In this document: positions 1 to 64,000 of the stretch, piece after piece | How the letters are laid out: each line of letters opens with the position of its first letter | How positions within the stretch are numbered: the first letter of the stretch is position 1 | Origin: an uncultured bacterium | Lineage (GTDB): Bacteria > Patescibacteriota > Minisyncoccia > UBA6257 > 2-01-FULL-56-20 | Direction: 5' to 3' | Assembly (NCBI GenBank): GCA_963705915.1 | Contig: OY970126.1 | Span: 687,893-751,892, forward strand | DNA length: 64,000 bases | The notes under the pieces: generated by a model | Told to the model about the DNA's origin: nothing | What the model saw: only the letters and a program-made list of their open reading frames with translations | Database searches by the model: none | Position numbers and translations under genes: made by a program

Positions 1-435
1 ATTGCCGCGCGCCCCGAGCCTTCGGCTTATTTCCCGGCACCGCGCCTCATCTGCGTTTTGAGTTCTGCAGGCGGCGGCCGCGACCGTTGGAAGCGGCCCG
101 CGATGGGCGAGGTTGCAAATCAATATTGCGATGAAATTATTTTGACCGACGAAGACCCGTATGATGAAAATCCTGCAAAGATTATTGACGAGATCGAAGC
201 GGGGATCGTGCACGCGAATCCCGATCGTCCGCCGGTACAAAAAATTATGGACCGCCGCGCCGCGATCCGCGCCGCGGTGAACGCGATGCGCGAGGGCGAC
301 GTCGTGATCGGCACGGGCAAAGGCAGCGAAGAATTCATTCATCTCGCCCGCGGCAGAAAAACCCCTTGGAGCGAACGGACGATGTTCGAAGAAGCACTGA
401 GGAATAAATTTGAAAATGAAATGGCCTCGTCGTGA
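1..435 (+). CDS. Mur ligase family C-terminal domain protein (MurE/MurF-like); 5'-truncated at window edge
   Basis: ORF is open to position 1; motif ...DRRAAIRAAVNAMREGDVVIGTGKGSEE... matches the Mur ligase C-terminal domain. Confidence 0.55.
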   Translation: MAARPEPSAYFPAPRLICVLSSAGGGRDRWKRPAMGEVANQYCDEIILTDEDPYDENPAKIIDEIEAGIVHANPDRPPVQKIMDRRAAIRAAVNAMREGDVVIGTGKGSEEFIHLARGRKTPWSERTMFEEALRNKFENEMASS

Positions 436-446
436 GACGAGGCCAT
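421..446 (+). terminator. perfect 11-bp hairpin (atggcctcgtc/gacgaggccat) with the TGA stop in its loop; no T-tract
   Basis: inverted repeat read directly; lacks a U-run, so terminator function is uncertain. Confidence 0.3.
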
Positions 447-458
447 GTTGTAGGGGCT

Positions 459-710
459 CTATGCGATGGGTTCGTCGGCGAAGGCGTCGGCGATAAGCTC
501 CGGAGGAATTTCATCCGAGTGGCTGTTCGCCCATGCACGCACTTCTGCCCGCGCCCATTTCCTTTCATCGGGTTTCAGATTCTTACGACGCGCGTATGCT
601 ACCAATGTGCCAATCATGAGTCTGATGGTGGCAGGGTCTTGTGGCTGTTCTTGGCGACCCAGTCCCGTCGGTTGAACGAAGTTCGGGAACGACGACATCG
701 ATGCAGACAT
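459..710 (-). CDS. hypothetical small protein (83 aa)
   Basis: ORF track only; convergent with the upstream gene, divergent from the beta-CASP gene. Confidence 0.25.
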   Translation of the reverse strand: MSASMSSFPNFVQPTGLGRQEQPQDPATIRLMIGTLVAYARRKNLKPDERKWARAEVRAWANSHSDEIPPELIADAFADEPIA

Positions 711-795
711 TTGCTAACCTGGGAAGTGAATTTGACAACTCGTTTGAGGTTAACAAAGTTTGTTTTAGAGTGCAAGCCGCTCTATAATAAGGCCT

Positions 796-2142
796 ATGAA
801 GCTTACTTTTTGCGGCGGCGTGGGCGAAGCGACCGGCGCGAACTATATTCTCGAATCTGGCAAGACGAAAGTTATGGTTGATTGCGGCCTCCATCAAGGC
901 AGCCACTATGCCGAACGCGAGAACTTTGATCCGTTTCCCTATGATCCGCAGAGTATTGATGCGGTATTTATCACGCACTCCCATCTCGACCACATCGGCC
1001 GGCTGCCGAGTCTTGTAAAAGCCGGGTTCAAGGGCGTCGTCTATTCAACGACGGCCACGCGCGACGTTGCTGAGCTCATGTTGCTCGACTCGGAGCATTT
1101 GCTCTCAAAAGAAGCTGAACGTGAAAAGCGTCCGGTGCTTTACGACGATAAAGATATTGAACGCGTGATGGCTCAGTGGCGTGGCCTTGATTATCACGAG
1201 CAGGTTACGGTTGGAGATTTCACCGCCGATCTTTTCGACGCTGGCCACATCCTCGGTTCGGCGATTGTGCGCTTGCAAGCAGAAGGGAAGACTATTGTGT
1301 TCTCTGGCGATCTTGGCAACACGCCGGCACCGATTATTCAGCCAACCGAAACACTCAAAGAAGCTGACTACTGTCTCATCGAATCAACCTACGGAGACCG
1401 AGTCCATGCGAACGTCGATGATCGTCGCGAGATGCTCGAAGACGCGGTTGAAGACACGGTGAAGGCCGGCGGCGTTCTCATGATCCCGACGTTCGCCATG
1501 GAGCGCACGCAAGAATTGCTTTATCACCTCCATCAATTGTTCCAAGAAGGCCGCATTCCGAGGGTTCCGGTTTTTATCGACAGCCCGCTCGCGATCAAAC
1601 TCACGGCGGTATACAAAAAGCACGAAAGCTACTTCAACCCAGTCACACGTCATATCGCGGCCAAAGGGGACGACATTTTGAATTTCCCGGGACTTCGCCT
1701 CACGCTCACCACGGAGCAATCAAAAGAGATTAACGACGTTCCACCGCCAAAAATTATCATCGCCGGTTCCGGCATGTCGAACGGCGGCCGCATTCTACAT
1801 CATGAATCGCGATATCTTTCCGATCCAAAGAGCGAGATTATCTTCGTTGGCTATCAGGCGCAAGGTTCACTCGGACGCGAGATCCTCGACGGGGCAAAGG
1901 AGGTGAAGATTTTTGGCGAGACCGTTCCTGTGCGGTGCCGCATGGTAAACATCCCGGGGTATTCCGCGCATGCCGACCAGCCGCGTTTGCTCGCATGGCT
2001 CGAGCCGATGAGGCGGACGCTCAAAAAAGTTTTCGTGGTGCAAGGGGAGCAGCAATCGAGCGAAGTCCTGGCTCACAAAATCGTGGACGGCCTCGCCGTA
2101 TCCGCCGAAGTTCCAAAACCGGGAGAGAGCGTGACGCTCTGA
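796..2142 (+). CDS. beta-CASP family MBL-fold ribonuclease (RNA-metabolising metallo-beta-lactamase)
   Basis: HSHLDHIG metal-binding motif, N-terminal MBL fold, ~450 aa typical of bacterial beta-CASP RNases. Confidence 0.85.
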   Translation: MKLTFCGGVGEATGANYILESGKTKVMVDCGLHQGSHYAERENFDPFPYDPQSIDAVFITHSHLDHIGRLPSLVKAGFKGVVYSTTATRDVAELMLLDSEHLLSKEAEREKRPVLYDDKDIERVMAQWRGLDYHEQVTVGDFTADLFDAGHILGSAIVRLQAEGKTIVFSGDLGNTPAPIIQPTETLKEADYCLIESTYGDRVHANVDDRREMLEDAVEDTVKAGGVLMIPTFAMERTQELLYHLHQLFQEGRIPRVPVFIDSPLAIKLTAVYKKHESYFNPVTRHIAAKGDDILNFPGLRLTLTTEQSKEINDVPPPKIIIAGSGMSNGGRILHHESRYLSDPKSEIIFVGYQAQGSLGREILDGAKEVKIFGETVPVRCRMVNIPGYSAHADQPRLLAWLEPMRRTLKKVFVVQGEQQSSEVLAHKIVDGLAVSAEVPKPGESVTL

Positions 2143-2160
2143 CATGGTATTATTAGCTAT

Positions 2161-2832
2161 ATGGCCATCTCAAAAAAGAGTTCGAAGCCGGCGGCCGTAA
2201 ACGATCCGCTCAAAACAATAGAAGAGCTCTCATCGAGTTACCTTAAATACAAGATTTGTGTTTCGGGATCGGCTGAAACCGAATTCTGCCCGCCGGGAAC
2301 CGTGGAAAAAGCGATGGAAATTGGAGCACTCATCGCCGTGCGAGGCATGATCCTCGTGACTGGTGCCACGACGGGGATTCCGTATTGGGCGGCGAAGGGC
2401 GCCAAGGAAGCCGGTGGTATCGTGATCGGCCTTTCACCGGCCGCCTCTAAAGCGGCACACGTGAAAACGTATCGTTTGCCCGTCGATTATCACGACCTCA
2501 TCATTTATACCGGTTTTGATTATTCTGGCCGCAACTTGCTTCTCACCCGTTCAGCCGATGCCATCATTACCATCTATGGTCGCATTGGCACCTTGAACGA
2601 ATTCACGATTGCTTTTGAAGATAAGAAACCTCAGGGCGTTCTCACGGGCACTGGTGGCGCGAGCGATGAATTGCTTGATATCTTGAAGGTTGCCCACCGT
2701 GGCATGGGGAAGGTGATATTCGATGCAGATCCAAAATCGTTAATAAGCAAGGTCGTTGCAATGATTGAAGCAGAAGAAAAAGAAGCTGATCCTGCCGACT
2801 TTCCAATTGCGGAACATCGGATACGGGGCTAG
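2161..2832 (+). CDS. LOG/SLOG-type Rossmann-fold protein (TIGR00725-like)
   Basis: VTGATTGIPYWAAKGAKEAGGIVIGLSP and GRIGTLNE motifs resemble the LOG/TIGR00725 family. Confidence 0.55.
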   Translation: MAISKKSSKPAAVNDPLKTIEELSSSYLKYKICVSGSAETEFCPPGTVEKAMEIGALIAVRGMILVTGATTGIPYWAAKGAKEAGGIVIGLSPAASKAAHVKTYRLPVDYHDLIIYTGFDYSGRNLLLTRSADAIITIYGRIGTLNEFTIAFEDKKPQGVLTGTGGASDELLDILKVAHRGMGKVIFDADPKSLISKVVAMIEAEEKEADPADFPIAEHRIRG

Positions 2833-2852
2833 CCAGGCCGCGTAGATCTATT

Positions 2853-3236
2853 ATGAAAAAACGACCATTAAAAAAATCTAAAAAAACAGTGCGGAGAGGA
2901 AAGCCCGCAAAGCGCTCCGCAAAAAAGAAAGCTTCGAAAAAGCGTTCTCCGAAAAAGACCGGCTCTTCGCGGGGAGGTTCCATGGTTTTCGGCAAGCCAG
3001 TGGGCATTGTGACCCATTATTTCACGGAGATCAGCGTTGCGATCGTGAAATTCAACAAAAAGATTCCGGCCGGATCGAAGCTCCATTATAAAGGAGCGAC
3101 CACGGATTTTATGGACACCGCGAAATCGATGCAGTACGACCACAATGAAATTAAAGCGGCACCAAAAGGAAAGCAGGTCGGTATCAAAGTAAAGAAGCGC
3201 GTGCGCGAAGGGGATCGCGTGCACCATGTCGGATAA
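2853..3236 (+). CDS. hypothetical protein with lysine-rich (histone H1-like) N-terminal tail and small translation-factor-domain-2-like beta-barrel
   Basis: first ~40 aa are K/R/S/P-rich; C-terminal GKPVGIVTHYF...VGIKVKKRVREGDRV pattern resembles EF-Tu/IF2 domain II. Confidence 0.5.
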   Translation: MKKRPLKKSKKTVRRGKPAKRSAKKKASKKRSPKKTGSSRGGSMVFGKPVGIVTHYFTEISVAIVKFNKKIPAGSKLHYKGATTDFMDTAKSMQYDHNEIKAAPKGKQVGIKVKKRVREGDRVHHVG

Positions 3237-4338
3237 TTTTGAAATCGCGGGGATCGTTGCCGCCGCGACGGTAGGCGACGGCGTCTTTGCCCTTCCTTAC
3301 GTTTTCTATAACGCTGGCTGGCTCACCGGTATTTTTTATTTGTTGATTCTTGCGGGATTTGTGATTACGGCCCATGTTGTCTATCTGAAAGTACTTGAAT
3401 CTGAAGGTGAAAAGCAAAGACTGTTCGGGCTCGCAGAAAAATACTTCGGAAAAACCGGGTTTTGGGTTGGTTTTCTCGCAATCGTGATCGGGCTGTTGCT
3501 CACACTTGTTGCCTACCTCATTTTAGGAACGCAATTTATCCATCTCGCATTGCCCGGCGTGCCGCTCGATTACGGTTTTGTTGTGTTTTGGCTCATCATT
3601 TCCATCGTTGCGCTTTCAAATGACAAAGAAATCCGCGAACTCGAACTCGTCGGTATCGGTTGCACGTCGCTCATTATCATCATTATTTTTGCTTCAGCGT
3701 GGCCGAATATTTTTTTCAATGGTGTGCCCGCAGTGCATTGGCAAAATCTTTTCCTACCATTCGGTGCCGTTCTTTTTTCGCTTGCCGGATGGACGAGCAT
3801 CGAACCGGCGTATGAAGCCCGCAAAGGTTCCTCAAAGCGGAAACGCTCGCCCTGGAAGGCGCTCGCGATAGGCACACTTTTCGCCGCACTTCTCTATGCG
3901 ATGTTTGCATCGGGAATTCTCGGTTCCACGTCGTCTTCCATGATCACGCCCGACACCGCATCGGGGCTCGCCGCGTGGCCGTTCTGGAAAAAAGATTTGC
4001 TCGCAGCGCTCGGTCTCCTTGCGGTCGCAACGGTCTATCTCCCGATTTCGCGGGAAATAAAAAATGCGCTGGAAAAAGATTTGAAATGGCCGCGCGGTTC
4101 GTCACGCCCGCTCGTCGTGCTCGTGCCGCCCGCGCTTATTCTCCTCGGCGTCAATAACTTTTTGGCAGTCGTCGGCCTCGTCGGCGGCGTATTCCTCAGT
4201 CTGCAATACCTTCTCATCATTTCCGTCGGCCGCCGCGCGCTCAAATTGAAAACTGGTGTAAACGTTGCGCTCGACATCATCGCCATCGTTTTCATCGTCG
4301 CTGCAGTTTACTCGGTGTGGCAGTTCATAGTAAGATAG
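3226..4338 (+). CDS. amino acid permease-like polytopic membrane protein (Trp/Tyr-permease / AAAP-like)
   Basis: about 11 hydrophobic helices; N-terminal IAGIVAAATVGDGVFALPYVF resembles amino-acid transporter signature; overlaps previous gene by 11 nt. Confidence 0.55.
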   Translation: MSDNFEIAGIVAAATVGDGVFALPYVFYNAGWLTGIFYLLILAGFVITAHVVYLKVLESEGEKQRLFGLAEKYFGKTGFWVGFLAIVIGLLLTLVAYLILGTQFIHLALPGVPLDYGFVVFWLIISIVALSNDKEIRELELVGIGCTSLIIIIIFASAWPNIFFNGVPAVHWQNLFLPFGAVLFSLAGWTSIEPAYEARKGSSKRKRSPWKALAIGTLFAALLYAMFASGILGSTSSSMITPDTASGLAAWPFWKKDLLAALGLLAVATVYLPISREIKNALEKDLKWPRGSSRPLVVLVPPALILLGVNNFLAVVGLVGGVFLSLQYLLIISVGRRALKLKTGVNVALDIIAIVFIVAAVYSVWQFIVR

Positions 4339-4379
4339 CGCCATAGCCAGCCGGAGTTATAAAAACTACGGCTGGACGA

Positions 4380-4451
4380 GCCCTCGTAGTTCAACGGATA
4401 GGACATCTCCCTCCGAAGGAGAAGATCGAGGTTCAATTCCTCGCGAGGGCA
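4380..4451 (+). tRNA. tRNA-Arg (anticodon CCG)
   Basis: manual cloverleaf: acceptor GCCCTCG/CGAGGGC, anticodon stem TCTCC/GGAGA with loop CTCCGAA, T-arm CGAGG-TTCAATT-CCTCG, discriminator A; a hairpin precedes it at ~4347-4376. Confidence 0.8.
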
Positions 4452-4465
4452 CAAAAGTTTCCGCC

Positions 4466-6573
4466 TTATTGTATCTTTATCTCATCGAACTGGACGTAGC
4501 CGGGGAATTGGATCGTCGTCGTATTTAATATCCCGACGCCGAGATTGAAAAACATATTGCTCGTGTCGCTCCATGAGACGGTTGTGCTCGCGAATTGCGT
4601 GAAGTTCACGCCGTCAGAAGAATACAAATATGAGAACACGCCTCCGGTATCGCTTATCTTCCAATATAACGTGGTAGTGGGGGAATACGGTATGCTGTTT
4701 GCAACGACGATGCCGGCACCTTCTTGGTACGTTGCGTAGAGCGAGCCCGAATACGGATAGAGCGAAACATTATGCGCGTTGTCAGTGCCGACTTCCATAT
4801 ACGGATAGGTTGCATTCGTGCCGGGCGAAATCGTCATTTGTGCGCGTACTGAAAGTGAATGGCCTCGGAAACTGTTTGACGGAGCGTTTGTCAAAAATCC
4901 ATTGATACTGCCGGGATTGAGCGACGTATAACTGCCCGGCGGCGTTATGGTAAGCACTTGCCCCGCTTGCATCGCTGCAATGTTCTTGTCTGTTCCGTTG
5001 CTTGCTTCCTGGATTTGTCCTTCCCACCAGGTTGTATTCGCAAGGTCGGTCGCGTGTTGTTGGATGGGATTCAAAACGACCGACATCGCTCCGCTCGTGA
5101 GCGGCGTCGGCGGCGCGAGCGTGGTCGTAGGCGGACGCATATAATAGTTGATCACGCCGTAAATGAGGTTGTTCGGGTCGTTTATGTCGTCGAGCGTGCT
5201 GTACCAGCTTGTTTGGTCATGCTCGATATCGATCATGAGATTTACTGAACCACCCACCGTGCTGCTTATGGGTGCGACGGGATAGACCGTTGCTTCAATG
5301 TCGGCGTCGCCGTAAATCATGTGGCCGGAAGGACTGCTTCCACCGCCAGGCCAGACGCTTGCGCTGTCGTTGCCAATGAGAAGTCCGTATTCTTCGTAGC
5401 CTAATTTCACATCAGAAAGGAAGGCGTGGTCGTAGGCTTCGAGGCCGTGATAGTAACCCCATATTCCAAGATCAACGGCGTTTGACTGGTTGTAATTTCC
5501 AACGAAAGGCATCCTATAGCCGATGCCGTTTGCGTGCGTTGGGGCCGATGGCGGGATGCCGCCGGTATCAATGATGGAGTCTTCCACGGTGCAACCGCCG
5601 ATGTAGCCGCAGTCGACGGCGATGATGTTCGGGTTTTGCGGCGTACGGATTGTGAGGTTCTGCCAGGTCGCATAGATGTTCGTGAATGCCGTGCTCGCGC
5701 TGCCGTTGCCGTTGCTGCCGCTGCCCCCAAAGAAGCTGCCGGAATCTTCTTGAGTTTGGATGATGGCATCCGAACCCGCAGAGCCGCTCCAGTTAAGGGC
5801 TGCCGGCTGCGTTCCTTCGAAAACGATTGAAGGCCATGGGTTTACGAAAAGGCTGCTCGTGCCGCCGTCGACCGTCGGGAGTTTGATGATCGAGCTGTTG
5901 CCGCCGCATTCGCCTGCAAAGGACCGTTCACGTTATATACGCCGCTCGGGAATATAATTGCGCCGCCGGTCACCGAAAGTGCGTTGACAGCCGATTGAAT
6001 TGCGTTTGTCTCGTCGTGCTGGACGGCCGTGCCGTTTGATACACCGGTACTCACAGCGGGCGAGACGGTCAGCGTGTTACCGTTCACTGCCGTGACCGTA
6101 CCGATATAATTTGCGCCAGATGTTCCGGCGCCGGCAATATAAATGCCTTCATTAGCGGAGAAGCTGCTGCCGTCCGCAACAACAACTGTCGTTGTTCCGG
6201 ATGAAAGCGAGCCGCTCACCGTTGTCGTGGTTGCAGAGCCAGAAGCATAATAAGGAGCGGCTGTGACGTCGATCGTGTGCGCTGGTGCCGCTGCGGAGGA
6301 TTGCGTCGTCCCGTCCGCGAACGTGATCGTGCCGCTCACCGATAGTGATCCCGGGAATGTCACGGGTTCGCCGGTTCTGCCGATTGTGACAGCGGTCGCG
6401 CTCGCATTGCCGATATAGATCGTGCGCGCGCCATCAATTGTGATATTGGAATCGCTCGTGATACCATTCGCATTGAAAATGATCGCCGCCATGGCAACGG
6501 AAACACCAACGGTGAGGAGGGTGATGGTTGCAGAAACAAGAAATGTTCTAAGTTTTCTCGAACGAAGATTCAT
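4466..6573 (-). pseudogene. secreted pectate-lyase-fold (right-handed beta-helix) protein, ~700 aa, interrupted by one frameshift near 5915-5925
   Basis: ORF 5842..6573 (signal peptide, SAVNALSVTGGAIIFPSGVYNVNGPL motif) continues in another frame through ...IIKLPTVDGG... into ORF 4466..5587; the shift is at a ccttt/gg run. Confidence 0.55.
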
Positions 6574-6650
6574 GTGAGCGTCGCTTGATAATATCCATCA
6601 GTTTATCATATCCGGCGCGAGCGCCAAAACTTTTACGTTATACTATTCAC

Positions 6651-7289
6651 ATGGACAAAGCCGCCGAACTCAAAAAACTGGAGCAAGAAATCGCCGCGCG
6701 GCGTGACTTGCCGCTCATGGAATCGAACCTCGTGTTTGGCGAAGGCAACATTGATTGCAAGGTGATGTTTATCGGCGAGGCGCCGGGGGCAACCGAGGAC
6801 CGGCTCAAGCGACCGTTTGTTGGCCGCGGCGGACAGCTGCTCGACAAAATGATTACGGAAATTGGATGGAAGCGGGCGGATGTTTATATCTCGAACATCG
6901 TAAAGCGCCGACCGCCGGAGAACCGCGATCCGTTGCCAAGCGAAATAGAAGCCTATAAACCGTATCTCACGAGGCAAATCGCGATTATCAATCCAAAAGT
7001 TATCGTTCCTCTCGGCCGATTTTCGATGAATTATTTTTTGCCCGATGCGAAAATTAGTCGCGATCACGGAAGAGTTCTCCAAATTGATGGCCGGCTTGTG
7101 TATCCTGTTTACCATCCGGCCGCGGCGCTCCGTTCAACGGGGATGATGGATGTGTTCCGGGAGGACCTCAAAAAATTGCCGAAAGTGTTGTCGGGCGAAC
7201 TCACCGTCGAGCTGCCGGCGGCGATATCATTGCCCGAAGCAATGGCGAAGCCAAAGAAAGAAAAACCAAAGCAGTCAGGGTTGTTTTAA
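6651..7289 (+). CDS. uracil-DNA glycosylase, family 4
   Basis: GEAPGATEDRLKRPFVGRGGQLL motif and C-terminal HPAAALR; start placed at MDKAAELKK rather than the ORF-track start. Confidence 0.8.
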   Translation: MDKAAELKKLEQEIAARRDLPLMESNLVFGEGNIDCKVMFIGEAPGATEDRLKRPFVGRGGQLLDKMITEIGWKRADVYISNIVKRRPPENRDPLPSEIEAYKPYLTRQIAIINPKVIVPLGRFSMNYFLPDAKISRDHGRVLQIDGRLVYPVYHPAAALRSTGMMDVFREDLKKLPKVLSGELTVELPAAISLPEAMAKPKKEKPKQSGLF

Positions 7290-7318
7290 GAGCGATAATG
7301 GATAAAAGAAAAGCCGGA

Positions 7319-7696
7319 TCATAACGATCCGGCTGATGCCGATGCTGTTGTTGCCGAAAGTAGCTTAAGCGCATCGTCTTCTGTGCCGGCGATTTTTATG
7401 ACGCGATCCAGTTCTTTCTCCACGAGGACTTCGCGGATTTCTGGAGTCGGCTCGCAAATGACGAAATCAGCGCCGATGCTTCGTACTCGGACAAATGTTG
7501 CCACGAGTTCTCCGACGCCAGACGCGTCAATCTCGTTCACCCTGCGGAAATCCAGAATCAACTTCCGGACTTTTGGGTTTATCCCTTCGTTCACGGCATC
7601 CCAGAACGACCGTTTGCCTGGTTCTTCGGTGGTCATCTGTCCGGCGAACTTCAAGATAGCGACATCATCCCTATAGCGCGTACTTACCAAAAGCAT
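7319..7696 (-). CDS. STAS-domain anti-sigma-factor antagonist (SpoIIAA-like)
   Basis: about 125 aa STAS fold pattern; AGGAGG RBS 7 nt upstream of the internal ATG at 7696. Confidence 0.7.
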   Translation of the reverse strand: MLLVSTRYRDDVAILKFAGQMTTEEPGKRSFWDAVNEGINPKVRKLILDFRRVNEIDASGVGELVATFVRVRSIGADFVICEPTPEIREVLVEKELDRVIKIAGTEDDALKLLSATTASASAGSL

Positions 7697-7779
7697 GACG
7701 CACCTCCTGCGGAGATTATACCTATTCGCCTCTCCGAAAGGCAAGATAACGCGGGTTCGCCGTGCTATTATAAGAGCAA

Positions 7780-8127
7780 ATGGATTTTTCCCTGGTCTAT
7801 CTTGTCCAACGTTTTTTCTATCGATTCATCGATTTCTTTCATCATTGGTACGTGGATGGCTCGCGGGTTTTTGCCCATAAATTTATATCGGCGCTCGAGG
7901 CAGCGGACCGCACGTTTGCGGTCAAAGTCACGGCGCAACATTTTTTTGAGCCGCTCTATAAAGATTATTCCGCGATTGGAAGGGTTGTTGGCGTTCCATT
8001 TCGTGCGGGCAGAATCGTGATCGGCGGCATCGCATACCTTATTTTCGCACTCTTATTCGCCGCCGCCTACCTCGCCTGGCTGGCAATCCCTGCGGTCATC
8101 ATTTACTATGCCGCAAAAAGTCTCTAG
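7780..8127 (+). CDS. small membrane protein, hypothetical
   Basis: ORF with C-terminal hydrophobic helices; overlaps the Clp gene start by 20 nt. Confidence 0.4.
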   Translation: MDFSLVYLVQRFFYRFIDFFHHWYVDGSRVFAHKFISALEAADRTFAVKVTAQHFFEPLYKDYSAIGRVVGVPFRAGRIVIGGIAYLIFALLFAAAYLAWLAIPAVIIYYAAKSL

Positions 8128-10627
8128 CGTAGCGAGCCCCGTCGAATGGTATTTTGACGATCCGCGCCTGCGAATGACGGTCGCCGGCCGTGCGCTCGTG
8201 CGCGTGATAAGCTACGTGAGCTATCTCGTGCTCGTTGCCGCCGCCATCACGTTCCTCATTTCCGAAATTCCGTTTTTTTATTGTGCCGGACTTTTTATCA
8301 TTCTCATCCTGCTTGACCAATGGTTCCATCGCGGCGAGGGCGACGTGCCAATTTCTGAATTTCCCAAGGGCGGCCGGGTGAATATTGCAAAAGCAATGCG
8401 CCCGCAAGCGGCGAGCGTGCTTGGCCGCGCCGTTGACCGTGCCACAATCACCAAGCGTTCATTTTTCCTTGAAGTTGCATCGCGTTTCATCGAACTGCCT
8501 GAGATCGAAGAAGGCCTCGTGCGGCTCGACGTGAAGCCCGAGGAGTTCAAGCAAAAACTTAATGATTTTTTAACACAACCACCAGGGAAGGAGGATTATC
8601 AAGCAAAAGCAGCGTTGCTCGCGGGCGAGGCGTTCGCCATCGCGGTTCAAAACGGACACGACTTCATCGGCTGCGACGATATTTTTTCGGCGCTTGCGAA
8701 CGTGCACGACGAGATGATCGATCGGCTGTTCGAGCTTTTCGATTGCAGCGCGAACGATCTTGAGCGCGCCCTCATTTTTGGATCGTCATCAAGCAGGCGG
8801 CGATTTGGGCGCCTGCCGATGTCGCTCGGGGGATTTGTTTTCGATTCTCACCGCGAAATCCGGCATCGCATTATGAACCGCGCGTGGACGTCACGGCCGA
8901 CGCCGACGCTCGACCGCTACGCAACGGACTTTACCGATCTCGCACGCGACACGCACGTCGGATTCATGATCGGCCACAGCGAAGAATATGAACGTCTCGT
9001 CGAAACGCTCGGCAGACCGGTGAACCCGAATGCAATCCTTGTGGGTGAAGCCGGCGTTGGGAAGGAGACGATCGTCCAGCATCTTGCCTTCATGCTCACC
9101 AAAGACGATGTCCCGAAAGATCTTTTTGATAAACGCCTCGTCGCGCTTGACATACAAGGACTCGTCGCCGGCGCGCCGCCGGAAGAATTGAATAAACGGC
9201 TGCGCGAAATCGTTGACGAGATCGAAACCGCAGGCAACATCATCCTCTATATCCCGGACATTCACAACCTTGTGAAGACATCCGGCACGGCATTTATTTC
9301 CGCCGCCGATGCCCTGATGCCGGTTGTGATGAGCGATAGATTTCCGGTCGTGGGGTCAACCTATCCAAAAGAATTCAAAGCCGCGATTGAACCGCGGAGC
9401 GATTTCGTTGGCGCATTCGAGGTGATTCACGTGCAAGAAGTGAGTCCGGAAGAAGCCGAAAAAATTCTCACCTACGAGTGCCTCATTCTTGAACGCGAAC
9501 ATGATATTACGATCAGTTTCGGCGCGATAAAGCGTGCGGTCGCGCTCGCCAAAAAATATTTTCACGACAAATTTCTGCCGGCGAGCGCCGAGGCCTTACT
9601 AAAGAGCGCCATCGTGCAGGCCGAAGGCCGCGCCGAAAAGACGCTTGGGCCGGATCGAGTCTCGGCCGTTGCGGAGGCAGAATTGCATATTCCTTTGCAC
9701 GAGGCCGAAGGCGAGGAATCCGAACGATTGCTCAACATGGAAAATATCATCCATGAGCGCCTTGTCGACCAGGAAGAAGCGGTAAAAGCCGTTTCCCAGG
9801 CGCTCCGCGAATACCGATCCGGCCTGTCGCGCAAAGGCGGCCCGATTGCGAGTTTTCTGTTTGTGGGACCGACGGGCGTCGGCAAGACAGAACTTGCAAA
9901 AATCCTTGCCGGCATCCAGTTCGGCTCCGAAAAGATGATGGCGCGATTCGACATGACGGAATATCAAGACAAGACCTCGTTTATGCGGTTCATCGGTTCT
10001 CCCGACGGCACAACGCACGGCGTGCTTACCGATGCGGTGCGGGAAAAGCCGTACAGCCTCGTGCTCCTCGACGAATTCGAAAAAGCACACCCCGACATCC
10101 TCAATTTATTCTTGCAGGTTCTTGACGACGGCCGCCTCACGGACAATATGGAGCGCGTTGTTGATTTTACGAATACCATCATCATCGCCACATCGAACGC
10201 TCATTCAGATTTGATCAACGATGCGCTCTCAAAAGGCGAATCAATGGGTGACATTGAAGAATATTTGAAGCAGCGACTCATCGACGTCTTCAAGCCCGAG
10301 CTTCTCAATCGATTCACAAAAATCATCGTGTTCAAAAATTTGCAGCCCGACGACTTGCGCCGGATTGTTGAAATCAATCTTCGCGAAGTGACCGAGCGCG
10401 TGAAAGAGCAGGGGATTTTTCTCGAGTTTGATCCGTCGGCAATAGCTCAGATTGCAAAGCTTGGCTACGACCCGGCGTTCGGCGCCCGTCCGCTCCGCCG
10501 CGCGATCGACGAACGCGTCCGCGCGCCGCTTTCCGAAGCGCTCTTATCGAAGAAAATTAAAAAAGGCGACAGGGTGAAGCTCGTATTTGAAAACGAAACA
10601 TTCGACTTCGTGGCGATGGCTTCATGA
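8108..10627 (+). CDS. ClpA/ClpB-like AAA+ unfoldase (two AAA modules, Clp_N domain), possibly with N-terminal transmembrane extension
   Basis: two Walker A motifs (GEAGVGKE, GPTGVGKTE), sensor/arginine-finger regions, Clp N-domain; no long M-domain and no obvious IGF/IGL loop; alternative start ATG at 8396 would remove the two predicted TM helices. Confidence 0.85.
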   Translation: MPQKVSSVASPVEWYFDDPRLRMTVAGRALVRVISYVSYLVLVAAAITFLISEIPFFYCAGLFIILILLDQWFHRGEGDVPISEFPKGGRVNIAKAMRPQAASVLGRAVDRATITKRSFFLEVASRFIELPEIEEGLVRLDVKPEEFKQKLNDFLTQPPGKEDYQAKAALLAGEAFAIAVQNGHDFIGCDDIFSALANVHDEMIDRLFELFDCSANDLERALIFGSSSSRRRFGRLPMSLGGFVFDSHREIRHRIMNRAWTSRPTPTLDRYATDFTDLARDTHVGFMIGHSEEYERLVETLGRPVNPNAILVGEAGVGKETIVQHLAFMLTKDDVPKDLFDKRLVALDIQGLVAGAPPEELNKRLREIVDEIETAGNIILYIPDIHNLVKTSGTAFISAADALMPVVMSDRFPVVGSTYPKEFKAAIEPRSDFVGAFEVIHVQEVSPEEAEKILTYECLILEREHDITISFGAIKRAVALAKKYFHDKFLPASAEALLKSAIVQAEGRAEKTLGPDRVSAVAEAELHIPLHEAEGEESERLLNMENIIHERLVDQEEAVKAVSQALREYRSGLSRKGGPIASFLFVGPTGVGKTELAKILAGIQFGSEKMMARFDMTEYQDKTSFMRFIGSPDGTTHGVLTDAVREKPYSLVLLDEFEKAHPDILNLFLQVLDDGRLTDNMERVVDFTNTIIIATSNAHSDLINDALSKGESMGDIEEYLKQRLIDVFKPELLNRFTKIIVFKNLQPDDLRRIVEINLREVTERVKEQGIFLEFDPSAIAQIAKLGYDPAFGARPLRRAIDERVRAPLSEALLSKKIKKGDRVKLVFENETFDFVAMAS

Positions 10628-10672
10628 AGTTTCTCCGGGAAAAGTATCGGGGAAAACGTATAATATAGAGGT

Positions 10673-12430
10673 ATGGCAGACACCTCGAACGCCGCAATCG
10701 CCGAAATACTTAGGGAAATAGGCGAATATCTCGACATGCAAAAAGTGCCGTTCAAGCCGCGTGCCTATGAGAAGGCCGCGCAAGTGATTGATGGCCTCGA
10801 AGAAGAAGTGGCGGACACGTATAAGATTGGCGGCGTAAAAGCACTCCTCGCGATTCCCGGCGTCGGCGCTTCGATCGCGGGCGCCATAGAAGAACTCATC
10901 AAAACCGGAAAAATAAAACAATACGAGGAACTCAAAAAAAGCACGCCGGTGCGACTCGATCAATTGGCAAAAGTGGAAGGCCTTGGTCCGAAGTCGATTC
11001 AGAGACTCTATCAGGAGCTCGGCATAAAAAATTTGGCGGATCTCGAGAAGGCCGCAAAAGCTGGTAAGATCGCAAAGCTCGAAGGTTTCGGCAAGAAAAG
11101 TGAGGAAAAAATTTTGAAAAATATCGGTTTCGCCGAGCAATCAGGTCAGCGATTTATCACGGGTGACATGCTGCCGAGGATCCGTTCGATCACGGCGAGG
11201 CTCGAAAAAGTTCCGGGCGTAAAAAAAGTGACGCCAGCCGGTTCGGCGCGTCGGCGCAAAGAAACTATTGGGGACGTTGATATCCTTGTTTCTGCAAATG
11301 ATAAGAAGACCACCGAGGCCGTGATGAAAACATTTGTTTCGATGCCGGACGTGGTGAACATAATCGCCGAAGGCCCGACGAAATCATCGGTGAAGCTTCG
11401 CGTTGGTATCAACGTGGACGTGCGCGTGGTTCCCGAAGAATCCTACGGTGCGGCTCTCAATTATTTCACCGGCTCCAAAGACCACAACGTGGCTTTAAGG
11501 AAAATTGCCGTTGCGAAAGGATGGAAGCTTAGCGAGTGGGGACTCTTCGAGCTCAAAGGTGGCAAAGAAAAAATGATCGCCGGCACGTCAGAAGAAGAAG
11601 TCTACGCCAAATTCGGCATGGAATATATTGAGCCCGAACTCCGCGAAAATACCGGCGAAATAGAACTCGCTCTGCAGCACAAATTGCCAAAAATCATCGG
11701 TTATAACGAGCTTCAAGGGGATCTCCAAACCCAAACCGATTGGACCGACGGCTCGGCTTCAATAGAAGAGATGGCAAAAGCTGCAGCGGCGCGCGGACTC
11801 AACTATATCGTGATAACCGATCACACAAAGCGCCTCGCGATGACGCACGGCCTCGATGAAAGGCGTTTGCTTCAGCAGATGGCCGAGATCGATCGCGTGA
11901 ATAAAAAAATAAGAGGAAAAATCAAAATTCTCAAAGGCACCGAGTGCGATATTTTAAAAGACGGTACGCTCGATTTGCCCGACAGCATATTATCAAAGCT
12001 CGACGTTGTCGGTGTTTCGGTGCACTCGTACTTCAATTTGCCGCGCACTGAGCAGACTGACCGCGTACTTCGCGCGATCGACAATCCGCACGTCGACATT
12101 TTATTCCACCCGACCGGACGTATCATCAACCGGCGTCCGCCGATCGATCTTGATATCGATAAGGTGATTGAACTCGCCAAGAAGACAAAAACAGTGATGG
12201 AAGTGAATTCATTCCCGGAGCGCTCAGATTTAAAGGATGAGCATGTCCGCAAATGCGTGGAGGCTGGCGTGAAGTTGGCAATCGATTCCGATGCCCACGC
12301 AACGGCCCACTTTGCCCTGCTCGAAAACGGTATCGCCGTCGCCCGTCGCGGTTGGGCGGAGAAAAAAGACGTGATCAACGCGTGGCCGATGGAGAAGATG
12401 TTGGCATCATTAAAAAATAGTAAAAAATAA
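10673..12430 (+). CDS. DNA polymerase X family protein with C-terminal PHP domain
   Basis: N-terminal HhH/pol-beta-like region (GVGASIAGAIEE), C-terminal PHP histidine motifs (ITDHTKR, HS), 585 aa. Confidence 0.9.
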   Translation: MADTSNAAIAEILREIGEYLDMQKVPFKPRAYEKAAQVIDGLEEEVADTYKIGGVKALLAIPGVGASIAGAIEELIKTGKIKQYEELKKSTPVRLDQLAKVEGLGPKSIQRLYQELGIKNLADLEKAAKAGKIAKLEGFGKKSEEKILKNIGFAEQSGQRFITGDMLPRIRSITARLEKVPGVKKVTPAGSARRRKETIGDVDILVSANDKKTTEAVMKTFVSMPDVVNIIAEGPTKSSVKLRVGINVDVRVVPEESYGAALNYFTGSKDHNVALRKIAVAKGWKLSEWGLFELKGGKEKMIAGTSEEEVYAKFGMEYIEPELRENTGEIELALQHKLPKIIGYNELQGDLQTQTDWTDGSASIEEMAKAAAARGLNYIVITDHTKRLAMTHGLDERRLLQQMAEIDRVNKKIRGKIKILKGTECDILKDGTLDLPDSILSKLDVVGVSVHSYFNLPRTEQTDRVLRAIDNPHVDILFHPTGRIINRRPPIDLDIDKVIELAKKTKTVMEVNSFPERSDLKDEHVRKCVEAGVKLAIDSDAHATAHFALLENGIAVARRGWAEKKDVINAWPMEKMLASLKNSKK

Positions 12431-12444
12431 GGTAAACTTTTGAC

Positions 12445-12996
12445 ATGCCTCCGGCGCACGAAATGGACGAGTCAAAAAGGATTCCGACCAAACAACAGGT
12501 TGTGGCCGGTTTTGTGGTCTATCGAAAAACAACGGACGGCATCAAGTTTTTGCTTCTCTACCGCCGCGGCAACTATTGGAATTTTCCGAAGGGCCATTTC
12601 AAACCGGGGGAACGGAGCATCGACGCGGCGCTTCGCGAATTAGAAGAGGAGACTGGCATAAAAAAATCGGAACTCAGGATCGCGCCAAACTTTCGCGCGT
12701 ACGAACGTTTTTATTTCCGCATCGGCAACGAAGGGATTTACGACACCGTCATCTTATTCCTCGCCGAAACCCACAAAGCGGAAATCCGGATCGAACCGCG
12801 CGAGCATAGCGGCTATGGATGGTTCCTCTATAATGACGCCGTGAATGTGATCGGGAAAAAGTATGGCGACACGAGGAAGGTTTTAAAGCAGGCCCGCGAT
12901 TTCCTCCGCGCCCGTCGCCGTCCGCGCCCAGCCGCGCGTTCCACCGCTCATCGTGAACGGGAATCCGGCACTGAAGGCAAGAAGATAAGGGATTAA
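12445..12996 (+). CDS. NUDIX hydrolase
   Basis: Nudix box GERSIDAALRELEEETGI. Confidence 0.8.
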   Translation: MPPAHEMDESKRIPTKQQVVAGFVVYRKTTDGIKFLLLYRRGNYWNFPKGHFKPGERSIDAALRELEEETGIKKSELRIAPNFRAYERFYFRIGNEGIYDTVILFLAETHKAEIRIEPREHSGYGWFLYNDAVNVIGKKYGDTRKVLKQARDFLRARRRPRPAARSTAHRERESGTEGKKIRD

Positions 12997-13030
12997 GAAA
13001 AAAGACGGGCCATGGGCCCGCCTTTTTTGA
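12997..13030. terminator. bidirectional intrinsic terminator between the NUDIX gene and rplT
   Basis: A-run, GC stem cgggcc-atg-ggcccg, then TTTTTT. Confidence 0.65.
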
Positions 13031-13035
13031 TTGCT

Positions 13036-13380
13036 TTATTTGATGACTTCCACCACCTTTTTGAATACTGCCGGTTCATTTTCGGCCAGATCGGCAAGGA
13101 TTTTGCGGTCGAGCGCAATGCCTTTCTTTTTGAGCGCGGCGATGAACTTGCTGTAGTTCATGCCTTCCTCACGGATTGCAGCATTGATCTTCACATTCCA
13201 AAGTTGGCGATACACGCGCTTCTTTTCTTTTCGTCCGCGGAACGCATGGGTCCAGGCGTGGAGCAAAGCTTCCTTCGCGGCGCGTTCATTCGTTTTGCGG
13301 CGCCAGCGGAAACCTTTCGTATATTTTAATACTTTTTCGCGGCGCTTATGTTGTATGGTTCCACGTTTTACGCGAGGCAT
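13036..13380 (-). CDS. rplT: 50S ribosomal protein L20
   Basis: MPRVKRGT...KRREKVLK...RQLW signature. Confidence 0.95.
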   Translation of the reverse strand: MPRVKRGTIQHKRREKVLKYTKGFRWRRKTNERAAKEALLHAWTHAFRGRKEKKRVYRQLWNVKINAAIREEGMNYSKFIAALKKKGIALDRKILADLAENEPAVFKKVVEVIK

Positions 13381-13395
13381 GGGACGTTATAAAAA

Positions 13396-13575
13396 TTAAT
13401 ACGTTAAAAATTTCTTCATCGGGTAATTCAAGCCGCGCGGTTTGCTCTTGTTGCGATTGTTCTTTGTTGTCTGGCGGGTACGAAAATGATCCGTCCCCAT
13501 CGCGCGGCGGACGATCTTGCCATTTTTCGTAATCCTGATTCGTTTCGTGAGACTTTTCGAGAGGGACATAGACAT
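13396..13575 (-). CDS. rpmI: 50S ribosomal protein L35
   Basis: KRIRITKNGKIVRRAMGTDHFRTRQTTKNNRNKSK matches the L35 pattern K-R-[FI]-[RK]-[VI]-T-x-x-G-K-[VI]-x-R-R; start chosen at internal ATG (MSMSLSK...) inside the longer ORF-track call. Confidence 0.8.
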   Translation of the reverse strand: MSMSLSKSLTKRIRITKNGKIVRRAMGTDHFRTRQTTKNNRNKSKPRGLNYPMKKFLTY

Positions 13576-13655
13576 GAGCGTAGGTAAACTCAATGGGAAT
13601 AAGCTTACTATAAGCCCCAGCGGATTGCAAGCAGTTTTTAAGAAAGTTTTAATGG

Positions 13656-14123
13656 GTGCTTTGGCATGATGGGCGGATGCGCTATGAAAAAGCCAAACAA
13701 AAAGCATGGGAGCACTACGCTCAAATCGAGCAAATTTTCAGCAATATTTTAAACGATTGGGTCGGATTCACACGGCTAGGATTTCACCATATCATTCGGA
13801 AGCGCGGTATTGAGAGACCAAAAAGCGAACAAAAAAGAAGATTCGAATTACTTGGGCTGGTGGGTGATATATTGCAGGATGACCAAGCCGATGTCGTTCA
13901 TCTGCGCCGAAATGTGAATCGCAAGATAAAACTACGCGGCAAAAAGGTTATGGTAATTTCCGAAGCTCACGTCTGGGTTATAAAGAGTATGATTCAAGGT
14001 AGATCTATAACTATGGTCGTACGGCAATTTAAAAAAGGTAAAAAGCATTTCCTTACAATATACGAAAACAAAAAACCCCTTCAGGAGAAAGGATTTTTTG
14101 TTTGTCCGCCGTCAACATTATAA
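13656..14123 (+). CDS. small basic protein, paralog A of a two-member family; tentative DUF4258-like putative nuclease/toxin fold
   Basis: about 45% identical over ~100 aa to ORF 42346..42699 (HHIIRKRGIERPKSEQKRRFELL / VVRQFKKGKKHFLTIY vs HLIRKRGIRRPARERKRRFRLL / VIRQFEGDSKHFLSIY); H-x3-R-x3-RGI ... hydrophobic-TIY pattern recalls DUF4258; ORF-track start is GTG, an internal ATG at 13677 is an alternative. Confidence 0.5.
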   Translation: MLWHDGRMRYEKAKQKAWEHYAQIEQIFSNILNDWVGFTRLGFHHIIRKRGIERPKSEQKRRFELLGLVGDILQDDQADVVHLRRNVNRKIKLRGKKVMVISEAHVWVIKSMIQGRSITMVVRQFKKGKKHFLTIYENKKPLQEKGFFVCPPSTL

Positions 14124-14226
14124 CGTCGACAGGAGCTACCGCCCCGCGGACTTCTTTTAGTGTAAATCCATATCGAGGCGTGTCAAATCTCTTTTAATAT
14201 TTTTTTAATGAAATCTAAGAGGGCGC

Positions 14227-14739
14227 CTATTTCTTGATGGCCGCCACCTGCACCGATGGCCCGTTGCCGAGGAAGCGCGGTTCGGAAAGCTTCTTATATT
14301 CCACGGGAATGAGCGTCAAGAATTCTTTGAGCTTTTCCATGGCCCAGTCCTTGTTCCGCTTCTCGCGGCCGCGGAGCCGCATCGTGATTTCAACAGGATG
14401 GCCCTCGGCAAAAAACTTTTCGAGCTGGCGCATCTTCACCATAAGATCGTTATGCGCGGCGCGCGCGCTGATCTGCACGGTTTTCATGGCGGCGCTCTTT
14501 TGGGCAAGCCGTTCTTTCTTGAGCCGCTTTTCTTCTTCGTAGCGGAACTTATCGTAGCTCATCAGGCGCGCAACGGGCGGTTTTGCATTTGCGGAAATCT
14601 CGATGAGATCGAGGCCTTCTTCCGGTCGCACGAGGGCGAGCGCTTTCTCGCGCGACAAAACGCCGAGATTTTCTCCTTTCTCGTTGATCACGCGCAGTTC
14701 CTGCGCGGTTATTTGGCTGTTAATGCGTGGTTTGGGAAT
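14227..14739 (-). CDS. infC: translation initiation factor IF-3, probable non-AUG (ATT) start
   Basis: ORF-track call starts at GTG, but the in-frame upstream region encodes ...PKPRINSQITAQELRV... matching the conserved IF3 N-terminus (E. coli RINGEIRAQEVRL); no ATG in frame, candidate ATT codons at 14737-14739 and 14722-14724. Confidence 0.8.
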   Translation of the reverse strand: MPKPRINSQITAQELRVINEKGENLGVLSREKALALVRPEEGLDLIEISANAKPPVARLMSYDKFRYEEEKRLKKERLAQKSAAMKTVQISARAAHNDLMVKMRQLEKFFAEGHPVEITMRLRGREKRNKDWAMEKLKEFLTLIPVEYKKLSEPRFLGNGPSVQVAAIKK

Positions 14740-14907
14740 GGCTGTAGGGGATTATGCGCAAACGTAAATTCGACAAATAGTACTTCTATTGTGGCGGAAA
14801 CGTTACCATTTTGCAAATGGGCGGACACTGCGGGGCGACGGCACGCCTTGTGGCCACGCCTCACCGCCGCGCTCCGCGCCGCCGCTTGGCCTTGCTATAA
14901 TAAACCC

Positions 14908-15495
14908 ATGGACGAAGGACCGATTACGCATCCCGGGGTACCGGAGGAAATCTATCATACGCTCGGCCGCAAAACGTTTTGGATCTTTTTCATCCAACGC
15001 CTCAACGGTGCAATCGTTTTCTTATTGATCAGCATCGTCCTCTTTGCCATACAAGGCCAACCGTTTCTTATCACTAAACAATTTGGTAACATATCGCCCT
15101 ACGTGACGCTTGCCGCCGTCGCATGCCTCGTAATTTTTGCCGTGATGATTTTTATCATTCTCCTTGGCGTGTGGATCGAATATGCCAACTACAAATATTG
15201 CCTTGGCGAAGATTCATTAAAGATCAAACGTGGCTTCCTTAATAAAGAGGAGGTGGCGATCCCGTATCGGCAAATCCAAGACGTGGACATCCGCCGCGAT
15301 CTCTATTTCCAGATGCTCGGCCTCTCCCGAATCATTATCCTCACCGCCGGTCAAGAAGACGAGACGCCCCGCGACAGCGAGTCCGAGGGCATCTTGCCGG
15401 CACTCGACAGCAGCCTCGCCGAATGGTTTCAAGCCGAACTTTTACGGCGTGCGAACGTCCAGAAAGTGATAGAAGAAAAAGTGCCTGCGGCGTAG
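14908..15495 (+). CDS. membrane-flanked bacterial PH domain protein (YdbS/YdbT-like, DUF304)
   Basis: two TM helices followed by a bPH_2-like domain; the upstream part of ORF 14398..15495 is antisense to infC, so start placed at ATG 14908. Confidence 0.6.
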   Translation: MDEGPITHPGVPEEIYHTLGRKTFWIFFIQRLNGAIVFLLISIVLFAIQGQPFLITKQFGNISPYVTLAAVACLVIFAVMIFIILLGVWIEYANYKYCLGEDSLKIKRGFLNKEEVAIPYRQIQDVDIRRDLYFQMLGLSRIIILTAGQEDETPRDSESEGILPALDSSLAEWFQAELLRRANVQKVIEEKVPAA

Positions 15496-15555
15496 GATAT
15501 TGTTATTGCAAAAAGTTCGGGCCGTTGCTATACTTCGTTCCCGGGAGGGTAACCA

Positions 15556-15840
15556 GTGAAGTCATTCCAGGATTTGTTGAAGCTTATCCCGCGCCTCGCG
15601 GAAGCGCTCGATCGGCACATGGATGATTTGCGGTCGAAATCAAAAGAAGAATTCAATGCGGCTGTTATGGATCCGAATGGGAAAGTGAAAAGAATTCAAA
15701 ATCTCACAGACGAGATCTTGGACATTCCGCAGACCGCGCACATCAGCGACGTCAAACAGGCCAACCAGACCTACGCAGGGTGGACGGTTTCTCAAGAGAA
15801 ATATGATGAAATCGCCCAGAAGGTTTTGGATCTCAGCTAA
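15556..15840 (+). CDS. hypothetical protein (94 aa)
   Basis: GTG start 7 nt downstream of GGGAGGG RBS. Confidence 0.45.
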   Translation: MKSFQDLLKLIPRLAEALDRHMDDLRSKSKEEFNAAVMDPNGKVKRIQNLTDEILDIPQTAHISDVKQANQTYAGWTVSQEKYDEIAQKVLDLS

Positions 15841-15922
15841 CCATCACAGTTTGTCTCTATGGGCCGCACTTTGCCGGCCCTTTTATTTTCCGCCGCAGTG
15901 CACTATACTGACCTTCTCAACT

Positions 15923-16232
15923 GGGGACGATCGGTTTTGATGGATTGAAGCGATGGGTTTGCGAGCCGAGCGCGCGTGCGTTACAGCGCATCATTTATAA
16001 CTGCCAACTCTAATCGAGTTACAGCTCCAGCATACGCTTTCGCGTAAGTTGGGATCGGCCAGCCAGGGTCTCTTTGGCTGATACCGGTCTTATATAAGGA
16101 GACTCAAGTTCGCGAGGACGATTCTAGTCGCGGAACAAAAACCAAGAATCATTCGTTAGCTTTCGCTATCTACGCTCGTAGACGGCCCACTCGATTTCCT
16201 TCCAGACGGCAGTTCGATTCTGCCCGTCTCCA
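15923..16232 (+). ncRNA. ssrA: tmRNA (transfer-messenger RNA)
   Basis: 5' GGGGACG pairs with 3' CGTCTCC-A giving a G3:U70 wobble (alanine identity); T-arm GGCAG-TTCGATT-CTGCC; internal TGCGAGCCGAG...TATAACT|GCC region parallels the B. subtilis tmRNA resume region; tag ORF from GCC 16003 to TAA 16047 encodes ANSNRVTAPAYAFA. Confidence 0.8.
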
Positions 16233-16589
16233 CTTTATAGAAGGTCTCTTCGTCGGTCAACTTTTCATGCTTGCCGTTCGGATATTCCATGCCACTCCAC
16301 TTGATCCAACCGATGGAGGGTAGAGCTGAAAGACATGGATTTTCCCGTGCTTCCGCTAAAACCCGTTTTCCAGATACGAAGGAGAATCGGTGAAAGCTTT
16401 GTTGACGAAAGTGAGTTCTACTGGGCTCTTTCTTCGCCGACGCGGCGCGACCATTTTGAGCGTTGCCTCAAAGAATTTCGCGGGAGAAAGTAGTCCGTTT
16501 TCGGCGGCCAGCCACAACTGGTCGCCGTTTTTGTCTTGTCCCAGCGTCAAGCATTTCTGCCTGAGAGAGGGAATTGTTAAGATACAGAG

Positions 16590-17219
16590 ATGATAACCGA
16601 TGAGAGAAAAGACCATTGGCAAAAGCTTTTCAAAAATCCTGATTGGTATGTCTCGGTTATCCCGGAAGTTCAAGCGTCCAGAGAAAAGCTTGCGAACGAG
16701 ATGGAACGGGAAACATTTAAGAAGGAACTCTATAATTTTTTCGAAGAGCATATCAAAAAGAACAATATAGCTTTTGAAAAAAATCCACCAGATACCGACC
16801 GTGAACGCAAGCTGGTTGATACAATCGTAATCCATCACACAAGCAATCCGCCGGGGATGAGCAAGGAGCGTCTTTCAGCTATTGAGCTTATCCGGCTTTA
16901 TGCACCTTATTTTTATGAACCAAAAACCGAGGCCAATAAAAGCATGAAAGGAAGGCCGATTTATTCCGGACACGCAAGGAATGGACGGCAAGTTTTCTGG
17001 CCATATCATTGGTTTATACGAAAAGACGGATCGGCGGAGCGATTACTTGAAGATGGTGAAATTGGATGGCACGCGGGGAATTGGGACGTGAATTGCCGGA
17101 GCGTAGCTATTTGCTTTGATAACGATTATGAAGATATGAGACCATCGGGCACTGACGGGCGTTCCGTAGCGAGCGCCCTTTTATTTGCTTACATAACGGT
17201 CTCCACGCAGCAGTCCTAG
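16590..17219 (+). CDS. N-acetylmuramoyl-L-alanine amidase (Amidase_2/PGRP fold)
   Basis: IVIHHTSNPP ... SGHARNGRQ ... GWHAGNWDVNCRSVAICFDN matches Amidase_2 zinc-amidase motifs; lower GC than flanks. Confidence 0.7.
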   Translation: MITDERKDHWQKLFKNPDWYVSVIPEVQASREKLANEMERETFKKELYNFFEEHIKKNNIAFEKNPPDTDRERKLVDTIVIHHTSNPPGMSKERLSAIELIRLYAPYFYEPKTEANKSMKGRPIYSGHARNGRQVFWPYHWFIRKDGSAERLLEDGEIGWHAGNWDVNCRSVAICFDNDYEDMRPSGTDGRSVASALLFAYITVSTQQS

Positions 17220-17239
17220 GATAAGGTATACTGTGAGGG

Positions 17240-17551
17240 ATGAAATCATCAGAATATCTTTATAAAAGTTTCCCCGGTGCCTTTGGCACGTTCTTATATA
17301 CTTTTCTCGTAGCATTATTGATGTTCGATGGAAAAGCTGTCTTCGGAGGAGCGCCAAGCTTCCTTGAGCCGCTTTTTATTCTTTTGCTCTTTATCATATC
17401 TGCATCGCTCACCGGCCTTATGGTTCTCGGGAGGCCGGTCCAATACTATTTTGACGGTCACAAAAAAGAGGCGTTCGTTTTATTGTTCGCCACATTGAGC
17501 TGGCTTGTACTTTTCACTCTTATCGTTGCCGTGGTGCTGCTTGTTCGATAG
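17240..17551 (+). CDS. small 3-TM membrane protein, holin-like size and topology
   Basis: 103 aa, three hydrophobic helices, directly downstream of the amidase. Confidence 0.4.
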   Translation: MKSSEYLYKSFPGAFGTFLYTFLVALLMFDGKAVFGGAPSFLEPLFILLLFIISASLTGLMVLGRPVQYYFDGHKKEAFVLLFATLSWLVLFTLIVAVVLLVR

Positions 17552-17630
17552 TAGAACGTGAAAAGTGGTTTATATAAACCAAACGGCAATACATGATCCG
17601 AGTCTAATCTCGTGCTAAAATCCTACATAT

Positions 17631-18881
17631 ATGCGGCACCATTCAGGGGGATTTACATTGATTGAACTCCTCGTTGTCATCGCGATCATCGCCGTCCTTT
17701 CCGTCGTCGTCATTCTTGCGCTCAATCCCGCCGAGCTTTTGCGTCGCAGCAGGGACTCGAACCGGCTTTCCGATATAGCGACGATCAGCGAGGCGGTCAA
17801 TCTTTTCAGCCGCGACCTTGCGGGGACTTCCGTCGGCGCCGTTTCTACAACATATATTTCCATCCCCGATCCATCGGCCACTTCAACGGCAGGGGACCAG
17901 TGTCAGGGGCTCGGTTTGCCGGCGTTGCCGAGTGGTTGGACGTATCAATGCGCCGCTTCATCGAGTTACCGAGGAATTACAACGGGATGGCTCCCTGTAA
18001 ATTTCACTTTAATGTCGAGCGGTGCGCCGTTTAGTTCGGCGCCGGTTGATCCCATTGATCAAACGAGTTCGAATCTCTACTACGCTTACGCAACGAATGG
18101 TTCGCAATATGAACTCACGAGCGTGATGGAATCCCAAAAAGAAAAAAGCCAATTTGCGACGAGCCCGACGCTCTCTTCATATCCTGAAGTTGCAGCGGCA
18201 GGGAGCAACCTGTCGCTCTCGCCGCTTTTTAATCCCGCCGGCCTTGTGGGGTACTGGAACTTTGAAGAAGGTGGAGGATCAACACTCCTCGATCAATCTG
18301 GCAATGGGAATACGGCGACATGGTTTGGAACCAAGGCAGGAAACAACGGCACGTATTATCAATCTGGGAAAGTTGGGAACTATTCAGGTTTTTTTGATGG
18401 TAGCACCGACCATGCAAGCACGACATCGGGAGGTACGCTCAATATTTCCGGCAATCTCACCATGTCCGCATGGGTGAAAACTTCAAAGACCACGCTTCAG
18501 GTGATCGTCACCGGATTCAACGACTCGGGCCCTCCATTTAGCGGATATGGCCTTGGGGTGAGCGTGAATTCACCGGGGCTTCTCAGTTACCTCGATGCGA
18601 CGAATGTAGTTTGGAAAGACGGCCCGACGTTGATTGACGATGGCAATTGGCATTTCGTTGCCGCGGTCGCGAGCGGCACAGTACTCACGCTCTATGTGGA
18701 CGGTGTTCAGGACGGTGCAACGAGTACCATCGCCCCGCCTACCAACTATGCTGGCGCGAGGACGATAGGGGCGTGGGTTGCCGCGGGCTATTATTTTTCC
18801 GGTTCACTCGACGAAGTGAGGATTTACAGCCGGGCACTTTCGCAGTCCGAAGTGCTTGCGTTATACAATGCCGAAAAATAA
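17631..18881 (+). CDS. type IV pilin-like protein (prepilin N-terminal methylation motif) fused to LamG/concanavalin-like lectin domain
   Basis: N-terminal GFTLIELLVVIAIIAVL class III signal; C-terminal LDEVRIYSRALSQSEVLALY typical of LamG_3. Confidence 0.8.
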   Translation: MRHHSGGFTLIELLVVIAIIAVLSVVVILALNPAELLRRSRDSNRLSDIATISEAVNLFSRDLAGTSVGAVSTTYISIPDPSATSTAGDQCQGLGLPALPSGWTYQCAASSSYRGITTGWLPVNFTLMSSGAPFSSAPVDPIDQTSSNLYYAYATNGSQYELTSVMESQKEKSQFATSPTLSSYPEVAAAGSNLSLSPLFNPAGLVGYWNFEEGGGSTLLDQSGNGNTATWFGTKAGNNGTYYQSGKVGNYSGFFDGSTDHASTTSGGTLNISGNLTMSAWVKTSKTTLQVIVTGFNDSGPPFSGYGLGVSVNSPGLLSYLDATNVVWKDGPTLIDDGNWHFVAAVASGTVLTLYVDGVQDGATSTIAPPTNYAGARTIGAWVAAGYYFSGSLDEVRIYSRALSQSEVLALYNAEK

Positions 18882-18913
18882 AAAGCGCGGGATTGGTTCC
18901 CGCGCTTGCTTTG
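18882..18913. terminator. bidirectional intrinsic terminator (agcgcggga-ttggt-tcccgcgct)
   Basis: 9-bp GC-rich stem; strong T-run on the minus-strand reading, weaker on plus. Confidence 0.6.
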
Positions 18914-18921
18914 AACGGTTG

Positions 18922-19542
18922 TCAAAACGTGAAGACCTCTTTCTCCACGAGGATTGCGATGAGGTCGGTTGCCTGAGGGTTATCCGCTGAAAATCGTTCG
19001 CGTTTTTCCGCGGAGGTTAGCGGTTTTTTGGAGTGGCCGTCGTCTCGCGTCACGAATGAATCATAGGCGTCGACGATGCAGAGTAGTCTCCCCGCCTGTT
19101 CAATGAGGCCTCGCGCCCACGTGAGAAATTTTGGAATTGGTGGAAGTTGTTGCGGATATCGCCGCCTCCCATACTGATGACAGCGCACGGTGACACACGC
19201 GGTAAAAGGATGGTATTCGCGAAGCATTTCCCAGGTGTGCAGGGCATGAAGTTCCATCGCCCGATAGTCGGTTTCGTTGTATCGATCTTTCTTTTCGAGG
19301 AGGCTCTTCTCGATATTGATTTTTCCAACGTCGTGAAGGCCGGCCCACACCATGATCTTTGGATTCATGCCGATCGCTCGGGCTGCGGCGGCGCCAAGCA
19401 ACATCACACGAATGGTATGAGACTTGGTTTCTGGATGGTAAGAGCCAATTCTCTCGACCAACGAACGAATTTCATCCTGATGCTCAGGCTGAATGCCCTC
19501 GCGCTCAAGCAGACGGTTCAGGACTGCATTCTCGTCGTTCAT
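18922..19542 (-). CDS. HD-domain metal-dependent phosphohydrolase
   Basis: H...HDVGK...D motifs; GGGAGGGG RBS upstream of internal ATG at 19542. Confidence 0.7.
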   Translation of the reverse strand: MNDENAVLNRLLEREGIQPEHQDEIRSLVERIGSYHPETKSHTIRVMLLGAAAARAIGMNPKIMVWAGLHDVGKINIEKSLLEKKDRYNETDYRAMELHALHTWEMLREYHPFTACVTVRCHQYGRRRYPQQLPPIPKFLTWARGLIEQAGRLLCIVDAYDSFVTRDDGHSKKPLTSAEKRERFSADNPQATDLIAILVEKEVFTF

Positions 19543-19614
19543 AATGAACCCCTCCCAAAGTTCTACTATCAATTACGGGCATAAAGACGGAATGTTAATC
19601 TTAAGAGGAGCACT

Positions 19615-21462
19615 ATGACATGGTGGGAACGAACACCTGTTTTTTATAAAATTCTCGGCGCGTTTGTCGTCGCCCTCTTGATGTTCGCCGCTTTCGACGT
19701 TTATCTCGTGAGCTCGCTCGATGACAGCAAGACGCTCATAGCGGAGTCAGCCGAACAATACGCAACGCTGAACGATCTTTCAACGCTTGAGAATACGAAC
19801 GCCGCTGCCGTGAATGCCGTGAATTCATATATCGTCACGGGAGATCCTGCTTGGAAGACAACCTATGCCCAAGCATCAACGGAGCTTGGCCAAGAACTTA
19901 CCGCGTTGAGCGAGGAGCCCTATCTCACGTCCGACGACCATGTGAGCATCCTTGGTTTGCAGGACGCGATTAGTAAGCGGGAAGACACGGAAAGCACGAT
20001 GATCGCGGACCTCGACGAGGGCAACAACTCCGGCACGATACAACTATTTTCTTCGTTGTATACCACGCAACAGCAGCGGATCGCGCAATTCATCGGCGCG
20101 CTGATCGAGGACCGGAATCAAGAAGTGAGCACGCTCACCGGCCAGAATGATGCCACGCTCAGCCTATTGCGTTTTGTCGCCTATTTCTTGTATGGCCTCC
20201 TCTTTATTATCTTCGTTTATCTTTGGTTCGCGCTTTCCCGCAGTTTGGTGAAACCGCTTGAGCGATTAACCGATGCGGTGAAGAAGTTTCGGACGAATTC
20301 TTTGGAGCCTCAAAATGATATTCCGCTCAGCGGGATTCGTGAGAGCGGGGACGAAGTGGGCCAGCTTGGCAAGGCGTTCCATGAAATGACCGAGCGCATC
20401 CAGCGCGACCAGGCACAATTTTTGTCATCGGTGAACAGCCTGCCGTTCGGCTTTATCCTTTTCGACGCCAGCCAAGAGCCGGTTTTGATGAATCAGATTG
20501 CCAAGCAGCTTTTTTCCGCTGACGTTGTGACGTTTGATGCCGTTGCGAAGAAATTTAACGAGGAGACAAAGCTCCTTACGCTTATCCATGCTGTTTTCAC
20601 GAATGGTGTCGGCCAGACTATCCCCGAGGCGAATATTGAAAGCGAAATATTTCGGTTGTCGATGGAGCCCGTTATCACGCCGCTTGCAAAACGGGTGATC
20701 GGCGCGATATTGGTTTTCGAAAACATCACCGAGCAAAAACGTCTGGAGCAGTCGAAGAATGCATTCCTTTCGATCGCGTCGCATGAAATGCGTACGCCGC
20801 TTGCGGTGATCCGCGGGAACGCGGAACTGTTACTCGACGATCCGGCCGTTTCGGGCAATGCCGCCGTGAAGCCGCTCGTCGAGAGCGTCGTGAAGGCTTC
20901 GGTGCAGATGCTTTCCATCGTCGACGACTTCCTTGATATCCAACGACTCGAAGAAAACCGGATCGTCCTCAAGATCGAGCCGGTCGACGTGATAGCTGCA
21001 ATCAAGGAAACGATCGCAGAACTTATGCCTCTTGCCGCCGAAAAGAAATTGGGACTTGTGTTTGAAGAGCCGAAGCTCGGAGAGGCGCTGCCCCGGTTGT
21101 CACTTGACAAGTATCGACTGCAGCAGATTTTTATGAATATTGTGAGCAATGGCATCCACTATACGGAGTCCGGATCGGTGAAAGTTTGGATTGAACGCCG
21201 CAGCGGAGTAATCGATGTATTCTTCAAGGATACGGGCATCGGCATCACCGCCGAAGATCAGAAACGGCTTTTCCGGCGTTTTGAAACAGGAAAAACATTC
21301 ATACGCAGCAAAGAATACGGCAGCGGCATGGGCCTCTATATTTCGCGACTCCTCGCGCATCTCATGGGGGGCGATCTCTGGCTCGTCTCGAGCGAGTTCG
21401 GCTCCGGAGCCACCTTTGCCCTCACACTGCCGCTCATCAAAGTGCCCATGCCACCGGCATAA
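19615..21462 (+). CDS. sensor histidine kinase (TM, HAMP, HisKA, HATPase_c)
   Basis: H-box SHEMRTPLAVIRGNAELL; N, G1 (DTGIGI) and G2 (GSGMGL) boxes; N-terminal TM helix. Confidence 0.85.
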   Translation: MTWWERTPVFYKILGAFVVALLMFAAFDVYLVSSLDDSKTLIAESAEQYATLNDLSTLENTNAAAVNAVNSYIVTGDPAWKTTYAQASTELGQELTALSEEPYLTSDDHVSILGLQDAISKREDTESTMIADLDEGNNSGTIQLFSSLYTTQQQRIAQFIGALIEDRNQEVSTLTGQNDATLSLLRFVAYFLYGLLFIIFVYLWFALSRSLVKPLERLTDAVKKFRTNSLEPQNDIPLSGIRESGDEVGQLGKAFHEMTERIQRDQAQFLSSVNSLPFGFILFDASQEPVLMNQIAKQLFSADVVTFDAVAKKFNEETKLLTLIHAVFTNGVGQTIPEANIESEIFRLSMEPVITPLAKRVIGAILVFENITEQKRLEQSKNAFLSIASHEMRTPLAVIRGNAELLLDDPAVSGNAAVKPLVESVVKASVQMLSIVDDFLDIQRLEENRIVLKIEPVDVIAAIKETIAELMPLAAEKKLGLVFEEPKLGEALPRLSLDKYRLQQIFMNIVSNGIHYTESGSVKVWIERRSGVIDVFFKDTGIGITAEDQKRLFRRFETGKTFIRSKEYGSGMGLYISRLLAHLMGGDLWLVSSEFGSGATFALTLPLIKVPMPPA

Positions 21463-21488
21463 TATCCGTCATGATATACTGAACGCAT

Positions 21489-21863
21489 ATGGCAGTTATC
21501 CTCATCGCCGACGACGAAGCTGATGTGCTTTCGATCTATAAGACGAAACTCGAGCGCGCCGGGTTCATGGTTCTTTCCGCCTCCGATGGCACTGAGGCCG
21601 TCCGCCTAGCGGCAGAGAAAAAGCCCGACCTCATTTTGATGGACATGAAAATGCCGGTGATGGACGGCATCACGGCTCAGCAGAAGATAAAAGAAAATCC
21701 CGACACGCAAAACCTCAAGGTGGTTTTTCTCACGGCGTTCAGCGATCCGATGAAGCCGGAAGTCGACGAGCGGCTTGCGAAAGAATTAGGCACTGTCGAC
21801 TTTATCCGCAAAGGTATCAACCTTGATGAGTTTGTGCAGAAAGTGAAGGGATATCTCGGCTAG
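21489..21863 (+). CDS. stand-alone response regulator receiver domain (CheY-like)
   Basis: DD...D(MKMP)...T...K receiver residues, 124 aa, no output domain. Confidence 0.85.
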   Translation: MAVILIADDEADVLSIYKTKLERAGFMVLSASDGTEAVRLAAEKKPDLILMDMKMPVMDGITAQQKIKENPDTQNLKVVFLTAFSDPMKPEVDERLAKELGTVDFIRKGINLDEFVQKVKGYLG

Positions 21864-22950
21864 CGTTGCCAAGCCATTCGTGGATGGCGTCCGCGAGCAC
21901 GGTGAAATCCTCAACGCTCGAAGTATGATGGAATGAAATCCGCGCCACTTTTTTCTCCCAGAGGTATTTAATGTAGATATTGTTCTGTTGGAGATAGTCC
22001 ACGAGTTCTTTGGGGTTCGGGACTTTCAAGGTGATGATATTGCCTTGATCCGCGCCGTGATCGATGAATGCGACGTTGCGATCAAGGAGTATTTTTTTGA
22101 AATCCTTGAGAAGCGATTTATTCGTCTTTTCAATAGTTTCAATGCCCGTATCGTTCACCAGTTTGAGGGCTGCGCGTAGCGCGACGACGCCCTTGATATT
22201 CATCGTGCCATCCTGGAACCGCTCTGCGGTGCCTTTCAAGACATAGCCGCTCTCATCGGCCGAGACAACGCTTCGGATACCGACTTTCGTATCGCGGAGG
22301 CGATTCACGATATTTTGGTTGACGTATAAAAATCCAATGCCGGTGCCGGCGCGGAGATATTTTTGTCCGCCGCAGGCGAGCATATCAACGGGCGTTTTTT
22401 GGAGGTCGAGCTTATGAACGCCGATACCTTGGACGGCGTCAACGAAGAGAAATATATTTTTCTCACGGCAAATCTTTGAGAGACGATCGAGGTCGGTCAC
22501 GTAGCCGTCGTAATATTGAATCCATGAAATTGCGATCGCCTTGGTTTTTGGGCCGATCGCCGCGATAAGCGCCTCCGTCGCTTCGGCGTTGTTCTCGCCG
22601 TTTATAATGCGCACATCAATACCGTCTTTGCGTTTTTTGAGCCAGGGGATAAAGTTCGCGCGATATTCGTTGTCGAGGACGAGCACTTCGTCGCCGGGAG
22701 CCAAAGGCAGTGCTTCGCTCGCGATGATCACGCCCTCGGTCGTGTTCTTTGTATAGGTGATTTCGCTCGGGTCGCAATGCAAAAGTTTCGCGGCTTCTGC
22801 GGCGACGTCTTTTGCATAGGCCTCATATTTGATGAGCGATTCCGGCGGCCCAAACTCAAAGAAATGATTTTCAAAATCAAGGATGGCGTCGTGCACCGCC
22901 GGTTCCTCGGTGGCTACCGTTGCAAAGCTAAAAAATATTTTTTTATCCAT
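21817..22950 (-). CDS. class V aminotransferase-fold PLP enzyme (cysteine desulfurase/SufS-like)
   Basis: PLP-binding lysine region ...ACGGQKYL...; 3' end overlaps the receiver gene by 47 nt, convergent. Confidence 0.75.
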   Translation of the reverse strand: MDKKIFFSFATVATEEPAVHDAILDFENHFFEFGPPESLIKYEAYAKDVAAEAAKLLHCDPSEITYTKNTTEGVIIASEALPLAPGDEVLVLDNEYRANFIPWLKKRKDGIDVRIINGENNAEATEALIAAIGPKTKAIAISWIQYYDGYVTDLDRLSKICREKNIFLFVDAVQGIGVHKLDLQKTPVDMLACGGQKYLRAGTGIGFLYVNQNIVNRLRDTKVGIRSVVSADESGYVLKGTAERFQDGTMNIKGVVALRAALKLVNDTGIETIEKTNKSLLKDFKKILLDRNVAFIDHGADQGNIITLKVPNPKELVDYLQQNNIYIKYLWEKKVARISFHHTSSVEDFTVLADAIHEWLGNASRDIPSLSAQTHQG

Positions 22951-22987
22951 AGGGATGGGTGCCGCGCGCCGAATATCTTCCCCTCTA

Positions 22988-24301
22988 CTATATCAGATTC
23001 TTGCCGCGGGCCACGATCACGTCGCTTTGGTATGCCGTTGTGTTGGCGTTCGTAGGGCGGGGGACCGAGGGCAGCGCCACACCGGTTGCCACCGTCTTTG
23101 ATGCTTGTTCTGCTTCCGTCGCACATCCGTGATCCCATTTCACTTTTGGCATGATAACCGAAGGATCGATATTTTCTTTGTAGAGCATCGTAAATTCAAG
23201 GAGAGCCTTCAATTCGTCGGATGTTTTGCGCGGAATGCCGAGCGTCCGATGTCGTTCCAGTTCTTTTTTGAGGGTTCCAGCAGATTCCTTGCGCGGATTT
23301 TCTATGAACGTCACCTTGGTGAAGCCGCTCACTTCAAAAAGCAATTCGGCGATTTCTTTGATCGAAAGTCGCTCGGTGAAGTTGTGGGCCACCATGTGTT
23401 CGCCGGCCGGAATGTCCGTGTAGGCGAGGTTTAAAAAGTTATCGACGGTGTCCGGAAGGCTGATGGTGCCGGTGCGCTGGTCGCCGTCGCCGTATACGGT
23501 CATCGGATGGTCGATGGCGATCTGGCAGACAAACCGGTTGATGACCGTGCCGAAGGTTTCATCGTAATTGAAGCGGGTCGAGAGGCGATGGTTCGCCGGG
23601 TCGCGATTTTCTTCAATCGTCGCGCCGAAGATCGTTGCTTGCTGGACGGTTGCAATCTTGAGTTTCCAAATTTCGCTTGCGAGGTCGTCGATATGGAAGT
23701 CGGCGATCTTTGATTGATGATAGAAGTCGTTCGCGCGCATCGGCATCCAACTTTTCGCTATCTTCTTTGTTTTGCCCTTGTGCTTGAACTCAAAGTCGGT
23801 CTTCTCGAGCGGCACAAAGTTGGTGTCGATATTCGAATAGCATCCGGCGGAACCGAGTTTGATGTAGGCGATCGATTTGTCCACTTCGGCGATGGTCCAG
23901 ACAACGTTCAAGTGCCCCACAATATTATTTGCGTACGTTGCCGCAGCATTTTCTGCGCTCATCATGGAGAACGGTGCCGATGGCTGTTGGGCGGCGTTCA
24001 CGATGGCGAACGGCTTATGCTTTGTGATGAGTCTTGCAACTGCTTTTTGGTCGAGGAGGTCAACTTTCTCGAATGAAATATTTTTCTTGCCAAAAATACG
24101 TTCATAGTCGGCGATACGCTTCGATGGATTTGCAAGCGGCACAAGCAGGCTCGCGCCAACTTGTTTTTCCCAGGTGCGTTTAATGAGATTGTCGACAAGA
24201 ACCACGTTTACATTGGTTCTATGGCCGAAAGCGAGGCCCAGGCTCCAGCCGAGGTATCCGTCGCCGCCCAGAATGAGAATAGTGTTGGACTTTTCTGACA
24301 T
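22988..24301 (-). CDS. sqdB: UDP-sulfoquinovose synthase-like NAD-dependent dehydratase (SQD1/SqdB family)
   Basis: GGDGYLGW Rossmann motif, YHQSK catalytic pair, TVYGDGDQRTG, NFTERLSIKEIAEL and IMPKVKW segments align with plant SQD1 and archaeal Agl3. Confidence 0.7.
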   Translation of the reverse strand: MSEKSNTILILGGDGYLGWSLGLAFGHRTNVNVVLVDNLIKRTWEKQVGASLLVPLANPSKRIADYERIFGKKNISFEKVDLLDQKAVARLITKHKPFAIVNAAQQPSAPFSMMSAENAAATYANNIVGHLNVVWTIAEVDKSIAYIKLGSAGCYSNIDTNFVPLEKTDFEFKHKGKTKKIAKSWMPMRANDFYHQSKIADFHIDDLASEIWKLKIATVQQATIFGATIEENRDPANHRLSTRFNYDETFGTVINRFVCQIAIDHPMTVYGDGDQRTGTISLPDTVDNFLNLAYTDIPAGEHMVAHNFTERLSIKEIAELLFEVSGFTKVTFIENPRKESAGTLKKELERHRTLGIPRKTSDELKALLEFTMLYKENIDPSVIMPKVKWDHGCATEAEQASKTVATGVALPSVPRPTNANTTAYQSDVIVARGKNLI

Positions 24302-24467
24302 GGGATGTGTAGCGGGATAATAATAGATTTATTCGAAAACGTCAATCGTTTTCCCCGCCGTGCCCTATACTATACGCGGCGCACGCCGGTTCGTTTCGAG
24401 GAGTGCCACCGAAAACCCTAGAGCACCAGGAAGATGATTTTTTTCGTAGATACTCTATAATAAACCA

Positions 24468-25187
24468 ATGGCAAACAGCGAAACTAACAAAACGACGATA
24501 TGGTTCATCGTCATATTCATCGTTCTCATCATCGGCGGCCTCGTGATCGCCGGGATCTATTCGTCGGGTTCTTCGGGAAGCGGGTCGAGCGGTTTTGTTG
24601 CAACGACGGCGCCTGGAATTTCTACTTCCGACTGGCAAGAAGGCAATCCGAACGCCAAGGTGACCGTGATCGAATACGGTGACTTTGAATGTCCAGCGTG
24701 CGGCGCATATTTCCCCATCGTGCAGCAGTTGATTAGCAACTTCAGCTCGACGGTCCTCTTTGTCTTCCGCGACTTCCCGCTCTACCAAGTGCACCCGGAT
24801 GCCGGCATTGCGGCGCAAGCGGCCGAGGCGGCTGGCCTCATGGGCGGTCAGAGCGCTTTTTGGAAGATGCACGACTTGCTCTATACAAATCAGAATGACT
24901 GGGTGACCATCACGCCAGATCAGGTGGTTTCCGCAAAGTTCGATGGCTATGCGCAATCGATTGGCCTCGACGTCAACACCTTTAACGCGGACATCAGCAC
25001 GAGCTCCGTACTCAATAAAATCCAAACCGACGTGAATGGCGGCAATGCGGCACAGATCAATCACACGCCGACGTTTTTCCTGAATCTCCAGCAGATCCCT
25101 AATCCAACAAGCTACGACGACTTCGCGGCAACGATCAATGCGGCGCTTGCTTCGTCAACCGGTTCATCCGCGTCTTCCTCGCAATAA
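24468..25187 (+). CDS. membrane-anchored DsbA-like thioredoxin-fold oxidoreductase
   Basis: N-terminal TM helix, CPAC active site. Confidence 0.7.
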   Translation: MANSETNKTTIWFIVIFIVLIIGGLVIAGIYSSGSSGSGSSGFVATTAPGISTSDWQEGNPNAKVTVIEYGDFECPACGAYFPIVQQLISNFSSTVLFVFRDFPLYQVHPDAGIAAQAAEAAGLMGGQSAFWKMHDLLYTNQNDWVTITPDQVVSAKFDGYAQSIGLDVNTFNADISTSSVLNKIQTDVNGGNAAQINHTPTFFLNLQQIPNPTSYDDFAATINAALASSTGSSASSSQ

Positions 25188-25203
25188 ATTTTAAAAAGAG
25201 AAA

Positions 25204-25240
25204 ACAAAAAACCGGCGAGCATGATGCTCCCGGTTTTTTT
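25204..25240 (+). terminator. intrinsic terminator after the dsbA-like gene
   Basis: about 10-bp stem (accggc-gagca...tgctc-ccggt) followed by TTTTTTT. Confidence 0.7.
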
Positions 25241-25259
25241 GTTCGCACGTATAGCTCAA

Positions 25260-25418
25260 TTACGTTTTGGGTGCACCGGCTGGCCGCGAGAAGCCGCCCC
25301 ATAAGGCAAAAAGCACGATGAGGATTCCGAGCACGACAAACGTGGTTGTCCCTGCTCCTGTATACGCGAAGATAACGACGAGAAGCCCGAGAATAAAGTT
25401 GATCCAGTGTTGCCACAT
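25260..25418 (-). CDS. 52-aa two-helix membrane protein (below ORF-track cutoff)
   Basis: manual translation MWQHWINFILGLLVVIFAYTGAGTTTFVVLGILIVLFALWGGFSRPAGAPKT; sits immediately after the terminator. Confidence 0.35.
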   Translation of the reverse strand: MWQHWINFILGLLVVIFAYTGAGTTTFVVLGILIVLFALWGGFSRPAGAPKT

Positions 25419-25494
25419 AGCCTGTATTACTCGTAGTATTTGCGACCTTTATCCGTATGTATGAAAATACGGGTGCCCCGAGAGCCCCGTTACT

Positions 25495-26037
25495 TCATTG
25501 CCTCGATGACTTTCGGCGTTTTTTTTGGCTTCGCTCAACAATTTTGAACGTAAAATGGGAGAGCACGCCGATGCCAACAATAACAAGGAGGATCATGCTC
25601 GGATTTTGGATAAATGATGTGACACCGAGCACCGTGCCCCAGAGTAAAAGATACCAAACGAAGTTTCCGATGAACGTGAAGAGCATGGTAACGTTCATCG
25701 GCAGCTCAAGCCATGCACCAATGAAAGCGTTCAAGTAGGGGAAATTGATGACACCCAGAATCATGAGGGCGATGTTTGTTCCCCGCGGACCAAGACCCTT
25801 GCTGCCGCGCTTTATCCATCGATCTATTTTTTTCGTGAACCGATATTCTTCCAAATGCTTCTTGAGGAGGGCGCCGAGCTGATAACCAACGTACATATCA
25901 AACATAGTCGTTGCCGCCCAGATGATGTGGATCGGCCACAAAGAAACTCCACTATGTTCGGCGAGAACAAGGGCGAGCGCACTCGTTGCGAATTCCTGGA
26001 TGATAAGCGTTGCGGTAATGAGTGCCCAAAGTCCCAT
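25495..26037 (-). CDS. polytopic membrane protein, tentatively DedA/VTT family
   Basis: hydrophobic helices; FDMYVGYQLG and GVINFPYLNAFIGAWLELP resemble DedA motifs. Confidence 0.5.
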   Translation of the reverse strand: MGLWALITATLIIQEFATSALALVLAEHSGVSLWPIHIIWAATTMFDMYVGYQLGALLKKHLEEYRFTKKIDRWIKRGSKGLGPRGTNIALMILGVINFPYLNAFIGAWLELPMNVTMLFTFIGNFVWYLLLWGTVLGVTSFIQNPSMILLVIVGIGVLSHFTFKIVERSQKKRRKSSRQ

Positions 26038-26059
26038 AAGGTTATTGTATAATTAATAC

Positions 26060-26284
26060 ATGAAAAAAACGCTTAGTATCATCGCAGTCATTCTCGGCAT
26101 CGGGTGCTTGGTCGCGGCGTACCTCTATCTCACCACGCCAGCCAACATACTACCGTCGTACTTCCCGGGCTTCGACCCGACGCTCATGGGTATACATACG
26201 AAGCATGGTATTGCAGCGCTCGTCGTCGGTTTAGCCCTCTTTGTCTTTGCCTGGTTCTATAGCGCGGATAAGAAAAAGGCCTAG
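26060..26284 (+). CDS. small two-TM membrane protein, hypothetical
   Basis: ORF with two hydrophobic helices. Confidence 0.4.
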   Translation: MKKTLSIIAVILGIGCLVAAYLYLTTPANILPSYFPGFDPTLMGIHTKHGIAALVVGLALFVFAWFYSADKKKA

Positions 26285-26311
26285 TCGTTGTGGCTGGGCC
26301 TTTTGTAATAG

Positions 26312-26587
26312 TCAGCCGTACATTAATTTGTACGTCAGCACTGACGAAGCGAGCGTGATGGTGATGATGTTGAAAACAATGATGGGCCGTGACGCGATTC
26401 TCAGGCCGTAATAGATCCAGAGGGCGATCCCTATGCAAAAGCCGAGGTACATCTGAAGAGAAATCGCTGTCGCCGGCTTTGGCACCTGCCGCCAAACGGA
26501 AAGAACTTGAGGGGTAAAGGAAAACGTTGTAAAGCATCCAGCGAGCATGCCGATGAGCTCATCAATCTTTCTACTGTTGCCATTCAT
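26312..26587 (-). CDS. SemiSWEET / PQ-loop family small transporter
   Basis: 91 aa, three TM helices, FTPQV PQ-loop motif. Confidence 0.55.
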   Translation of the reverse strand: MNGNSRKIDELIGMLAGCFTTFSFTPQVLSVWRQVPKPATAISLQMYLGFCIGIALWIYYGLRIASRPIIVFNIITITLASSVLTYKLMYG

Positions 26588-26652
26588 TTCACCCTCCTTG
26601 TACCCCGAAATTATATATTAAATTTTGATAAAGTCAAACCCTGCGGACAATC

Positions 26653-27534
26653 TTAGCGCAAGATCACGAGTGAGATCACGCCGATGAGGACGCAGTAAAC
26701 CGCAAACGGGATCAGCGTTTTTCGCTTGAAATATTTTGCCAAAAATGTTGCCGAGAAATAAGCGGCGATCGCCGCAGCGATGGCGCCGGCGAGCGTCACG
26801 AGGAGCGTCTGCGTGTCCGCCGTGGCGACGAGCGGAGGTAGTTCGAGAACCGCTGCGGCGCCGATGATCGGTGTCGCGAGTAAAAACGAATAGCGGAGCG
26901 CATCTTCGTGCGAAAGGCCGACCATGAGCGAGCCGGCAAGCGTCGATCCCGTCCGTGAAAATCCCGGGATGAGCGCGAGCACTTGCATGATGCCGATTTT
27001 AAACGATTGCCACCAGGAGAGCTCTGCGGCGATGCGATGGTCACCGTCGGAAACCGCTGCCATGCTGACTTTTGCTTGTCTACGCAAGCGTTCGGCGAGG
27101 AGTAGCAATAATCCGTTTGCAATAAGAAAGAGCGCTGCCGATTGCGGCGAGAGAAGGAATCCCGTGATGTAATCTTTTGCGAGTAAGCCGACGATGCCGG
27201 CGGGGATGGTGCTCACCACAAGGAGCCAGCCAAGTTTTGCGTCCGGATCGTTGCTTTGGATTTCCCGCTCGCGGAGCGAACGGAAGATGCCCTTTATGAT
27301 CCGCCACCAATCCTCTCTATATATACCGAGAAGCACGAGCGCCGTTGCGAAATGCGTTGCCACAAGGAACGTGAGAAACGCGTTGGCATTTTGGTTGATA
27401 TTCCAGCCGAGGAGTCCCGGCAAAAGCACGCTGTGTCCCAGGCTTGAGATGGGGAAAAGCTCGGTAATGCCCTGCGTAAGGCCGATGATAATAGCCTGGG
27501 TGAATGAAATCATCGTTTCCATTGTACCATTCAA
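26653..27534 (-). CDS. uppP: undecaprenyl-diphosphatase
   Basis: GxTELFPISSLGH and PGxSRSG motifs; real start may be the ATG at 27522. Confidence 0.85.
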   Translation of the reverse strand: MNGTMETMISFTQAIIIGLTQGITELFPISSLGHSVLLPGLLGWNINQNANAFLTFLVATHFATALVLLGIYREDWWRIIKGIFRSLREREIQSNDPDAKLGWLLVVSTIPAGIVGLLAKDYITGFLLSPQSAALFLIANGLLLLLAERLRRQAKVSMAAVSDGDHRIAAELSWWQSFKIGIMQVLALIPGFSRTGSTLAGSLMVGLSHEDALRYSFLLATPIIGAAAVLELPPLVATADTQTLLVTLAGAIAAAIAAYFSATFLAKYFKRKTLIPFAVYCVLIGVISLVILR

Positions 27535-27536
27535 CT

Positions 27537-28640
27537 ATGCGAATCATTGGCCACCTCGACATGGACGCTTTCTTTGCCTCCATTGAAGAACGGGACAATC
27601 CGCGCTTTGCCGGGCGGCCGATTGTTGTCGGCGCCGATCCAAAAGGTGGCCGCGGCAGGGGCGTTGTCTCCACCGCAAATTACAAAGCCCGCGAGTACGG
27701 TATCCGTTCAGCACTCCCGATTTCGACGGCGTGGAAAAATGCGGAAGCCGCGCGGCAAGCCGGCAAGCCAGCCGTTGTTTTTGTTGAAGGCCATTATGAA
27801 CGATATGCCGAAGTTTCCCATCGTATCATGGAGATTTTGACAACCTATGTACGGCACATCGAACAGGCGAGCGTCGACGAAGCCTATTTCGATATTTCCG
27901 AGGCCGGATCATATGAAGCGGCAGTCGACATTGCGAAGAAGATAAAAGCAGATATAAAGGCTCATGAAAAACTGACGGCTTCCATCGGCATTGGCCCGAA
28001 CAAGTTAATAGCAAAGATTGCGTCCGACCGGCAAAAACCGGACGGCCTCACCGTTGTCCGCGCGGAAGACGCAGAAGCCTTCCTCGAATCTCTTTCCGTC
28101 CGAGCCATCCCCGGCGTTGGACCAAAGACTGAAATGGCATTTAAATCATTAAAAATTTATAAAATCAAAGACGCCAAAAAGTTATCCGAAAATGACCTCG
28201 CAACGATGATGGGGAAGTGGGGTCCGGAGCTTTATAGAAAACTGCGCGGCGAAGACGACGCGCCGCTCGTTGAGTTTTGGGAAGCAAAATCCATTGGTGA
28301 GCAGGAGACGTTTGAGCATGACGTAAGCGATCCCAAAATCCTCCAGAAAGCCCTCAAAGCCTTGGCCGCAGAAGTGTATGACCGGTTTCGCGCTAGCGAC
28401 TTCACATCATTCCGCACCGTGACGCTCATTGTCCGTTTTGCCGATTTCACAACAAAAACCCGTGCAACGACGCTCGCAAAACCGGCCAGCGACCTCGAAA
28501 CCCTGCAATTCCAGTCGCTCAGGCTTTCTATGCCATTCTTTGACGCACGAGAAAATCCAAAGCGGCAAGCGTTTCGTTTGATTGGCGTGCGCCTCGAAAA
28601 ACTTGCTAATATTCCGGCGTTGGCTCTCCGGGAATCATAG
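27537..28640 (+). CDS. dinB: DNA polymerase IV (Y-family)
   Basis: HLDMDAFFASIEERDNP ... SIGIGPNKLIAKIASD; start moved to MRIIGHLDMD. Confidence 0.9.
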   Translation: MRIIGHLDMDAFFASIEERDNPRFAGRPIVVGADPKGGRGRGVVSTANYKAREYGIRSALPISTAWKNAEAARQAGKPAVVFVEGHYERYAEVSHRIMEILTTYVRHIEQASVDEAYFDISEAGSYEAAVDIAKKIKADIKAHEKLTASIGIGPNKLIAKIASDRQKPDGLTVVRAEDAEAFLESLSVRAIPGVGPKTEMAFKSLKIYKIKDAKKLSENDLATMMGKWGPELYRKLRGEDDAPLVEFWEAKSIGEQETFEHDVSDPKILQKALKALAAEVYDRFRASDFTSFRTVTLIVRFADFTTKTRATTLAKPASDLETLQFQSLRLSMPFFDARENPKRQAFRLIGVRLEKLANIPALALRES

Positions 28641-28845
28641 GTCCTGATGTTGGCGTTCCCGATGCGGAGACGATGATCGTCGTCGTTTGCGAGATCGAAG
28701 AACTCACCGTTTCGATTGGCGTCGCAACGGGATTCGATGTCAGCAGTGCGTTCGCCGCGTTGCCTCCGGTTGAGTACCAGACGGCGGCGCCGATCACGAT
28801 CATGATCACAATGCCGACGAGAAGGATGATGGATGATTTGGTCAT
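28606..28845 (-). CDS. small membrane-anchored Thr/Ser-rich protein, hypothetical
   Basis: internal start MTKSSIILLVGIVIM (TM helix); overlaps the dinB 3' end by 35 nt. Confidence 0.3.
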   Translation of the reverse strand: MTKSSIILLVGIVIMIVIGAAVWYSTGGNAANALLTSNPVATPIETVSSSISQTTTIIVSASGTPTSGPMIPGEPTPEY

Positions 28846-28870
28846 CGTATCTATTAATGATACTTCATAA

Positions 28871-28908
28871 ATAAAAAAAGAAGCTCCGGCATGGCGATGC
28901 TGGAGCTT
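28871..28908 (-). terminator. intrinsic terminator (minus strand) downstream of gene 29120..29575
   Basis: 11-bp stem agctccggcat/atgctggagct, loop ggcg, then T-run on the minus strand. Confidence 0.45.
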
Positions 28909-29119
28909 TGGTCTGTAGGTGAGGATAGGATCCTCTAGTGTAGGAGACCCGCGATCTTCGTGTCGCGATGGCACTAGTTGATCCCGTCTTCACTTATTAC
29001 TACTAAAACTGCTTAGATATTACCAAAGAACAAACTGATAAGTCAATACCTTCCAAGAGGCCCGGAAAATAAGGCAAAAATGGCTGGTCGCCGTTGGGGC
29101 GGCGATCAGCCGAAGGTTT

Positions 29120-29575
29120 TCAGTGCTTCGCGATGAATGCCATGTTATGGAGACCATCGGCAGCGATTCCCGTGGCACGCGCCACATTGATCGCTGTCGC
29201 GACGTATTTCCATCGCCCCCCGTGGCGGTATATCCGCTGGCTTGCAAAGCTGACCCCGAAGTTCACGATGCCATTTGCGGCGATGACCGCACCGGCATTG
29301 CGATTTCCGAGAAACTTTGCCCATCCAGTTTCAACGCCACCCGAGTGATCGATACCGATGACGGTGGTTGTAGAATCCAACCCCGTCGCTCCGAGGAGAT
29401 ACCAACGAGAAGCTTTGTAGGCGAGGTCGATTTTGTCGGCTGGCCTACTCTGCTCCAAGAAAGTGTCTCTTGAAAAGCGTGGGATCGGTTGGATCGTTTG
29501 AGCGAATGCTTTTGACAGGTCGCCACCAATCAAAAGCAGCATAGTTATCGCGAAGACAACGCTTCGAGTGTTCAA
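29120..29575 (-). CDS. secreted hypothetical protein with signal peptide
   Basis: N-terminal signal peptide ending AFA-QT. Confidence 0.5.
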   Translation of the reverse strand: MNTRSVVFAITMLLLIGGDLSKAFAQTIQPIPRFSRDTFLEQSRPADKIDLAYKASRWYLLGATGLDSTTTVIGIDHSGGVETGWAKFLGNRNAGAVIAANGIVNFGVSFASQRIYRHGGRWKYVATAINVARATGIAADGLHNMAFIAKH

Positions 29576-29641
29576 GGTACAGGCCCCTCCTAAAGGGCCG
29601 GAAGTATTCTAACACAAAATTATAGATTTGTCATCTGCCTG

Positions 29642-30079
29642 CTATTCGGCGCTCCGCATCTCGCGTTCGTGCGAGCGTTTTTTGATAACCTCTCGCTTGT
29701 CGGATTTCTTACGTCCACGTCCAAGACCCAATTCTAATTTAATAAAATGATTTTTGAGATACACCCGGAGCGGCACCAAAACCCGTCCTTTTTCTTGCAG
29801 CGCACCGGTCAGTTCTTTGATTTCATCTTTTGTTAATAACAATCTCCGTGAACGATCCTCTTCGTAATCGGTCGGCGTGTTTTTGGGTTGATAGGGCGGG
29901 ATATGAGAATTCACGAGCCACGCTTCTTCGCCGCGTATCAAAACGCGGGCACCGGCGATTTGGAAATGTCCGTTGCGCACACTCTTCACTTCGTAGCCGC
30001 GGAGTTCGACGCCGGCTTCGTAGGTGTCCGAAATTTCGTAATCGAACGGCGCTCGTCTGTTTTCTGCAAGGGCTTCCAT
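29642..30079 (-). CDS. smpB: SsrA-binding protein
   Basis: NRRAPFDYEI...GYEVKS...LLL...LYLKNHFIKLELGLGRGRKKSDKRE matches SmpB. Confidence 0.9.
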   Translation of the reverse strand: MEALAENRRAPFDYEISDTYEAGVELRGYEVKSVRNGHFQIAGARVLIRGEEAWLVNSHIPPYQPKNTPTDYEEDRSRRLLLTKDEIKELTGALQEKGRVLVPLRVYLKNHFIKLELGLGRGRKKSDKREVIKKRSHEREMRSAE

Positions 30080-30245
30080 AAGGGTATGTTTCGCGTTATC
30101 GTAATTGAAAAGCTTGAGAGACCCGAGTCTTGGGGAGGAGTTCTAGCTGTGGCCATCGTCTACTGGAGGTTTGTACCTCGACGATAGACGATGAAGCCCT
30201 CGGATCTCTCGCTCTCATTATCCCGTATACGCCCAAAGGGTTCAA

Positions 30246-31973
30246 ATGAAAGACATTATCCTCACTCTATTGAAGAATGCCCTTGGCACGGAGGCATCCG
30301 TGGAGCTTTCTGTTCCCGAAGATCTGCATTTTGGGCATTATTCCACGAATGTCGCCATGCGGCTTGCGAAGGCGCGTGGCCAGAATCCGTTCAAGCTCGC
30401 TGAAGAGCTTGCGGCGGACATTCAGAGGGCAGCTCCGGCAGGATTTTTTGAAAAAGTTGAGGCCGTTGCTCCGGGTTTTATCAACTTTTGGTTAAGCAAG
30501 AAAGCCATCCAAGATGAACTCGGCGGTGTCGCTCGGCTAAAAAACTTCGGCGCGAATGAGACGGGGAACAAGAAAACCGTGATTGTCGAATATTCTTCGG
30601 TGAATATTGCAAAGACGATGAACCTTGGGCATTTCCGCACGACGATCATCGGTGAATCGCTCGCGCGCCTTCTTGAAAGCTCCGGATACCACGTTGTCCG
30701 CTGGAATTATCTGGGTGATTGGGGAACGCAGTTTGGCAAACTCATCGCCGCATATAAATTGTGGGGGAATAAGAACATTGTTGAGGCAGCTCCCGTTGAA
30801 GAACTGCAGAAGCTCTATGTTCGTTTCCACGAAGAGGCAAAGGTGGATGAGTCGCTTGAAAAGCGTGGCCAGGAAGAATTCCAGAAACTGGAATCAGGCG
30901 ATAAAGAAAACCGCAAGCTTTGGGAGTGGTTTAAAAAAGAATCATTGGAAGAATTTAAAAATTTGTACGCCATGCTCGGCGTCGATTTCGACGTCTGGAT
31001 CGGTGAGAGTTTCTTTGAAGACAAGATGAAAGGCGTTGCGCAAGAACTCGTGGAGAAGAATATCGCCGAACGGAGCGAAGGCGCGCTCGTGGTAAAGCTC
31101 GACGAATTTAATCTGCCGCCGGCGCTCATCGAAAAATCTGACGGCGCGAGTCTGTATCTCACCCGTGATATTGCGAATCTGGAATATCGCTTGGAAAAAT
31201 ACAAGCCGTCAAAAATGCTCTACATCGTTGCGAACGAACAGGCGTTGCATTTCGAGCAACTCTTTGCGATTGCGAAAATCTTGAAGTGGGCCGGTGACGA
31301 CAAAGCAGAACTCACGCATGTGAAGTACGGCCTCGTGCTTGGCGAAGGCGGTAAAAAACTTTCAACGCGCGAAGGAAGAGGTATTTCAATGAAGCAAGCA
31401 CTTGAAAAAGCTGTTACGCTCGCTCGCGACATCGTTGAGAAGAAAAATCCTGATCTCAGCGCAACGGAGAAAGATAACATCGCCCGTGCCGTTGGCCTCG
31501 GAGCGCTCAAATACAACGACCTCAAAGAGAACCGGATGACGGACATAGCATTCGACTGGGATAAAATGCTTGATTTTACGGGCGATAGCGGCCCTTACCT
31601 CCAATATACCTATGCGCGTCTGCGGAGCATTGAACGGAAGGGCGGCATCACGGCGAATGCGTTCAAAACGAGCGCCACAAAAAAGGCGGATTTCTCACTG
31701 CTCGATTCGGAAAACGAACTCGCCCTCGCGCGAAAAATTTTTGAGTTCCCCGATGTCGTCATGAAATCTGCCGAACTGTATTCAACAAGCACGCTCGCGA
31801 CGTATCTTTATAGACTTGCTGGCACCGCGAACAAGTTTTATGAAACGACTCCGATTTTGAAGGATGAAAACGAAAAACGCCGCGTCGCGCGCCTCGCGCT
31901 CGTTGATGTTGCCGCAAGGACCTTGCACTCCGGACTTGCCTTACTCGGCATCGAGGCGCCGGAGCAGATTTGA
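30246..31973 (+). CDS. argS: arginine--tRNA ligase
   Basis: class I catalytic core plus C-terminal DALR anticodon-binding domain. Confidence 0.9.
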   Translation: MKDIILTLLKNALGTEASVELSVPEDLHFGHYSTNVAMRLAKARGQNPFKLAEELAADIQRAAPAGFFEKVEAVAPGFINFWLSKKAIQDELGGVARLKNFGANETGNKKTVIVEYSSVNIAKTMNLGHFRTTIIGESLARLLESSGYHVVRWNYLGDWGTQFGKLIAAYKLWGNKNIVEAAPVEELQKLYVRFHEEAKVDESLEKRGQEEFQKLESGDKENRKLWEWFKKESLEEFKNLYAMLGVDFDVWIGESFFEDKMKGVAQELVEKNIAERSEGALVVKLDEFNLPPALIEKSDGASLYLTRDIANLEYRLEKYKPSKMLYIVANEQALHFEQLFAIAKILKWAGDDKAELTHVKYGLVLGEGGKKLSTREGRGISMKQALEKAVTLARDIVEKKNPDLSATEKDNIARAVGLGALKYNDLKENRMTDIAFDWDKMLDFTGDSGPYLQYTYARLRSIERKGGITANAFKTSATKKADFSLLDSENELALARKIFEFPDVVMKSAELYSTSTLATYLYRLAGTANKFYETTPILKDENEKRRVARLALVDVAARTLHSGLALLGIEAPEQI

Positions 31974-32056
31974 TGAAAATTGACGGCTCAAGCCAAGGTT
32001 CGCTATAGTGCAAACAGAAAGTTTGCAAGAAAATAGTTTCGCTCGGAGGAGCCCCA

Positions 32057-32851
32057 ATGAGCAAATTCCAGCCGTTTTGCGGTGTTGCCGGAGTGCGGAC
32101 CGTCGAACAAGCATTAGCGGTCGCAGAGAAAGCGCCGAAAATCCCTGGGCGCAAAGTTGCCATCGGCGTCGTCACCACTCCGGAAAGCATCCGGGGAGAA
32201 CGCATTGACGGCCGGTGCGCCAAACCCGAGGACATCAAAAGAATTTTTGAAGGCTTGCATCAGGCAGGCCATGACGTCCTCAAGGTGCTTCATCTTTTTG
32301 ACCCCGGGAAAACATTCACATTGCTTTACGACAACGCCACCATGGTTCTCGACGTTGCCGGAGAACATTGTGATGCGATCCAGTTCAACACTTCGTGGCC
32401 GGATCCGCAAGCGATTGCGCGTCTCGCCACCTGCCCGCCGAGAAGGATCGGCCTCATCCTGCACGTCGGCAAGCGAGCGCTCAGAGAGACGACATATTCC
32501 CCGAGAGCATGTGCCGACAGAATTCTGAACGGCTACCCTCGAGTTTTTGATTATGTCATGTTCGATCAGAGTGATAGCAGGGGAACGTTGATCGACCCCG
32601 AATTTCACCGCCCATTTTTGCAAGAACTGTGGCGCGGTGATTCTCGGATCGGCCTTGCCGTCGCCGGAGGACTTTGGGTTGATAATTTGCACCGGCTCAA
32701 GTCTCTCTTGCTGGAATTTCCCAACCTCTCGATGGACGCACAGACGAGCGTCCATGATGCCGATGGAAGATTCTCCGTCGACCGATCGCTGCAACTCTTG
32801 GGCGGATTCGAGAATCTCACGCGAGAAACCCTTTTGTGCCCGACCGGATGA
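32057..32851 (+). CDS. TIM-barrel protein related to phosphoribosylanthranilate isomerase (TrpF/PRAI family), orphan
   Basis: FCGVAGVRTVEQALAVAE, FDYVMFDQSDSRGTLIDPEF and LAVAGGLWVDNL align with TrpF signature regions. Confidence 0.5.
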   Translation: MSKFQPFCGVAGVRTVEQALAVAEKAPKIPGRKVAIGVVTTPESIRGERIDGRCAKPEDIKRIFEGLHQAGHDVLKVLHLFDPGKTFTLLYDNATMVLDVAGEHCDAIQFNTSWPDPQAIARLATCPPRRIGLILHVGKRALRETTYSPRACADRILNGYPRVFDYVMFDQSDSRGTLIDPEFHRPFLQELWRGDSRIGLAVAGGLWVDNLHRLKSLLLEFPNLSMDAQTSVHDADGRFSVDRSLQLLGGFENLTRETLLCPTG

Positions 32852-32876
32852 ACCTATCCGGCGGGCGTTTTTTTTG
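32837..32876 (+). terminator. intrinsic terminator overlapping the stop codon of the TrpF-like gene, just upstream of ileS
   Basis: stem gcccgaccggat / atccggcgggc, loop gaacct, followed by TTTTTTTT. Confidence 0.65.
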
Positions 32877-32890
32877 TTATTTTATGAGGT

Positions 32891-35800
32891 ATGGCCGACG
32901 AACCGAAGCAAGAATTCAATCTCGCCAAGCTCGAAGAAAAAACGCTGGCGTCCTGGAATGAACACCATATTTTTGAAAGAAGTTTAGCGCAAACGGAAAA
33001 CGGCAAACCGTTCACGTTTTATGACGGTCCGCCTTTTGCGACCGGTCTGCCGCACTATGGCCACATTCTGGCCTCTACTATTAAAGACGTCGTGCCGCGT
33101 TACCAGACGATGCAAGGCCGCTACGTACGACGGCGCTGGGGTTGGGACTGTCATGGCCTGCCAATAGAAGAGATTGTTGAGCGTAAGCTTGGTATCTCAG
33201 GAAAAAAGCAAATCGAGGAAATCGGCATCAAGAAATTCAACGAGACATGCCGCAGTATGGTCTTGCAATACGTGTCCGAGTGGCGCGACATGGTCAACCG
33301 CATCGCGCGATGGGTTGATTTTGATAATTCGTATAAGACGATGGACACCGATTATATGGAATCGGTATGGTGGGCGTTCAAACAAATTTACGACAAAGAT
33401 CTCATCTACGAAGGGCGAAAAGTATTGCTGTATTGTCCGCGCTGCGAGACACCGCTTTCGAATTTTGAAGTCGCGATGGATAACAGTTATAAAGATGTGA
33501 GCGAAGAGTCGGTTTTTGTGAAGTTCAAAGTGAAGCCGGCACAAAAAATCGGACAGCATGTGGTTCGCGAAGACGACAAAATATATATGCTCGCATGGAC
33601 CACGACGCCGTGGACGTTGCCGGGGAACGTGGCGCTCGCCGTCGGCAGAGACGTCTCCTATGCGGTTGTCGATATGGATGGGGAAAAGTTAATTCTCGCA
33701 AAAGCGCTCATCGAAAAAGTTTTTCATCACGACATGGTGATTGAGCACGAGATCAAAGGATCGGATCTCGTTGGGCTCGCCTACGAGCCGTTGTTCGTCG
33801 TTGGCGCGGTGCAGGCAGATGAAAACGCCGAGCGGGCATTCAAAGTGTATGCCGCCGATTTTGTGACCACGGACGAAGGCACGGGCATCGTGCATACCGC
33901 CGTTGTCTATGGGGAAGACGACTACGCCCTCGGCGTGCGTGAACATTTGCCTGTCGTCCCGCTTCTCAATGAACAGGGGGTATTTAATGAAAAAGCACCG
34001 GAATTAGTCCGCGGACAATATTTCAAAAAAGCCGATCCGATTGTGATAGAAAATCTGCGCGAACGCGGTCTGCTATTCAGAAAAGAACTCCACACGCACT
34101 CATATCCGTTTTGCTGGCGTTGCGGAACCACCCTCTTCTATAACGCGATTCCGGCATGGTTTGTGAACGTGCAAAAAATAAAGCCGCAGCTTTTGAAGTC
34201 GAATGATAAGGAGGTCAATTGGTATCCGGAACATCTCAAACACGGCCGTTATGAAAAGAGCGTCGAAGCCGCGCCCGACTGGAATATTTCCCGCAATCGC
34301 TACTGGGGCAATCCCGTGCCGGTTTGGAAATGTGAAAAGTGCGAAGATGAAGTCGTCATCGGCAGTCTCGATGAACTCTCGAAGCACGCTGGCGGTGTAA
34401 AAAATAATTACTGGGCTATGCGTCATGGCGAATCGGAAAATATTATCTTTAAACTTCTCGACTCTGGCGACCAACATTTCCACCTCACCCCTCTTGGTAG
34501 AGAGCAGATCGCAAAAGCCGCAAAAAAATTGAAATCGGATAAGATCGATCTTGTTTTCTCGTCTGACCTTGAGCGCACCAAAGAAACTGCTGAGATCATA
34601 GAAAAAGAGATAGGCGTTCACGTCCATTTCGACAAGCGTCTCCGTGAGATGAATTTCGGAAACCTTTCGGGTAAGCCTGCGGCGGTATACACATCAGCCT
34701 TTCCAAGGCAGGAGAGTCGTTTTGAGGGAAAAGTTGAACCTGCGGGTGAATCGCTCCGCGATGTCCGTACGCGGGTGTGGGATTTTCTCCGTGAGATGGA
34801 AGAAAAACATCACGGCAAAAATATTTTGATTATAAGTCACGCGGATCCTATATGGATGCTGTCGCAGATTGCCTATGGCTGGAGTGAAAAAGAAACAGCG
34901 GCCAAAAAAGACGACGAGAAAGGCTTCATGGAACCGGGTGAGATACTCAAGCTTCCCGTAAAAAATATCCCCCGCAACGACACAGGCGCTGCCGATATGC
35001 ACCGTCCCTACATCGATGAAATAACATTCCCATGTTCCAATAAAAAGTGCGATGGCACCATGACGCGCACGCCGGAGATTTTTGATTCATGGATGGAAGC
35101 CGGCTCGATGCCATTCGCCGAATATCATTATCCGTTGGAAAATAAAAAAGTTTTCGAGAACCGATTCCCGGCGCAGTTTGTCGCCGAATATATTGCCCAG
35201 ACACGGGCATGGTTCTATGTGATGCACGTGAATTCGCAGATTTTATTCGGCCATGCCCCATTCGAAAATGTGGTGACGACGGGCACCATTCTCGCCGAAG
35301 ACGGATCGAAGATGAGCAAATCAAAAGGCAATTTCCCTGACCCCAAAATCGTGATCGACAAATACGGTGCGGACAGTCTCCGGTTCTATCTCATGAATTC
35401 CGTGGTGATGCAGGCCGACAACCTCAATTTTTCCGAGCAAGCCGTCGCGACCGTCTATCGAAAAGTCGCGCTCATCCTTTGGAACGTCGCAAAATTCTTT
35501 ACGACGTATGTTGAGCCAAGCGATCTCGTATTGGAAAAAATGGGCAAAGCCGCCACCGGAAGCTCTGTACCAGAAAACATCCTCGATCAGTGGATCACGG
35601 TGCGCACCAATGATCTCATCCGCACGGTCACGGGCAGTCTCGACGGCTATGACACCGTCCGCGCCACGCGCGCAATCCAGGAATATATTGATGATCTTTC
35701 GACGTGGTACCTTCGCCGGAGCCGCAAGCGAAAAGATCCAGGGTTCGTCGGCACGTTTTACACAAGCCTCATGACGGCTGCAAAAGTGATCGCGCCATTC

Positions 35801-36424
35801 ATGCCGTTCCTCGCCGACGAACTGTACACAGCGCTCAAACCCTATAGCCACGGCATAGGATCCGCAGAATCCGTCCATCTCACTGAATGGCCAACGGCAG
35901 ATAAGCAAAAAAATAAAGCTGCCGACGAGGCGTTGCTCGCGGACATGGCCGAAGTGCGCCGCCTCGCAAGTCTCGGACTTGGATTGCGTTCCGATGCAAA
36001 GATAAAAGTGCGACAGCCGCTCGCATCGATCACGATAAAAAATGCACAGCTCTCGCACGAACTGTCCGTGATCCTCGCCGAAGAGGTGAATGTGAAGCAG
36101 GTGAAAGTTGATGAAAAAATGGCCGACGAAATTTTACTTGACACGGCGATCACCGCTGAGCTTCGTGAAGAAGGTTTACTTCGCGAACTCATCCGCATGA
36201 TCCAAGGACTTCGCCAAGAAGCCGGCCTCGAACCGAAAGATGCCATTGCCGTGTTCGCAGAGCTTTCCGGCGACATCAAGTCCGCCGTCGAGCGCAACGC
36301 AGAATTTCTGAAAGACGAGGTGAACGCCGAATCACTTGACTACAAGCGATCGGATAACGTGAAAGCCCAAGAAGAAGCAAAAATCGACGGCGAGAACGTT
36401 TGGTTTGGGATTAGGAAGGCTTAG
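32891..36424 (+). CDS. ileS: isoleucine--tRNA ligase carrying an internal ~200-aa histidine phosphatase (PGAM-family) domain insertion
   Basis: class I ligase with HYGH, CP1 editing domain and KMSKS; between the conserved VIGSLDEL and HRPYIDEI...DSWMEAG blocks the ORF encodes AMRHGESEN ... LTPLGREQ ... FSSDLERTKETAEII ... ISHADPI, i.e. both catalytic His motifs of the RHG phosphatase superfamily. Confidence 0.9.
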   Translation: MADEPKQEFNLAKLEEKTLASWNEHHIFERSLAQTENGKPFTFYDGPPFATGLPHYGHILASTIKDVVPRYQTMQGRYVRRRWGWDCHGLPIEEIVERKLGISGKKQIEEIGIKKFNETCRSMVLQYVSEWRDMVNRIARWVDFDNSYKTMDTDYMESVWWAFKQIYDKDLIYEGRKVLLYCPRCETPLSNFEVAMDNSYKDVSEESVFVKFKVKPAQKIGQHVVREDDKIYMLAWTTTPWTLPGNVALAVGRDVSYAVVDMDGEKLILAKALIEKVFHHDMVIEHEIKGSDLVGLAYEPLFVVGAVQADENAERAFKVYAADFVTTDEGTGIVHTAVVYGEDDYALGVREHLPVVPLLNEQGVFNEKAPELVRGQYFKKADPIVIENLRERGLLFRKELHTHSYPFCWRCGTTLFYNAIPAWFVNVQKIKPQLLKSNDKEVNWYPEHLKHGRYEKSVEAAPDWNISRNRYWGNPVPVWKCEKCEDEVVIGSLDELSKHAGGVKNNYWAMRHGESENIIFKLLDSGDQHFHLTPLGREQIAKAAKKLKSDKIDLVFSSDLERTKETAEIIEKEIGVHVHFDKRLREMNFGNLSGKPAAVYTSAFPRQESRFEGKVEPAGESLRDVRTRVWDFLREMEEKHHGKNILIISHADPIWMLSQIAYGWSEKETAAKKDDEKGFMEPGEILKLPVKNIPRNDTGAADMHRPYIDEITFPCSNKKCDGTMTRTPEIFDSWMEAGSMPFAEYHYPLENKKVFENRFPAQFVAEYIAQTRAWFYVMHVNSQILFGHAPFENVVTTGTILAEDGSKMSKSKGNFPDPKIVIDKYGADSLRFYLMNSVVMQADNLNFSEQAVATVYRKVALILWNVAKFFTTYVEPSDLVLEKMGKAATGSSVPENILDQWITVRTNDLIRTVTGSLDGYDTVRATRAIQEYIDDLSTWYLRRSRKRKDPGFVGTFYTSLMTAAKVIAPFMPFLADELYTALKPYSHGIGSAESVHLTEWPTADKQKNKAADEALLADMAEVRRLASLGLGLRSDAKIKVRQPLASITIKNAQLSHELSVILAEEVNVKQVKVDEKMADEILLDTAITAELREEGLLRELIRMIQGLRQEAGLEPKDAIAVFAELSGDIKSAVERNAEFLKDEVNAESLDYKRSDNVKAQEEAKIDGENVWFGIRKA
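34397..34993 (+). other. in-frame histidine-phosphatase (phosphoglycerate-mutase-like) domain inserted within ileS
   Basis: bounded by IleRS-conserved sequence on both sides; contains RHGE and SHA catalytic motifs. Confidence 0.7.
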
Positions 36425-36689
36425 GGATATCGGCCTCGGCTAGCTTGTAGGCGGCATCTACGAATCTGTCGATCATTTTTTGCATGCTTTGCATTTCTTT
36501 ATAGACCATATTCATATCCGATTGGACCCTGGATAAAGCAAAACCGAGATGATCGTCTTGATATTTGATTTGCATCATATGCCGTTCCGTGGCGCTCAGG
36601 TGTACTTCAACCATATCAAACTTCGACGTTATTAAGTCTCTCAATGCACGGCTTGCCGAAAGAATTCTTTGTTCCTTTTGATCTTCCAT
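36411..36689 (-). CDS. small coiled-coil hypothetical protein
   Basis: AT-richer ORF; start placed at MEDQKEQ; overlaps the ileS stop by 14 nt. Confidence 0.35.
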   Translation of the reverse strand: MEDQKEQRILSASRALRDLITSKFDMVEVHLSATERHMMQIKYQDDHLGFALSRVQSDMNMVYKEMQSMQKMIDRFVDAAYKLAEADIPKPS

Positions 36690-36769
36690 ACTATCAAGTT
36701 TAGTGATAGCACAAAAGGAAGGCAAGTTCCTTTTAATGATTTTTTAATAAATAAAAATCGGAAATAAAA

Positions 36770-36791
36770 AGCGCCGATAAGCATCGGCGCT
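36770..36791 (-). terminator. intrinsic terminator for gene 36805..37878 (minus strand)
   Basis: perfect 9-bp stem agcgccgat/atcggcgct, loop aagc, T-rich run on the minus strand. Confidence 0.55.
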
Positions 36792-36804
36792 AAGAGACCA
36801 CGTG

Positions 36805-37878
36805 CTAGTCCTCGGCAATTTCTAGGAAAGCAAGCCCGCTTTCTTCGAGCTGACGGACTCTCTCTCGGGTTTTCCCCGTGAGATCCGCCACGGTTTGGAG
36901 CGTGCGATAGGAACCGTCAAAGATTCCGAATCGCAGTGCGAGGGTCCGATACCTATTCTCAGATTCTTTTCTCAATGATTCAAGCCGTCCGTCGGTTGAT
37001 GCTGTAACCAATTTCTCGAAGGTTTCAAATCGGGCAATGGGGAGGTCCTGTGGAATCACAATATCAGGGCGGATAGAAGCGATTACTTCCTTCAGCCGAG
37101 ACATTACACCCCCCAATTCCCTGATCTCACCATAGTTTCTACGAAACCGTTCAACCCGCTGCTTCAGGGCATTAGCCTTCCTGTTCCCGCCCAGTCCGGC
37201 ATCGAATGTGGGGTCAAGATATCGGATTACTGACTTGACGAGATCGGAAAGGTGTCCAGATGCCGTAGGCGCGAAGCCGTATTCAATGCCGATTTGAATC
37301 TGCGAAACATAATGCTCGCCCTTAAGGCAAAAATAGCGGGCAACTATTTCGGCAGATTCGGCCTTCATGAGCAAGAGTTCATCGAAAAGCTGCTTTTGCT
37401 CACCAGCTAGCTCACTGAAAAACTTTTTCTGCCAACGGTAATGAGGGGAAACGATCCTGCCATCTTCCCAGGCGAGGTGAGGGGCATAATGTCCGGGGAC
37501 AACTCTGACGTGCCTCTCTTCACATTGAGAAAAATGGGTTTTCGTCAGCTTCTTGTGCATCGAAGGTATGACCTGGATCACTTCAACTGACGGAGCCCTT
37601 TCGAGAATGAGGCCAATCGCCCAGACGAACGGGTATCCGTCGATGTGGACGAGTTTCGTCGTTGCATTCAACCGTTCGAATGTCCGATGGTTTTTATCGT
37701 GATAGGTCTTCACCAGCACATATCCCGCCTCATTCACACTTTCTGAGTTGATAGCATTCGCGCCGAACAGAGTTGCAGTTTTAGTTGCTTTCGGAATTTT
37801 TTTCTGGAATGTTGGTTGGCGCGGCGTGCAATAGCTGCACCAACTAGAGGGCAAACCATGCACACAATTTTCTGCCAT
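36805..37878 (-). CDS. hypothetical regulator: N-terminal Cys/His motif and C-terminal sigma-70 region-4-like HTH
   Basis: CVHGLPSSWCSYC near the N-terminus; C-terminal RYRTLALRFGIFDGSYRTLQTVADLTGKTRERVRQLEESGLAFLE resembles sigma-70 r4; middle ~250 aa unassigned. Confidence 0.55.
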   Translation of the reverse strand: MAENCVHGLPSSWCSYCTPRQPTFQKKIPKATKTATLFGANAINSESVNEAGYVLVKTYHDKNHRTFERLNATTKLVHIDGYPFVWAIGLILERAPSVEVIQVIPSMHKKLTKTHFSQCEERHVRVVPGHYAPHLAWEDGRIVSPHYRWQKKFFSELAGEQKQLFDELLLMKAESAEIVARYFCLKGEHYVSQIQIGIEYGFAPTASGHLSDLVKSVIRYLDPTFDAGLGGNRKANALKQRVERFRRNYGEIRELGGVMSRLKEVIASIRPDIVIPQDLPIARFETFEKLVTASTDGRLESLRKESENRYRTLALRFGIFDGSYRTLQTVADLTGKTRERVRQLEESGLAFLEIAED

Positions 37879-37941
37879 ATAATCTCCTAAGTTTCTAGCA
37901 GCATTATATCAAGAAATAACCTAAATGGCAAGGCGGGGGTT

Positions 37942-38928
37942 TTACAGCGCGATCCCAACTTTTTTGCGCACTTCTTCCATCTTTTTCTCCGCTACGCGCG
38001 AGGCTTTTTTGCTGCCGGCATTCAGGATCGCAATCAGTTTCTTGGGACTTGAGATGAGATCCGCTTTCTGTTCGCGGAAATCGGCAAAGGTACTTGTCAC
38101 GACTTCGGCAAGTCTCATCTTGAGGGCGGAATAATTTTGGCCATGGAATTCCTCGGCGACGATCTTTGGTTCCATGTGGGTGAGTGCGCCATAAATTTCG
38201 AGTAAGTTTGCAATGCCAGGCTTCTTATGTGGTTCGTAGACAACCTCCGACCCGGAATCGGTGACCGCACGAGCTATCTTCGAGGCAATTTCCTTCGGCG
38301 AATCATCCAAGAAGAGGCATCCCTCGGGCTGTGACTTCGACATCTTCTTTGACGGATCTTTGAGACTCATAATGCGTGCAGTCTTCGTGAGCAGTTCGCG
38401 CGGTTCGCGGAACGTCGTGCCGAATTTTGCATTGAATTTTCGTGCGAGCGTGCGGGTGAGTTCAATGTGCTGCAACTGATCGTCGCCAACCGGCACCACG
38501 TTCGGATTATAAAGAAGAATGTCCGCAGCCATGAGCGCGGGATAGGTGAAGAGGCCGGCGTTCACGTTCGCCGCCTGGCGCGAGGCCTTGTCCTTGTATT
38601 GCGTCATGCGTTCGAGTTCACCCATGGGCGCAAGGGTCGTCAAGATCCACGCGAGCTCGCTGTGCGCCGGCACCTGGGATTGCAAAAAGATGACGGACTT
38701 CTTGGGATTCAATCCCGCCGCCATATAATCCGCCGCGAGATTCAGAATTTGTGCACGCTTCTCGCGCGGTTCAAAATTTTCCGTGAGCGAGTGGAGGTCG
38801 ACGATAGGGAAGTAGCATTCGTATTTTTCCGAATCCTGCAGGTCGTGAAAATTCTTGAGCGCACCGAGATAATTGCCGATGTGCAATCGCCCGGTGGGCT
38901 GCATGCCGGAGACGAGGACGGGTTTCAT
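37942..38928 (-). CDS. trpS: tryptophan--tRNA ligase
   Basis: GxxPTGxLHIGNYLG and KMSKS motifs, about 330 aa; start at MKPVLVSG. Confidence 0.9.
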   Translation of the reverse strand: MKPVLVSGMQPTGRLHIGNYLGALKNFHDLQDSEKYECYFPIVDLHSLTENFEPREKRAQILNLAADYMAAGLNPKKSVIFLQSQVPAHSELAWILTTLAPMGELERMTQYKDKASRQAANVNAGLFTYPALMAADILLYNPNVVPVGDDQLQHIELTRTLARKFNAKFGTTFREPRELLTKTARIMSLKDPSKKMSKSQPEGCLFLDDSPKEIASKIARAVTDSGSEVVYEPHKKPGIANLLEIYGALTHMEPKIVAEEFHGQNYSALKMRLAEVVTSTFADFREQKADLISSPKKLIAILNAGSKKASRVAEKKMEEVRKKVGIAL

Positions 38929-38981
38929 ATGGATATGATAGCACGGAGGAGTAAACTGTATCACCTGACTCCTCGTTGGAG

Positions 38982-39890
38982 TTATTCCTCGCCGATCTTT
39001 AAATTGGATTTTATTTCTTGGATGAGGGTTGTGTAATCGGCTGCGCTTGAGATCCTACTAAGTTCTTTTTCCAATTGACTTGCGATAGATGGCCTTAGCG
39101 TATGTGTTTTAAGATAGTCTCTTATTTCTCCTAGTCTCGCCGGTATTCGCCAATCATTTTTTTTGTTTATGTCAGTCTTAAGTAATTCTATCCTGTTTAT
39201 TATTGCTCCCTGTTGTCCTTTCTTTTCGTATTTTTCGACTTCCAATTCTTTCACGTCAACATCCAGTTCATCAGTTCTATATATTAAGTTTTCTATTTTA
39301 CTTTCTAATTTTGTATTGTAATTTACAGTAGTTTTTTCGAGAGCAGAAATTTTTTCTAGCAATTTACTCTCGAAGGTTAGCATTTCATTTTTTAAAGTCG
39401 ATTCCAATGATGTTTTCATATTTGCAAACTCTTTTTGATTAAGTGCACTAACTTTGCCTAAGATATTTGCTTCGGCAGATAATATTTCGCCCTTGAGAAT
39501 TCCCATTAGGTCGATTTTCATATTTGCAAACTCTTTTTGATTAAGTGCACTAACTTTGCCTAAGATATTTGCTTCGGCAGATAATATTTCACTTTTTGCT
39601 GTAGAAATAACATCTTCTTTTATTCTTTCAATTTCTCGCTTGTTTCCACTTATGTTGAAATATAAATTTACCGAAATCAAAGCGACGAAAATAGTAGCAA
39701 GGATCCCAAGAGTCCAGTAAACAGAATTTAGAGTCTGACTATTGATGACTTGTAAAAGGTCTACTTTAGCGGCGAGAATCTCCAAGTTGTCTGTCGAAGT
39801 TGTTTGAGCGAAGACTTTTGATGGAATGATAGATAAAAAAAGACTTGATAGGAGCAAGCCTTTAATTAATCGTATATACTTATATTTCAT
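38982..39890 (-). CDS. AT-rich signal-peptide/TM-anchored coiled-coil protein with internal tandem repeat
   Basis: signal peptide, one TM helix, long coiled-coil; EILSAEANILGKVSALNQKEFANMK occurs twice. Confidence 0.55.
   Translation of the reverse strand: MKYKYIRLIKGLLLSSLFLSIIPSKVFAQTTSTDNLEILAAKVDLLQVINSQTLNSVYWTLGILATIFVALISVNLYFNISGNKREIERIKEDVISTAKSEILSAEANILGKVSALNQKEFANMKIDLMGILKGEILSAEANILGKVSALNQKEFANMKTSLESTLKNEMLTFESKLLEKISALEKTTVNYNTKLESKIENLIYRTDELDVDVKELEVEKYEKKGQQGAIINRIELLKTDINKKNDWRIPARLGEIRDYLKTHTLRPSIASQLEKELSRISSAADYTTLIQEIKSNLKIGEE
39413..39590. repeat. two copies of a 76-bp perfect direct repeat with 102-bp period (in-frame duplication inside the coiled-coil gene)
   Basis: copy 1 about 39413-39488, copy 2 about 39515-39590; identical sequence ttttcatatttgcaaactctttttgattaagtgcactaactttgcctaagatatttgcttcggcagataatatttc. 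Confidence 0.8.
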
Positions 39891-39899
39891 AAAGTTTTC

Positions 39900-41944
39900 C
39901 TATATCTCAATAATCACCGGCAATATCATCGGACGCCGCTTCGTCTTCGTGTACAAATATTGCCCGACCTGGTCGCGGATCAGGGTCTTCAGATAATCAG
40001 GTTCAACTTCGCGGTAGTTCGGCATCCGAGTGCATGAGTCCGCGGATGCGCTTGCGGATTTCATCGAGGATCTCCTGATTTTCTTTGAGGTAGATAAAGC
40101 CGCGCGAGATGATGTCGGGATTTTTGAGGACGCGGCCTTTGTCGCGGTCCATCGTGAGGATGATGACGATCATGCCTTCGGCGGCGAGCGCGCGGCGGTC
40201 GCGCAAGACGACTTCTTCAACGTCGCCAACGCCGAGGCCGTCTACCATCACGTAGAAGGCGGGGACTTCCTCGCTCGTGACCAAAAATTTTCCCGGCGTG
40301 AGTTCGGCGACCTGGCCGTTGTCCATGAGGATGACGTTTTCTTTCGGGATGCCGACTTCCTGGGCGGAATGGCCGTTCGCGGCGCGCATGAAGTAGTAGC
40401 CGTGCACCGGCACCAAGAATTTCGGCTTGATGAGTTTCATGACGAGCTTCAAGTCGTCTTTCGGCGCATGGCCGGATGAGTGGATGTCGACGAGCGCCGA
40501 GTGATACACCGATCGCGCCTTGGCGCGCGAGATTATCTTTCACGCTTTGCACGCTGCGTTCGTTGCCCGGAATGATGGATGACGACAAGACGAACGTGTC
40601 GCCGGGCTTGATCTTGATGTGCCGGTGTTCGCCGTTGATCATCTTCATGAGGCCGGCGTTCGATTCGCCTTGCGCGCCCGTCGAGAGGATCATGATTTTC
40701 TCATCTTTATACTTCGCCACTTCCTCAACGGAAATGATCGTGCCTTCTTTCGCTTTCACAAAGCCAAGCTTTGCGCGATCTGGATGTTCGTTTTCATCGA
40801 ATAGCCGTTGAGCGCCACTTTGCGCCCGAGTTTTTCGGCGATCTTGATGATCTCCGCGATGCGCGTGAGGAGCGATGCGAATGTTGCGACGATGATGCGG
40901 CCTTCTGCTTTCGCTGAAAATTTCTTCAAGATTGCGCTCCACGGTTTTTTCGGAAACGGAGTGGCCGGGTTTTTCGGCGTTCGTGCTGTCTACCATAAAG
41001 CTGTGAATGCCCATCTTGCCGATACTTTCGAATTCTTCGAGGCCTTGCGGTTCGCCCTCGTCGTTGTAGTCAACGCGAAAGTCGGCGAAGTGCACGATGT
41101 TGCCTGCAGGCGTTTTCATCAAAACGCCCGTCGTTTCGGGAATCGTGTGCGGCACGCCGAAGAAGACGCGCGCCAAAGTTCGGCGAAATTTTCACTTCGG
41201 TCGCCATTCTTTACCGTGATCACATTCATCTTCGGCGAGTTCGGAAAATCTTCCTGCCGTTTTTCGATGATCGCTTTCGTGATCGATGTCGCGTAGATCG
41301 GGGGATTGCCGAGGCGTGCGAGCAAGTGCGGCAACGCGCCGATATGGTCGTAGTGGCCGTGCGTCAAAATGATCGCCGGCGATATTTTCTTTTTTCTTTT
41401 CGAGATATTGGATGTTCGGGATGATGTAGTCGATGCCCGGCGTTTCGTCTTCGGGGAACTGCAACCCGACGTCGATGATGACGATTTCATTCTTATATTC
41501 GAGGAACATGCAGTTGCGGCCGACTTCTTCGAGGCCGCCGAGCGGCACAAAACGGACCGCGTCCGGATTCGGTTTGATTGCTGCGGCGCCTCCGGCGCTT
41601 TCCTGCGCGACAAGCGATTTCGACGGGCCGAATTTCCCCGCGCTCGAAGCTTTCACGGCGCCGGGGTGTCCGCCCGGCATACGATCGCGTCGATCCCGGC
41701 GTGGGCGTTTTGGTCCGCCCGGTCCGCCTGGACCGCGTTCGCGCGAAGGACGTTCACTTGGCGCGTCGCCAGGCGCCGTCTTGCGCGAAGGTTCATCGGC
41801 GGGCCTTTTCGGCTTTTGTTCCGCAGGCGCTCCGGGCTTTGGCCGCGGCCGGATTGTGGGCGGCTTTATCCGCGGCCGCTCCAAAGGAGCCGTCGCGTTG
41901 TGTGGTGCTGCGTTTTGCAGCTCATTGCTATCAGTTTTTTTCAT
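39900..41944 (-). pseudogene. rnj: ribonuclease J, reading frame broken by at least six +/-1 frameshifts; N-terminal Pro/Arg-rich low-complexity extension
   Basis: RNase J-homologous segments (GIDYIIPNIQYL / IILTHGHYDHIG / KFRRTLARVFFGVPHTIPETTG...NIVHFADF / KAEGRIIVATFAS / ILSTGAQGE...SSSIIPGNE / DIHSSGH...KPKF / LYTKTKRRPMILPVIIEI) alternate between minus-strand frames near 41375-41400, 41175-41185, 40910-40927, 40757-40775, 40505-40515 and 40010-40035; at least two shifts sit in homopolymer runs (gaaaa/ttt at about 41175-41185; aaaaagaaaa run at about 41375-41400). Confidence 0.7.
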
Positions 41945-41983
41945 AGTCGCTATGTAATTGTTTTTATTAATTTTTAATCTTTG

Positions 41984-42067
41984 TGCCGAGGAGGAGATTC
42001 GAACTCCTATGACCTTGCGGTCGCTGGTACCTGAAACCAGTGCGTCTGCCAGTTCCGCCACCTCGGC
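41984..42067 (-). tRNA. tRNA-Leu (anticodon CAG), type II with long variable arm
   Basis: manual cloverleaf on the reverse complement: acceptor GCCGAGG/CCTCGGC, anticodon stem CTGGT/ACCAG with loop TTCAGGT, variable arm GACC-GCAA-GGTC, T-arm AGGAG-TTCGAAT-CTCCT, discriminator A. Confidence 0.8.
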
Positions 42068-42258
42068 AGGAAAACGAACATCAAAACTAAGCCTTGTGGC
42101 TCAGTTCTTTTCTCGAGGAAACAGGTTTCATTTCGATTGCGGGAAGAAGGAGGGTTTGTCTTGGAAATTAGAGTATAGCATGGCGTTCATTAAAAAGTCA
42201 AGACATTAAAAAATTATTGAGATAGAGTTGACTTTATTACGCATGGCAATAGACTGTA

Positions 42259-42313
42259 GATATGCCCGCGGGATGACTAATCCCCTTCGGCATATCGCTG
42301 AAGCGGGCATATC
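42259..42313. repeat. 11-bp perfect inverted repeat gatatgcccgc ... gcgggcatatc flanking a 33-nt spacer
   Basis: read directly; lies between tRNA-Leu and DUF4258-like paralog B, abutting the terminator. Confidence 0.5.
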
Positions 42314-42340
42314 AAAAAACACCCGGAAAGGTGTTTTTTG
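42314..42340. terminator. bidirectional intrinsic terminator aaaaaacacc-cggaaa-ggtgtttttt
   Basis: A-run / stem / T-run; 6 nt from the stop of gene 42346..42699. Confidence 0.65.
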
Positions 42341-42345
42341 ATATG

Positions 42346-42699
42346 TTAATAGATGCTAAGAAAATGCTTACTGTCACCCTCAAACTGCCTGATAACCACA
42401 GTCACTTTTTGGCTGCGGATAGTCTTCTTGAAAGCCCAAAATTCTCCTCTCGATATTTTTATCTTTCTTGACTTGGACCGACCGACGAAACGAGCAATTC
42501 CTTCTGCTCTTCTGTAAGAAAATATTGCATTCGGATCGGTGACTATATCTTTCGCATAACGAAGAAGTCGAAATCTTCTTTTTCGCTCACGTGCTGGCCG
42601 TCGAATGCCTCGTTTACGGATAAGATGTCGTAGGCCGATGCTGTTAAAGATGATGTAGTCATGTAGTTTTGGACACCAAATGCGGCTTGGAAATTTCAT
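42346..42699 (-). CDS. small basic protein, paralog B of the two-member family; tentative DUF4258-like
   Basis: homologous to ORF 13656..14123; 117 aa, pI strongly basic; a 7-bp-arm palindrome taatgacatgaccgtcatta lies just upstream (about 42706-42725). Confidence 0.5.
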   Translation of the reverse strand: MKFPSRIWCPKLHDYIIFNSIGLRHLIRKRGIRRPARERKRRFRLLRYAKDIVTDPNAIFSYRRAEGIARFVGRSKSRKIKISRGEFWAFKKTIRSQKVTVVIRQFEGDSKHFLSIY

Positions 42700-42748
42700 C
42701 CAACCATAATGACATGACCGTCATTAAATTTAGGTTAATTTTTTAGCC

Positions 42749-44440
42749 CTACTTGAGCACCCGCGCCGTATCCAAATACCAATTCGGCACGTCGAGGAAC
42801 CGGTCGGACGGATCGATAAGTATCGTGCTGGTTGAAATACCCTGAACATTTTTATCGGTCACGTACACGTAATTTGGTGAATAGAGGAAAATGGCGGGAT
42901 TGTCGTTTACGATGTCCGTCTGCGCCGTTGCAAAATCTGAGGCGACCGCACTGCTCGATGTGTTTTGCTGAGCGTCTTCGATTGCGGCGTCGACTTTCGG
43001 ATTGCTGTAGATTGCGAGATTCAAGCCGGGATAAAATCGCTGCGACGAATCCCAAAAGGCATAGAGATCCGAGCTTGGTCCCAAAACATTGCCGAAGAGG
43101 AGCGCTTCGTAGTTCCGGTTTTTGATGGTCTGGTTCACAATGTCATCCGTGGAGTCGGGAAGAATGTTCACTTGCACGCCGATTGATTGCCACGCGGTTT
43201 GGAGATCACTCGCGGTCTTCGCGAGGAAATCGATTTGCGGCACGGTGAGGTTCACGACGAGCGGAATCATCACGCCGCCTTGGATTTGATAGCGATAGCC
43301 GATCGGAATTTCAGTTTGGCTCGAACTCGCCTCGGCGGCGCTTGTTGAAGCGTCCATCACAACCCAGTCATCGTTCGTGAGCGTGGTCGAAGCAAAATCG
43401 AGCGAAGACGTGGTTACTATGGGCAAATAGTTTGCGGCATTGGGCGGCACCGGCCCGTAATCGGGTACGGCGTTGCCGTCGAAAACGTCGTTCACAAGCG
43501 CCTGCCGGTCGAGCGAGTCGGAGAGCGCTTCGCGGACCAACGGATCCTGGAGTGCCAGGTTGTTGCTTTGTTCAAAGAAGACAGCGTAATAGCTCGACGT
43601 GCGCCATGCGAAAAGATCGTACGGCCGCCCGATCTCGGAAATCGCGTCGGGCGATGCATCGCCAAAGCCGTCAATCTGGCCGTTATTGAATGCGGCGACG
43701 AGCGTGTTCTCATCGTTAAAGAATTGGAAATTGAAATTTTGGATGAGCGGATTCGCGCCGTTGCCCGTCCATGCCTGGAGGTTATATGAGGAAATAAATC
43801 CGTCACTCGATTTATTGTACGAAGCAAATCGATACGGCCCACTGCCTATCGGATTCAAATTGTAATCGGAGAGATGCCAGTTGCCCGGCGGCGTGTCGGC
43901 AAAAAGATGTTTCGGCAATATATATAAATTTTTGAGCGTGTCACCAAAATCGGAGTAGGGATTCACCAAATTGAATTGCACTTCGAGTTCGCTCACGCGA
44001 CTCACGGCCACGCCCTGCCAACTCGTGGCGAGCGGGGAGTTTGCGTCAGGATCCTGGATTGATTGCACGGTGAAGACAACGTCGTCGCTTGTGAGTTTCT
44101 GTCCGTCTTGCCAGGTGAGGCCGTCTTTCAAGTGCACCGTCCACACGCGCGTGTCGGTTGAAACGTCGATGCTGTCAGCGATGTCGCCGAGGTTGCTGTA
44201 GACCATTTTCACGAGATCAAGATCCGTTTGCGACGTTGCGATCACCGGATTCACGTATTCTGGCTGACCGATCATGCCTTCCGTATATTCGCCGCCGGCG
44301 GTCGGCACCGCGCGTGTGACATTCGTGAAGACGATGCCCATCACAACAATAAAGCTCACCACTGCGCCTGCGAACGCGATGATAAAGAGCACGCGCTCAC
44401 CGCGCGTAAATGCTGCAAAGATTTTTTTGAGCCAGTTCAT
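42749..44440 (-). CDS. ABC transporter substrate-binding protein, family 5 (peptide/nickel, OppA/DppA-like), membrane-anchored
   Basis: N-terminal TM anchor; SBP_bac_5-like sequence over about 520 aa. Confidence 0.8.
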   Translation of the reverse strand: MNWLKKIFAAFTRGERVLFIIAFAGAVVSFIVVMGIVFTNVTRAVPTAGGEYTEGMIGQPEYVNPVIATSQTDLDLVKMVYSNLGDIADSIDVSTDTRVWTVHLKDGLTWQDGQKLTSDDVVFTVQSIQDPDANSPLATSWQGVAVSRVSELEVQFNLVNPYSDFGDTLKNLYILPKHLFADTPPGNWHLSDYNLNPIGSGPYRFASYNKSSDGFISSYNLQAWTGNGANPLIQNFNFQFFNDENTLVAAFNNGQIDGFGDASPDAISEIGRPYDLFAWRTSSYYAVFFEQSNNLALQDPLVREALSDSLDRQALVNDVFDGNAVPDYGPVPPNAANYLPIVTTSSLDFASTTLTNDDWVVMDASTSAAEASSSQTEIPIGYRYQIQGGVMIPLVVNLTVPQIDFLAKTASDLQTAWQSIGVQVNILPDSTDDIVNQTIKNRNYEALLFGNVLGPSSDLYAFWDSSQRFYPGLNLAIYSNPKVDAAIEDAQQNTSSSAVASDFATAQTDIVNDNPAIFLYSPNYVYVTDKNVQGISTSTILIDPSDRFLDVPNWYLDTARVLK

Positions 44441-44483
44441 TACAATCGACTAAAAAAACCGGCGAGAACAATGCTCGCCGGGC

Positions 44484-44699
44484 CTATACGTACAATTGAT
44501 ATACCGCGATAGCCACGAATGCGATCACAAGGATGATCGTGAGATAGAAAATGGTTTTTTCCATCCCGCGACGCTGCTGATAATAGCCGCCGCCTTCACC
44601 GCCGCCCAAAAGTCCGGACATGCCGGAACTCCGCTCCTGGAGCAGAATCAAAATGATGATGACGATGGCGACCGCAATTTGGATGATGGATACGAACAT
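44484..44699 (-). CDS. secG: preprotein translocase subunit SecG
   Basis: 71 aa, two TM helices, LLQERSSGMSGLLGGGEGGG glycine-rich loop typical of SecG. Confidence 0.7.
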   Translation of the reverse strand: MFVSIIQIAVAIVIIILILLQERSSGMSGLLGGGEGGGYYQQRRGMEKTIFYLTIILVIAFVAIAVYQLYV

Positions 44700-44715
44700 A
44701 ACGGCGTAGGTTTTA

Positions 44716-45084
44716 TTAGATGAGAACGTGGATGACGAAGTTGACGACGCTCACTACAATCGTTGCAAGGAAGAGCGCCGGAATGGATTGTATTGTAATC
44801 GTTCCATGGAGGAAGTCAATGTGTTCTGCGAGGATCGGGAGCAAATAAATGATAATGGCGTTTACGATGATGATGCCGAGGCCAAGCGTGAGGAGGATAA
44901 CGGGCCCAAGCACCAGCGTGAGGACCGGTTTTAATAAAAAGTTAAGGATTGCCAAGACGAACCCCATGAGAAGATATTGCGCGAACGTTGCCGTGATCAC
45001 AAATCCCGGCACCCAGATATTTGCGAGCCAAAGCGCAAGTGCGCAGCCGAGCGTTGTGAGGATAACCTTGAGGAGCCAGTGCAT
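44716..45084 (-). CDS. DUF360 / Phage_holin_4_2 family membrane protein (YvlD-like)
   Basis: LKPVLTLVLGPVILLTLGLGIIIVNAIIIYL matches the DUF360 core. Confidence 0.6.
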   Translation of the reverse strand: MHWLLKVILTTLGCALALWLANIWVPGFVITATFAQYLLMGFVLAILNFLLKPVLTLVLGPVILLTLGLGIIIVNAIIIYLLPILAEHIDFLHGTITIQSIPALFLATIVVSVVNFVIHVLI

Positions 45085-45160
45085 CCCTTAATGATAGCAA
45101 AATAAAAAAGAAGACCCTTGTGTCGGTTAACGACAAGGGTCTTGGTGAATCTACTGCTAT

Positions 45161-46069
45161 CTACTTCTTCTCAGGAGCATCGATGTCGAGGTGAAGGTGG
45201 ACGGTTCCCGAGGGAACATTCGCCTTTACCGCTGGCTTCTTCGGTGGCGCTGGCGGATTTGCCGCCTGCTGAGCCGCCTTGGTCGCCATCAGGGCAACGA
45301 ACATGTCTTTCATGGCTTTCGTTTCGCCCTGGGCCGCCGCGATAACTGCATCGCTCTCGGCCTTTTCGGCTCGCCGGTTAGCTTCGGCAATTTCTGCTTC
45401 AGCTTTACGGTTCTGTTCGGCGATCTCTCTCTCGGCATTGGCTTTCAGCTCGACGAACTTTTCACGTTCTTTTTTCTGATCGTCGATGAAGTTCTGGAAG
45501 CCAGTGGTCATAGTCTGAACGCAATTGTTGATTCGCTTGAAGTTTTTGATCGTGCAAGCGATTTCAGCCGCTGGTTCATACATTCCCATGCCGAGCAAGA
45601 AGAGGACATGCTGCATTTTTTTGCAGTCGTTATCGCTGAAGCTCAGGTTGAGGCCGGCTCCCATCAACATATGTTGAAATGCGCCACCATCTGAGAAACG
45701 GCATGACGAGGTTGTGTTGCCGGCAAGAGCAACTGCGGTGCTCGCGGGGAGGTTCGTGCTGTCAACCAACGACTGACTCCCACCGTTCGCGTTTGCGTCT
45801 CCACCGGTTGCTGTCGAGTTGGCGTTGGCATTGGAATCGGCGTTAGCCTGTTGCCCTTGCTGTTGTCCCTGCTGCTGGCCTTGTTGCTGGCCTTGGCACT
45901 GACCTTTGCCGGTGCAATTGAAGTGCCCATTTTGCGAGCCATTCTGCTGGCCGGTGATATGGCCAGTATTTTGGTTCGTTTGTGCATTTGCCGTCATCGC
46001 ACAGAACATCAACATCACAACAAGCGTCATTACCATGCCAACCAAGAAACCACGTGAATTCGAAGTCAT
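45161..46069 (-). CDS. secreted protein with Gln/Gly/Asn-rich repeat region and coiled-coil C-terminus
   Basis: signal peptide; GQQQGQQQGQQQGQQ encoded by an imperfect CAG/CAA/GGC microsatellite at about 45850-45905; AEAEIAEANRRAEKAE heptads. Confidence 0.55.
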   Translation of the reverse strand: MTSNSRGFLVGMVMTLVVMLMFCAMTANAQTNQNTGHITGQQNGSQNGHFNCTGKGQCQGQQQGQQQGQQQGQQANADSNANANSTATGGDANANGGSQSLVDSTNLPASTAVALAGNTTSSCRFSDGGAFQHMLMGAGLNLSFSDNDCKKMQHVLFLLGMGMYEPAAEIACTIKNFKRINNCVQTMTTGFQNFIDDQKKEREKFVELKANAEREIAEQNRKAEAEIAEANRRAEKAESDAVIAAAQGETKAMKDMFVALMATKAAQQAANPPAPPKKPAVKANVPSGTVHLHLDIDAPEKK

Positions 46070-46263
46070 AACACTCTCCTTTGAGAAGTAGATTGAACTG
46101 ATTTTCCTACGGATGTAAAAGAGCTGGGAGTATCTAACTCACATATATTACCCCAAATAGCCAGATTTGTCAAGTTATGGCAAAATAGGCTAACCCCGGC
46201 CTCTATAAGGCCCATATTTCCTAGCTAAATAGCCTTCACGGGTTTTGGGGTACAATAAGGCAT

Positions 46264-47805
46264 ATGGCGAAGAAGACAACGGTTCTTATTATTCTCGATG
46301 GCTGGGGCATCGGGGCGAACAACGAATCGAACCCCATTTATATAGTGAAGCCGCAAACATTTGAGTGGCTCGCCAAAAATTATCCGGTGACGAGCTTGCA
46401 GGCGTCGGGAATTGCCGTCGGTTTGCCGTGGGGCGAAGTCGGCAACAGTGAAGTGGGCCACCTCACGCTCGGTGCGGGCAAAGTGCTCTATCAGTACTAT
46501 CCCAAGATCACGATGGCGATCCGCGACGGAACTTTTTTGGAGAACACCGTTCTTAAAGAAGCGTTCGCACATGTGAAGAAAAATAATAGTGCGATCAATT
46601 TTGCAGGATTACTCTCAAAAGGAAATGTGCATGCTTCGATTGAACATCTGGTGGCGCTCATTACGATGGCCGAGTCGGAAGGGATAAAAAATATCAACCT
46701 GCATCTTTTTGCTGACGGCAAAGATACGCCGCCGCATTCGCTCGGAGGATTTTTAAAAGAGATTCCAAAAGAATATCTTGCAACACTCATCGGCCGCTAC
46801 TATGCGATGGACCGCAACGGTAACTGGCGGCTCACGGAAACAGCGTATCAGACGATGACAGGGCAGCTCGGCCCGCTCGTCACCGATCCAACGCCGCTTA
46901 TCGACGCCACGTACAAGCAGGGATCGACGGAAGAATATTTGCCGCCGATGCGTTTTGCGGATGACAAGAAAATAAAAGACGGCGACTCGCTCATATTTTT
47001 TAATTATCGCGAAGACAGTATCCGCCAGATCGCGTCGTCTTTTATCACGAAGCCGTTCGACAAGTTTGCAACCACCCTGCCATTCAACGATTTGTTCATC
47101 GCGACGATGACGCATTACGACGATTCGTTCAATGTGCCTGTGATCTGCGAAGCGGACAAGGTAACCGTGCCGCTTGGCAAAGTGTTGAGCGACAAAGGCC
47201 TCGCGCAATTGCGCATTGCGGAGACCTACAAGTATGCACACGTCACGTATTTCTTTAATGGTCTCCGCGAACCGCCGTACCCCGGCGAATACCGCACGCT
47301 CGTGCCGTCGAATTCGAGCCTTCATCCCGAAGAACATCCCGAGATGATGGCGAGCGCGATCACCGATCGGTTGATCGAAGCGATTCACAGCAAAGGATTC
47401 GCCTTTATTTTAGTGAACTATGCGAATCCCGATGCGATTGCGCACACCTCGGATTACAATGCGTCGCTTGAGGCCGTGCGCGTGATTGACCGAGAAATCG
47501 ATCGGGTGGTCAAGGCGATTGGAGATGATCCGGAAGTTTTGCTCGCGATCACATCCGACCACGGCAACATTGAAGAGATGATCGATATCATGACTGGCCT
47601 CCCGGAGAGCCAGCACGATCCGAGTCCGGTGCCGCTTTATCTTGTGGCCCCGGAATATAAGGGCCGAAAATTCGTGAACGCCGATTCGCTCGTCGGGGAA
47701 AGCCTCGGTTCGCTTGCCGACGTCACGCCGACCCTGCTACAGATTATGGGTATTGAAAAACCGCCCGAAATGACGGGGGAAAGCCTTCTCGAAGGCCTCG
47801 TTTAG
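46264..47805 (+). CDS. gpmI: 2,3-bisphosphoglycerate-independent phosphoglycerate mutase
   Basis: LIILDGWGI ... SEVGHLTLGAG ... ITSDHGN motifs, 513 aa. Confidence 0.95.
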   Translation: MAKKTTVLIILDGWGIGANNESNPIYIVKPQTFEWLAKNYPVTSLQASGIAVGLPWGEVGNSEVGHLTLGAGKVLYQYYPKITMAIRDGTFLENTVLKEAFAHVKKNNSAINFAGLLSKGNVHASIEHLVALITMAESEGIKNINLHLFADGKDTPPHSLGGFLKEIPKEYLATLIGRYYAMDRNGNWRLTETAYQTMTGQLGPLVTDPTPLIDATYKQGSTEEYLPPMRFADDKKIKDGDSLIFFNYREDSIRQIASSFITKPFDKFATTLPFNDLFIATMTHYDDSFNVPVICEADKVTVPLGKVLSDKGLAQLRIAETYKYAHVTYFFNGLREPPYPGEYRTLVPSNSSLHPEEHPEMMASAITDRLIEAIHSKGFAFILVNYANPDAIAHTSDYNASLEAVRVIDREIDRVVKAIGDDPEVLLAITSDHGNIEEMIDIMTGLPESQHDPSPVPLYLVAPEYKGRKFVNADSLVGESLGSLADVTPTLLQIMGIEKPPEMTGESLLEGLV

Positions 47806-47900
47806 CTCAAAATCGGTTGACCAATCGGCTCTCTGCCGTTATTATATCAATATCAAAAGTCATTAAAAAATTATGAAATCAGTAGCTAGTAATTACTCAT

Positions 47901-49427
47901 ATGGATACCACCACGTGGATTGTGGCGGTTATTGCCGTTTGTATCGGCATTGCCGCAGGATATGCAGCGCGAAAGTATTCGTCGGCTAGAAAACTCGGCG
48001 GGGTAGAAGAACAAATTAAAAAAAGTTTGGCCGATGCGGAAACGCATGCCAAAGAAATAGTCATTGAGGCAAAAGACAAGGCCGCCTCACTTTTGGTTGA
48101 ATTGAAAAACGAAGAGAAAGATCGTCGCAAGGAAATCGACGAACTTGAGAAGCGCGTTTTGCAGCGTGAAGAATCGTTCGACAAGAAATTGAATGATCTC
48201 ACGACCGAGCAGGGGAAAGTGCGCACCCATGAAGACGCTTTGAAGGTGCGCGAGACTGATCTTGAGAAAAAAGAAAGCGAGATTGGTTCACGGATAGAGA
48301 AAGTTGCCGGCCTCTCCATGGCCGAAGCCCGTGAAGAAATTTTCCGCCGCGCAAAAGAAGACCGTTCACAAGATTTGGCCCAGCTCATCCAAAAGATGGA
48401 TCGCGAGAACCGCGAAGAAATTGAAAAGAAAGCTGCGGACATCATCACGACTGCGCTCCAGCGCTATGCCCGATCGCATGTTGCCGAAATCACGACGACC
48501 ATCTTCCCGCTTCACGACGAAGAATTGAAAGGCAAAATCATCGGACGGGAAGGCCGCAATATACGCGCGCTCGAACGCGCAACGGGTGTTGAGTTCATCA
48601 TCGACGAGGCACCGGATGCCATCATCATTTCATCGTTTGATCCGTATCGCCGCGAAGCCGCGCGCCTCGCGCTTGAAAAACTCGTGAAAGATGGGCGTAT
48701 CCAGCCGGCGAAGATCGAAGAAAAAGTGGAAGAAGCGAAAGCCGAACTCAACAAGCGCGCGCAGGAGATTGGCGAACAAGCCGCGCAAGATCTCGGCGTT
48801 TTCGATCTGCCAAAAGAAATCTTACAGCTCTTGGGCAGGCTTCATTTCCGCACGAGCTTTGGACAGAACGTGCTCGTCCACTCGATTGAGATGGCCTACA
48901 TTAGCGAAATGATGGCACGCGAACTCGGCTTGAATGCCGAAGTGGCAAAGAAAGGCGCATTGCTTCACGACATTGGCAAAGCTATCGACCACGAAGTGGA
49001 AGGAACGCACGTGGACCTCGGTATGAAGCTGCTCAAAAAATATAATATCGACGAGCGCGTGATCGAGGCGATGCAGTCCCACCATGAAGATTTCCCATAC
49101 GCACGGCCCGAGGCCTACGTGGTGACGGCCGCCGACGTCCTTTCCGCCGCGCGTCCCGGCGCCCGCCGCGGCACGCTCGAAACGTACGTCAAGCGTTTGG
49201 CTGACCTCGAACGGATCGCCGGCGAATTCCCGGGCGTGAAGAACGCCTATGCGATCGCCGCCGGCCGCGAACTTCGGGTCTTTGTTGTTCCGGAAAAGAT
49301 CGACGACTTCCGGGCTCTGGAACTCGCCCGCGAGATTGCCAACAAAATCCAAGCGGAACTCAAATATCCCGGCGAGATTAAGGTCAATGTGATTCGGGAG
49401 ATCAGAGCAGTGGAGTACGCGAGGTAG
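47901..49427 (+). CDS. rny: ribonuclease Y
   Basis: N-terminal TM helix, coiled-coil, KH domain (GREGRNIRALE) and HD domain (LLHDIGKA). Confidence 0.9.
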   Translation: MDTTTWIVAVIAVCIGIAAGYAARKYSSARKLGGVEEQIKKSLADAETHAKEIVIEAKDKAASLLVELKNEEKDRRKEIDELEKRVLQREESFDKKLNDLTTEQGKVRTHEDALKVRETDLEKKESEIGSRIEKVAGLSMAEAREEIFRRAKEDRSQDLAQLIQKMDRENREEIEKKAADIITTALQRYARSHVAEITTTIFPLHDEELKGKIIGREGRNIRALERATGVEFIIDEAPDAIIISSFDPYRREAARLALEKLVKDGRIQPAKIEEKVEEAKAELNKRAQEIGEQAAQDLGVFDLPKEILQLLGRLHFRTSFGQNVLVHSIEMAYISEMMARELGLNAEVAKKGALLHDIGKAIDHEVEGTHVDLGMKLLKKYNIDERVIEAMQSHHEDFPYARPEAYVVTAADVLSAARPGARRGTLETYVKRLADLERIAGEFPGVKNAYAIAAGRELRVFVVPEKIDDFRALELAREIANKIQAELKYPGEIKVNVIREIRAVEYAR

Positions 49428-49550
49428 TCCGGACGCTGGCATTCTGAGGTCCTTTCGGACCTGGGGCGAGGGAGGAAGTGGCATTTCCAAACTGGGAAGA
49501 GGCGCCGACCGAGGTTGGTCCGAAAGACCCAGAATGCCACGGACGGACGA
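49428..49550 (+). other. about 120-nt structured element: long imperfect inverted repeat, each arm containing its own perfect 4-bp mini-hairpin
   Basis: left arm tggcattctgaggtcctttcggacc (49437-49461) vs right arm ggtccgaaagacccagaatgcca (about 49517-49539); flanked by gtccggacg / cggacggac. Confidence 0.4.
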
Positions 49551-49587
49551 CTTGCAAACTATTACGATATGATATACTAAATCGCAT

Positions 49588-51066
49588 ATGGCCGACTCAA
49601 TATTTAATTATCCCCTCGTAACCTCTGTTATCGCTGCGCTCTTTCTCGTCGGTATCGTCGGCAAGTTCCTCAAGTTTTCCTGGAAGCAAATCACTAAGTG
49701 GTATCTTTATATCTCCGTTTTGGCGGTGGTTGTCGTGATGGACTCGATTTTCTTCCCGTTCATCGGCGGCAAAGACTGGTTCTTCCGCTTCTCAACGGAA
49801 CTCGCACTCATCTCGGCTCTTCTCTATTGGGCATTCGAAGCAAAGAAAGATGAGATAAAAAATATTATCAAGACAAGCTATAAGAAGCCGATCGTCATCG
49901 CAGTAACCGTTTTCGTTGCCGCATTCTTGCTTGCATGCGCATTTGCGCTCGATGCCCACGCGGCGTTCTGGTCAAACTATGAGCGCGGTGAAGGCGGCTT
50001 CCAGATGCTCCACTATTACCTCTTCTTCATATTGCTTGTGATGTTCCTCACGGAGGCAGAGGACTGGAAGAATATCTTTAGATTTTCACTTGTTGCCGCT
50101 GGCCTCATGATCGGCTACGGTATTCTCGGCAATTATTCCATCGGCGGATTCATCGGCCCCTATGCAGGAAGCACGCCCCCGGTCGGCTGGCTTCATACGT
50201 TGATCGACGGCCGCTTCCAGGGCTCGCTTGGCAATCCGGCCTACGTCGCCCCGTATTTAATATTCTCGATGTTCTACGCAGCGTACCTTTGGATCATGGC
50301 AAAGCGTGAAGGCCGCGCGACCAAGATCACCGCGTGGGCTTATAGCGTTCTTCTCGTCATATTCTTGTTCTTCTTTATCCTCACGCAGACCCGCGGCACG
50401 TTCCTCGGCCTTGGCGCAGGTATTGTTGCGCTTCTCCTGTATTTCGCATTCACCGGTACGGCAAAGGTAAAGAAATGGGCTGCGGCGATTGCTATCGTGC
50501 TTGTCATCTTGGGTATCGGCGCATATGCCGAACGCAACAGTTCGTTCGTCCAGAATTTGCCGGAAGGCCGCCTGCTGCAAATCAGCTTGTCGGATACCAC
50601 AGTGCAAACGCGTTTATGGGTATGGGGCGAGGCGTGGCAGGGCTTCCTTGAGCGCCCGATCTTTGGCTGGGGTCCGGAAAACTTCACGGCTGTCTACGAC
50701 AAATTCTTCAATCCGAAGTTCTACACGCCGGGGCAGAATAACGAAACCTGGTTTGATCGCGCCCATAGCATTTTCTTCGACTATCTCTCCGAGACTGGCA
50801 TTGTTGGTTTACTCGCATACCTTTCGATCTTCGTTATGATTTTCTGGGAGTTTTTCCGCCGCAAACAGCTGCACTCGCGGGGTGACGGTACATCGCTCAC
50901 CATCCTGCGCGGAGCCATGCTCGCGGTGCCGATCGCGTATCTTGTACAAGGCATAGCGATTTTTGATGTATTTCCGATGTACATCAATTTGTTCCTCTTC
51001 TTTGCGTTTGCATCGTATTACTTCTCGGCGCACCCCCACGAAAAATCTGCGCATACTACTTCATAA
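49588..51066 (+). CDS. O-antigen ligase / Wzy_C family polytopic membrane protein
   Basis: about 12 TM helices with a Wzy_C-like periplasmic loop (QTRGTFLG...). Confidence 0.7.
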   Translation: MADSIFNYPLVTSVIAALFLVGIVGKFLKFSWKQITKWYLYISVLAVVVVMDSIFFPFIGGKDWFFRFSTELALISALLYWAFEAKKDEIKNIIKTSYKKPIVIAVTVFVAAFLLACAFALDAHAAFWSNYERGEGGFQMLHYYLFFILLVMFLTEAEDWKNIFRFSLVAAGLMIGYGILGNYSIGGFIGPYAGSTPPVGWLHTLIDGRFQGSLGNPAYVAPYLIFSMFYAAYLWIMAKREGRATKITAWAYSVLLVIFLFFFILTQTRGTFLGLGAGIVALLLYFAFTGTAKVKKWAAAIAIVLVILGIGAYAERNSSFVQNLPEGRLLQISLSDTTVQTRLWVWGEAWQGFLERPIFGWGPENFTAVYDKFFNPKFYTPGQNNETWFDRAHSIFFDYLSETGIVGLLAYLSIFVMIFWEFFRRKQLHSRGDGTSLTILRGAMLAVPIAYLVQGIAIFDVFPMYINLFLFFAFASYYFSAHPHEKSAHTTS

Positions 51067-51068
51067 CC

Positions 51069-51716
51069 ATGCAAGAAGATCGAACGTACAAACAATTGAC
51101 CGCCATCATTATCGCCATCCTCATTCTTGGCGTTGGGTATTACGGTTCCTATCGTCCCATGCGCAAAGCGCAAGGATTCATTTCGACATTGCAGTCGCTT
51201 CAGACGAATCCGGCAACATCGCTCCAAGATCTTGAGAATCGCGTTTCGGGTCCGCTCAATTATGCTTCCCCGATTGGCCAAGAAGAAATCGTCCGCAATC
51301 TCGCAAACAGCGTGTTGTCCTTCGTGCAGCAACAGGGGAGCAACGCAACGTCCACTGCCCAGCTCATCGGATTCTTGAATAGCTATTACGATCCGATTTT
51401 GGATCGCGGTAAGGGCATGAGCTTTGGCCAGGATCTGTATCTTGAAGGCGCCGTGAATGAAATCGCATTCGTGCAGACCGGCGATCCGACATATCTTGCG
51501 GCAGCGCAGCAGTGGTACCAAGAAGGAGAGACTCTTGGCCCGAACCGCCCGCAACCGCTCTACGGACTCTTTGACGTGTACCGCGCAGCAGGCGACGTTT
51601 CGGACACCATTGCCGTTGCCAATAAGATTTTGATGAACTGGCCAACCGACACGCAAATTCAGGCGAGCCTTCAGCAATTCTTGACTTCAGCGTCGACGAC
51701 GGCGAGGGGGAAGTAA
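51069..51716 (+). CDS. membrane-anchored hypothetical protein
   Basis: single N-terminal TM helix, no recognised motif. Confidence 0.45.
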   Translation: MQEDRTYKQLTAIIIAILILGVGYYGSYRPMRKAQGFISTLQSLQTNPATSLQDLENRVSGPLNYASPIGQEEIVRNLANSVLSFVQQQGSNATSTAQLIGFLNSYYDPILDRGKGMSFGQDLYLEGAVNEIAFVQTGDPTYLAAAQQWYQEGETLGPNRPQPLYGLFDVYRAAGDVSDTIAVANKILMNWPTDTQIQASLQQFLTSASTTARGK

Positions 51717-51725
51717 ACGACTATC

Positions 51726-52721
51726 ATGGCTGACCAGCAAAAAACGGCGATGGTCTTTGGTGCCGGAGGTTTTATCGGTGCCCATCTTGTTCGTCGCCTC
51801 AAACGTGAAGGTTATTGGGTGCGAGGCGCAGATTGGAAGGAGCCGGGTTTCAGCAAAACCGAAGCCGACGAATTTTTACAGGGAGACCTCTCCGATCCGG
51901 ATGTCATCCGGAAAACATTTGACCGGCCTTTTGACGAACTCTATCAGCTTGCCGCCGACATGGGAGGTGCCGGTTTCGTTTTTACCGGTGACCATGATTC
52001 GGAAATCATGACGACCTCGGCGGGGATCAATGTGAACGTTGTGAAATATGGCGTCGCCGGCGGCAAAGGCCCGATTAAAAAAATATTTTATTCTTCCTCC
52101 GCTTGCATGTATCCGGCATACAACCAGGAAGATCCCAATAATCCAAAATGTTCGGAGGACTCGGCGTATCCTGCGGCGCCCGACAGCGAGTACGGATGGG
52201 AAAAATTATTCAGCGAACGGCTCTATCTTGCCGCCCACCGGAACTACGGCACCGAAATCCGCATCGCCCGGTTTCATAATATTTTCGGTCCGGAAGGAAC
52301 CTGGAATAGCGGACGAGAAAAAGCGCCGGCGGCGATGTGCCGCAAGGTTGCCGAAACTCCCGACGGCGGAGAGATGGAAATGTGGGGTGACGGAAAGCAA
52401 ACGCGGTCATTTTTATATATCGATGAATGTCTCGAGGGTGTGCGGCGTCTTATGGGCTCTGATTTCATGGGGCCGGTGAACATCGGTTCCGAAGAAATGG
52501 TGACCATCAACCAGCTCGCCGAAATGGCGATGAAGATTGGTGGCAAAAAACTTTCGATCAAGCATATTCCCGGACCACTCGGCGTGCGTGGCCGCAATTC
52601 CGACAACCGCTTGATTCGGGAGAAACTCGGATGGGCACCATCGGCCAAACTTGAAGATGGCTTACGGAAAACGTACGAGTGGGTTTATGAGCAGGCGAAA
52701 GCTGCCGGGACGGCGAAATAG
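51726..52721 (+). CDS. GDP-mannose 3,5-epimerase (GME-like NAD-dependent epimerase)
   Basis: near-colinear with plant GME: LAADMGGAGF, SSACMYPA, RIARFHNIFGPEGTWNSGREKAPAAMCRK, EMWGDGKQTRSF, HIPGPLGVRGRNSDN. Confidence 0.8.
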   Translation: MADQQKTAMVFGAGGFIGAHLVRRLKREGYWVRGADWKEPGFSKTEADEFLQGDLSDPDVIRKTFDRPFDELYQLAADMGGAGFVFTGDHDSEIMTTSAGINVNVVKYGVAGGKGPIKKIFYSSSACMYPAYNQEDPNNPKCSEDSAYPAAPDSEYGWEKLFSERLYLAAHRNYGTEIRIARFHNIFGPEGTWNSGREKAPAAMCRKVAETPDGGEMEMWGDGKQTRSFLYIDECLEGVRRLMGSDFMGPVNIGSEEMVTINQLAEMAMKIGGKKLSIKHIPGPLGVRGRNSDNRLIREKLGWAPSAKLEDGLRKTYEWVYEQAKAAGTAK

Positions 52722-52761
52722 CGCTCGCCACAAGCCGGATTTCGCGCTACTTTAATAACAT

Positions 52762-53661
52762 ATGGTAACGGTATTTTTCCGGGGAGGCCTTGGCAATCAG
52801 ATGTTCCAATATGCCGCGGGGTTTTCGCTCGCGAAAAAGCTCGGCGTCCCCCTCATGCTTGACACCGTGCATGTTCGAGATCGTTTTCCACGGCCGAACT
52901 TCACATTCCGAAAGTTCGACTTGCCCAATGTTTTCGACATCCAATCCCAATACACGCCGCTTTCTCGCGCCGCTGCGAGCTTCCCAATTCCGGGGCTTTG
53001 GCTTGGCCTCGATCTTTTTTTGATGAATCTTGCTCAGGCGGCTGGCAACGCAACCATTGTCTACGAAGATGAGAGGAAAGGATTCCAACCAATCAACGTG
53101 CCGAAGACGTCCGACGTCATTTTGTACGGCCGTTGGGAAAACGAAAAATATTTCCAGGGCACAGACGTTGACCTCCGGAAAGAATTTCGGTTTAAGCATC
53201 CGCTTGAGGGCCAAGCCTTGGAGCTCGCTCAAGAGATTGAGAAAACGGATTCCGTTGCGGTGCATGTCCGGCGGGGCGACTTCGCAGCATCAAAGGTGGT
53301 TGCTGGCATGATGGGGAGTATCGGCTCCGATTACTATGCACGCGCCATCGAATGTATTGCCCAGCGTGTTCCGAGCCCTCATTTTTTTGTTTTTTCGGAT
53401 GACATCGAATGGTGCAAGCAAAATCTGGCGATCCAATTTCCCGTAACGTACGCCGAGCCATCGACATCAGGTCCACGAGCTGCATTTCATCTCGAGCTTA
53501 TGTCCCGCTGCAAACATAATATTATTGCGAACAGCACCTTTAGCTGGTGGGGGGCATGGCTCAATGCGAATCCTCAAAAGATCGTGATCGCGCCGAAGCG
53601 CTGGTATGCCGACGTTTCGCTCGCGGGCGACATTGTCCCTTCGAGTTGGACGACGCTTTAA
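52762..53661 (+). CDS. glycosyltransferase family 11 (alpha-1,2-fucosyltransferase-like)
   Basis: [11 protein letters not shown] hallmark motif. Confidence 0.8.
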
Positions 53662-53681
53662 AAATAATTTATGGTACTAGG

Positions 53682-54746
53682 ATGGCACACGAGAAAAAAC
53701 GTGCTCTTATAACCGGCATCACGGGCCAAGATGGCTCGTATCTTGCTGACTTCCTCCTTTCGAAAGGCTACGAGGTGCACGGCATCGTGCGCCGAACGTC
53801 GACGTTGAATCGCGAGCGTATTCGTCACTTGCACGAGGATCCTCACGGCACATCGGTGGGGATAACGCTCCATTATGGTGATCTTGCCGACGCCAATACG
53901 ATTCGCCGGTTGCTCTACGAGATTCAACCGGATGAAATTTATAATCTCGGCGCGCAGTCGCACGTGCGCGTTTCTTTTGACATTCCGGAATACACGGCAA
54001 ACGTGACGGGCCTTGGAACGCTTCGCCTTCTCGAAGCGGTGAAAGACTATGAATCGCACACTGGGGAAAAAGTGAAATTCTATCAGGCGTCGAGTTCCGA
54101 AATGTTTGGCGCCGCGAAACCGCCGCAAAACGAGGAAACAATTTTCTATCCGCGGAGTCCCTATGGCATCGCAAAAGTTTTTTCACACGACACCGTGAGA
54201 AATTATCGCGAAGCGTACGGCATTTTTGCGGTAAACGGTATCCTTTTCAATCACGAGAGCCCGCGTCGCGGCGAAGCGTTTCTTACGAGAAAAGTGACAA
54301 TCGGCGTTGCCCGCATCGCCGCCGGCCTTGATGAGCATCTCTATCTTGGCAACCTTGAGGCACGCCGTGACTGGGGATATGCCCCAGAATATATAGAGGC
54401 GATGTGGATGATGCTCCAGCAACCGGAAGCCGGCGATTACGTTATTGGCACCGGAGAGGCGCATACCGTGAAAGAGTTCGTTGATCGAGCATTTGAGGTC
54501 GCCGGACTTGGCGATTCGGAAAAGTACATAAAGATCGATCCGCGCTATTATCGTCCGACCGAAGTCGACTATCTCGTTGCGGATGCAAAAAAGGCAAAAG
54601 AGAAATTGGGATGGAAGGCAAAGGTTGGCTTCGACGATCTCGTTAAAATTATGCTTCGTGCCGATCTTAAACGGTACGGGGCACAGGAACGGGCAGACGC
54701 CATCAAGGTGGAAAATCCGATTACGTGGATCGGCGAGATTGACTGA
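53682..54746 (+). CDS. gmd: GDP-mannose 4,6-dehydratase
   Basis: [16 protein letters not shown] ... [13 protein letters not shown] motifs; start at MAHEKKR (ATG 53682) rather than the longer ORF-track call. Confidence 0.9.
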
Positions 54747-54761
54747 ACTATACTATCCTGC

Positions 54762-55697
54762 ATGGACATTCTTGATAAAAAAATTTTGGTGACGGGCGGC
54801 AGGGGATTTTTGGGGTCCTGGGTTGTCGATGCTTTAAAGGAGCGCGGTGTGGCGGAGAAAAATATCAGTACTCCGTCTTCGAAAGAACTCGATCTTACAA
54901 AATGGGAAAACTGCGTGAAAGCGGTTGCTGGGCAAGACATCGTGATCCATATTGCCGCCCGTGTCGGCGGCATCGGAGCGAATAAAGCTCATCCGGGCGC
55001 TTTCTTTTATGACAATGCGGTGATGGGCGTGCAGCTCATGGAGGCAGCGCGCCAAGCCGGTATCAAAAAATTTGTGACGATCGGTACCGTGTGCGCGTAT
55101 CCAGAAAATCCGCCGATTCCTTTTCGAGAAGAAGATTTGTGGGAAGGATATCCGACGCCCGTGACCGCGCCGTATGGCCTTGCGAAAAAGATGCTCTTGG
55201 TCCAGGGGCAAGCATATCGAGAAGAGTACGGGTTCAACGCCATTTTTCTTTTGCCGACAAATCTTTACGGGCCGCGCGACGATTTTAATCCCGAGCATTC
55301 GCACGTGATCCCGGCACGCATCAAGGCGACGCTTGAAGCACAGGAGAATAGTGCGCCTTCGATTGAGGTGTGGGGGACCGGCAAGGCAACGCGTGATTTT
55401 CTCTATGTTGGCGATGCAGCAAAAGCGATCGTCCAGGCAACCGAGCTTTACGATAAACCGGATCCGGTGAACATCGGCTCGGGTCGCGAAGTTCCGATCC
55501 GCGAACTCGTCGAAATGATCGTGAAGATTGTGGGATATCAAGGAAAGCTTGTATGGGACACTTCAAAGCCCGATGGCCAGCCGCGCCGGTCGCTCGACGT
55601 CTCCCGAGCCCGAAAAGAATTTGGTTTCAATCCGACAACCAATTTTGAGCAAGGATTGCAAGCGACGATCAATTGGTATCGTGCGCATAGGACGTAG
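54762..55697 (+). CDS. fcl: GDP-L-fucose synthase (GDP-4-keto-6-deoxymannose 3,5-epimerase/4-reductase)
   Basis: ILVTGGRGFLGS ... PYGLAKK ... LPTNLYGPRDDF motifs typical of Fcl/WcaG. Confidence 0.9.
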   Translation: MDILDKKILVTGGRGFLGSWVVDALKERGVAEKNISTPSSKELDLTKWENCVKAVAGQDIVIHIAARVGGIGANKAHPGAFFYDNAVMGVQLMEAARQAGIKKFVTIGTVCAYPENPPIPFREEDLWEGYPTPVTAPYGLAKKMLLVQGQAYREEYGFNAIFLLPTNLYGPRDDFNPEHSHVIPARIKATLEAQENSAPSIEVWGTGKATRDFLYVGDAAKAIVQATELYDKPDPVNIGSGREVPIRELVEMIVKIVGYQGKLVWDTSKPDGQPRRSLDVSRARKEFGFNPTTNFEQGLQATINWYRAHRT

Positions 55698-55699
55698 CG

Positions 55700-56761
55700 A
55701 TGGAAAAACCGAGAATCATTGTAGTAGGCGCCGCATGGTACGGCGACTGGGCAAAAAGTTTTTATCAAGCGTTTGAGCGTCTCGGCTATCAGACTGAAAT
55801 TGTGTACAACAATTCATTGCCTGCGCCGATAGGCGGCAATAAAGATGGGGTCACATCATGGTTTGAGAAGGCCAAGCTTACCATGAAGAAAAATCCGCGC
55901 CTTTTTGCGTTTCTCAAAAATATCCGCCAGCGGCTTTCCGAGCGTGAAATTCTTGTGCGTCTCGGAAGAGCTGACCTGAATCGTGACGAGGCAGTTATTA
56001 TTTTTGTTTGGACTCCTGGGTCAACATGGGTTCTGGAAAAATTACGGAGCAAGAAAAACATAAAACTGGTGCTCTGGCTCGGTGAACCCGTGGTGCGCGA
56101 CGCTTCATGGGAACCGAAGTTTGATTACTTTGATCGAATCTTCATGGTAGACGAAGGTGTTTGGAAGGATGCACTTTCGGAAAAAAATAAAGAACGAGTC
56201 CAGCTCTTACCGCTGTCTTCCGACGATTCCATTTTCCATCCACTCGCCGATGTGCCGGCAGCCTATCGTTCGGACGTGGCGTTCGTCGGCAAGTATCTTC
56301 CTTCGCGCGCAAAATCACTCGAACCCCTCAAGGATTATGATTTGAAAATCTATGGCTACGGCTGGGAGACCGGCTTTGATGATTTTCCTTGGCTTAAAAA
56401 CGCCTATAAGGGAAGCATTGCAACCGAGGATTTGAATTATGTTTACAATGGCACAAAAATTGCCATCGGGACGCTCGGCATGCCGAAAGATCCATATACA
56501 ACGGCAACCATGCGCACATTCGATATCGGCCTCACCGGCACATTTCAAGTGAGCGAAGAAATTGCGCTCTCTAAGAAGTTATTCGGTGATTCGATCGGAT
56601 TTTATAAAGACAATGCCGATCTTGCCCATCTCGTCTCATATTATCTTTCGCACGACAAGGAACGAAAAGAAAAAGGGGATCGCTCGCGGCATATTGCTGA
56701 GCGATGGTCATATAGCGAAGACGCAAAGCGCGTTCTCCGTGCATGTGGGTATGAAGCATAG
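55700..56761 (+). CDS. glycosyltransferase, CgeB-like (DUF3880 + Glyco_trans_1_2)
   Basis: family-level resemblance only. Confidence 0.5.
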   Translation: MEKPRIIVVGAAWYGDWAKSFYQAFERLGYQTEIVYNNSLPAPIGGNKDGVTSWFEKAKLTMKKNPRLFAFLKNIRQRLSEREILVRLGRADLNRDEAVIIFVWTPGSTWVLEKLRSKKNIKLVLWLGEPVVRDASWEPKFDYFDRIFMVDEGVWKDALSEKNKERVQLLPLSSDDSIFHPLADVPAAYRSDVAFVGKYLPSRAKSLEPLKDYDLKIYGYGWETGFDDFPWLKNAYKGSIATEDLNYVYNGTKIAIGTLGMPKDPYTTATMRTFDIGLTGTFQVSEEIALSKKLFGDSIGFYKDNADLAHLVSYYLSHDKERKEKGDRSRHIAERWSYSEDAKRVLRACGYEA

Positions 56762-56835
56762 CTTTGTTTGACTTAATAGCGCGGCTTACGTACAATGTCC
56801 TTCGGTACCATTTCAGATTATGAGGAGGTGTTTGT

Positions 56836-57285
56836 TTGACTACGTTGAGAGCATTGGTAACTACAGCCAAGCCGCAACATACTGATCCACGCCGGACGAT
56901 CTGGGAGCCGGTCAATGGCAACCTTGGAAAATTCTGCCGGCTTAACTATTTCAACTGGACTGGTGCCGAAGCGCCTGGCGGAAACCACTATCACGAGAAA
57001 AATGTCGAAGTGTTCTTTGTGGTCGAAGGCGAGATCGCAAAGATGGTCATCGAGAATATCGACACCAAGGAACGCGGGCATTGGGAACACCTCGGCATTG
57101 GCACGGTCATTCACATGCCAGTTCGACACGCCCACGCGCTCGTCCTCACGCCCGGCAGTCGCATGGTTGTGCTTGCGTCCCAGCCGTTCTCCGAAGACGA
57201 TCAGGACCTGAATCCATACGTGCTGCTCGACAAGAAGACCGGCGAGGAAATTCAACAGCAAGAAGTGGCTGCGCTCAGAACCTAG
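56836..57285 (+). CDS. cupin-fold sugar 3,4-ketoisomerase-like protein (WxcM/FdtA-like)
   Basis: HYHEK...HAHALVLTPGSRMVVLASQPFSEDD; TTG start 6 nt after GAGGAGG RBS. Confidence 0.5.
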   Translation: MTTLRALVTTAKPQHTDPRRTIWEPVNGNLGKFCRLNYFNWTGAEAPGGNHYHEKNVEVFFVVEGEIAKMVIENIDTKERGHWEHLGIGTVIHMPVRHAHALVLTPGSRMVVLASQPFSEDDQDLNPYVLLDKKTGEEIQQQEVAALRT

Positions 57286-57305
57286 CTCCCGCACCGGCTA
57301 CAAAA

Positions 57306-57342
57306 GGCGTTGCACATTAAAACGTGCAGCGCCTTCTTTTTT
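57306..57342 (+). terminator. intrinsic terminator after the cupin gene
   Basis: stem ggcgttgcac / gtgcagcgcc (one G-U), loop attaaaac, then TTCTTTTTTATT. Confidence 0.6.
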
Positions 57343-57546
57343 ATTGACCCTTTGACCAAAAAGCTTTCTTGTGGTAATGTTCTGCCGCATGTAAAACGAT
57401 CTTTGACATTACAAGGAGATAGTGGTGACCGATTTCCTCGGTAACCCGCCACTCTTCCAAAACTGCTCCGAACTCATCTACGCAACCAAATCCATGCACG
57501 AGCCTATCAAGAAATACTTGAACGGCGCCTGAGGAGGGCGACCATC

Positions 57547-58200
57547 GTGAAAAAACTGATTGATCGCGAAGAAAGACCTTTGTCGCCTACTGGCGAGAAC
57601 ACGTACGGGCTGAAAGTGTACCGTGACGTGTTCCAGACAGATAAGGGCGAAGAGATTCACTGGAATTTTGATCTTCCCGACGGCCTCGTCGTTTTTCCTA
57701 TCACAGACCAAGGGGAGGTTGTTGCCATCAGAAGATGGCGTCCCGGCGTCGGCGAATATCCGCAGCTTCCGGCAGAAAGCCTGGAGCCCGGGGAAGTCGA
57801 AGAACTTCGGCGCGCTATAAGGGAGGATGACGAAATTCGCATCCCTGCTATAACCGAAAAAATTGCCAAACGTTGCTTGCAGGAGGAGACTGGTTATTCA
57901 TCCGAGCGCATCCGTTTGCTCACGACGATCTCGCAGTACAGCGGCAAAACCCCGGCGGTCCATTGTTTCTGTCTTGCTGAAGGCTGCTTCAAAACGACAG
58001 CCGAAGGACCAGGAGAGAAAGATGAGGGTATTACACTCCTTCCGCTAGCGAAGCCGGATGTCATCTGGAAGATTCTCGTTAATTATTTACGGGATCGACC
58101 GGGTGAGATTCATGGGGGCAAAAACAGCATCGTCGGCGTCGTCCTCGCGCTCCAGGAACTCGGCATGCTCCACGTATCCGGATCGCGCAATACAATTTAG
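57547..58200 (+). CDS. NUDIX-like hydrolase (divergent Nudix box)
   Basis: GE...REDDEIRIPAITEKIAKRCLQEETGY, a Nudix box with an insertion; GTG start after GAGGAGGG RBS. Confidence 0.45.
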   Translation: MKKLIDREERPLSPTGENTYGLKVYRDVFQTDKGEEIHWNFDLPDGLVVFPITDQGEVVAIRRWRPGVGEYPQLPAESLEPGEVEELRRAIREDDEIRIPAITEKIAKRCLQEETGYSSERIRLLTTISQYSGKTPAVHCFCLAEGCFKTTAEGPGEKDEGITLLPLAKPDVIWKILVNYLRDRPGEIHGGKNSIVGVVLALQELGMLHVSGSRNTI

Positions 58201-58224
58201 ACATCTCATCTAAGGAGGCAGTGC

Positions 58225-58779
58225 ATGAAGGATAAGACTGTTGTCTGTATCGTTGGACTTCCGCTTTCGGGCAAAACATCGCTCGGAGAGGCGCTCAGAG
58301 AGGCCACCGGGGAACATTTCATCGACATCGATGATGGTCCCGCTCACTGTGCCCCGCCGCAAGAGAACAACCCGTATCACGACGAAGAGTCGAAAGCTCG
58401 CGAACGGAACAGGATGATCACGGCATACACCGTTCTCCACGCCGCCGTCTCGTCAAACCTGGAATTTGGGCGATCGATCATCGTATCGGCGACGTATTCG
58501 CGGGCATCGACTCAGGATTTTCTGAAGACGGCCGTGGATAGTCAGGGAGGGTCGCTCAAAGTCATTTGGTGCGGATTCAACGACACTCCCGAAGAAATCG
58601 AGCGCCGCGTGAATGCCAGAGTGAAAAGCGGCGCCCGAGGCGGGTGTCGGTCGGTTACTCACTATCTCGACGACAAAGCACGGTTTGTTCCCTTTGAGAC
58701 GGACTGCCGGATCAAGGTGAACACGTCAGAATCGATCGCTACCTGCGTGGCGCAGGCTCTCGCGTTCGTGAGTAGTTAG
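58225..58779 (+). CDS. P-loop NTPase / small-molecule kinase-like protein
   Basis: Walker A GLPLSGKTS. Confidence 0.5.
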   Translation: MKDKTVVCIVGLPLSGKTSLGEALREATGEHFIDIDDGPAHCAPPQENNPYHDEESKARERNRMITAYTVLHAAVSSNLEFGRSIIVSATYSRASTQDFLKTAVDSQGGSLKVIWCGFNDTPEEIERRVNARVKSGARGGCRSVTHYLDDKARFVPFETDCRIKVNTSESIATCVAQALAFVSS

Positions 58780-58898
58780 TTTGCAATCAGCATAAAGGCT
58801 GTGTCTGGGATCATTCCGACACGGCCTCTTTTTTTCCATTTTTTACAGTGCTATTTTTGACTTTTCCTGGCATTTGCGACATTCTATAGCGTATAGCA

Positions 58899-59477
58899 AT
58901 GATTCATTCATACCTCGAAGAATCTATCGAATTACAAAAGAAAGTGCTTGCGGACAAAGGGATTGCGGACACTTTTAATCAGATCGTACAAGCCACGCTT
59001 GTTTCGATAACGAACGGCGGCAAGATTTTGGTTGCCGGCAATGGCGGCAGCGCGGCCGACGCCCAGCATTTCGCTGCGGAATTCGTTGCGATGTATAAAA
59101 TCGCGCGGCGGGCGCATCCTGCCGTTGCATTCACAACTGATGCTTCAATCCTCACGGCAGTGAGCAACGATTATGCTTTTGAAAATATTTTTTCTCGCCA
59201 GATGGAAGCGCTCGGCAGAAAAGGCGATATCTTTTTTGCACTCACAACGAGCGGAAAGTCGAAGAACCTGATCAACGCTTTAAAGACAGCAAAAGCGAAC
59301 GGGGTTACGACAGTCGCCCTTCTTGGTAAAGGTGGCGGTGAAACCAAAGGCTTGGCGGATCACGAAATTATCATCCCATCCGATAACACCCCGCGCATTC
59401 AGGAAGTGCAGAAGCTTATTTTGCACAGTATCGCAGAAGAAGTTGAGAGGCGGCATTACGCAGAATACCTTTCATAA
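58899..59477 (+). CDS. gmhA: D-sedoheptulose-7-phosphate isomerase (SIS domain)
   Basis: GNGGSAADAQHFAAE ... TTSGKS SIS motifs, 192 aa. Confidence 0.85.
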   Translation: MIHSYLEESIELQKKVLADKGIADTFNQIVQATLVSITNGGKILVAGNGGSAADAQHFAAEFVAMYKIARRAHPAVAFTTDASILTAVSNDYAFENIFSRQMEALGRKGDIFFALTTSGKSKNLINALKTAKANGVTTVALLGKGGGETKGLADHEIIIPSDNTPRIQEVQKLILHSIAEEVERRHYAEYLS

Positions 59478-60406
59478 TGGATTCAACGATATATACGATT
59501 GGCGAGACAGAACTCGCCCCTATATTTGATGGCAAAGTGAGTGATCGAGTTAGCCATAAAATTCGCGAAATAAATTTGCAGTATACAAAGCTTACGTCTG
59601 AGGAGCGTGATGCATGCATTCGGCGCATCGTAGAGGCGCTACTGGGTCCTGAGCTCGAAATTGTGGGCGAGCACCGGCACGAAAAATGGGAAAAAGGCTG
59701 GGGTGAAAATTTGGCGATGCTCAAGAAGGGCGAAAAGAACGCCCTCGTGCCAATCTATTTCCGTAAAGACCAAATCGCGAGATGGAAACAGGATTTCATC
59801 AAGCCGACGAGGCCTGGTTTTGATTATGGCGCACTCACTATCATTCTCGAATGGCTTTATGAAAAATACATGAGCGATGCATCGGCCGTTTATGAGTTTG
59901 GCTGTGGCACGGGACATCATCTTCCGCAAGTGCAAGCAATCAACCCAACGACGAAAATTTTCGGTCTCGACTGGGCAGCCGCTTCACAGGAAATCATTAA
60001 AGAGATGGTAAAAAGCGGCGCACTTCATCATGCCGAGGGACATCGTTTCGATTTCTTCGACCCCGATTATTCTTTTGATATCGAGCATGATGGTGTTGTT
60101 TATACCGTTGCTGCTCTTGAACAAGTGGGCGAACGCCACAAAGCGTTCGTCGAGTATCTTTTGGAAAAGAAACCGAAGCTTTGTGTTCATGTCGAGCCGA
60201 TCGCTGAAGTGCTAGACCCAGGGCATCTTGCCGACTATCTTTCTATCGAATATTTCAGAAAAAGAAAATATCTTTGGGGATTTTTGACGCACCTTCGTGA
60301 ACTCGAGGCATCCGGCAAGGTGAAAATCCACGATGTGCGGCGAACCTATCTTGGCGGTAATATGTTTGTTGATCATTATTCCGTTGTTGTTTGGTCACCG
60401 GCATAG
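59477..60406 (+). CDS. class I SAM-dependent methyltransferase
   Basis: motif I EFGCGTGHH; start ATG overlaps the gmhA stop (TAATG). Confidence 0.65.
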   Translation: MDSTIYTIGETELAPIFDGKVSDRVSHKIREINLQYTKLTSEERDACIRRIVEALLGPELEIVGEHRHEKWEKGWGENLAMLKKGEKNALVPIYFRKDQIARWKQDFIKPTRPGFDYGALTIILEWLYEKYMSDASAVYEFGCGTGHHLPQVQAINPTTKIFGLDWAAASQEIIKEMVKSGALHHAEGHRFDFFDPDYSFDIEHDGVVYTVAALEQVGERHKAFVEYLLEKKPKLCVHVEPIAEVLDPGHLADYLSIEYFRKRKYLWGFLTHLRELEASGKVKIHDVRRTYLGGNMFVDHYSVVVWSPA

Positions 60407-60456
60407 TCACGCCACAGTCACTTTGAAAAGCACAAAGCAAGTGTTACGATAATCGA

Positions 60457-60987
60457 ATGGAATTTCTCAAAACAAAATTGGATGGCGTGCTACTTATTAA
60501 GCCCGATACGGCGGAAGATTTTCGCGGAACATACACCGAAACCTACAACGAAGAAATTTATAAAAAGAACGGTATCACCATCGATTTTGTGCAAGACGAT
60601 TATTCAACGTCGTCTAAGCATGTGCTTCGGGGGTTGCATGGCGATGCAAAAACATGGAAGCTTATCGACTGCATGCACGGCAGTTTCTATTTTGTCGTCA
60701 TGAATTATGACGAAACGTCGCCGCAATATCTCCAATGGGAATCATTCACCCTTTCAGCGCACAATCGCTGGCAGGTGCTTGTCCCGCCGAAATTTGCAAA
60801 TGGGCATTTAGCACTCACGGACGATATCATCTTCCATTACAAACAATCGGAATATTATGATCCCAAGAGCCAATTTAGCCTTAGTTACAATGATCCGAAA
60901 TTCAAAATCTGGTGGCCGGTAAAGAGCCCATACCTTTCCCGCCGGGACGAAGAAAACGAGACGAAGTTCATTAATAAGAATTATTAA
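60457..60987 (+). CDS. dTDP-4-dehydrorhamnose 3,5-epimerase-like cupin (RmlC family)
   Basis: RmlC-like sequence with the catalytic His/Tyr pattern (GLHGDAK ... YYDP). Confidence 0.75.
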   Translation: MEFLKTKLDGVLLIKPDTAEDFRGTYTETYNEEIYKKNGITIDFVQDDYSTSSKHVLRGLHGDAKTWKLIDCMHGSFYFVVMNYDETSPQYLQWESFTLSAHNRWQVLVPPKFANGHLALTDDIIFHYKQSEYYDPKSQFSLSYNDPKFKIWWPVKSPYLSRRDEENETKFINKNY

Positions 60988-60999
60988 AAAAGGAACATT

Positions 61000-61944
61000 A
61001 TGAAACCACAAAAAATACTTGTGACGGGAGGCGCCGGTTATATTGGATCTGTTTTGGTACCTGAGCTTTTGCGCGCAGGCCACGAGGTGACGGTAATTGA
61101 CAATTTTTTATACAACCAAAGTTCACTACTCGATGTTTGTAATTTCAAAACCCTCACGGTCGTCCGCGGTGATGCTCGCAATGAAGCTCTCGTAAAGAAG
61201 CACGTCGAGGGAAAGGACTTTATCATTCCGCTTGCGTGTATCGTTGGAGCGCCAGCATGCGACGCCGATCCGGTCGCCGCGCGGACGATCAACCTCGAAG
61301 CAATCCAAATGATTTTACGTTTGCGCAAACCAGAACAAAAGATTATTTTCCCGAATACGAATAGCGGATACGGCCGCATGCAGGAAGGCGTTGCGTATTG
61401 CGACGAAACGAGCGCCCTCGATCCTGTTTCGCTCTATGGCAAATTAAAGGTGCAAGCCGAGCTCGAAGTTCTCGCTTCTAAGAACGCCATCACGTTCCGC
61501 CTCGCAACGGTTTTTGGTTCAAGCCCGCGCATGCGTATGGATCTCCTCGTAAATGACTTTGTGTATCGCGCCCTTATCGATCGCACGGCCGTCCTTTTCG
61601 AACCGCACTTTAAACGCAACTACATCCACGTCCGTGATGTCGTTCGTGCATTCATGCATGGGATGGAAAATTTTGAAACAATGAAGAATGAGCCGTACAA
61701 TGTCGGCCTCTCCGATGCAAATTTGAGCAAGAGCGAACTGTGCGAAGAGATCAAAAAGCAGCTGCCAAAGTTTGTTTATATCGAATCACCGATCGGTGAA
61801 GATCCCGATAAACGCAATTACATTGTGAGCAATGCAAAAATTGAGAAGACGGGGTTCATGCCCCAATATTCACTCCAGGACGGTATCGCCGAGCTTATCA
61901 AGACGTATCAGGTTGTACAGAGGAACGACTTTACAAACCTCTGA
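61000..61944 (+). CDS. NAD-dependent epimerase/dehydratase (SDR family) sugar-nucleotide enzyme
   Basis: VTGGAGYIGS Rossmann motif; catalytic YxxxK (YGKLK). Confidence 0.8.
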   Translation: MKPQKILVTGGAGYIGSVLVPELLRAGHEVTVIDNFLYNQSSLLDVCNFKTLTVVRGDARNEALVKKHVEGKDFIIPLACIVGAPACDADPVAARTINLEAIQMILRLRKPEQKIIFPNTNSGYGRMQEGVAYCDETSALDPVSLYGKLKVQAELEVLASKNAITFRLATVFGSSPRMRMDLLVNDFVYRALIDRTAVLFEPHFKRNYIHVRDVVRAFMHGMENFETMKNEPYNVGLSDANLSKSELCEEIKKQLPKFVYIESPIGEDPDKRNYIVSNAKIEKTGFMPQYSLQDGIAELIKTYQVVQRNDFTNL

Positions 61945-62058
61945 ATTTCGCGGGGCGTGCGCATTTCATAAGCCCAAATAAGGGGGAGGATTGACTTTAT
62001 TATAGAATTGTATTAATATATACAGGCAGTTTTGAAAACAGAATACAGGAGGCTATGA

Positions 62059-62886
62059 GTGAAGGAAAAGGTAAATAATATCTGCGTCTGTGGGATTATT
62101 ACTCGGGCCAGCAATCCGTCGCAAATCTTCGTGGATCGCAAATTCCAATATCCATCGAAGGCCATTGACGGTCGTCTGTGCCCGCCCGGCGGTAATTGGT
62201 TCGGCGAAGCGGCGAATTCGGATAACACGCCGTTCGACACGTTTGTGCGCGAAATGAAGGAAGAACTCGCGCTCAAACATGGCACACAAGACATGGCCGA
62301 AATGGGTGCGCTCGATGACAGCAAACAAGAGGGGGCGTACCAGACTCCAGAAGGTTCAGCTTCTGTGACCGACGAAGACAGGGCGGATCTCGAAGTCGTG
62401 ACGAATGCGCTCGTGACCGGGGCCGAACTCTTCGGGACTTACATCATCACTACGTCCGGGCAATATTTCCTGGATGCGGATCCGAACGATAAGCGTGGAG
62501 AAAACAACCTCGTCTCGTTGTGCTGCTACTTCACAGTGTGGATCGAAGAAGCAGCCTGGAATAAGCTCGAACGTCTGCAAAAGAAGTTTGGGAATCTCTC
62601 GAATGAGAGCGTGACGCTCATCACGTCTCTCGACGAGATGCTCGCCGCGAATGCGCAGGAGACGGATCCTTACAAGCGATTTGAATTCGCGTGGGCTCAC
62701 GGCTGGGCAATGCGCGACTACTTCACACGCAATGGGTACCCCCAGGCGGACGAACTCCTACCGCCGCAGAACACCTCCGCGAGACGATTACTGACCCTGG
62801 GAATCGCTCGCTATGAGGACATCCTCGACCACTATGAAGTGGGCAAGGTTCCACCGAAGTGGCAGAAGAACATAAGCGTGGCCTGA
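62059..62886 (+). CDS. hypothetical protein
   Basis: GTG start 6 nt after AGGAGG; a degenerate Nudix-like stretch (PPGGNWFGEAA...REMKEELAL) is not convincing. Confidence 0.4.
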   Translation: MKEKVNNICVCGIITRASNPSQIFVDRKFQYPSKAIDGRLCPPGGNWFGEAANSDNTPFDTFVREMKEELALKHGTQDMAEMGALDDSKQEGAYQTPEGSASVTDEDRADLEVVTNALVTGAELFGTYIITTSGQYFLDADPNDKRGENNLVSLCCYFTVWIEEAAWNKLERLQKKFGNLSNESVTLITSLDEMLAANAQETDPYKRFEFAWAHGWAMRDYFTRNGYPQADELLPPQNTSARRLLTLGIARYEDILDHYEVGKVPPKWQKNISVA

Positions 62887-62968
62887 GGGCACTCTACATC
62901 ATGGGCTCGTGCTGAACATTCGGTACGAGCTTCTTTTATTGTTAACGCAAAACAAAAAGGAGGATCAC

Positions 62969-63772
62969 ATGATTTCCGCAGATATTGCTTTTGGGAAGAT
63001 GGCTCCGACGCATTCTTTTATGAAGGAGCTTGGGTTTCTGGTTCTCGATATTCGAGATCGGGGTCTCGGCATTGAAGAGAAAACCAGCAATCAGGACATT
63101 GTAACGATTGCTGACAAAGCCGCCGAGAAAGAACTGCTCGGATTTATTGAGCAGACATTCCCGGGCGACGGCGTGATCGGCGAAGAAGGGACCGATACTG
63201 CCTCAGAGTCCGGATATACATGGTGGCTTGATCCGATCGACGGCACGAGCAACTTTGCCGCCGGCAACGAGTTCTTCGGGATTTCCGCTGGCAGAGAACG
63301 TGAAGGTGTCGCCGAGCTCGGAGCGCTCTACTTTCCTGCGATCGAAGAATTTCATTTTGCGATTCAAGGAGAAGGATGGCGTTCGTGGAAGGGTGGCACG
63401 GGGTGGACAGGATCGACAGATCTTCATCGTACGTGCCCGATCTCGCTTAAAGAAGCGGTCATAGCAGTGGGCCTCACAAAAGATCGCCTCCATATGTTTG
63501 TCCCGCTGAAGGCAGCATGTCGAAACGTCCTTTCGTTCGGCTCATTCGTTTTCGAGGCTATGCTTGTCGCAAAGGGAGGACTTGCCGCCTATGTTCACAC
63601 CGGGGCAACGCCTTTCGATTGCGGCGCAGCGCTTCTCATTGCAGAAGAACACGGATGCGTTGTTCGGAATCTCTACACCGCTGGATCGGTCGACCTGCGA
63701 AAGCCGCCGATTCCTGTCGTCATCGCGGGGAATGAAGCGATTGCGGATCAGATCGTTGAGCTCTTTGCATGA
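62969..63772 (+). CDS. inositol monophosphatase / CysQ-family phosphatase
   Basis: WWLDPIDGTSNFA metal-binding motif; ATG 62969 preceded by AGGAGG. Confidence 0.75.
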   Translation: MISADIAFGKMAPTHSFMKELGFLVLDIRDRGLGIEEKTSNQDIVTIADKAAEKELLGFIEQTFPGDGVIGEEGTDTASESGYTWWLDPIDGTSNFAAGNEFFGISAGREREGVAELGALYFPAIEEFHFAIQGEGWRSWKGGTGWTGSTDLHRTCPISLKEAVIAVGLTKDRLHMFVPLKAACRNVLSFGSFVFEAMLVAKGGLAAYVHTGATPFDCGAALLIAEEHGCVVRNLYTAGSVDLRKPPIPVVIAGNEAIADQIVELFA

Positions 63773-63840
63773 ATTTCTATGCGGGCACCACTTGTTGGCG
63801 CCCGCTTTTGTTTTCTCAGGGTTTTCGTTAGGATAGTTCT

Positions 63841-64000
63841 ATGCAATACAAGCGCATTATGGTGACCGGCGGAAGTGCGGTGGCCGGCGATGGTTTGAAG
63901 AGTATCGTCCGAAAAGGAGAATATGCCGGACGCGAGTTTACGTTTCCGACATCAAAGGAATGCAATGTGCTCGATTTCGAAGCGACGAAAAAATATATCG
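63841..64000 (+). CDS. NAD-dependent epimerase (GDP-L-fucose synthase-like), 3'-truncated at window edge
   Basis: KRIMVTGGSAVAG ... Rossmann start; runs off the end of the window. Confidence 0.5.
   Translation, partial: MQYKRIMVTGGSAVAGDGLKSIVRKGEYAGREFTFPTSKECNVLDFEATKKYI

What the first reader, a model, noticed from the sequence alone, without database searches (positions are those of the whole stretch)
13576..14226. Foreign small basic protein gene inserted antisense between infC and rpmI
infC-rpmI-rplT is one of the most conserved, tightly packed operons in bacteria. Here infC (stop 14227) and rpmI (start 13575) are about 650 bp apart. The gap holds an opposite-strand ORF (13656..14123) with a plausible sigma70-like promoter (TTGCAA-17-TTTAAT at about 13625-13653). 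It is basic, and its H-x3-R-x3-RGI-ER … VVRQF…HFLTIY pattern is reminiscent of DUF4258, a family suspected to act as nuclease toxins. It has a diverged paralog 28 kb away. The insertion site, own promoter and paralogy suggest a selfish or addiction-type element, or an antisense regulator of ribosomal-protein expression, not a housekeeping gene.
Basis: partly seen in the sequence, partly recalled or inferred. Interest (0 to 1): 0.65.

Follow-up and report, generated by a model that had tools for sequence, protein, structure and literature searches.

The report
Foreign RNase-like gene with partner small RNA
The 650-bp gap between infC and rpmI holds a foreign two-gene cassette, a small basic RNase-like protein plus a previously unnoticed, convergently transcribed structured small RNA, that recurs in many ultra-small (CPR/Patescibacteria) bacteria and looks like an undescribed toxin/RNA-antidote type module.

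Summary
infC (stop 14227) and rpmI (start 13575) are 651 bp apart. The gap holds a real opposite-strand gene (13677-14123, pI 10.4) with a 37%-identical paralog at 42346-42699.

The closest relatives have infC and rpmI 41-100 bp apart, so this is an insertion. Other relatives carry unrelated cargo at the same site, so the site is a hot spot.

The protein is not DUF4258 (0 of 63 family members hit). It belongs to a large stand-alone family, 1141 clusters at 50% identity, all named sources CPR/Patescibacteria. The family is related to Pfam LPD3 and, weakly, to the PBECR2 phage RNase family. An invariant His in a helix and a Ser/Thr in the last strand fit a BECR-type RNase site.

Every family ORF examined (28 of 28) is followed by a convergent ~90-nt small RNA. 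This RNA has its own sigma70-like promoter, a perfect three-way junction (21 of 30 pairs with compensatory changes) and a bidirectional terminator shared with the ORF. The ORF stop codon usually lies inside that terminator. No Rfam family matches.

The most likely function is an RNA-antidote toxin-antitoxin-like selfish or defence cassette. That function is inferred, not shown.

The parts
13036..13380 (-). rplT (L20), host gene
   Evidence: Pfam Ribosomal_L20, E 1.6e-36.
13396..13575 (-). rpmI (L35), host gene
   Evidence: Pfam Ribosomal_L35p, E 4.6e-7.
13602..13630 (-). Ancestral rpmI promoter (TTGCAA-17-TAAGCT), retained at the edge of the insertion
   Evidence: The same TTGCA/TTGCC...TATAGTAAGCTTA...CATTGAG sequence follows the infC stop directly in relatives without an insertion (L031, L043, L027). 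Promoter function is inferred.
13625..13653 (+). Candidate promoter of the ORF (TTGCAA-17-TTTAAT). The -35 hexamer is the palindromic -35 of the rpmI promoter.
   Evidence: Seen in the sequence. TTTAAT lies at -29 from the ATG in winA, winB, L004, L007 and L017. The consensus scan did not call it.
13636..13654 (+). Left copy of a 19-nt AT-rich direct repeat flanking the cassette (TTTTAAGAAAGTTTTAATG)
   Evidence: the repeat finder family D2, 79% identity, spacing 556. Repeats occur at equivalent positions in 6 sub-clade loci. Its meaning is unresolved.
13677..14123 (+). LPD3-like stand-alone basic protein, 148 aa (alternative GTG start at 13656); putative BECR-type RNase or RNA-binding protein
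   Evidence: Homologs found. LPD3 hit in 43/63 family members and PBECR2 in 7/63. AlphaFold pLDDT 91.4. Top BFVD structural match is LPD3, probability 0.97. Invariant H38, K42, R47, R55; S/T127 conserved in >=90%.
14066..14103 (.). Bidirectional intrinsic terminator shared by the ORF mRNA and the small RNA (A-tract, hairpin, T-tract)
   Evidence: Inverted repeat I1, 17-nt arms, 88% complementary. Helices 4-5 of the RNA model show covariation. The A-tract and T-tract are conserved.
14068..14153 (-). Convergent small RNA, copy A: three-way junction at 14104-14151, followed by the terminator
   Evidence: Covariance model R1 scores 72.2 bits, E 8e-15. Folding energy is -44.7 kcal/mol (z -7.4) on this strand against -24.6 (z -2.5) on the other strand. 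Covariation is shown.
14159..14186 (-). Promoter of small RNA A (TTGACA-16-TACACT)
   Evidence: Consensus scan gives 10/12 matches. An equivalent promoter sits at the same position in all 28 copies.
14192..14210 (+). Right copy of the flanking AT-rich direct repeat. On the minus strand it lies in the UP-element position of the small RNA promoter.
14227..14691 (-). infC (IF3), host gene. The true start is probably the ATT at 14724.
   Evidence: Pfam IF3_N E 9.8e-20 and IF3_C E 7.3e-12. The ATT start comes from reading the upstream frame and is an inference.
42346..42699 (-). Paralogous LPD3-like ORF, copy B (117 aa, lacks the N-terminal helix)
   Evidence: tblastn 37% identity, E 1.4e-17. Alignment shown.
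42257..42342 (+). Convergent small RNA, copy B
   Evidence: Covariance model R1 scores 65.3 bits, E 3.5e-13. Folding energy -43.8 kcal/mol, z -7.7.
42228..42255 (+). Promoter of small RNA B (TTGACT-16-TAGACT)
41983..42067 (-). tRNA-Leu(CAG), host gene neighbouring copy B
   Evidence: ARAGORN and Rfam.

Best explanation
Positions ~13631-14226 are a ~600-bp foreign cassette. It was inserted between the infC stop codon and the ancestral rpmI promoter. It has two convergent genes.

1. A stand-alone, very basic LPD3-like protein. Its conserved His (in a helix) and Ser/Thr (in the last beta-strand) fit the active-site pattern of BECR-fold, metal-independent RNases.
2. A ~85-90-nt small RNA transcribed from its own sigma70-type promoter on the opposite strand. 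It folds into a junction-tight three-way junction. It ends in a bidirectional terminator shared with the protein gene, so the two transcripts are perfectly complementary over their 3' ends. In most family members this complementary stretch includes the last ~6 codons and the stop codon of the ORF.

I propose it is a toxin-antitoxin-like selfish or defence module in which the RNA is the antidote. The RNA would hold the RNase-like protein in check in one or both of two ways:
- by 3'-end antisense pairing, giving duplex cleavage or loss of the stop codon, and so less protein or tagged protein;
- by direct binding of the conserved junction to the protein.

Shown: the cassette, its two genes, the RNA structure and strand, the strict co-occurrence, the patchy multi-copy distribution, and the insertion. 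Inferred: RNase activity, toxicity, and the antidote role of the RNA.
For: **Insertion**
- The closest relatives have infC-rpmI gaps of 41-100 bp. None of 73 related infC loci carries the family ORF or the small RNA.
- The ancestral promoter is retained.
- GC dips over both copies.

**Protein**
- The family has 1141 clusters, and the top 150 are all 80-215 aa.
- LPD3 hits in 43/63 members and PBECR2 in 7/63.
- Confident model, pLDDT 91.4. Best structural match is LPD3 of phage polyvalent proteins.
- Invariant H38 lies in helix 33-40, and S/T127 lies in the last strand. This matches the BECR configuration described in PMC5512222.

**RNA**
- The small RNA is present next to every family ORF, 28 hits at 42-99 bits.
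- RNAalifold independently predicts the same three-way junction.
- 96.5% of cells are paired, and 21/30 pairs show compensatory change. 0/500 shuffles reach this. Slid controls give 40-54%.
- 66 G·U cells on this strand against about 6 on the other. Pairing is 97% against 87%.
- A promoter is present in all 28 copies.
- The ORF end overlaps the small RNA 3' end in 21/24 loci, median 20 nt.

**Selfish or TA-like behaviour**
- Several copies per genome: two in this window, two within 2.3 kb in L020, two on one 261-kb contig.
- Varied intergenic contexts.
- One copy lies next to T4SS genes. One remnant lies between a PemK/MazF toxin gene and a MazE gene.
- Decayed ORFs keep an intact RNA (L024, L015, L016b). 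No intact ORF lacks the RNA.
Against: - No experiment or transcript data were available.
- The window protein itself gets no Pfam hit.
- PBECR2 hits are all below the gathering score (best 22.8 bits against 27.1).
- No PADLOC, NCBIfam or PHROG match.
- Classical type I toxins are small hydrophobic peptides and type III antitoxins are tandem repeats. Neither fits.
- In 3 of 24 loci and in copy B the ORF stops 3-13 nt before the small RNA 3' end, so overlap of the coding region is not universal.
- The two window copies are old paralogs (37% identity), so recent mobility is not shown.
Confidence: 0.5

Rival explanations
1. Dedicated ribonucleoprotein, not a toxin-antidote pair. The LPD3-like protein binds or processes the three-way-junction RNA, and the complex is the working unit, for example a sensor or effector in defence or an RNA chaperone pair like FinO/FinP.
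For: - Strict 28/28 co-occurrence.
- Sequence conservation is concentrated at the junction-proximal stems, while the loops vary. That pattern suits a protein-binding site.
- The protein is very basic, family median pI 10.4.
Against: - It does not explain why the two genes are convergent with a shared terminator and with the ORF stop codon inside it.
- It does not explain why decayed ORFs keep an intact RNA.
Confidence: 0.25
2. DNA-level mobile cassette. The conserved stem structure acts as a DNA recombination site (as in integron attC or IS200/IS605 hairpins), the AT-rich direct repeats are cassette ends, and the protein is a nuclease that moves the cassette.
For: - The insertion is precise, between the infC stop and the rpmI promoter.
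- 19-nt direct repeats flank the cassette in six sub-clade loci.
- The infC-rpmI site is an insertion hot spot in relatives.
Against: - G·U asymmetry of 66 to about 6, and 97% against 87% pairing, show selection on one RNA strand.
- The promoter and terminator are conserved in all 28 copies.
- The flanking repeat is absent in the larger sub-family.
- TTTTAATG also recurs elsewhere in AT-rich spacers.
- No recombinase or HUH-like domain was found.
Confidence: 0.07
3. One reading: the ORF or its transcript is an antisense regulator of infC, rpmI and rplT expression.
For: - The ORF promoter and the rpmI promoter may share one palindromic -35 hexamer.
- The cassette's bidirectional terminator should stop read-through from infC into rpmI. 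This is an inference.
Against: - Of 25 other family loci, none is next to infC, rpmI or rplT.
- None of the 73 related infC loci contains the cassette.
- rpmI keeps its own ancestral promoter.
Confidence: 0.03
4. An ordinary conserved housekeeping gene, or a spurious ORF in a long spacer.
For: None beyond its position in a ribosomal-protein neighbourhood.
Against: - It is absent from the same site in relatives.
- It belongs to a large conserved family with a confident fold.
- It is multi-copy and its contexts are variable.
Confidence: 0.02

Closest known systems
Pfam PF18798 LPD3 (large polyvalent protein-associated domain 3) of phage and conjugative-element polyvalent proteins (Iyer et al. 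2017, PMC5512222)
   Same: - 43 of 63 family members hit the LPD3 model. The best hit is 34.8 bits, above the 27-bit cut-off.
- The best structural match of the AlphaFold model is an LPD3 region of a phage polyvalent protein, probability 0.97.
   Different: - Here the domain is a stand-alone 110-190-aa chromosomal protein of CPR bacteria. It is not part of a giant virion or conjugation protein.
- It was not found in IMG/VR, INPHARED phages or PLSDB plasmids.
- It is always paired with a small RNA.
- LPD3 has no known function.
PBECR2 / BECR-fold metal-independent endoRNases (colicin D/E5, RelE, EndoU, barnase; PF18810)
   Same: - Sub-threshold PBECR2 hits fall over the same region as the LPD3 hits, 7/63 members, best E 1e-4.
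- The model has helices followed by a four-stranded antiparallel sheet.
- An invariant His in a helix and a Ser/Thr in the last strand match the PBECR active-site description.
   Different: - No hit reaches the gathering score.
- There is no significant structural match to any solved BECR protein.
- Activity is untested.
Type I toxin-antitoxin systems with convergent 3'-overlapping antisense RNAs (for example B. subtilis txpA/RatA and bsrG/SR4; from my own knowledge)
   Same: - Protein gene and cis-encoded small RNA are convergent.
- Transcripts overlap at their 3' ends.
- Small, multi-copy, patchily distributed chromosomal cassettes.
   Different: - The protein is a 120-160-aa basic soluble RNase-like protein, not a hydrophobic peptide of under 60 aa.
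- The overlap is short, about the length of the terminator.
- The RNA carries a conserved three-way junction that is not complementary to the mRNA.
Type III toxin-antitoxin systems (ToxIN, CptIN, TenpIN; from my own knowledge)
   Same: An endoRNase-type toxin neutralised by a structured RNA that binds it is a plausible mode of action for the junction.
   Different: - Type III antitoxins are tandem 34-36-nt repeats upstream of the toxin on the same strand.
- Here there are no tandem repeats, a single structured unit, and convergent orientation.
DUF4258
   Same: Small basic protein with His/Arg-rich motifs. DUF4258 is, to my knowledge, grouped with RelE/ParE-type toxins, so it may share a distant superfold.
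   Different: No Pfam hit to DUF4258 in the window protein or in any of 63 family members.

Membership tests
Pfam LPD3 (PF18798) | HMM score at or above the gathering cut-off (27 bits), tested on the window proteins | tested here: not met
   Neither window copy gives any Pfam hit at E<=1.
Pfam LPD3 (PF18798) | Homologous family members match the model, and the fold matches LPD3 regions | tested here: met
   43/63 members hit at E<=0.01. P0006 scores 34.8 bits, above the 27-bit cut-off. The top BFVD match is LPD3, probability 0.97, TM(query) 0.44.
BECR-fold RNases / PBECR2 (PF18810) | HMM score at or above the gathering cut-off (27.1 bits) | tested here: not met
   The best hit is 22.8 bits, E 1.1e-4. 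7/63 members hit at E<=0.01.
BECR-fold RNases / PBECR2 (PF18810) | His in the N-terminal helix plus Ser/Thr in strand 4 (PMC5512222) | tested here: met
   H38 is invariant and lies in helix 33-40. S/T127 is conserved in >=90% of members and lies in the last strand, 123-130.
BECR-fold RNases / PBECR2 (PF18810) | Structural similarity to solved BECR proteins | tested here: inconclusive
BECR-fold RNases / PBECR2 (PF18810) | Metal-independent endoribonuclease activity | not testable with these tools
   Needs biochemistry.
DUF4258 (PF14076) | HMM match | tested here: not met
   0/63 members at E<=0.01, and no hit for the window protein at E<=1.
Type I toxin-antitoxin | Cis-encoded antisense RNA overlapping the toxin transcript | tested here: met
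   The small RNA is convergent. The ORF end lies inside the small RNA 3' region in 21/24 loci, median 20 nt. The terminator is shared. Transcription itself is inferred from the promoters.
Type I toxin-antitoxin | Toxin is a small hydrophobic membrane peptide | tested here: not met
   The proteins are 117-148 aa with pI 10.4-11.7. The model is a soluble alpha/beta fold.
Type III toxin-antitoxin | Antitoxin is a tandem array of short RNA repeats upstream of the toxin on the same strand | tested here: not met
   TRF finds no tandem repeats in 13400-14400. The RNA is a single unit, downstream and convergent.
Any toxin-antitoxin system | Toxicity of one partner and neutralisation by the other | not testable with these tools
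   Needs expression experiments.
Rfam RNA families | Covariance-model match at the gathering score | tested here: not met
   The whole window at gathering score gives only tmRNA and 2 tRNAs. E-value scans of copy A and of L008 give only terminator-driven hits far below cut-off.

The most novel reading that the evidence does not exclude
A previously undescribed class of two-component systems, specific to or strongly enriched in CPR/Patescibacteria. A stand-alone LPD3/BECR-type RNase is controlled by a dedicated three-way-junction small RNA encoded tail-to-tail with it. This would be an RNA-antidote toxin-antitoxin or defence system that combines type I features (3' antisense) and type III features (RNA-protein). 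It would give the first functional handle on the LPD3 domain of phage polyvalent proteins. It would also add a new, abundant structured RNA family in bacteria where almost no small RNAs are known.
Probability: 0.35. Interest if true: 0.8.

Novelty: new variant of a known kind. Interest (0 to 1): 0.62.

Why it matters
- CPR/Patescibacteria have tiny genomes (this contig is 827 kb), and very few regulatory RNAs or addiction or defence modules have been characterised in them.
- This cassette is compact, recurs in over a thousand protein clusters and is often multi-copy. Its RNA partner has textbook covariation and is absent from Rfam.
- If the protein is an RNase held in check by this RNA, the pair defines a new architecture for RNA-antidote systems. 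It would also assign a first function to LPD3, a domain that phages and conjugative elements inject as part of polyvalent proteins.
- The finding shows that the 'untouchable' infC-rpmI-rplT cluster is an insertion hot spot in one CPR lineage. This is probably tolerated because rpmI has its own promoter there.

Tried and rejected
- **DUF4258 membership.** Rejected: no hit in 63 members.
- **Known RNA family for the small RNA.** Rejected: Rfam gathering and E-value scans find nothing. A hammerhead or other ribozyme is also unlikely, because the junction has no unpaired conserved core.
- **Defence, phage and NCBI family libraries.** No match.
- **Phage or plasmid origin.** The family is not found in IMG/VR by protein patterns or by an RNA pattern. 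It is not found in INPHARED phages or PLSDB plasmids.
- **A protein antitoxin partner.** The 72-aa ORF upstream of one homolog (L002) is unique to that locus and has no Pfam hit.
- **Extra complementarity between the three-way junction and the ORF 5' region.** Inspected by eye for both window copies and none found. Not tested formally.
- **TTTTAATG or the 19-nt direct repeats as mobile-element ends.** They are suggestive in one sub-clade. They are absent in the larger sub-family, and the motif recurs in other AT-rich spacers. Left unresolved.
- **Literature.** Searches for LPD3, BECR with RNA antitoxin, and CPR small RNAs found no description of this pair.

Full report
**1.

The window carries rplT (13036-13380, minus strand), rpmI (13396-13575, minus) and infC (14227-14691, minus), all confirmed by Pfam. 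The spacer 13576-14226 is 651 bp.

It contains a plus-strand ORF. The longest form starts at GTG 13656. The form deposited in public data starts at ATG 13677, and both end at 14123. The protein is strongly basic, with pI 10.4.

A diverged paralog lies at 42346-42699 on the minus strand (37% identity, tblastn E 1.4e-17), next to tRNA-Leu(CAG). Both copies sit in GC troughs of about 0.40, against 0.51 for the window.

The consensus scan does not call them, because TTTAAT lacks the A it requires at position 2.

**2. It is an insertion, and the site is a hot spot**

I collected 73 metagenomic loci encoding IF3 proteins 34-89% identical to this one.
- In the closest relatives (L027, L028, L029, L031, L043, L046, L050 and others; IF3 77-89% identical), rpmI follows infC after 41-100 bp.
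- In a second set of relatives the spacer is 400-1900 bp and holds unrelated ORFs. These include a recurrent ~160-aa ORF, a 268-aa ORF and a 150-aa ORF.
- None of the 73 loci contains the present protein family (tblastn) or its RNA.

In the uninterrupted relatives the infC stop is followed at once by a conserved promoter-like sequence (TTGCA/TTGCC ... TATAGTAAGCTTA ... CATTGAG). The same sequence is kept in the window at 13630-13590 on the minus strand. The foreign segment is therefore about 13631-14226. rpmI-rplT keep their own promoter, which probably explains why insertions are tolerated here.

Among 25 loci that encode family members elsewhere, none is adjacent to infC, rpmI or rplT.

**3. 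The protein**

Database searches:
- The window protein has no Pfam, NCBIfam, PADLOC or PHROG hit.
- A profile of the first homologs, searched against 1.84 billion cluster representatives, finds 1141 clusters at E<=1e-3 and 568 at E<=1e-10. The best 150 are all 80-215 aa.
- Wherever a source names the organism it is Patescibacteria/CPR, and the protein is called 'hypothetical'.

Family assignment:
- Of 63 aligned members, 43 hit Pfam LPD3 (best 34.8 bits, above the cut-off).
- Seven hit PBECR2 below the cut-off, over the same region.
- None hits DUF4258.

Structure:
- AlphaFold2 on the 63-sequence alignment gives a confident model (pLDDT 91.4). It has an N-terminal helix, a small hairpin, two helices and a four-stranded antiparallel sheet.
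- Foldseek finds no solved structure.
- Against viral models the top match is an LPD3 region of a phage polyvalent protein, probability 0.97.

Iyer et al. 2017 list LPD3 among domains of unknown function. [quoted passage not shown] In this family H38 is invariant and lies in a helix. S/T127 is conserved in at least 90% of members and lies in the last strand. A cluster of invariant basic residues (K42, R47, R55, and the near-invariant K53, R54, R116 and K123) surrounds them.

'BECR-type RNase or RNA-binding protein' is therefore a reasoned inference, not a demonstrated membership.

**4. The second gene: a convergent structured small RNA**

Aligning the two window copies showed that similarity continues about 130 bp past the ORF. 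The same downstream element is present in every locus encoding a family member.

Read on the strand opposite to the ORF, it consists of:
- a sigma70-type promoter (copy A: TTGACA-16-TACACT, 14186-14159);
- a 4-7-nt leader;
- a three-way junction with no unpaired junction nucleotides (P1 9 bp, P2 5 bp with a tetraloop, P3 7-8 bp);
- an A-rich linker;
- a hairpin followed by a U-tract.

Evidence for the structure:
- On a MAFFT alignment of 22 copies, RNAalifold predicts exactly this structure.
- For the three-way junction, 95.9% of cells pair and 15 of 21 pairs show compensatory changes. 0 of 500 shuffles reach this, and slid controls pair at 34-50%.
- A covariance model (R1) finds only the two expected sites in the window, at 72 and 65 bits.
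- In 25 sources R1 gives 28 hits at 42-99 bits, one next to each family ORF. This includes a second full cassette in L020 and a remnant in L016.
- On that 28-sequence alignment 96.5% of cells pair and 21 of 30 pairs show compensatory change.

Evidence for the strand:
- The junction pairs at 97% on this strand against 87% on the ORF-sense strand.
- There are 66 G·U cells on this strand against about 6 on the other.
- Copy A folds at -44.7 kcal/mol (z -7.4) on the minus strand, against -24.6 (z -2.5) on the plus strand.
- All 28 copies have a -35/-10 pair ending right at the start of the model.

No Rfam family matches.

**5. How the two genes are joined**

The hairpin is flanked by an A-tract and a T-tract, so it can terminate both transcripts. 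In 21 of 24 loci the ORF reads into this terminator and stops inside it. The median overlap with the small RNA 3' end is 20 nt. The A-tract encodes the Lys-Lys tail of the protein. The two RNAs are therefore perfectly complementary over their 3' ends, including the stop codon.

In window copy A, and in its closest homolog L007, that stop has been lost and the ORF runs on into the small RNA gene (overlaps of 56 and 90 nt). The extra tail of copy A is modelled with low confidence (pLDDT below 50 for residues 143-148).

Copy B stops 3 nt before the small RNA end and lacks the N-terminal helix.

**6. Behaviour of the cassette**

- It is often multi-copy: two in this 64-kb window, two within 2.3 kb in L020, and two on one 261-kb contig.
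- It lies in unrelated intergenic contexts among housekeeping genes.
- One copy is next to T4SS-type genes. One remnant lies between a PemK/MazF toxin gene and a MazE gene.
- Where the ORF is damaged, the small RNA is intact: L024 (truncated), L015 (in-frame stop) and the L016 remnant. No intact ORF without the small RNA was seen.
- The family was not found in IMG/VR, INPHARED phages or PLSDB plasmids.

**7. Interpretation**

The best-supported reading is a selfish or defence cassette of the toxin-antitoxin kind. It pairs an RNase-like protein with an RNA antidote.

Two features argue for control of the protein by the RNA: the tail-to-tail overlap that embeds the stop codon, and the asymmetric decay in which the RNA outlives the ORF. 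The conserved junction is not complementary to the mRNA, which suggests that the RNA also binds the protein.

I put about 0.5 on this reading. I put 0.25 on a non-toxic dedicated RNP. I put below 0.1 each on a DNA-level recombination site, on regulation of the ribosomal operon, and on a housekeeping gene.

It resembles type I systems with 3' overlap and type III systems with RNase toxins, but fails a defining feature of each: the toxin is not a peptide, and the RNA has no tandem repeats.

**8. Novelty**

The protein is a new stand-alone branch of a known domain of unknown function. The RNA is a new family. I did not find the pairing in Rfam, Pfam, PADLOC or the searchable literature. I rate it a new variant of a known kind.

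**9. Limits**

- No expression or activity data were available.
- The mechanism of mobility is unknown.
- 19-nt AT-rich direct repeats flank the cassette in one sub-clade, but they may simply be promoter or UP-element sequences.

Noticed in passing
L033-L038, L041, L042, L048, L049, L052, L069, L079, L095 (infC-rpmI spacers): In relatives of this organism the infC-rpmI spacer is 400-1900 bp and holds unrelated ORFs. Among them are a recurrent ~160-aa ORF (MKRNVEKARRFLKALVSLSINTDKPPQD...), a 268-aa ORF and a 150-aa ORF. The spacer is an insertion hot spot in this lineage.
   Followed up: partly
window 14692-14724 (-): Reading the infC frame upstream of the GTG gives INSQITAQELRV-INEKGENLGV. That matches the usual IF3 N-terminus, so infC probably starts at an ATT codon at 14724, the unusual start codon typical of infC.
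   Followed up: no
window 13636-13654 and 14192-14210; also 2866, 12408, 28147, 36731, 42188, 42204, 47861, 57315: TTTTAATG occurs 10 times against 3.2 expected (1 of 100 shuffles reaches 10), mostly in AT-rich spacers. A 19-nt version flanks the cassette as a direct repeat here and at equivalent positions in L004, L005, L007, L017 and copy B. It could be a promoter or UP element, or a cassette boundary. Unresolved.
   Followed up: partly
window 14070-14123: Copy A, like its closest homolog L007, has lost the stop codon that normally lies in the terminator loop. It reads on into the small RNA gene, adding a low-confidence C-terminal tail.
   Followed up: partly
L016 10-1291: A remnant cassette lies between a PemK/MazF-like toxin gene and a MazE-like antitoxin gene. 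The remnant is a 60-aa ORF fragment (493-675) plus a 42-bit small RNA (678-783). The intact cassette in the same locus is flanked by two similar ~30-nt hairpin repeats (AGGTTCAACCT(T)CGGA).
   Followed up: partly
L100 1-2945: One family member lies directly beside conjugation/T4SS-type genes (P-loop_TraG/DUF87, TraC-like, PrgI). This recalls the occurrence of LPD3 in conjugative-element polyvalent proteins.
   Followed up: no
L002 4804-5022: A 72-aa ORF (…VVVLPIEEYRRL…) sits 10 bp upstream of homolog P0005. It has no Pfam hit and is not found at other family loci.
   Followed up: yes
window 40003-42061 (-): Several overlapping minus-strand ORFs in different frames seem to encode consecutive parts of one metallo-beta-lactamase/RNase J-like protein. 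They are preceded by a very GC-rich (0.68) Pro/Arg/Gly-rich stretch at 41500-41900. Possible frameshifts or a pseudogene. Not checked.
   Followed up: no
window 15923-16235 (+): A tmRNA gene (tag ANSNRVTAPAYAFA) lies 1.7 kb from the cassette. It would be relevant if small-RNA-directed cleavage produces non-stop mRNAs.
   Followed up: no
L005 2080-2260: Downstream of the cassette in L005 and L006 a sequence resembling a SAM-I riboswitch (…TTATCAAGAGTGAGCCGAGGGA…) precedes the next gene. Judged by eye only.
   Followed up: no

What the first reader, a model, noticed from the sequence alone, without database searches (positions are those of the whole stretch)
34397..34993. Complete histidine-phosphatase (PGAM-like) domain inserted inside isoleucyl-tRNA synthetase
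The ileS ORF is 1177 aa, 80-240 aa longer than typical IleRS. The excess maps to one contiguous block. Conserved IleRS sequence (…CEKCEDEVVIGSLDELSKHAGG) is followed by about 200 aa carrying both catalytic signatures of the RHG histidine-phosphatase branch 1: AMRHGESEN, LTPLGREQ, FSSDLERTKETAEII and ISHADPIW. IleRS then resumes exactly at the conserved ADMHRPYIDEI…C-x2-C…TPEIFDSWMEAGSMPF block that precedes KMSKS. The reading frame is continuous with no stop or shift, so this is an in-frame domain insertion into an essential aaRS that already has a CP1 editing domain. I know of no described IleRS with a phosphatase module. It could be an extra proofreading or aminoacyl-adenylate/Ap4A-related activity, or a regulatory module.
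Basis: partly seen in the sequence, partly recalled or inferred. Interest (0 to 1): 0.8.

Follow-up and report, generated by a model that had tools for sequence, protein, structure and literature searches.

The report
Histidine phosphatase nested inside IleRS
The isoleucyl-tRNA synthetase gene in this window really does carry a complete, apparently active histidine-phosphatase enzyme spliced into one of its surface loops; this two-in-one design is ancient and common across the Patescibacteria (CPR) but I found no paper describing it, so what the phosphatase does for translation is an open question.

Summary
Confirmed. ORF 32891-36424 (+) encodes an 1177-aa type-2 IleRS (TIGR00392 843 bits). 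Residues ~506-699 form a complete His_Phos_1 domain (Pfam E=5e-37). It sits exactly between residues that are adjacent in solved IleRS, inside the CP3 subdomain between its two Cys pairs.

It is not a mis-assembly. All 120 best homologues (54-73% identity, several Patescibacteria lineages, some from contigs of 0.8-0.9 Mb) share it. Eight catalytic or structural residues (R511 H512 S558 R562 E586 E620 R628 H650) are essentially invariant. AlphaFold models are confident.

A tree of the IleRS body shows the insert is ancient. Rare empty-site relatives are secondary losses.

New here:
- Some IleRS carry two copies, in tandem or at two other sites.
- The same phosphatase lineage is also fused to ValRS, ArgRS and TsaC, and occurs free-standing (~190 aa) with the same pocket.

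All host enzymes make acyl-adenylates plus PPi for tRNA. I therefore infer a functionally coupled phosphomonoesterase. The substrate is unresolved: PPi or a nucleotide by-product is slightly favoured over a tRNA terminal phosphate or an unrelated housekeeping role. Eight literature searches found no description, and databases name these proteins only as IleRS or class I ligase.

The parts
32891..36424 (+). ileS: 1177-aa type-2 (eukaryote-like) isoleucyl-tRNA synthetase with a nested phosphatase. The stop codon TAG is at 36422-36424.
   Evidence: ORF. TIGR00392 843 bits against a cut-off of 621. Best solved relatives are type-2 IleRS: 8wnd, 7d5c, 1ile, 8c8u. The AF2 model has pLDDT 89 and pTM 0.83 and superposes on type-2 IleRS with target-normalised TM 0.76-0.89.
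33053..33064 (+). HIGH signature (HYGH, aa 55-58) of the class I catalytic site
   Evidence: Sequence. H55, Y56 and G57 are invariant and H58 is at least 90% conserved in 82 homologues.
33596..33616 (+). CP1 editing-domain threonine-rich motif WTTTPWT (aa 236-242). Editing H335 is at 33893-33895 and D344 at 33920-33922.
   Evidence: All are invariant in 82 homologues. CP1 fragments of T. thermophilus IleRS match aa 199-406.
34331..34342 (+). First Cys pair (C481-x2-C484) of the CP3 four-Cys (zinc-knuckle type) module, upstream of the insert
   Evidence: C481 is invariant and C484 is at least 90% conserved. It aligns to the CxxC of T. thermophilus and P. megaterium IleRS. T. thermophilus CP3 contains a zinc-binding motif (PMC7191050).
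34406..34987 (+). Nested His_Phos_1 (branch-1 histidine phosphatase) domain, aa 506-699
   Evidence: Pfam PF00300 E=5e-37. Boundaries come from the PDB alignments. The insert-only AF2 model has pLDDT 93 and pTM 0.90. Foldseek gives TM about 0.75 to PhoE, PspA, GpgP and mycobacterial hydrolases.
34421..34429 (+). RHG motif: R511, nucleophile H512, G513
   Evidence: R511 and H512 are present in 120/120 homologues and G513 in 115/120. The motif is intact in nearly all of 307 domain copies.
34562..34576 (+). S558...R562 (SDLER): the second phosphate-binding arginine and the conserved serine
   Evidence: S558 and R562 are present in 120/120 homologues.
34646..34648 (+). E586, the probable general acid/base (LRE...G motif)
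   Evidence: Glu in 114 and Asp in 6 of 120 homologues. It aligns to the LREIHLG motif of PhoE. The catalytic role is inferred from knowledge of the family.
34748..34774 (+). GES...R motif (E620 to R628) of the helical sub-domain
   Evidence: E620 and R628 are present in 120/120 homologues.
34838..34840 (+). H650, the second catalytic histidine (ISHADPIW)
   Evidence: Present in 120/120 homologues.
34970..34987 (+). Conserved C-terminal linker PRNDTG (aa 694-699) that returns the chain to CP3
   Evidence: These are the only positions conserved in embedded copies but absent from free-standing relatives. A similar '...ARND...' remnant survives in the deleted-insert relative L022.
35033..35050 (+). 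Second Cys pair (C715-x4-C720) of the CP3 four-Cys module, downstream of the insert
   Evidence: C715 and C720 are invariant. They align to the second Cys pair of 1ile and 8c8u.
35309..35323 (+). KMSKS loop (aa 807-811)
   Evidence: K807, S809, K810 and S811 are invariant and M808 is at least 90% conserved.
35585..36421 (+). Anticodon-binding domain (Anticodon_1, aa 899-1045) and C-terminal DUF5915 domain (aa 1046-1177)
   Evidence: Pfam hits.

Best explanation
The gene encodes a bifunctional protein.

(1) Shown: it is a complete type-2 IleRS, with the synthetic site, CP1 editing site and anticodon-binding domains all intact.

(2) Shown: the loop of its CP3 subdomain, which flanks the synthetic active site, carries a nested and autonomously folding branch-1 histidine phosphatase. 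This belongs to the small PhoE/PspA/GpgP-like phosphatase type, not to the true mutases. The insertion is ancient in the Patescibacteria IleRS lineage, is kept under purifying selection, and has occasionally been lost.

(3) Inferred from the invariant catalytic set: the domain is an active phosphomonoesterase that works through a phospho-H512 intermediate. R511, R562 and H650 would hold the phosphate and E586 would act as the acid/base. It uses the same pocket as the free-standing ~190-aa phosphatases of the same bacteria.

(4) Inferred from the host spectrum: the same phosphatase lineage has been joined repeatedly to IleRS (three different sites, 1-2 copies), ValRS (up to 4 copies), ArgRS (C-terminus) and TsaC (C-terminus). 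All of these convert ATP into an acyl-adenylate plus PPi for tRNA charging or t6A modification. Its job is therefore probably coupled to that step.

(5) My single best guess, which is weak: it hydrolyses a phosphate-bearing product or side-product common to these reactions. That would be PPi or an adenine or other nucleotide. This removes a product rather than proofreading Ile-AMP or Ile-tRNA.

Probabilities:
- Architecture real and ancient: >0.95.
- Domain catalytically active: ~0.85.
- Functionally coupled to adenylate-forming tRNA enzymes: ~0.55.
- Substrate is PPi or a nucleotide: ~0.3.
For: - Architecture and boundaries.
- CP3 assignment and its proximity to the active site: PMC7191050 and PMC12077802.
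- Conservation: all 120 best homologues carry PF00300. R511, H512, S558, R562, E620, R628 and H650 are present in 120/120 and E586 in 114/120, with Asp in the other 6. The full octad is intact in 257 of 307 domain copies, plus 25 with E586D. This includes every tandem, alternative-site, ArgRS-fused and TsaC-fused copy.
- Fold: the insert-only model has pLDDT 93; within the full-length model (pLDDT 89, pTM 0.83) the insert blocks score 86-97 apart from one surface stretch. The nearest structures are small phosphatases at TM about 0.75.
- Ancient gain and later losses: in an NJ tree of the IleRS body, the empty-site genes L023 and L020 and the remnant-bearing L022 are nested inside insert-bearing clades. 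GC content shows no discontinuity.
- Same pocket as free-standing relatives: there are no embedded-specific core residues. Free-standing homologues are 39-50% identical.
- Host spectrum: the nearest 150 representatives comprise 86 IleRS-linked, 2 ValRS-linked, 1 ArgRS, 1 TsaC, 55 free-standing and 5 others (tandem or N-extended His_Phos_1-only proteins). ArgRS fusions occur in three clusters, one only 49% identical. The fused ORFs were verified on their contigs.
- Old tandem duplication with both copies retained as orthologous sets.
- Chemical plausibility: yeast branch-1 phosphatases Det1 and YOR283w release Pi from ATP, a phosphoanhydride, and from other substrates (PMC2737285).
Against: - No activity or substrate was tested, and substrate specificity in this superfamily cannot be read from sequence.
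- The best NCBIfam and PDB matches are weak and heterogeneous: CobC, PspA, PhoE and RNase H/acid phosphatase, all below cut-off and at 22-25% identity.
- The attachment geometry is not conserved. It varies between CP3, about aa 755, about aa 885 next to the anticodon-binding domain, the ArgRS and TsaC C-termini, and a CP2-equivalent site in ValRS. This argues against channelling to the synthetic site. For a freely diffusing small molecule, tethering gives no obvious kinetic gain.
- Most aaRS, which also release PPi, and most Patescibacteria ArgRS lack the domain.
- IleRS works without it in some close relatives.
- I could not obtain model coordinates, so the orientation of H512 relative to the ATP or tRNA site is unknown.
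- The ValRS transfer may not be independent, because IleRS and ValRS are paralogues.
- The host census covers only the 150 nearest representatives.
Confidence: 0.32

Rival explanations
1. tRNA-directed phosphatase. The domain removes a terminal phosphate from tRNA that the host enzyme recruits. The phosphate could be a 3'-phosphate or an opened 2',3'-cyclic phosphate left by RNase or toxin cleavage, or some other end phosphate. This would be an end-healing or quality-control step attached to tRNA-binding enzymes.
For: - IleRS, ValRS and ArgRS bind tRNA directly. TsaC/YrdC has been reported to bind tRNA or dsRNA (background knowledge).
- Tethering makes kinetic sense for a macromolecular substrate.
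- Variable copy number and attachment sites are easier to tolerate with a large, flexible substrate.
- Free-standing relatives are often very basic. P0130 has pI 10.4 and +12.4 net charge per 100 aa, against -3.3 to +6.1 for its neighbours. Embedded copies, which could borrow the host's tRNA affinity, are near neutral.
- Yeast branch-1 phosphatases remove the terminal phosphate from end-labelled DNA (PMC2737285).
Against: - The charge contrast is partly a proteome-wide bias: Patescibacteria ArgRS controls have a median pI of 9.3.
- No tRNA end-phosphatase of this fold is known to me.
- The copies at the ArgRS C-terminus and at IleRS site ~885 sit at the anticodon-binding end, far from the acceptor termini.
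- TsaC does not act on tRNA directly.
- It is unclear why IleRS would be the main host rather than the CCA-adding enzyme or a ligase.
- The embedded pocket shows no adaptation compared with free-standing copies.
Confidence: 0.24
2. Autonomous housekeeping phosphatase that merely rides in essential translation genes. The fusion gives constitutive co-expression and gene economy in a reduced genome, and there is no biochemical link to aminoacylation.
For: - The pocket is indistinguishable from that of free-standing paralogues.
- The insert has been lost more than once without loss of IleRS.
- Copy number and attachment site vary.
- The nearest characterised relatives are metabolite phosphatases: PhoE, PspA, GpgP, CobC and the riboflavin-pathway HFP.
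- The free-standing P0130 sits among unrelated genes (secA and cell-wall genes).
Against: - All the non-self host families found are acyl-adenylate-forming tRNA enzymes (IleRS, ValRS, ArgRS, TsaC) and none is unrelated. If about 4% of a genome of about 800 genes belongs to this class, three independent random choices would give roughly 1e-4. This is a rough post-hoc estimate.
- The insert has been retained across deep Patescibacteria lineages, with junctions that have almost no linker (N505 in 116/120, PRNDxG).
Confidence: 0.25
3. Regulatory module. The domain senses or turns over a phospho-metabolite or phosphoprotein and, from its position in CP3 next to the active site, tunes IleRS activity. 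This would be an allosteric domain-insertion switch or a protein/phosphohistidine phosphatase.
For: - CP3 flanks the active site (PMC12077802).
- The junctions are short and conserved, and the full-length model has a high pTM of 0.83, which suggests a fixed orientation.
- Some branch-1 members, such as SixA, Sts and PGAM5, are protein phosphatases (background knowledge).
Against: - C-terminal fusions to ArgRS and TsaC, and copies at other IleRS sites, do not suit a CP3-specific allosteric mechanism.
- The SixA model scores 27.7 against a cut-off of 74.5.
- Tandem copies all keep their catalytic residues.
- There are no embedded-specific surface or pocket residues.
Confidence: 0.1
4. Catalytically dead structural spacer or tRNA-binding appendage.
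For: aaRS commonly acquire non-catalytic appended domains (background knowledge).
Against: Eight catalytic or structural residues are invariant or nearly so in 120 homologues and 307 copies. That level of conservation is not expected for a spacer.
Confidence: 0.03
5. Artefact: mis-assembly, a chimeric contig, a gene-calling fusion of two genes, or a mobile intein-like element.
For: None found.
Against: - The same architecture appears in 120 homologous clusters from independent assemblies and sources, including contigs of 0.8-0.9 Mb and a record labelled as a chromosome.
- The frame is continuous and both flanks are collinear with solved IleRS.
- GC content is even across the junctions.
- No Pfam family other than His_Phos_1 hits the insert.
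Confidence: 0.01

Closest known systems
Type-2 (eukaryote-like) IleRS, e.g. Thermus thermophilus IleRS (1ILE), Priestia megaterium IleRS2 (8C8U/8C8V) and yeast cytoplasmic IleRS (8WND, 7D5C)
   Same: The domain order is the same: Rossmann fold, CP core, CP1 editing, CP2, CP3, anticodon-binding and C-terminal domains. HIGH, KMSKS and the editing motifs are present. The CP3 four-Cys motif matches that of T. thermophilus and P. megaterium. Sequence E-values are 1e-206 to 1e-220 and target-normalised TM is 0.76-0.89.
   Different: None of the solved enzymes has anything between the residues equivalent to 505 and 700. Here 194 aa of a second enzyme are nested there.
Small branch-1 histidine phosphatases: PhoE/YhfR (1EBB, 1H2E), PspA phosphoserine phosphatase (4IJ5), GpgP Rv2419c (4PZ9), mycobacterial hydrolases (6S2Q), riboflavin-pathway HFP (9MMH), CobC (6NRU)
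   Same: The alpha/beta fold matches at TM about 0.75. The size is about 200 aa. The RHG...R...E...H catalytic constellation is present, and the extra segments of true mutases are absent.
   Different: Identity is only 22-25% and every curated equivalog cut-off is missed. The domain is nested in another enzyme and its substrate is unknown.
Rv2228c-type bifunctional RNase H/acid phosphatase (NCBIfam NF005567, PRK07238)
   Same: This is the best NCBIfam match of the insert at 97 bits. It is also a His_Phos_1 domain covalently joined to an enzyme that acts on nucleic acid.
   Different: The score is far below the cut-off of 326. It is a terminal fusion rather than a nested insertion, and the partner is RNase H rather than an aaRS.
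NCBIfam NF040702 'isoleucine--tRNA ligase, N-acetyltransferase domain-containing' (ileS_w_GNAT)
   Same: It is a curated precedent for an IleRS that carries an extra enzymatic domain.
   Different: The extra domain is a GNAT. The window protein scores 315 against a cut-off of 1999, so it is not a member. I could not check where the GNAT is attached.
Hydrolytic domains inserted in or appended to aaRS: CP1 of IleRS/ValRS/LeuRS, the INS/YbaK domain of ProRS, and AlaX-type domains (background knowledge)
   Same: A second hydrolytic active site is carried in cis by a synthetase, inserted into a connective-peptide loop.
   Different: Those are aminoacyl-ester hydrolases that proofread aa-tRNA. This one is a phosphoryl-transfer enzyme with no known role in fidelity.

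Membership tests
Isoleucyl-tRNA synthetase (class Ia; NCBIfam TIGR00392 equivalog) | Whole-protein score above the curated cut-off | tested here: met
   843.1 bits against a cut-off of 621.4, in two stretches split by the insert.
Isoleucyl-tRNA synthetase (class Ia; NCBIfam TIGR00392 equivalog) | HIGH and KMSKS class I signatures | tested here: met
   HYGH at aa 55-58 and KMSKS at aa 807-811, invariant or nearly so in 82 homologues.
Isoleucyl-tRNA synthetase (class Ia; NCBIfam TIGR00392 equivalog) | CP1 editing domain with the threonine-rich motif and the conserved His and Asp | tested here: met
   WTTTPWT at 236-242, H335 and D344 are invariant. aa 199-406 match the isolated T. thermophilus editing domains 1wk8 and 1ue0.
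Isoleucyl-tRNA synthetase (class Ia; NCBIfam TIGR00392 equivalog) | Isoleucine-specific aminoacylation of tRNA-Ile | not testable with these tools
   This requires an enzyme assay.
Type-2 (eukaryote-like, mupirocin-insensitive type) IleRS | Closer to eukaryotic, archaeal, Thermus and IleRS2 sequences and structures than to type-1 enzymes (S. aureus, E. coli type), with a C-terminal DUF5915-type domain | tested here: met
   E-values are 1e-204 to 1e-220 for 8wnd, 7d5c, 1ile and 8c8u, against 1e-75 to 1e-89 for 8c9e, 1ffy and 8wnf. TM scores agree. DUF5915 is present at the C-terminus. The MupA and MupB exception cut-offs of 1900 are not reached (699 and 685 bits), so it is not one of the clinical resistance alleles.
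Histidine phosphatase superfamily, branch 1 (Pfam PF00300 His_Phos_1) | Score above the Pfam gathering threshold | tested here: met
   127.8 bits in context and 132.7 bits alone, against a threshold of 21.7.
Histidine phosphatase superfamily, branch 1 (Pfam PF00300 His_Phos_1) | RHG motif with the nucleophilic His, a second Arg, a second His and an acidic proton donor | tested here: met
   R511, H512, G513, R562, H650 and E586 are present, with 120/120 conservation for R, H, R and H. They align with the PhoE motifs.
Histidine phosphatase superfamily, branch 1 (Pfam PF00300 His_Phos_1) | Alpha/beta fold of the superfamily | tested here: met
   The AF2 model has pLDDT 93. Foldseek probability is 1.00 and TM is 0.70-0.77 to PhoE, PspA, GpgP and other members.
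Histidine phosphatase superfamily, branch 1 (Pfam PF00300 His_Phos_1) | Phosphatase or mutase activity through a phospho-histidine intermediate | not testable with these tools
   This requires an enzyme assay with an H512A control.
Cofactor-dependent phosphoglycerate mutase (dPGM; TIGR01258, NF038349 and related equivalogs) | Score above the curated equivalog or subfamily cut-off | tested here: not met
   TIGR01258 scores 36.3 against 81.7. dPGM_arch scores 82.4 against 225. GpmB scores 64 against 261. The structural neighbours are the shorter phosphatases.
Alpha-ribazole phosphatase CobC (TIGR03162), phosphoserine phosphatase PspA (NF045917), phosphohistidine phosphatase SixA (TIGR00249) | Score above the curated equivalog cut-off | tested here: not met
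   CobC scores 93.7 against 162.9. PspA scores 76.7 against 350. SixA scores 27.7 against 74.5.
IleRS with GNAT domain (NF040702) | Score above the exception-model cut-off | tested here: not met
   315 bits against a cut-off of 1999.

The most novel reading that the evidence does not exclude
A whole bacterial radiation has built a third catalytic activity into class Ia synthetases. In this reading the nested phosphatase acts in cis on the tRNA held by the synthetase, healing a phosphorylated end. Alternatively it acts on the PPi or nucleotide released at the adenylation step. Either way, phosphate removal becomes an integral and so far unrecognised step of tRNA charging and t6A synthesis in Patescibacteria. 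The tRNA-healing version would be a new kind of aaRS-coupled tRNA repair.
Probability: 0.24. Interest if true: 0.85.

Novelty: new variant of a known kind. Interest (0 to 1): 0.68.

Why it matters
Aminoacyl-tRNA synthetases are among the best-studied enzymes. Their accessory domains, whether for editing, tRNA binding or signalling, have repeatedly revealed new biology. In this case a complete second enzyme of a different chemical class sits inside CP3 of an essential synthetase. It is conserved across many lineages of Patescibacteria, a large and mostly uncultured bacterial group with minimal genomes.

The same phosphatase lineage has also joined ValRS, ArgRS and the t6A enzyme TsaC. This Rosetta-stone pattern points to an unrecognised phosphate-removing step linked to acyl-adenylate or tRNA chemistry.

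The question can be tested directly with recombinant protein. Natural empty-site relatives already indicate how to design a clean deletion control. There are also practical consequences. Annotation pipelines currently name these proteins generically, as 'class I tRNA ligase family protein' or 'hypothetical protein'. The CP3 loop is also shown to be a natural permissive site for inserting a domain of about 200 aa into an aaRS, and up to about 800 aa in tandem.

Tried and rejected
- **Mis-assembly, chimera or split gene:** rejected, because the architecture recurs in 120 independent clusters and the alignment to solved IleRS is collinear.
- **Recent horizontal acquisition:** there is no GC or skew discontinuity, and the tree indicates an ancient gain.
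- **Intein or mobile element:** only His_Phos_1 hits the insert.
- **Assignment to a characterised phosphatase family** (dPGM, GpmB, CobC, PspA, SixA, Rv2228c type): all curated cut-offs are missed. PDB sequence hits are no better than E of about 1e-10, and structural neighbours are heterogeneous. No substrate call is possible.
- **Search for embedded-specific pocket residues:** none were found beyond the linker.
- **Charge analysis as evidence for RNA binding:** suggestive, but confounded by basic proteomes.
- **Genomic context of a free-standing homologue (P0130):** uninformative, with secA and cell-wall genes as neighbours.
- **Free-standing paralogue elsewhere in the 64-kb window:** none.
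- **The ORF between argS and ileS (32057-32851):** no Pfam hit.
- **ArgRS fusion as a common architecture:** it is rare, at 3 of 120 clusters.
- **UGA recoding to explain the in-frame stop in the ValRS example:** the stop is TAA.
- **Technical dead ends:** The afdb50 fold library was unavailable. The first Pfam batch was too large. The insert-only word-indexed search returned only 14 hits. Model coordinates are not exposed, so the distance from H512 to the active site could not be measured.
- **Eight literature searches** found no description of an IleRS-phosphatase architecture.


Full report
**1. Observation**

The window contains one uninterrupted ORF, 32891..36424 on the + strand, encoding 1177 aa.

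Pfam finds tRNA-synt_1 split into two stretches, with His_Phos_1 (PF00300) between them at aa 508-667. That hit scores 127.8 bits, E=5.4e-37, against a gathering score of 21.7. The insert alone scores 132.7 bits. NCBIfam ileS (TIGR00392) scores 843 bits against a cut-off of 621.

HMMER alignments to solved structures are collinear on both sides of the insert. Query residues 505 and 700 align to adjacent residues 496 and 497 of yeast IleRS. When I deleted aa 506-699, the remainder aligned without a gap to P. megaterium IleRS2 and T. thermophilus IleRS. The insert is therefore aa ~506-699 (nt 34406-34987). Nothing in IleRS has been replaced.

**2. Where in IleRS**

The best solved relatives are type-2 (eukaryote-like) IleRS: 8wnd, 7d5c, 1ile and 8c8u at E 1e-204 to 1e-220. 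Type-1 enzymes score only 1e-75 to 1e-89.

The insertion point lies between two Cys pairs, C481-x2-C484 upstream and C715-x4-C720 downstream. Both pairs are conserved in the homologues and align to the corresponding Cys pairs of the T. thermophilus and P. megaterium enzymes. PMC7191050 defines this region as the CP3 subdomain (residues 473-534 in Candida IleRS) and states that T. thermophilus CP3 contains a zinc-binding motif. PMC12077802 places CP3 residues immediately beside the active site.

The phosphatase is therefore nested in the CP3 loop, with its two ends held close together by the four-Cys module. The N-terminal junction has essentially no linker: N505 is conserved in 116/120 homologues and strand 1 of the phosphatase starts at 506. 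The C-terminal junction is a conserved PRNDxG linker. HIGH, KMSKS and the CP1 editing motifs are invariant, so the IleRS part looks fully functional.

**3. Is it real, and is it a working enzyme?**

All 120 best homologues carry PF00300 together with the IleRS families. They are 54-73% identical, 1080-1239 aa long, and come from NCBI, ENA, JGI and Logan assemblies. Some lie on contigs of 0.8-0.9 Mb. The named ones are Paceibacterota, Minisyncoccia, Liptonbacteria, Jorgensenbacteria, Doudnabacteria and 'Patescibacteria group'. GC content is even across the junctions. Mis-assembly is excluded.

Within the insert, R511, H512, S558, R562, E620, R628 and H650 are present in 120/120 sequences. E586 is Glu in 114 and Asp in 6. 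Mean column conservation of the insert is 0.59, similar to the C-terminal domains at 0.62.

AlphaFold2 gives pLDDT 89 and pTM 0.83 for the whole protein. The insert blocks mostly score 86-97. The insert alone gives pLDDT 93 and pTM 0.90. The IleRS body superposes on type-2 IleRS structures with target-normalised TM 0.76-0.89.

Foldseek places the insert among the small phosphatase-type members of branch 1: mycobacterial hydrolases, PspA, GpgP, PhoE, the riboflavin-pathway HFP and CobC. TM is about 0.75 and identity 22-25%. Every curated equivalog cut-off for dPGM, GpmB, CobC, PspA, SixA and the Rv2228c type is missed.

The conclusion is a catalytically competent branch-1 phosphatase. It is not a mutase by any test available here, and its substrate cannot be assigned by homology.

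**4. Evolution**

An exhaustive HMMER search of 1.84 billion cluster representatives with the insert alone gave 2021 hits at E<=1e-10. I classified the nearest 150:
- 86 are IleRS-linked.
- 2 are ValRS-linked.
- 1 is an ArgRS fusion.
- 1 is a TsaC fusion.
- 55 are free-standing proteins of about 190 aa.
- 5 are other His_Phos_1-only proteins: four tandem two-domain proteins and one with an N-terminal extension.

A scan of GTDB species genomes found insert-bearing loci only in Patescibacteria-type MAGs. It also found three close relatives with an empty or nearly empty site:
- L023 (Liptonbacteria) and L020 have only about 6 residues between '...GELG' and 'HRPYIDE'.
- L022 has a 40-aa linker ending '...ARNDAEAMVDLHRP', which resembles the insert's own C-terminal linker.

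I built a neighbour-joining tree of the IleRS body with the insert columns removed. These three genes fall inside insert-bearing clades, and all the deep branches carry inserts of 200-210 aa. This tree uses NJ with a midpoint root and has no support values, so it is indicative only. The simplest reading is one ancient insertion followed by at least two secondary losses. IleRS can therefore do without the domain, but it usually keeps it.

**5.

(a) Tandem duplication at the CP3 site occurs in P0172 (1468 aa), P0210, P0225, P0248 and P0186. The first copies form one orthologous set at 55-67% identity and the second copies another at 37-48%. The duplication is therefore old, and both copies have been kept.

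(b) Second copies occur at other IleRS sites. In P0174 the copy follows window-protein residue ~755. In P0162 and P0170 (1419 aa) it lies at about 875-895, between the catalytic body and the anticodon-binding domain. That position coincides with the only internal low-confidence loop of the window-protein model, at residues 887-891.

(c) ValRS is also a host.
- P0152 scores 411 bits on valS against 199 on ileS. It has one copy at a CP2-equivalent position, directly after the '...PQWFI' motif. Three more copies follow after '...IPVWY', which is the CP3-equivalent site.
- Its contig has about 2x coverage, and the fourth copy contains an in-frame TAA.
- A second ValRS-linked representative, P0266, is only 39% identical over the ValRS part.

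(d) ArgRS carries a C-terminal copy in P0180, P0294 (88% identity) and P0295 (49% identity; argS TIGR00456 scores 411 against a cut-off of 262). The other 117 Patescibacteria ArgRS listed lack it, and so does the window's own ArgRS.

(e) TsaC, the threonylcarbamoyl-AMP synthase, carries a C-terminal copy in P0284 (TIGR00057 scores 146.8 against a cut-off of 123.2).

The catalytic octad R-H-S-R-E-E-R-H is intact in 257 of 307 domain copies, and 25 more have E586D. This includes every tandem, alternative-site, ArgRS-fused and TsaC-fused copy. Most of the exceptions are truncated fragments. The ArgRS-fused domain is closest to free-standing proteins (50% identity). The TsaC-fused domain is closest to an IleRS-embedded copy (49% identity).

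**6. Mechanism**

What is shown:
- The protein is an intact IleRS plus an intact phosphatase fold and catalytic set.
- The pocket is the same as in free-standing relatives. The only residues that are at least 75% conserved in embedded copies and rare in free-standing ones lie in the C-terminal linker and the IleRS flank.

What is inferred:
- **Activity.** The domain is probably an active phosphomonoesterase working through phospho-H512.
- **Coupling.** Every host found (IleRS, ValRS, ArgRS, TsaC) converts ATP into an acyl-adenylate plus PPi in the service of tRNA, and no unrelated host turned up among the 150 nearest representatives. If such enzymes make up about 4% of a genome of about 800 genes, three independent random host choices would have a probability of roughly 1e-4. 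This is a rough post-hoc estimate, and ValRS may not be independent of IleRS. I therefore think functional coupling is more likely than not, at about 0.55.

The attachment geometry is not conserved. It includes CP3, residue ~755, residue ~885, a CP2-equivalent site, and C-termini that in ArgRS lie at the anticodon end. Tight channelling to the synthetic site is therefore unlikely.

Two coupled readings remain.
- **(A) Hydrolysis of a phosphate-bearing product common to these reactions, PPi or a nucleotide.** This explains TsaC as a host, and it needs no fixed geometry. There is chemical precedent: yeast branch-1 phosphatases release Pi from ATP (PMC2737285). However, tethering gives no clear kinetic benefit for a diffusible molecule.
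- **(B) Removal of a terminal phosphate from tRNA recruited by the host.** This explains the tethering. The same yeast enzymes dephosphorylate end-labelled DNA. It also fits the strongly basic character of many free-standing relatives compared with the neutral embedded copies. That contrast is weakened by the control, because Patescibacteria ArgRS are themselves basic (median pI 9.3). The anticodon-end attachments also fit this reading poorly.

I put A at about 0.3 and B at about 0.24. The other readings are an unrelated housekeeping phosphatase using essential genes as a vehicle (about 0.25), a regulatory or protein-phosphatase role (about 0.1), a dead spacer (about 0.03) and an artefact (about 0.01).

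An Ap4A-related role is disfavoured because ArgRS is a host. A proofreading role on Ile-AMP or Ile-tRNA has no support, because the pocket is that of a terminal-phosphate enzyme.

**7. Comparison with what is known, and novelty**

The IleRS part is a member of type-2 IleRS, and all testable criteria are met. The insert is a member of His_Phos_1 branch 1 at superfamily level only.

The closest conceptual precedents are:
- the Rv2228c RNase H/acid-phosphatase fusion, which is the best NCBIfam hit but falls below its cut-off;
- NCBI's curated 'IleRS with GNAT domain' model;
- the classical hydrolytic editing insertions of aaRS.

None of these is a phosphatase nested in CP3.

Eight full-text searches found no paper describing an IleRS, or any aaRS, with a histidine-phosphatase domain. 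The library lacks most subscription journals, so this is not proof that no description exists. The sequences themselves have been public for years. OGG39972.1 is named 'hypothetical protein', UniRef100_A0A1F6BT94 'isoleucine--tRNA ligase', and PGAP calls such proteins 'class I tRNA ligase family protein'. Precomputed Pfam hits exist, but no name acknowledges the phosphatase.

**Verdict.** This is a real, ancient and widespread but apparently undescribed variant of a known enzyme, with a suggestive multi-host pattern and an unknown substrate. Interest is about 0.68.

Noticed in passing
window 30246-38964: Three class I synthetase genes lie within 9 kb: argS (30246-31973, +), ileS (32891-36424, +) and trpS (37942-38964, -). 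The window's ArgRS has no phosphatase fusion, although relatives elsewhere do.
   Followed up: partly
window 32057-32851 (+): A 264-aa ORF sits between argS and ileS and has no Pfam match. An overlapping antisense ORF of 226 aa also exists. Whether it is a real gene is unknown.
   Followed up: partly
window 36805-37878 (-): A 357-aa ORF downstream of ileS has a single Pfam hit, a marginal C-terminal Sigma-70 region 4 helix-turn-helix (24.4 bits against a cut-off of 24.1). The rest of the protein is unassigned.
   Followed up: no
window 15923-16233 (+); 4380-4452 (+); 41983-42067 (-): ARAGORN finds a tmRNA gene with tag peptide ANSNRVTAPAYAFA, a tRNA-Arg(CCG) and a tRNA-Leu(CAG).
   Followed up: no
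L020:4522-7461 (JAUYPG010000039.1, labelled 'Nanoarchaeota archaeon'): A contig from a MAG labelled as archaeal encodes an empty-site IleRS that falls inside the Patescibacteria insert-bearing clade. This suggests either mis-binning or horizontal transfer.
   Followed up: partly
L022:581-877: This IleRS has a 40-aa non-phosphatase linker at the insertion site, ending '...ARNDAEAMVDLHRP'. It looks like the scar of a deleted phosphatase domain.
   Followed up: partly
L027:366-3947 (protein P0152): This ValRS has four phosphatase copies. One is at a CP2-equivalent site and three are at the CP3-equivalent site. The fourth copy is interrupted by an in-frame TAA at 3849-3851 and continues in the same frame. 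The contig has about 2x coverage, so this could be a sequencing error or a pseudogene.
   Followed up: partly
L001:6001-6585 (protein P0130): This free-standing relative of the insert is extremely basic, with pI 10.4 and +12.4 net charge per 100 aa. Its neighbouring genes range from -3.3 to +6.1. That is unusual for a small-molecule phosphatase.
   Followed up: partly
proteins P0240, P0258, P0265, P0277 (about 360-415 aa): These proteins consist of two tandem His_Phos_1 domains with no synthetase part detected. They may be stand-alone didomain phosphatases or fragments of multi-copy synthetases on short contigs.
   Followed up: no
homologues P0002, P0017, P0062 and others: NCBI's pipeline names insert-bearing IleRS 'class I tRNA ligase family protein' rather than isoleucine--tRNA ligase, even though the window protein passes the TIGR00392 cut-off in my scan. 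The cause of the generic naming was not determined.
   Followed up: no

Follow-up and report, generated by a model that had tools for sequence, protein, structure and literature searches.

Does the bacterium behind this locus carry a decayed RNase J gene, or does the deposited sequence misrepresent an intact one? The source is a Paceibacteria (Patescibacteria) bacterium, and the window (the whole 64-kb stretch of DNA analysed here) carries a minus-strand region whose pieces translate to RNase J, although no single uninterrupted reading frame spans it as deposited. The initial annotation of the locus held that a naive reading as four to five fragmentary ORFs is wrong, and with good reason: the first fragment has indeed been deposited as a separate 250-aa protein. 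Our conclusion is that the frameshifted rnj is not a real biological feature and that the gene is an ordinary rnj. Judged from its sequence it is very probably functional, and its seven 1-nt frameshifts would be errors of the deposited consensus, not of the organism.

A frameshift-aware alignment of the DNA to the proteins of four intact homologs (84-89% identical) required seven shifts of one base each, namely six insertions and one deletion spread between 41380 and 40030, with no stop codon inside any correct-frame segment (Table 1). This bears out the earlier count of at least six +/-1 frame switches without a premature stop. When rnj is aligned at the nucleotide level with 22 relatives, only the window sequence carries an additional base at six of the sites and lacks one at the seventh, and blastn of rnj against the closest genome gives seven gap openings and seven gap positions over 1665 nt. 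The bases given for the seven shifts derive from these frameshift-aware and 22-relative alignments and from a later refinement of the positions. Two sites had been described differently. In place of the single missing A proposed for gaaaa(a)ttt at 41175-41185 there are two +1 insertions, one near 41199 and one near 41167, on either side of the in-frame EVKISPNFGA, and a shift placed in an A-run at about 41375-41400 lies in GCCGGCG, 3' of that run and not inside it. Base runs at the shift sites do not exceed 2-3 nt, so that these are not the classic homopolymer miscalls first suspected; the lesions are mostly +1 in G+C-rich, non-homopolymer contexts.

Table 1. Features of the rnj locus and the second broken gene, in window coordinates.
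Feature	Position	Strand	Remarks
rnj conceptual CDS	39900..41944	-	2045 nt deposited (2040 + 5); 2040 nt (679 aa + stop) once six bases are taken out and one is put in
N-terminal extension coding region	41560..41944	-	Pro/Arg/Gly/Ala-rich, ~129 aa; motif ERPRIKPPTIRPRP; same frame as start of catalytic core
Frameshift 1	41374..41379	-	+1 within GCCGGCG, between ..KKKENI and IILTHGHYDH; base absent in 22/22 relatives
Frameshift 2	41196..41200	-	+1 (CC or AA) after VKNG(D)
Frameshift 3	41167..41167	-	+1 in GCGCGCGTC, before (V/L)FFGVPHTIPE
Frameshift 4	40913..40913	-	+1 in TTCAGCGAAAGC, between NLEEIF and KAEGRIIVATF
Frameshift 5	40763..40770	-	-1 in CAAAGCTTGGCTTT, between NIQIAQ and LGFVKAKEG
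Frameshift 6	40509..40510	-	+1 G in ATCGGTG, between ARQGAI and VYHSALVDIHSSGH
Frameshift 7	40032..40033	-	+1 in ATGCACTCGG, between IRKRIRGL(M) and R-M-P-N-Y-R-E-V-E-P-D
tRNA-Leu(CAG)	41983..42067	-	immediately upstream of rnj; 95.6% identical to copy in closest genome (L001)
Low-GC gene, 302-aa coiled-coil or membrane protein	38982..39890	-	between rnj and trpS; absent from syntenic L001 and L084
117-aa basic ORF	42346..42699	-	between SBP gene and tRNA-Leu; no Pfam match
Frameshift in tailspike / pectate-lyase-like gene 6573..4466	5907..5910	-	one base absent; only other frameshift detected in window

Since all shifts are +/-1 and no segment is closed by a stop, one might imagine that transcriptional slippage or ribosomal +1/-1 frameshifting restores the frame at each site, and the frame changes do recall those of prfB, dnaX and endosymbiont poly-A slippage. 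Unlike these systems, however, the window rnj has seven sites, which would have to be recoded independently within one gene, and it lacks slippery or stimulatory signals: no slippery heptamer, 0-frame stop, rare-codon pause or A/T run of at least 8 nt accompanies the shifts, where runs reach 3 nt at most. None of the sites is conserved, the 22 relatives all being in frame there, and the catalytic HxHxDH motif sits between sites 1 and 2. The initial annotation had likewise seen no obvious programmed-frameshift signals. Programmed recoding is barely conceivable here and can be regarded as effectively refuted already.

Conceptual repair yields a protein that matches the RNase J family model TIGR00649 from end to end (positions 1-546 of 546; 527.9 bits, cutoff 400), a match obtained only after that repair and in agreement with the claim that all segments translate to RNase J. 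Its Pfam domains are Lactamase_B (141-258), RNase_J_b_CASP (346-471), RMMBL (485-516) and RNase_J_C (578-679), that is, a metallo-beta-lactamase with an inserted beta-CASP domain followed by the RNase J C-terminal domain. The catalytic HxHxDH motif is kept as THGHYDH, as are the other metal-binding His and Asp residues of the family, whose reference type is Bacillus subtilis RNase J1/RnjA. Against the RNase J1-specific model the protein scores 602 where the cutoff is 820, and it is therefore assigned to RNase J at family level and not specifically to J1. Its identity to intact Paceibacteria RNase J proteins is 84-89%. B. subtilis-type RNase J is about 555 aa long and has no comparable N-terminal extension, whereas the window protein has about 129 extra N-terminal residues rich in Pro, Arg and Gly (P 19%, A 13%, R 12%, G 11%), besides an ORF that is broken seven times. 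This extension had been put at about 130 aa and called unusual; it exists, but one of at least 60 aa is found in 98 of 118 close homologs, and by comparison with these it is normal for the clade. The cell's product would thus be an intact 679-aa enzyme, with a predicted disordered N-terminal extension ahead of the metallo-beta-lactamase (HxHxDH), beta-CASP and RNase J C-terminal domains.

The initial annotation had left two alternatives, a locally error-rich assembly or a very recent pseudogenisation. In the second of these, rnj was inactivated and has gathered seven small indels, its task being taken over by RNase Y (47901..49427) and by a second, aCPSF1-like beta-CASP/RMMBL nuclease (796..2142). 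In favour of this reading, the deposited sequence does contain the indels, the window encodes both nucleases, the structure of the locus varies (compared with L001 and L084, rnj is flanked by additional genes on either side), and the homolog searches yielded no in-frame copy from this strain. The several disabling frameshifts and fragmentary annotated ORFs also resemble those of pseudogenes that decay by frameshifting. Unlike these, the window rnj shows no relaxed constraint, stops or larger deletions, its lesions are biased towards insertion, and none of the relatives sampled has them in common with it. Mutation-accumulation data show indels to be typically several-fold rarer than substitutions, so that neutral decay with seven indels should also have added tens of substitutions, about one third of them at conserved residues. 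Contrary to this expectation, the repaired protein deviates from 120 homologs at none of 215 invariant columns and at none of the 305 with a conservation of 97% or more, and no stop codon has arisen. At columns conserved to at least 90% it has two deviations in 374, both conservative; among the intact homologs the averages in this conserved-column comparison are 1.6 and 6.3. The dN/dS of rnj relative to the closest genome is 0.068.

The kind of lesion points in the same direction. In bacterial pseudogenes deletions reportedly outnumber insertions and indels vary in size, whereas the spectrum here is error-like: all lesions are 1 nt, and six of the seven are insertions. Similar clusters in the rnj and SBP genes of two assemblies with neighbouring accessions, described below, would in addition need convergent decay of a highly conserved gene. 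Reliance on the other nucleases had been proposed as a consequence of pseudogenisation, and both are present, yet nothing indicates a need to replace RNase J. Given the unchanged conserved columns, the low dN/dS, the 6:1 ratio of insertions to deletions and the recurrence, we consider genuine, very recent inactivation unlikely and favour a locally error-rich assembly.

That the frameshifts belong to the assembly follows from their presence in the public record: one deposited 827,485-bp contig (NCBI and ENA) has entries identical to the 250-aa first rnj fragment, to the SBP protein and to RNase Y. The closest genome, MFD00082.bin.1.43 (loci L001 and L002; ENA analysis ERZ25039454), is a long-read MAG of the Microflora Danica project and has a Flye-style contig name. 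The long-read MAGs of that project were built from Nanopore reads alone, with Flye as assembler and a single Medaka round for polishing (PMC12313526). The authors of that resource themselves checked for Nanopore-associated errors and found their problem cases among MAGs of low coverage and low GC content with many long homopolymers (PMC12313526). From these relatives and from the contig size, we infer that the window's contig behaves like a metagenome assembly made from Nanopore reads with Flye and one Medaka round.

The same locus is hit elsewhere. L084 has four frameshifts in rnj and four in the SBP gene, and L085 has five and one; both are long-contig MAG loci with neighbouring ENA analysis accessions, and their assemblies appear to come from the same Nanopore-only series. 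Their genes for iPGM, RNase Y, TrpRS, IleRS, ArgRS, SmpB, holin and SecG are intact, and their shift clusters lie at positions different from those of the window. Over the three assemblies, +1 insertions make up 17 of 21 shifts; inspection of the contexts at all 21 sites found no common sequence motif. The recurrence expected of a long-read consensus artefact is thus seen in L084, in L085 and in a second broken gene of the window. Elsewhere in the window indels are rare, a single further frameshift being detected over about 62 kb, and all other syntenic genes between 25 and 55 kb give single-frame matches to L001 and L084 proteins. Seven of the eight frameshifts detected in 64 kb fall inside one 1.35-kb stretch, a clustering whose chance under uniform placement is, by our own arithmetic, of the order of 1e-9. 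The window shares with indel artefacts of Nanopore-only MAGs the single-base shifts, the otherwise perfect gene and the recurrence in other long-contig MAGs; it differs from them in that its sites are G+C-rich and non-homopolymeric, insertion-dominated and confined to one or two genes. Long homopolymers, the textbook context of Nanopore error, are not what these sites consist of, an observation that speaks against an artefact.

Why errors should gather in rnj may be explained by its conservation. The gene is the most nucleotide-conserved of the region, with 85% nucleotide identity to L001 against 71-77% for its neighbours and a pS of 0.49 against 0.68-0.81, and amino acid identity of the core RNase J within the clade is 93%. 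The rnj core would accordingly be a local error hotspot in a contig of low indel rate, most likely formed from mixed reads: being the most nucleotide-conserved stretch, it would have recruited reads of co-occurring related Paceibacteria or strains during consensus building or polishing, and complex haplotype differences would have been left half-resolved, for instance where an insertion was retained but the deletion that offsets it was lost. The frameshift junctions fall at codons that differ between the 80 relatives compared, with a mean conservation of 0.60 where the gene as a whole has 0.77 (permutation p ~0.003), which is what a mixed-read consensus would produce. The SBP frameshifts of L084 and L085 are not accounted for by unusual nucleotide conservation, and in this respect they stand against a mixed-read mechanism.

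Several related ideas were tried and set aside. Reading each indel as the retention of both alleles fits the alignments with 22 relatives but is too flexible to count as evidence. A foreign origin of the higher G+C content in rnj was rejected, the GC3 of a relative's rnj being equally high (0.71-0.75). Chimerism with a sampled species found no support: in 120-nt windows, identity to the best relative does not set the window apart from intact controls, which gives no evidence of a mosaic with sampled species, and no stretch in this sliding-window comparison is near-identical to any known relative.

The artefacts might also be real as artefacts and yet have a biological trigger, either DNA modification (e.g. 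a methylated G+C-rich motif) or strain-level structural heterogeneity at tRNA-Leu/rnj. The segment from SBP through tRNA-Leu to rnj is hit in three different MAGs while flanking genes are clean, nearly all sites have CpG-rich contexts, and strain-specific insertions lie on both sides of rnj. A modification motif should, however, act genome-wide and not in two genes only, and the contexts contain no single motif common to all sites; we regard such a trigger as very unlikely indeed. A broader proposal takes the indels as real or biologically triggered and the Paceibacteria SBP - tRNA-Leu - rnj segment as a hotspot, where either insertion-biased mutation repeatedly knocks out rnj in natural populations or structurally heterogeneous or heavily modified DNA systematically defeats the Nanopore consensus in three species. 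This too seems very unlikely. Based on the lack of decay besides the indels, the error-like spectrum, the uniqueness of the lesions, their local clustering and the recurrence in L084 and L085, a local consensus artefact is the reading that we favour.

Among relatives the intact gene is the rule. Comparison with the rnj of relatives had been suggested with the initial annotation; all 22 aligned sequences are in frame at every site, the closest relative in the collections searched has about 89% amino acid identity, and the more distant ones are all in frame. Among the best-scoring matches listed, rnj is in a single frame in 81 of 81 relative loci, a sample biased towards intact genes because only best-scoring matches were kept. 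The best match of the homolog searches was the source's own 250-aa fragment, and searches with the full-length protein, its N-terminal 293 aa or its C-terminal 306 aa found no in-frame protein more than 89% identical. An in-frame copy of this strain's rnj was not found in the collections searched, which is a point against an artefact. A scan of metagenome DNA with a pattern tolerant of frameshifted or repaired sites 2 and 3 gave no matches, and short Logan contigs of two runs (ERR12035941 and ERR11523672), matched via RNase Y, are 100% identical to positions 46531-49988, ending short of rnj. Further exact-protein look-ups, with neighbouring genes and rnj fragments as queries, brought up no source or sister contig. 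A genome scan listed 80 relatives without the source contig, as a fragmented gene gives low-ranking matches.

The locus is therefore best treated in annotation as a single rnj with suspected errors in the sequence; four or five hypothetical ORFs would misrepresent it, and so would an entry for RNase J loss in a reduced Patescibacteria genome. Scoring such cases as pseudogenes would distort inferences on RNA decay and genome reduction for the radiation. Errors in Nanopore-only metagenome assemblies need not be evenly spread or tied to homopolymers; here they cluster in the gene with the highest conservation in the region, and the pattern recurs at the same locus of related MAGs, which suggests that conserved marker genes may be selectively damaged.

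The second broken gene of the window encodes a pectate-lyase-fold protein. It is broken by one -1 shift, as had been claimed, but the site (~5907-5910) lies in gcgAAtgcggc and does not show the proposed cc(c)ttt pattern. Around rnj itself, the naive ORF 41192..42061 reads through tRNA-Leu(CAG). An inverted repeat around rnj and the tRNA (39900-39914 / 42213-42227) was dismissed as a chance-level match, with no rnj relic at its second arm. Pfam searches of the small ORFs neighbouring rnj mostly gave no matches. The low-GC gene between rnj and trpS contains a perfect 76-nt internal direct repeat, and just past the 117-aa basic ORF there is a perfect 16-nt hairpin (42308-42345).

The host genome belongs to the Patescibacteria (Paceibacteria/Paceibacterota), and the best RNase J protein matches in the homolog search are labelled 'Candidatus Paceibacterota'. 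The closest genomic locus (L001) lies on a 913,682-bp contig of the MAG MFD00082.bin.1.43, and is syntenic with the window in the order SecG, SBP_bac_5, tRNA-Leu, rnj, TrpRS, IleRS, ArgRS, SmpB. In the naive ORF list, rnj appears as four or five overlapping fragments.

Frameshift-tolerant protein-to-DNA alignment of rnj against four intact homologs (84-89% identical) required the same seven 1-nt shifts with all four references, with no stop codon within the aligned segments. The initial annotation had proposed at least six shifts, always of one nucleotide and without a premature stop, and this description holds. The gene length (2045 = 2040 + 5 nt) is what six insertions and one deletion would give. 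When the nucleotide sequence was aligned with those of 22 relatives in MAFFT, the window alone had an extra base at six rnj positions and lacked one at a seventh, and blastn against L001 gave seven gap openings and seven gap positions in an alignment of 1665 nt (85% identity). The sites were refined by scoring all possible single-base repairs against a profile of 80 relatives, and none of the seven contains a run longer than 2-3 nt. Two of the contexts described initially were misread. What was taken for a missing A in gaaaa(a)ttt is really two +1 insertions around a short in-frame segment, EVKISPNFGA, that matches (E/D)xK(I/V)SNxFxA of the homologs, and the shift placed within an A-run near 41375-41400 occurs at GCCGGCG, 3′ of that run.

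Features of the window discussed in the text (window positions)
Feature	Position	Strand	Remarks
rnj (RNase J)	41944..39900	minus	encodes RNase J, 2045 nt as deposited
rnj N-terminal extension	41560-41944	minus	coding part
rnj frameshift 1	41374-41379	minus	+1
rnj frameshift 2	41196-41200	minus	+1
rnj frameshift 3	41167	minus	+1
rnj frameshift 4	40913	minus	+1
rnj frameshift 5	40763-40770	minus	-1
rnj frameshift 6	40509-40510	minus	+1
rnj frameshift 7	40032-40033	minus	+1
tRNA-Leu(CAG)	41983-42067		one naive rnj-fragment ORF reads through the tRNA
beta-CASP enzyme	796..2142	+	448 aa, CPSF-type nuclease, Beta-Casp and RMMBL domains
RNase Y	47901..49427		exact protein-collection entry
Tailspike/pectate-lyase-like gene	6573..4466	minus	surface protein
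tmRNA	15923-16235	+	tag peptide ANSNRVTAPAYAFA
IleRS	32891-36424	+	
Gene between rnj and trpS	38982-39890	minus	low GC (~40%), 302-aa product
76-nt direct repeat	39413-39488 and 39515-39590		perfect, spacing 102 nt
Basic ORF and following hairpin	42308-42699		ORF of 117 aa

Programmed frameshifting or transcriptional slippage can be excluded for practical purposes. Recoding would be required at seven sites, and the catalytic HxHxDH motif falls between the first two shifts. The shift sites carry neither slippery motifs nor long A/T runs, in keeping with the initial impression that no such signals were obvious, and none of the seven is kept in any of the 22 aligned relatives.

The initial annotation left the choice between an error-rich assembly and a very recent pseudogenisation, and the evidence favours the former. 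Conceptual repair of the indels yields a CDS of 2040 nt encoding 679 aa. When this protein was aligned with its 120 best homologs it deviated at 0 of 215 invariant columns, 0 of 305 columns at least 97% conserved and 2 of 374 columns with conservation of 90% or more, the two changes being conservative (V to I and R to Q). Intact homologs treated by leave-one-out deviate at means of 0.4, 1.6 and 6.3 columns in these classes, so that the repaired RNase J shows stronger conservation than functional homologs typically do. Its match to the family model TIGR00649 runs from position 1 to 546 of 546 and exceeds the curated cutoff, and its Pfam architecture is as expected for RNase J. Core dN/dS against L001 is 0.068, and genomes that share 46-85% identity in their other genes share 93% amino acid identity in this core. 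Substitutions normally outnumber indels several-fold, so real neutral decay that produced seven indels would be expected to have left numerous replacements as well, and probably a stop. In bacterial pseudogenes deletions predominate and indel sizes vary, and decay should therefore look different from six insertions and one deletion of exactly 1 nt each. With no conserved column among the 305 changed and no stop in the segments, genuine recent inactivation of rnj is unlikely.

The damage is strikingly local. ORFs of L001 and of L084, the corresponding locus of a further long-contig MAG, were compared with the window by tblastn. Between 25 and 55 kb all other shared genes matched in a single frame (BacA, SmpB, ArgRS, IleRS, TrpRS, SBP_bac_5, holin, iPGM, RNase Y, Wzy and epimerases) and only rnj was split; outside the shared region, long intact ORFs cover the window. 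The one other frameshift found splits the tailspike gene, where homologs of 564-794 aa span the two ORFs once a single -1 shift is allowed at ~5907-5910. A break in this pectate-lyase-fold gene had been noted near 5915-5925; it lies close by, as a missing base that does not follow the proposed cc(c)ttt pattern. Seven of the eight detected frameshifts thus fall within 1.35 kb of the 64-kb window.

The protein collection contains the first deposited rnj fragment (250 aa, ...ENIAGDHFDARPL...GKEWRPK) as an exact entry (P0121), and likewise the SBP_bac_5 protein and RNase Y. All three derive from one 827,485-bp NCBI/ENA contig, which places the frameshifts in the public assembly itself. Contigs 100% identical to positions 46531-49988 of the window are present in the Logan assemblies of two runs, ERR12035941 and ERR11523672. 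The strain is thus found in two or more further public read sets, which could be used to verify rnj. Homolog searches returned no rnj product of this strain from them, either in-frame or frameshifted. The contig of the closest relative has a Flye-style name, an ENA analysis accession (ERZ25039454) and a Microflora Danica isolate name; the authors of that catalogue checked it for Nanopore-associated errors (PMC12313526). From its size, source and relatedness, we infer that the window's own contig comes from this or a similar long-read series.

RNase J products cut short were also found on long ENA contigs in the homolog searches, and two such loci were examined. In L084 (ERZ25039480, contig_73288, 588 kb) rnj has two +1 insertions in the core (CC to CCC) and an additional compensating pair of shifts in the N-terminal region, and the adjacent SBP_bac_5 gene has four shifts. 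The second locus, L085 (ERZ25039512, contig_58256, 156 kb), has five shifts in rnj and one in SBP_bac_5. These clusters, mostly +1, lie within 5941-9716 in L084 and 1815-6892 in L085, while iPGM, RNase Y, TrpRS, IleRS, ArgRS, SmpB, holin and SecG are single-frame in both. Across the three assemblies +1 insertions make up 17 of 21 shifts; the positions of the shifts differ, and apart from them the proteins align perfectly. Pseudogenisation would here need convergent decay of one of the clade's most conserved genes, which is very hard to believe, and a recurrent artefact of one assembly type is easy to believe. The SBP_bac_5-rnj locus resembles a recurrent hotspot of errors, a hotspot of mutation being less likely. 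The window's indels are absent from the 22 aligned relatives, and the genome collection yielded 81 relative loci, every one with an intact rnj; this set is biased towards intact genes, and many of its contigs bear names in MEGAHIT or SPAdes style.

Why rnj should be affected may relate to its conservation. It is the most nucleotide-conserved stretch of the region, with 85% identity to L001 against 71-77% for its neighbours, and a synonymous difference (pS) of 0.49 (window 39900-41563 against L001 10289-11947) where all neighbouring genes give 0.68-0.81. Its GC3 is the highest among the genes compared in both genomes (0.75 and 0.71), which accounts for the locally raised G+C and rules out a foreign origin. 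The low pS and the high GC3 together suggest strong codon bias or nucleotide-level selection on rnj in this clade. The frameshift cluster (41380-40030) falls within the conserved block (41563-39900), and no frame change occurs in the coding part for the N-terminus, which is poorly conserved. Within the block, the seven junctions lie at codons that vary among the 80 relatives (mean relative-only conservation 0.60 vs 0.77 gene-wide; permutation p ~0.003). This is the pattern expected if reads of co-occurring related Paceibacteria or strains had been recruited to conserved rnj during consensus and polishing; clustered haplotype differences might then have been settled as an insertion without its matching deletion. 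Several sites can be expressed as such half-applied variants carrying relatives' alleles in the 22-relative alignment, a comparison too flexible to serve as a test, and no part of the sequence proved near-identical to any sampled relative. Conservation does not account for the SBP_bac_5 shifts of L084 and L085. Strain-level structural heterogeneity near the tRNA-Leu locus, or DNA modification, is a possible trigger of the errors.

Taken together, rnj is very probably an ordinary gene whose frameshifts are local consensus errors of a long-read metagenome assembly, the more so when artefacts triggered by modification or heterogeneity are counted in. The biological interest of the frameshifts is accordingly low. 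Annotation as fragmentary ORFs was rightly called wrong, and the locus should be recorded as one gene. Conserved genes are possible error hotspots in Nanopore-only MAGs, where some wariness is advisable.

The N-terminal extension of RNase J, initially described as an unusual ~130 aa rich in Pro/Arg/Gly, is real (~129 aa, Pro/Ala/Arg/Gly-rich, with the motif ERPRIKPPTIRPRP) and usual in this lineage: among 118 close homologs, 98 carry an extension of 60 aa or more (median 101 aa), and the motif recurs in many of them. A conserved short motif in the extension, ERPRIxPPxIRPRP, is common to many RNase J proteins of Paceibacteria and might mediate docking of a partner protein or of RNA. The organism had been supposed to rely on RNase Y and the beta-CASP enzyme; both are encoded, but nothing suggests that either replaces RNase J. 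The top NCBIfam matches of the beta-CASP enzyme, both sub-cutoff, are type VII CRISPR-associated Cas14 (442 bits, cutoff 800) and then archaeal aCPSF1.

Several further features of the region were observed. The gene between rnj and trpS, whose product is a coiled-coil or membrane protein, contains the direct repeat and is missing from L001 and L084. The very basic ORF between the SBP_bac_5 gene and tRNA-Leu has no family match and was not seen in L001; it is followed by a perfect 16-nt hairpin, flanked on each side by T/A runs, that looks like a bidirectional terminator. Rfam matches in the window comprise the tmRNA and two tRNAs only. The window IleRS is 46% identical to that of L001 (13113-16682) and 63% to that of L084. 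IleRS of this clade is ~1180 aa long, and in three relatives precomputed annotation places a His_Phos_1 (histidine phosphatase) match within the tRNA-synt_1 region.
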